IMG/VR virus record: IMGVR_UViG_3300021403_000540
Source: a virus
DNA length: 17,444 bases
Reading direction: 5' to 3' (one strand)
Made by a program: the position numbers and the translations under genes. Of this stretch, positions 1-17,444 are shown piece after piece; positions within the stretch are counted from its first letter, which is position 1; each line of letters opens with the position of its first letter. Below the pieces are notes generated by a model, which had not been told where the DNA came from, searched no databases, and worked only from the letters and a program-made list of their open reading frames with translations.

Positions 1-7168: not shown

Positions 7169-7896
7169 GTGACGAGCGGGGGAGTAACGAGAGTGATCTG
7201 GCGGTCGGCGGTGACGAAGGCGAGAGTCCGTTGAGTCATGACACCGGGATCACCATCCACATCGAGGTCCCAAGCGCGTTGGAAGGCCATGACAGCTTCT
7301 CGGCAGAGCTGACTCGATAGGTTCCCATCGACCTCGCCGCCGTAGAACTTCAGTTGTGCCAGGTAGCTCTGAATCTGGACTGGCGACATGTTGAAGTCGG
7401 TCCCGTACCTCTCCATGATCCGTGCCTCTACGGCGCTTGCCCACGTGACCGGCTTGTTGATGTCGCAGTACTGGAGGTACTTCTGCGGATCGGTTCCGAG
7501 ATAGTTGAAGTGCCACGCCTCAGACTCATCCGGCCCCAAACCATCTCGTCGATGACAGAACCAGTTGTGGGCTTTCATGACCTCGACGATGTCACCGTAG
7601 TGGATCTTATACAGCTTCATGATGCCGTAGAGATCGAGATCGACGGCGAGGCCGTACCCATGTGGGCTGTACCCCGGTCTCTGCACGCCACGTTTCACTC
7701 GCCGTGCAGCGAGAGACGCGTCAGCTGACCGCCACATGTCCGTGTAGACATAGCCGCCGGTCGCTTTGTCGAGCACGAGAAGCTGTGGCCCGACGTCGGG
7801 GGCGAGGTACCGCATGCGGCGCGGCACTTGCCCCTTGTAGTCGGCGTCGTCCGGGCCCTTTATAGTCGCAGGCATCTCAACCAACTTGAGAATCAC
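7165..7896 (-). CDS. Endolysin: peptidase M15 (LAS-type zinc D,D-/L-Ala-D-Glu peptidase) with a C-terminal peptidoglycan-binding domain.
   Basis: YSPHGYGLAVDL matches the S-x-H-x-x-G-x-A-x-D motif, and EAWHFNY supplies the second zinc-ligand His of the VanY/M15 family. The C-terminal GGEVDGNLSSQLCREAVMAFQRAWDLDVDGDPGVMTQRTL has the look of PG_binding_1 (DG..G..T..A...FQ...L..DG). The start is GTG at 7896 with GGAGG 5 nt upstream. Confidence 0.85.
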   Translation of the reverse strand: MILKLVEMPATIKGPDDADYKGQVPRRMRYLAPDVGPQLLVLDKATGGYVYTDMWRSADASLAARRVKRGVQRPGYSPHGYGLAVDLDLYGIMKLYKIHYGDIVEVMKAHNWFCHRRDGLGPDESEAWHFNYLGTDPQKYLQYCDINKPVTWASAVEARIMERYGTDFNMSPVQIQSYLAQLKFYGGEVDGNLSSQLCREAVMAFQRAWDLDVDGDPGVMTQRTLAFVTADRQITLVTPPLVT

Positions 7897-8267
7897 TTCG
7901 GCCTCCGAGCGAGCGTCGGCATCTTGTGCTTCGCCTCTGCTCCGTCATTCACATGGTAACAGGCGGGATCGCCGAGGCAACTCGCCCCTCCAGTCGTACA
8001 GTAGATGGTGTCGATGTCATCGAAGCAGCCTGATGCCCCAGTGCAGTGGGCGCAGGCAAGCCCATCTCTCGTGAAGAGGGCGTCGCAGACATCATTGGCT
8101 GTGACCGTCATGTTCGATGGGCAGAATGGCAGCCCATAGATGTTGACCTTGCCAGCCATATCTCGCGGAGGGGCTGGCACCATGTCAATCACAGGTGGTG
8201 GGGTCGGAATGGGTTGAGGGTGACAGGAGGAGCACGCCACCAGTAGCACAAAGGGAAGCCATCTCAT
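7893..8267 (-). CDS. Cys- and Pro-rich lipoprotein of about 125 aa (o-spanin-like or periplasmic, disulfide-rich).
   Basis: The track ORF 7893..8384 has an implausible N-terminus. The internal ATG at 8267 gives MRWLPFVLLVACSS (signal peptide plus LVAC lipobox), then PQPIPTPPPVIDMVPAPP, then about 10 Cys. It is 2 nt from the protease stop and overlaps the endolysin GTG start (GTGA). Confidence 0.6.
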   Translation of the reverse strand: MRWLPFVLLVACSSCHPQPIPTPPPVIDMVPAPPRDMAGKVNIYGLPFCPSNMTVTANDVCDALFTRDGLACAHCTGASGCFDDIDTIYCTTGGASCLGDPACYHVNDGAEAKHKMPTLARRPK

Positions 8268-8269
8268 GA

Positions 8270-9070
8270 TCACACCATCGCTCGTCGAATTGTCCAGCAG
8301 TCCGAGGCTAGCGCCCCAGCCCCGCCTTGCCAGAAGGACATCGGCAGCCAGAAGTAGCCCTGGAGGCCCCAGCCTGTGCCCCACGAGTTTTGGCAGAGCA
8401 CTGCGCCCTGCTCATGCCCGCACATCTGATTGATGTCGTAGCCGATCGCCATGACCGCGTGACCGCCGTCAAACGACTCTCCCGGCTCTGGTGGCAGAAC
8501 GATGCCTGTGCTGGCGCACTGGTCGCTCATCATATTGTCTGGCACTGAGAAGCCGATGACGATTGGGAAGCCCTGCGCCAATGAGGCTCTAAGTGTATAG
8601 AGACTCGGGCAGCGGTAGTACATCATGGCCTTGTGCTGCAGACCGTCTTGCTTGGATTGGTCTGGCGGTTCTTCTGTGAACTTCGAAGTGTCGTAAGGCC
8701 AGTCGGTCTCGTAGGGCACGCCGTACTGCGCCAGCGTTTTCATGACATCGCGAATCTCCGCGCCTGAGTCCTCGTTCAGCGGCGTTCCTTCCAAGTGGCG
8801 GGTCATCGCGTAGAGGAAGAGGCGCGAGAAGAGGATGGACTGCTTACTCTTCTTCTCGAGGAAGGCCATGGCTGAGCAGCTCGAGTTTGCGGTACACGAG
8901 CCGATCTCGCCTTGGTCCACCACTGGTGGGCACTGAGGGCGCAAATCGACGGAGTTTGGGAGCTGGACTGTCTCGGCGACCGTAAGGTGTCTATCGCGAG
9001 GATCCGGCTTATCCGGCCGCCAGCCCTTCATGTGCCGGCAGGCGCCGGCGACCTCTACGATTCGACTCAC
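8270..9070 (-). CDS. Papain-like cysteine protease (family C1-like).
   Basis: QGEIGSCTANS matches the catalytic-Cys block (QGxCGSCWAF). GGHAVMAIGYD is the catalytic His block. NSWGTGWGLQGYFWL is the Asn/Trp block (NSWG..WG..GY). The start is GTG at 9070 with GGAGG 7 nt upstream, and it overlaps the upstream stop (GTGA). Confidence 0.85.
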   Translation of the reverse strand: MSRIVEVAGACRHMKGWRPDKPDPRDRHLTVAETVQLPNSVDLRPQCPPVVDQGEIGSCTANSSCSAMAFLEKKSKQSILFSRLFLYAMTRHLEGTPLNEDSGAEIRDVMKTLAQYGVPYETDWPYDTSKFTEEPPDQSKQDGLQHKAMMYYRCPSLYTLRASLAQGFPIVIGFSVPDNMMSDQCASTGIVLPPEPGESFDGGHAVMAIGYDINQMCGHEQGAVLCQNSWGTGWGLQGYFWLPMSFWQGGAGALASDCWTIRRAMV

Positions 9071-9513
9071 AACAGGACCTCCTTGCCGTCCGGGCCCTTG
9101 ATCTTGAACTTCACGGTGGTGTTGCCGAAGTGCTTCTGCTTGTACGCGGATAGTCGACTACTGACCTCACGGCGTGCAGCCAGCATCGTAGGAGATGCCG
9201 AGGGCTTGCCGAAGATCAAGTTTTGGAGCTCAGCTAGGAAGCAGCCCCCATCCTTGACTCCCATCGACTCCGCCTGGGTCTCGATGTTGTCCCATGGAAT
9301 GTTGTTCGGATCGGTGCCTCCGGTAATGAGGCCCATCACGATTGAGGCGAAGTAGGGCAGCGCACCCTCTACTGCACCAGTCGTGCAGTCAACGACATCA
9401 TGGGCGATGATGCAGCCAGGATCATTCGCTTTGGCTTGGTCCGTCCAGCAAGAGCAGCTGGTCAATGTGAGCGATGCAATCGCGATTCCGAGAAGCAATG
9501 CCATAGTCTTCAT
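9067..9513 (-). CDS. Lipoprotein of about 148 aa, a candidate o-spanin partner of the upstream membrane protein.
   Basis: The internal ATG at 9513 is preceded by AGGAGA with a 6-nt spacer. The N-terminus MKTMALLLGIAIASLTLTSCSC is a signal peptide plus LTSC lipobox. The longer track ORF has an R/S/P-rich leader that is not credible. Confidence 0.65.
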   Translation of the reverse strand: MKTMALLLGIAIASLTLTSCSCWTDQAKANDPGCIIAHDVVDCTTGAVEGALPYFASIVMGLITGGTDPNNIPWDNIETQAESMGVKDGGCFLAELQNLIFGKPSASPTMLAARREVSSRLSAYKQKHFGNTTVKFKIKGPDGKEVLL

Positions 9514-9526
9514 CTTGGGTCTCCTA

Positions 9527-9961
9527 TTAGGCAGCTGGCTTGAGGGGCGCGGAGTCAGGAACATTGATACGCTCGAGCTTGAGATCGTGGACCTTCGCTT
9601 CGATCTTGGTGGATAGGTTCTTGTCAGCATCTTCCCAGCCGAGGACCTTCTTCAGCTCTTCGATGCCCTTCTCACCGTAGTGGGACTTCACAGAATCGAT
9701 GGCCGATGTCTTCGCTTCTGCTAAAACTTGGTTCATGTTGTCGCCTGGTTTGAGCGAGCCAATGACACGCTGTTGCGCATCCTTCACCGCATCTTCGCTC
9801 ACTTGATCCAAGCGATCGAGCGCGCCCAGGACCTTCGTGTTTGTCGTCTTACTCTTCAAGTATGTGATCGCGTACCCGATCAGAGCGCACAGGAGCCCTC
9901 CGAGCACCGCCACGAGAGTCGGGAGCAACTGCACTACACCTTGTTCGAGAGCCTGTCTCAT
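9527..9961 (-). CDS. N-terminally membrane-anchored helical protein (i-spanin-like or holin-like).
   Basis: The 144-aa ORF has one hydrophobic helix (LLPTLVAVLGGLLCALIGYAITYL), then a charged and predicted-helical region. GGAGG lies 5 nt upstream of the ATG at 9961. It sits directly upstream of a lipoprotein gene, which is the i-/o-spanin arrangement. Confidence 0.55.
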   Translation of the reverse strand: MRQALEQGVVQLLPTLVAVLGGLLCALIGYAITYLKSKTTNTKVLGALDRLDQVSEDAVKDAQQRVIGSLKPGDNMNQVLAEAKTSAIDSVKSHYGEKGIEELKKVLGWEDADKNLSTKIEAKVHDLKLERINVPDSAPLKPAA

Positions 9962-10101
9962 TTATGCCTCCTGCGCCGGAGTCTACAGGAATTGAGATCC
10001 GAGAGAGAAGAGTGGTTGACCAACGGATTTAATATGTCGAGTTGAGCATCCTTCTCACAGAACAAAATCGCCCGTAGACACGTTATAGGAGGTCGCAGGC
10101 C

Positions 10102-10632
10102 ATGAGGTACCTACTCGCACTGGTAGCCCTTCTGGGTGGGTGTGGGGACAAGTCACCGCCGATGGAGCCGGATCTTGCGATGTCTTTGGACGAAGACATG
10201 GCGAAGTTCGTTGGCCCCGATATGGTGAGGATCCCAGAGGACATGACGATCCCACCTTGTGGCGTTCCGCCGGCTGGTATCTACAACGAGTACACTATCT
10301 TTGGGTACAGAAACATCCCGACTGGACCCGACGCCAACAATCTCGGCACGAGTACGACTGTGATTGTGCAGCCGGATGGGGCCATGGTCCGTCCCCTGAC
10401 GCCGATCACGAACATCAGCTTGTGGCACTGCACATCCGCCGCCATGGCCTCGCCGTCCAATTGCCAGGCCCCATGCTGTGATGGATCTCCCCAAGCTGTG
10501 CCGATCGTCTACTTCGCGAAGAATGGCTGGACACTTTTCCGACCAGGCCAGTGCATCTGGACAGATCCGAACCAGGTGGTCTACTACGTTGATGTCCAGC
10601 AGGTCAGTGGCACGAGAGTGATGGGGCCCTAG
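10102..10632 (+). CDS. Lipoprotein, Cys-rich (175 aa).
   Basis: GGAGG lies 9 nt upstream of the ATG. The N-terminus MRYLLALVALLGGCGD is a signal peptide plus lipobox. Several Cys pairs are present (PPCG, CQAPCC). Confidence 0.7.
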   Translation: MRYLLALVALLGGCGDKSPPMEPDLAMSLDEDMAKFVGPDMVRIPEDMTIPPCGVPPAGIYNEYTIFGYRNIPTGPDANNLGTSTTVIVQPDGAMVRPLTPITNISLWHCTSAAMASPSNCQAPCCDGSPQAVPIVYFAKNGWTLFRPGQCIWTDPNQVVYYVDVQQVSGTRVMGP

Positions 10633-10913
10633 AGGTTGGTGATCAATGTGCTGAGCTCCTGCAGCAACTCCTCGCACGTCTTCAGTAGTTCTTTCAGAAA
10701 TTCACTTCCTTCGATTCGCGCTTGATCTGCAAGATGGTCAAAGCTCTCCATCATCGCGGGGAGCTTTTTCTTCACCTTCTCCACATCTCTTTTTAGCTCT
10801 CTGAGGTCGAAGGCAGTGTCCTCGCCGAGCTTTCGATGGACTTCAACAGCCTGGCGCACCCGACGGAGGTGCTCCTTGACTCGAGCGAGCTCCATACGCG
10901 GGTCTTCCTTCAT
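10629..10913 (-). CDS. Small coiled-coil protein (94 aa), hypothetical.
   Basis: The ORF is charged with heptad-like content (ELARVKEHLRRVRQAVEVHRKLGED...). It overlaps the convergent lipoprotein gene at CTAG. Confidence 0.5.
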   Translation of the reverse strand: MKEDPRMELARVKEHLRRVRQAVEVHRKLGEDTAFDLRELKRDVEKVKKKLPAMMESFDHLADQARIEGSEFLKELLKTCEELLQELSTLITNL

Positions 10914-10960
10914 AGAGGAAAGGGTCTGCCTGCTAACGACGAATGGGAAGTCTGATGGCT

Positions 10961-10992
10961 AAGAAAAACGGGTACGGAGGGACCGTACCCGT
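10961..10992 (-). terminator. Rho-independent terminator-like hairpin downstream of the 75-aa minus-strand gene.
   Basis: A 10-bp GC-rich stem (10968..10977 pairing with 10983..10992, core gggtacgg / ccgtaccc) with a 5-nt loop aggga. The plus-strand A-tract aagaaaaa at 10961..10968 gives a T-tract on the minus strand right after the hairpin. It is 5 nt past the stop at 10997. Confidence 0.5.
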
Positions 10993-10996
10993 GGGA

Positions 10997-11224
10997 CTAG
11001 TAGATCATCCACCAGTCGATCGGAGGAAGGGGAGGTGGTTCATTGCCGTGAGCCAGAGCCATTCGCGTTGCTTGGCGAAACTGACGCTGCTGCAGGTTGC
11101 GGAAGTATCTGTACCGACGGTTGTCATCCTTTCCCATCAGAGCTTGCCAGGGCCGCGTCGTGTAGCGACCGTAGGAGCCGGAATAATAGAACCACCAGCG
11201 AGGTAACTTCTTGGTGCGCGACAT
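10997..11224 (-). CDS. Small Arg/Trp/Tyr-rich protein (75 aa), hypothetical; possibly nucleic-acid binding.
   Basis: AAGGAGG is immediately upstream of the ATG at 11224. The composition is unusual (PRWWFYYSGSYGRYTTRPW...IDWWMIY). A terminator hairpin follows the gene. Confidence 0.55.
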   Translation of the reverse strand: MSRTKKLPRWWFYYSGSYGRYTTRPWQALMGKDDNRRYRYFRNLQQRQFRQATRMALAHGNEPPPLPPIDWWMIY

Positions 11225-11276
11225 GGGACCTCCTTTACGACCATGTCATGCGGCACCTCCTTTCCTCGAAGAGAGC

Positions 11277-11624
11277 TTACTCTTCGTTTTTGCCACAGAT
11301 CCGCATCACTGCCTCTCCGAGCTTTCGCGCCTCATAGGGCTTGGGGATGATGGCCGCGACAGGACGAACAGGGTCCCGATCACTGAAGGCGGTGGAGTAG
11401 ACAATCGGGACAGAGCCTTCGTAGGCTTGCAGAAATTCCTCGCCAGACATCACTGGCATCCTCTCATCGAGGATGATGCAGTCGAAGTGCTCACCGGTCG
11501 CCAGCTTGTCGAGTCCCTCCTGTCCATGACGCGCCTTGACAATATCCATCTTGTACAAGAACTTCAGGTACTCGCTGACCGCTACCTGCGTGCAGATGTC
11601 GTCCTCTATGAAGAGGATCTTCAT
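11277..11624 (-). CDS. Stand-alone response-regulator receiver (CheY-like REC) domain protein.
   Basis: MKILFIEDD carries the acidic pair. CIILDERMPVMSG carries the phospho-acceptor Asp. VYSTAFS carries the Thr/Ser. IIPKPYE carries the Lys. It is 115 aa with no output domain. Confidence 0.8.
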   Translation of the reverse strand: MKILFIEDDICTQVAVSEYLKFLYKMDIVKARHGQEGLDKLATGEHFDCIILDERMPVMSGEEFLQAYEGSVPIVYSTAFSDRDPVRPVAAIIPKPYEARKLGEAVMRICGKNEE

Positions 11625-11633
11625 GTTCCCCCC

Positions 11634-11849
11634 CTACCAGGGCCAGAGCCCCATTCGTTTGAGCCACGTCCCGAATCTATTGCCTGGATTCCTACTGCCA
11701 ACTTCGAAGCCGAGGATGTAGAAGCCCCAGCGGCCAGGAATGATGCCTTCCTTGTTCTTGAAGATCCCGATTCTCCTATCACCAAAATTTGACGAGAGCA
11801 TCCAACGCCAGATATGCGGCGGAGATATGCTGATGATTCCTATTTTCAT
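11634..11849 (-). CDS. Small Trp-rich protein (about 72 aa), hypothetical.
   Basis: An internal ATG at 11849 of the track ORF 11634..12008 gives MKIGIISISPPHIWRWML...WLKRMGLWPW. The upstream part of the track ORF overlaps the tRNA-like element and looks non-coding. The SD (GAGG) is weak. Confidence 0.4.
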   Translation of the reverse strand: MKIGIISISPPHIWRWMLSSNFGDRRIGIFKNKEGIIPGRWGFYILGFEVGSRNPGNRFGTWLKRMGLWPW

Positions 11850-11927
11850 GGGGACCTCAGAGAAGGAAAGGAGGAGACCGCCCGCTGACCATTGCTTACA
11901 GTAACCGGTCGCGGTCTTTGTCCTCGG

Positions 11928-11957
11928 TGGAGGCGAGGGGAGTCGAACCCCTGTCCA
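11928..11957 (-). ncRNA. tRNA 3'-half-like element (T-arm plus 3' acceptor strand and discriminator) with no 5' half. It is either an att-core remnant or part of a tRNA-like ncRNA.
   Basis: The minus strand reads AGGGG-TTCGACT-CCCCT-CGCCTCC-A. That is a 5-bp T-stem, a canonical 7-nt T(psi)CGA loop, a 7-nt acceptor 3' strand and discriminator A. The complementary 5' acceptor strand GGAGGCG (allowing G-U) is absent within about 200 nt upstream, and no D-arm or anticodon arm can be folded. Confidence 0.5.
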
Positions 11958-12260
11958 GTGCGATGCATGCCGACTGAATACTACGAGCGTAGACGATTGC
12001 GTCGTCAACGTGGTTCTTGTGCTACAGCGGATTACAGCTCCGACGGGCTGTCCTCGTTTACGTCACTCTGGTACTGAGGCCCCTTCCAGATGACGGATCA
12101 GGGACGCTTTGGCTCTAGGCCGCTGCGCGCTGGTCGGCGATGACGTTGTAGCTGTTGTCGTTCGCTTTTCTGGTTGGCACGCGTTTTTGACGAGGTCGCG
12201 TTCCCATCCCCGGCTCGCATTCAGTCCTCTGCTTCCACTGTCGAAACCGTTACGCCCCCG

Positions 12261-12331
12261 AGAAAGAAGACAGGGTCCAGACAGAGAGACACTCGAGGAG
12301 GGAGGATGATGGGGTTGTCTGGACCCTGTCT
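12261..12331 (-). terminator. Long perfect hairpin, a terminator candidate for the minus-strand gene 12353..12541 and possibly bidirectional.
   Basis: A 16-bp perfect stem (12268..12283 aagacagggtccagaca paired with 12316..12331) encloses about a 30-nt purine-rich loop (agagacactcgaggagggaggatgatgggg). On the minus strand it is followed by TTCTTTCT (plus strand 12261..12268). It lies 22 nt after the stop at 12353. Confidence 0.4.
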
Positions 12332-12352
12332 GTTGAGCATATAGTCGGATCT

Positions 12353-12541
12353 CTATTTCAGCAAGTGCCAGGCGGCCACCAAACAGGTCAGAGCGAAAAG
12401 AACAGCGAGGACCACGACGATGCGCCCGAATGTAGTCAAGATCCTGGGGCGCGGTCGGGGGGCGATGGGCTTCATGCGAAATACATTCGTGTCGACCTGC
12501 TCATAGTATAGATCGGCATCTTGAGCACTCGCTTGCATCAT
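12353..12541 (-). CDS. Small C-terminally anchored membrane protein (62 aa), hypothetical.
   Basis: AAGGAG lies 3 to 6 nt upstream of tandem ATGs. The C-terminal hydrophobic helix is IVVVLAVLFALTCLVAAW. A hairpin follows the gene. Confidence 0.55.
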   Translation of the reverse strand: MMQASAQDADLYYEQVDTNVFRMKPIAPRPRPRILTTFGRIVVVLAVLFALTCLVAAWHLLK

Positions 12542-12614
12542 GATCTCCTTTCGAAGAAAAGTACTTCTGCCATCCCTTACTTATCTCACGAAATCTTTGG
12601 TAGGATCTCGCATC

Positions 12615-12896
12615 ATGGAACTCGTCCACTTCGTGAAGAATGAAGAGGCGGAGCTGGCGAAGAAGATGGAGAGCAAGCTGGCGAGCCTCGATCGCCGAGC
12701 TGGAGTACTCTTCGTTGGCGTCTCTGTTCAACCATCTACTCCTGAGTCACCGACGATATATCAGGTGTGGATTGGTTGCAGCCGAGATATTGACCCGAGG
12801 ATGATCCCAACACTTGTGGAGGTGGCGCTGTACGAGGAGATGGCGGCGGGGCACGTCATCAGGACCGAAGCGAAGATGGGAAGAACTTGCAGTTGA
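12615..12896 (+). CDS. Hypothetical protein (93 aa from the internal ATG; the track ORF starts at 12540).
   Basis: MELVHFVKNEEAELAKKMESKLASL... The upstream 25 codons of the track ORF overlap the divergent gene's RBS and start, so the ATG at 12615 is preferred. No domain was recognised. Confidence 0.4.
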   Translation: MELVHFVKNEEAELAKKMESKLASLDRRAGVLFVGVSVQPSTPESPTIYQVWIGCSRDIDPRMIPTLVEVALYEEMAAGHVIRTEAKMGRTCS

Positions 12897-12931
12897 CAAC
12901 AAGTGACTTCGTCTATACGGTGTCTATACAG
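12894..12931 (+). promoter_or_regulatory. Putative promoter / operator upstream of the plus-strand small-gene operon.
   Basis: There is a perfect TTGACA at 12894..12899. It is followed by a tandem direct repeat GTCTATAC (12912..12919 and 12923..12930) containing TATAC -10-like hexamers. The spacing to the first TATAC is about 15 nt, which is suboptimal. It lies 25 to 60 nt upstream of the ATG at 12955 (RBS GAGGAG). Confidence 0.25.
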
Positions 12932-12954
12932 ACGGGGTCAGAGAGGAGAGCCTC

Positions 12955-13296
12955 ATGCCTGTGAAAGACCGCAACCCATTCGGTGAGTCGGAAATTAGCA
13001 AAGCCGACATCGGGGCGAAGAACCCTTTTGACAAGCACGACGCCGTCGTCGAGTGCCCAGTCTGCAATGAGCGTACGCCGGAGAAGATCGGCACGCGCAA
13101 CACGCCGACCCAGATCCTTCGAAGCTGCCGGACCTGCGGAAATGAATGGTCTTGTGGCAATGTCGGCGGGGCAATCATGGTCCCAATCACCAACGAGATG
13201 CTGCGTCCGCCCACAGGTGCCGAGATTGCGGCGGCCGAACCGGATGTCCCAGAAGACTTTCGCCTGAGTGGTACCGAGAGCTGGTTCGACGATTGA
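12955..13296 (+). CDS. Small zinc-ribbon protein (113 aa).
   Basis: The Cys ligands are C34-P-V-C37 ... C58-R-T-C61 (VECPVCNERTPEKIGTRNTPTQILRSCRTCGNEWSC). GAGGAG is 4 to 5 nt upstream of the ATG. Confidence 0.6.
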   Translation: MPVKDRNPFGESEISKADIGAKNPFDKHDAVVECPVCNERTPEKIGTRNTPTQILRSCRTCGNEWSCGNVGGAIMVPITNEMLRPPTGAEIAAAEPDVPEDFRLSGTESWFDD

Positions 13297-13303
13297 GGGG
13301 TCC

Positions 13304-17444: not shown

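Follow-up and report, generated by a model that had tools for sequence, protein, structure and literature searches.

The window examined here, a 17,444-nt stretch of the IMG/VR virus record IMGVR_UViG_3300021403_000540, is part of a 27,587-bp metagenome contig (ENA ERZ27253555, k141_2132843) that probably derives from a genome of ~200 kb. Pfam and PHROGs searches assigned a gene for a LigD_N (3'-phosphoesterase) domain fused to an ATP-dependent ligase (5735..7168; phage-type ligase PHROG match), a PG_binding/VanY-type endolysin (7165..7896), a holin (9527..9961) and a Cpn10/GroES protein (16193..16564), as well as genes for a RyR-domain protein, a papain-like peptidase, a SpoU methylase and a receiver-only response regulator. 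The other ORFs of the window are mostly without a family, as are most of the remaining genes of the source contig in the recorded Pfam annotation. No SmpB domain is among the records of the 27.6-kb contig and no integrase domain is among its Pfam records; structural genes and housekeeping genes were not seen in it. Judged by the IMG/VR classification and the gene content, the window looks like part of a jumbo phage genome.

A 915-aa MVP_shoulder protein (PF11978, E 2.5e-27) is encoded on the minus strand at 2525..5272. It has no PHROG family match. Related proteins are encoded by two IMG/VR phage contigs of ~205-210 kb (63 % and 35-39 % identity) and, at ~35 % identity, by the 462-kb/735-kb 'uncultured phage' genomes LR756500, LR756501 and LR756503. 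Around the MVP-like gene lies a cluster of nucleic-acid repair/modification type (1175..7168), which includes genes for a metallophosphoesterase, the SpoU methylase, a 140-aa protein with a weak match to tRNA-ligase CPD (2H-type) and the LigD-PE-ligase. Past the low-coordinate end of the window, the metallophosphoesterase gene of the source contig is followed (14465..17945 in the numbering of that contig) by genes for ThyX (PF02511), a weakly matched Fic-domain protein and a 690-aa orphan. The ORF at 13268..14245 encodes 325 aa when read from a GTG start and 313 aa in the version of the gene caller; the longer form found no match among exact proteins or viral contigs, and its GTG start is probably too far upstream.

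Relatives of the window were reached via the MVP-like protein, and these are IMG/VR contigs of 210,330 bp (IMGVR_UViG_3300005535_000017, L002/L188) and 205,564 bp (L003, more distant). Collinearity with the 210-kb contig extends over essentially the whole window, at 39-85 % amino-acid identity (tblastn), and the repair-type cluster is conserved in this contig (L002). The endolysin query matched the end of the 210-kb contig opposite to that matched by the MVP-like protein and ligase. As these genes are adjacent in the window, the genome is circularly permuted, and the 210-kb contig is probably a complete jumbo phage genome.

Between the start codon (ATG) of a 71-aa ORF at 11849, on the minus strand, and the stop codon of a 62-aa ORF at 12353 lies an island (11850..12352) that an earlier, sequence-only reading had described as non-coding. 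The gene calls of the source contig likewise place no gene there, and the mechanically listed ORFs overlapping the island are extensions or antisense frames. On the sequence evidence set out below, the island very probably carries an ssrA gene for a one-piece tmRNA, complete and putatively functional, from a lineage of jumbo phages with genomes of roughly 200 kb. The tmRNA, or transfer-messenger RNA, is a ribosome-rescue RNA and a classic tRNA mimic. Rfam model RF00023 matched 335 nt of the minus strand (11925..12259) with 113.7 bits (gathering score 47; E about 1e-44 to 3e-44), and the alignment covers positions 1-374 of the 374 in the model and is not truncated. ARAGORN called a single RNA gene, a minus-strand tmRNA (11926..12259) whose tag peptide is ANDNSYNVIADQRAAA*, and neither ARAGORN nor Rfam called a tRNA anywhere in the window. 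The model for permuted (two-piece) tmRNA, RF04321, reached 24.8 and 18 bits, below its gathering score of 47, and the order of the domains is standard.

The feature that had first drawn attention to the island was the minus-strand run AGGGG-TTCGACT-CCCCT-CGCCTCC-A, taken to be the 3' half of a tRNA that cannot be completed. The run itself is present and consists of the T-arm AGGGG/TTCGACT/CCCCT (11936..11952 in the Rfam structure line), the 3' acceptor strand CGCCTCC (11929..11935) and the discriminator A (11928), followed by an encoded CC (11926..11927), as read from the sequence and the Rfam alignment; the minus-strand sequence around this 3' module is ...GGACAGGGGTTCGACTCCCCTCGCCTCCACCG. 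The earlier statement that no complementary 5' strand exists within 200 nt is literally true. The partner, GGGGGCG, is found at 12253..12259 on the minus strand, forms 7 of 7 pairs with CGCCTCC, and is separated by 294 nt (counted from its last base) from the T-arm. The 5' strand had been missed because the tRNA-like domain is split by these 294 nt, which comprise the mRNA-like and pseudoknot domains. Hence, the claim that the module cannot be completed does not survive, as both Rfam and ARAGORN complete it as the tRNA-like domain of a tmRNA. The covariance search for a full canonical tRNA, which had been named as a possible refutation, returned no tRNA; the expectation behind it was borne out in spirit, in that a complete structured RNA was found.

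The acceptor stem comprises 7 bp, and its third pair is G:U (G3:U70). A G3:U pair is the identity element for alanine, recognised by alanyl-tRNA synthetase (AlaRS), in both tmRNA and tRNA-Ala. The 3' end reads ACC-G, with G at base 11925; the last A of CCA is thus missing from the gene, and CCA addition is needed. The full CCA is encoded in L188 and not in L003. An encoded CCA is not a strict requirement of the family, and many tmRNA and tRNA genes depend on CCA addition.

The palindromes CTACGAGCGTAG (11981..11992) and GATGCATGC (11962..11970) noted in the sequence-only reading were found at these positions, and both are pieces of the 3' strand of helix 2 (11962..11992, minus strand). In helix 2, GCUCG pairs with 5' CGAGC and CACUG with 5' CAGUG, and CUACGCUCGUAG is aligned with the conserved GACUAAGCAUGUAG motif in the Rfam alignment. 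Pseudoknot PK1 (12176..12212, minus strand), placed by Rfam with high posterior probability, lies upstream of the resume codon and is formed by the stems CGGGG/CCUCG and GGAACGCG/CGCGUGCC, the first of which was read by hand from the sequence. In the PK2-PK4 region, which falls short of the Rfam consensus in length, the alignment includes deletions and its posterior probability is low; plausible helices can be seen there by eye, pseudoknots being structures that RNAalifold cannot model. The tag frame (12115..12165, minus strand), located by ARAGORN and with its translation verified by hand, opens with a GCG resume codon, runs for 16 codons encoding ANDNSYNVIADQRAAA and closes with a TAG stop codon, and corresponds to positions 95-145 of the gene in the ARAGORN call.

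The sequence-only reading had offered a second interpretation, in which the module belongs to a tRNA-mimicking non-coding RNA, with Y-RNA and vault RNA as candidates. The first part of this stood, as a tmRNA was found. The candidates did not, since Rfam, searched permissively over 11700..12500 (E <= 1), returned models of the tmRNA clan alone, and no Y_RNA, YrlA or vault. The idea that the MVP-like and RNA-repair genes nearby have in this RNA a partner resembling Y-RNA or vault RNA draws on the location of the MVP_shoulder protein and RNA-repair-type domains 6-10 kb away, and on the L003 tmRNA, which is ~1 kb from the MVP-like gene. However, no Y_RNA or vault family matched even at E <= 1, and a tmRNA accounts fully for the RNA. 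Furthermore, the MVP-like genes of two huge phages, LR756500 and LR756501, had neither a tmRNA nor any other Rfam RNA within 17-20 kb. The proposed association of the MVP-like gene with an RNA is therefore not general, as it does not extend to these distant huge phages, and a vault- or Y-RNA-like partner is given almost no credence.

A tmRNA gene was also found in both relatives. The L188 gene (5606..5966; 125.2 bits; tag ANDNVRVQSNLSAPLQAAA*) occupies the same slot as that of the window, flanked by the orthologue of the 62-aa ORF on one side and by the response regulator gene on the other. The L003 gene (8679..9044; 74 bits; tag ADADVIPFPKMAVPSLQRAA*) is located ~1 kb upstream of the MVP-like gene with a tRNA-Pro alongside. 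In scans of viral and metagenome sequences, a clade-specific tmRNA pattern returned the 210-kb contig again and L193, a near-identical strain of L188 from a second metagenome with the same tag, and nothing else. The tmRNA genes of the window and L188 are about 74 % identical. When the tmRNAs of the window, L188 and L003 were compared using RNAalifold, double-sided changes were seen in 25 of 65 predicted pairs, including acceptor pairs 5 and 6 (pair 6 being C:G in the window and U:A in L188), two T-stem pairs, several pairs of helix 2 and a PK1 stem. The second stem of PK1 shows double-sided changes in both L188 and L003. The G3:U pair is invariant across the three tmRNAs. This covariation rests on three sequences and is supportive rather than statistical. 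In each of the three tmRNAs, the tag frame is open and its peptide ends in Ala-Ala. Together with the changes that keep pairs intact, the open frames point to purifying selection acting on a working tmRNA, and not to a relic.

The tags of the three clade members end in QRAAA (the window), LQAAA and LQRAA. Among 100 bacterial tags sampled, 66 ended in LAA, 16 in YAA, 2 in AAA (both LAAA) and none in RAA. As the bacterial sample is mostly LAA or YAA and includes no RAA, the clade tags are unusual at the antepenultimate position, and the tag of the window is without the usual hydrophobic residue there. The terminal Ala-Ala-COO- has been reported to be the most important determinant for ClpXP (PMC7652416). 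Given that all three tags retain Ala-Ala, they remain plausible degrons. For the mycobacteriophage DS6A, a tmRNA form without a CDS has been reported as an inhibitor of the host tmRNA (PMC11915505), and with this precedent the gene of the window might be a decaying or decoy tmRNA, either non-functional or acting against the tmRNA of the host. The poorly modelled PK2-PK4 region and the atypical antepenultimate residue would fit such a role. However, the tag frame and its Ala-Ala end are intact in 3 of 3 clade members, compensatory changes run through the tRNA-like domain, helix 2 and PK1, and G3:U does not vary; a decaying or decoy RNA is accordingly regarded as improbable.

A further possibility raised by the sequence-only reading was an attP-type core. 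On this view, the site at which the phage integrates would be the 3' end of a tRNA or tmRNA gene taken from its host. Genes for tmRNA are well-known integration sites (PMC11915505), and the 26-nt 3' core of the window is also found at contig ends elsewhere in IMG/VR (L007 and L010). In tmRNA and tRNA 3'-end att cores, the core sequence, from the T-arm through the 3' end, is identical to that of the window. However, an att element consists of a 3' fragment alone, has an adjacent integrase and is duplicated at the other junction, and none of these three features holds here. The whole gene is present, including the 5' half, tag frame and pseudoknot; the core is found once in the window (0 copies expected from 200 shuffles), with no second copy in the window or in the 27.6-kb contig; and no integrase domain is among the source-contig records. 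The gene moreover lies in the same internal slot of the circularly permuted 210-kb phage genome. With a complete gene, a single core copy and no integrase recorded on the contig, the attP reading is dropped as extremely unlikely.

The tmRNA is universal in bacteria, and modules of its tRNA-like domain are common to many bacterial phyla, so it was also considered whether the window might be bacterial chromosome and the gene the ssrA of the host itself, possibly beside an integrated island. None of 185,579 representative genomes of bacteria and archaea contained the exact 24-mer of the 5' end. A relaxed 5' pattern was found in >120 genomes (Acidobacteriota, Myxococcota, other delta-proteobacteria, Clostridia and others), and none of 120 bacterial tmRNAs with the relaxed motif showed full-length similarity to the tmRNA of the window. 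Similarity to the sampled bacterial tmRNAs is confined to the tRNA-like domain, helix 2 and PK1, at 62-79 % identity. With no close full-length relative among the sampled bacterial tmRNAs, the host cannot be deduced from the tmRNA. Against a chromosomal origin also stand the collinearity of both flanks with a 210-kb viral contig whose ends join, the presence of a holin and an endolysin, the lack of housekeeping genes and smpB on the 27.6-kb contig, and the number of ORFs, the majority, that have no Pfam match. That the gene is the ssrA of a bacterial host is thus very improbable.

Outside the tmRNA gene, the island consists of a leader of 93 nt and a trailer of 75 nt. In the leader, a hairpin with a perfect 16-bp stem (12268..12331, minus strand) stops 8 nt short of the mature 5' end and has a minimum free energy of -31.3 kcal/mol (z = -5.4; none of 200 shuffles folded equally well). 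At the corresponding place in L188 (~5540..5595), a 16-bp hairpin of different sequence is present. The hairpin may belong to the leader of the precursor, act as terminator for the ORF upstream of it or bind a protein. The trailer, which extends from the 3' end of the tmRNA to the next ORF (11850..11924, minus strand), comprises a weak hairpin, no better than shuffled sequences (z = -0.54), and a pyrimidine-rich tail. A terminator scan of the tmRNA strand made no call. Similarly, in a scan for sigma-70-type promoters upstream of the tmRNA at the three loci, none passed; putative elements below the scan rule can be seen by eye, namely TTGCTG-17-TATGCT in the window, TTGCTG-17-TATCTT in L188 and TTGACA-17-TATATA in L003.

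The receiver-only response regulator gene (115 aa, PF00072; 11277..11624, minus strand) lies downstream of the tmRNA, in the same orientation, in both the window and L188. In L188 (6013..6348) it starts ~45 nt after the tmRNA, and in the window the 71-aa ORF lies between the two. A search of the viral contigs with the response regulator found just an unrelated match of 32 % in L187.

The exact 26-nt 3' core is found in 61 IMG/VR contigs, many of which encode a complete tmRNA, either in one piece or permuted, whose tag is very different. At the DNA level, the tmRNA of the window did not match these viral copies beyond the last ~33 nt. When the island was compared with GenBank phages by blastn, the 30-nt 3' core alone was matched, twice inside annotated SsrA genes, and there is therefore no close cultured relative. 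SsrA is also annotated in the crAss-like phages cr7_1 and cr124_1.

Other tmRNAs were encountered among the core-bearing contigs. In L012 (6818..7268) and L043 (3223..3673), as well as in L025, L039 and L059, all phage tRNA-array contigs, a 451-nt tmRNA recognised by Rfam with 114.8 bits ends 12 nt upstream of a tRNA-Ala(UGC), and was not called by ARAGORN. As these tmRNAs are found by Rfam and missed by ARAGORN, surveys that use ARAGORN alone may undercount phage tmRNAs. In the small IMG/VR contigs L007 (1..73) and L010, a tmRNA is cut by the contig end. L010 also carries a second 23-nt copy of the core ~5 kb away (75..97 and 5110..5140), an attL/attR-type pattern, as for an element integrated into ssrA.

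The role proposed for the tmRNA of the window is inferred from the established trans-translation pathway. The 5' end of the precursor would be trimmed just after the leader hairpin, presumably by RNase P, the 3' end would be trimmed too, and a CCA-adding enzyme would supply the terminal A. The AlaRS of the host would then charge the tRNA-like domain with alanine via G3:U70. Together with SmpB, presumably that of the host, the charged tmRNA would enter the A site of ribosomes that have stalled, with this site empty, on mRNAs that are truncated or lack a stop codon. Translation would resume at GCG, adding (A)ANDNSYNVIADQRAAA, that is AANDNSYNVIADQRAAA, to the product. The stop codon would free the ribosome, and the Ala-Ala-COOH end would mark the product for proteolysis of the ClpXP type. 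The benefit to the phage would presumably be that ribosomes are kept available in infection, when mRNA damage is likely. Ribosome availability has been proposed as a benefit for other phages (PMC7162821, PMC9004378).

A broader hypothesis is that the clade keeps its lineage-specific tmRNA within a translation-repair and counter-defence module, in which it would rescue ribosomes stalled by RNase-based abortive-infection systems of the host, with the fate of the tagged proteins possibly altered. The module would comprise the tmRNA together with the MVP-like protein, SpoU methylase, CPD/2H-like phosphoesterase and LigD-PE-ligase, inherited together, and the traits of the tmRNA relevant to it would be the tags ending in (Q/R)AA(A), without a hydrophobic antepenultimate residue, and the structurally conserved 5' leader hairpin. 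This hypothesis is considered unlikely.

Phage tmRNAs are already documented, having been detected in 402 of 18,146 phage genomes (2.3 %; PMC9004378) and in huge phages (PMC7162821). The gene described here is a fairly divergent further example that standard tools detect. What had appeared to be an enigmatic half of a tRNA is a standard tmRNA gene, found by any covariance or ARAGORN scan, and as such should not be pursued as a new class of RNA or an att site. With three distinct sequences and unusual tags that nevertheless end in Ala-Ala, a divergent, vertically inherited tmRNA lineage joins the translation genes of jumbo phages, which fits the idea of large phages reinforcing ribosome rescue in infection. 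Three curiosities remain: the leader hairpin conserved in structure, the tag residues that are atypical at the antepenultimate position, and the inheritance of the tmRNA together with MVP-like and RNA-repair genes in the clade.

Like bacterial SsrA (RF00023), the predicted RNA has ends that close a tRNA-like domain with G3:U70, a T-arm, helix 2 and PK1, an alanine resume codon and a short tag ending in Ala-Ala followed by a stop codon. It differs from bacterial SsrA in being carried by a phage-like genome, in a tag that ends in QRAAA rather than LAA, YAA or VAA, in its shorter pseudoknot region and in the unencoded terminal A. With other phage tmRNAs it shares a complete gene in a large phage genome with no integrase adjacent, and an identical 26-nt 3' core. 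Unlike them, it belongs to a separate lineage, is in one piece and not in the permuted form common in marine phages, and has a leader hairpin specific to the clade in place of a riboswitch.
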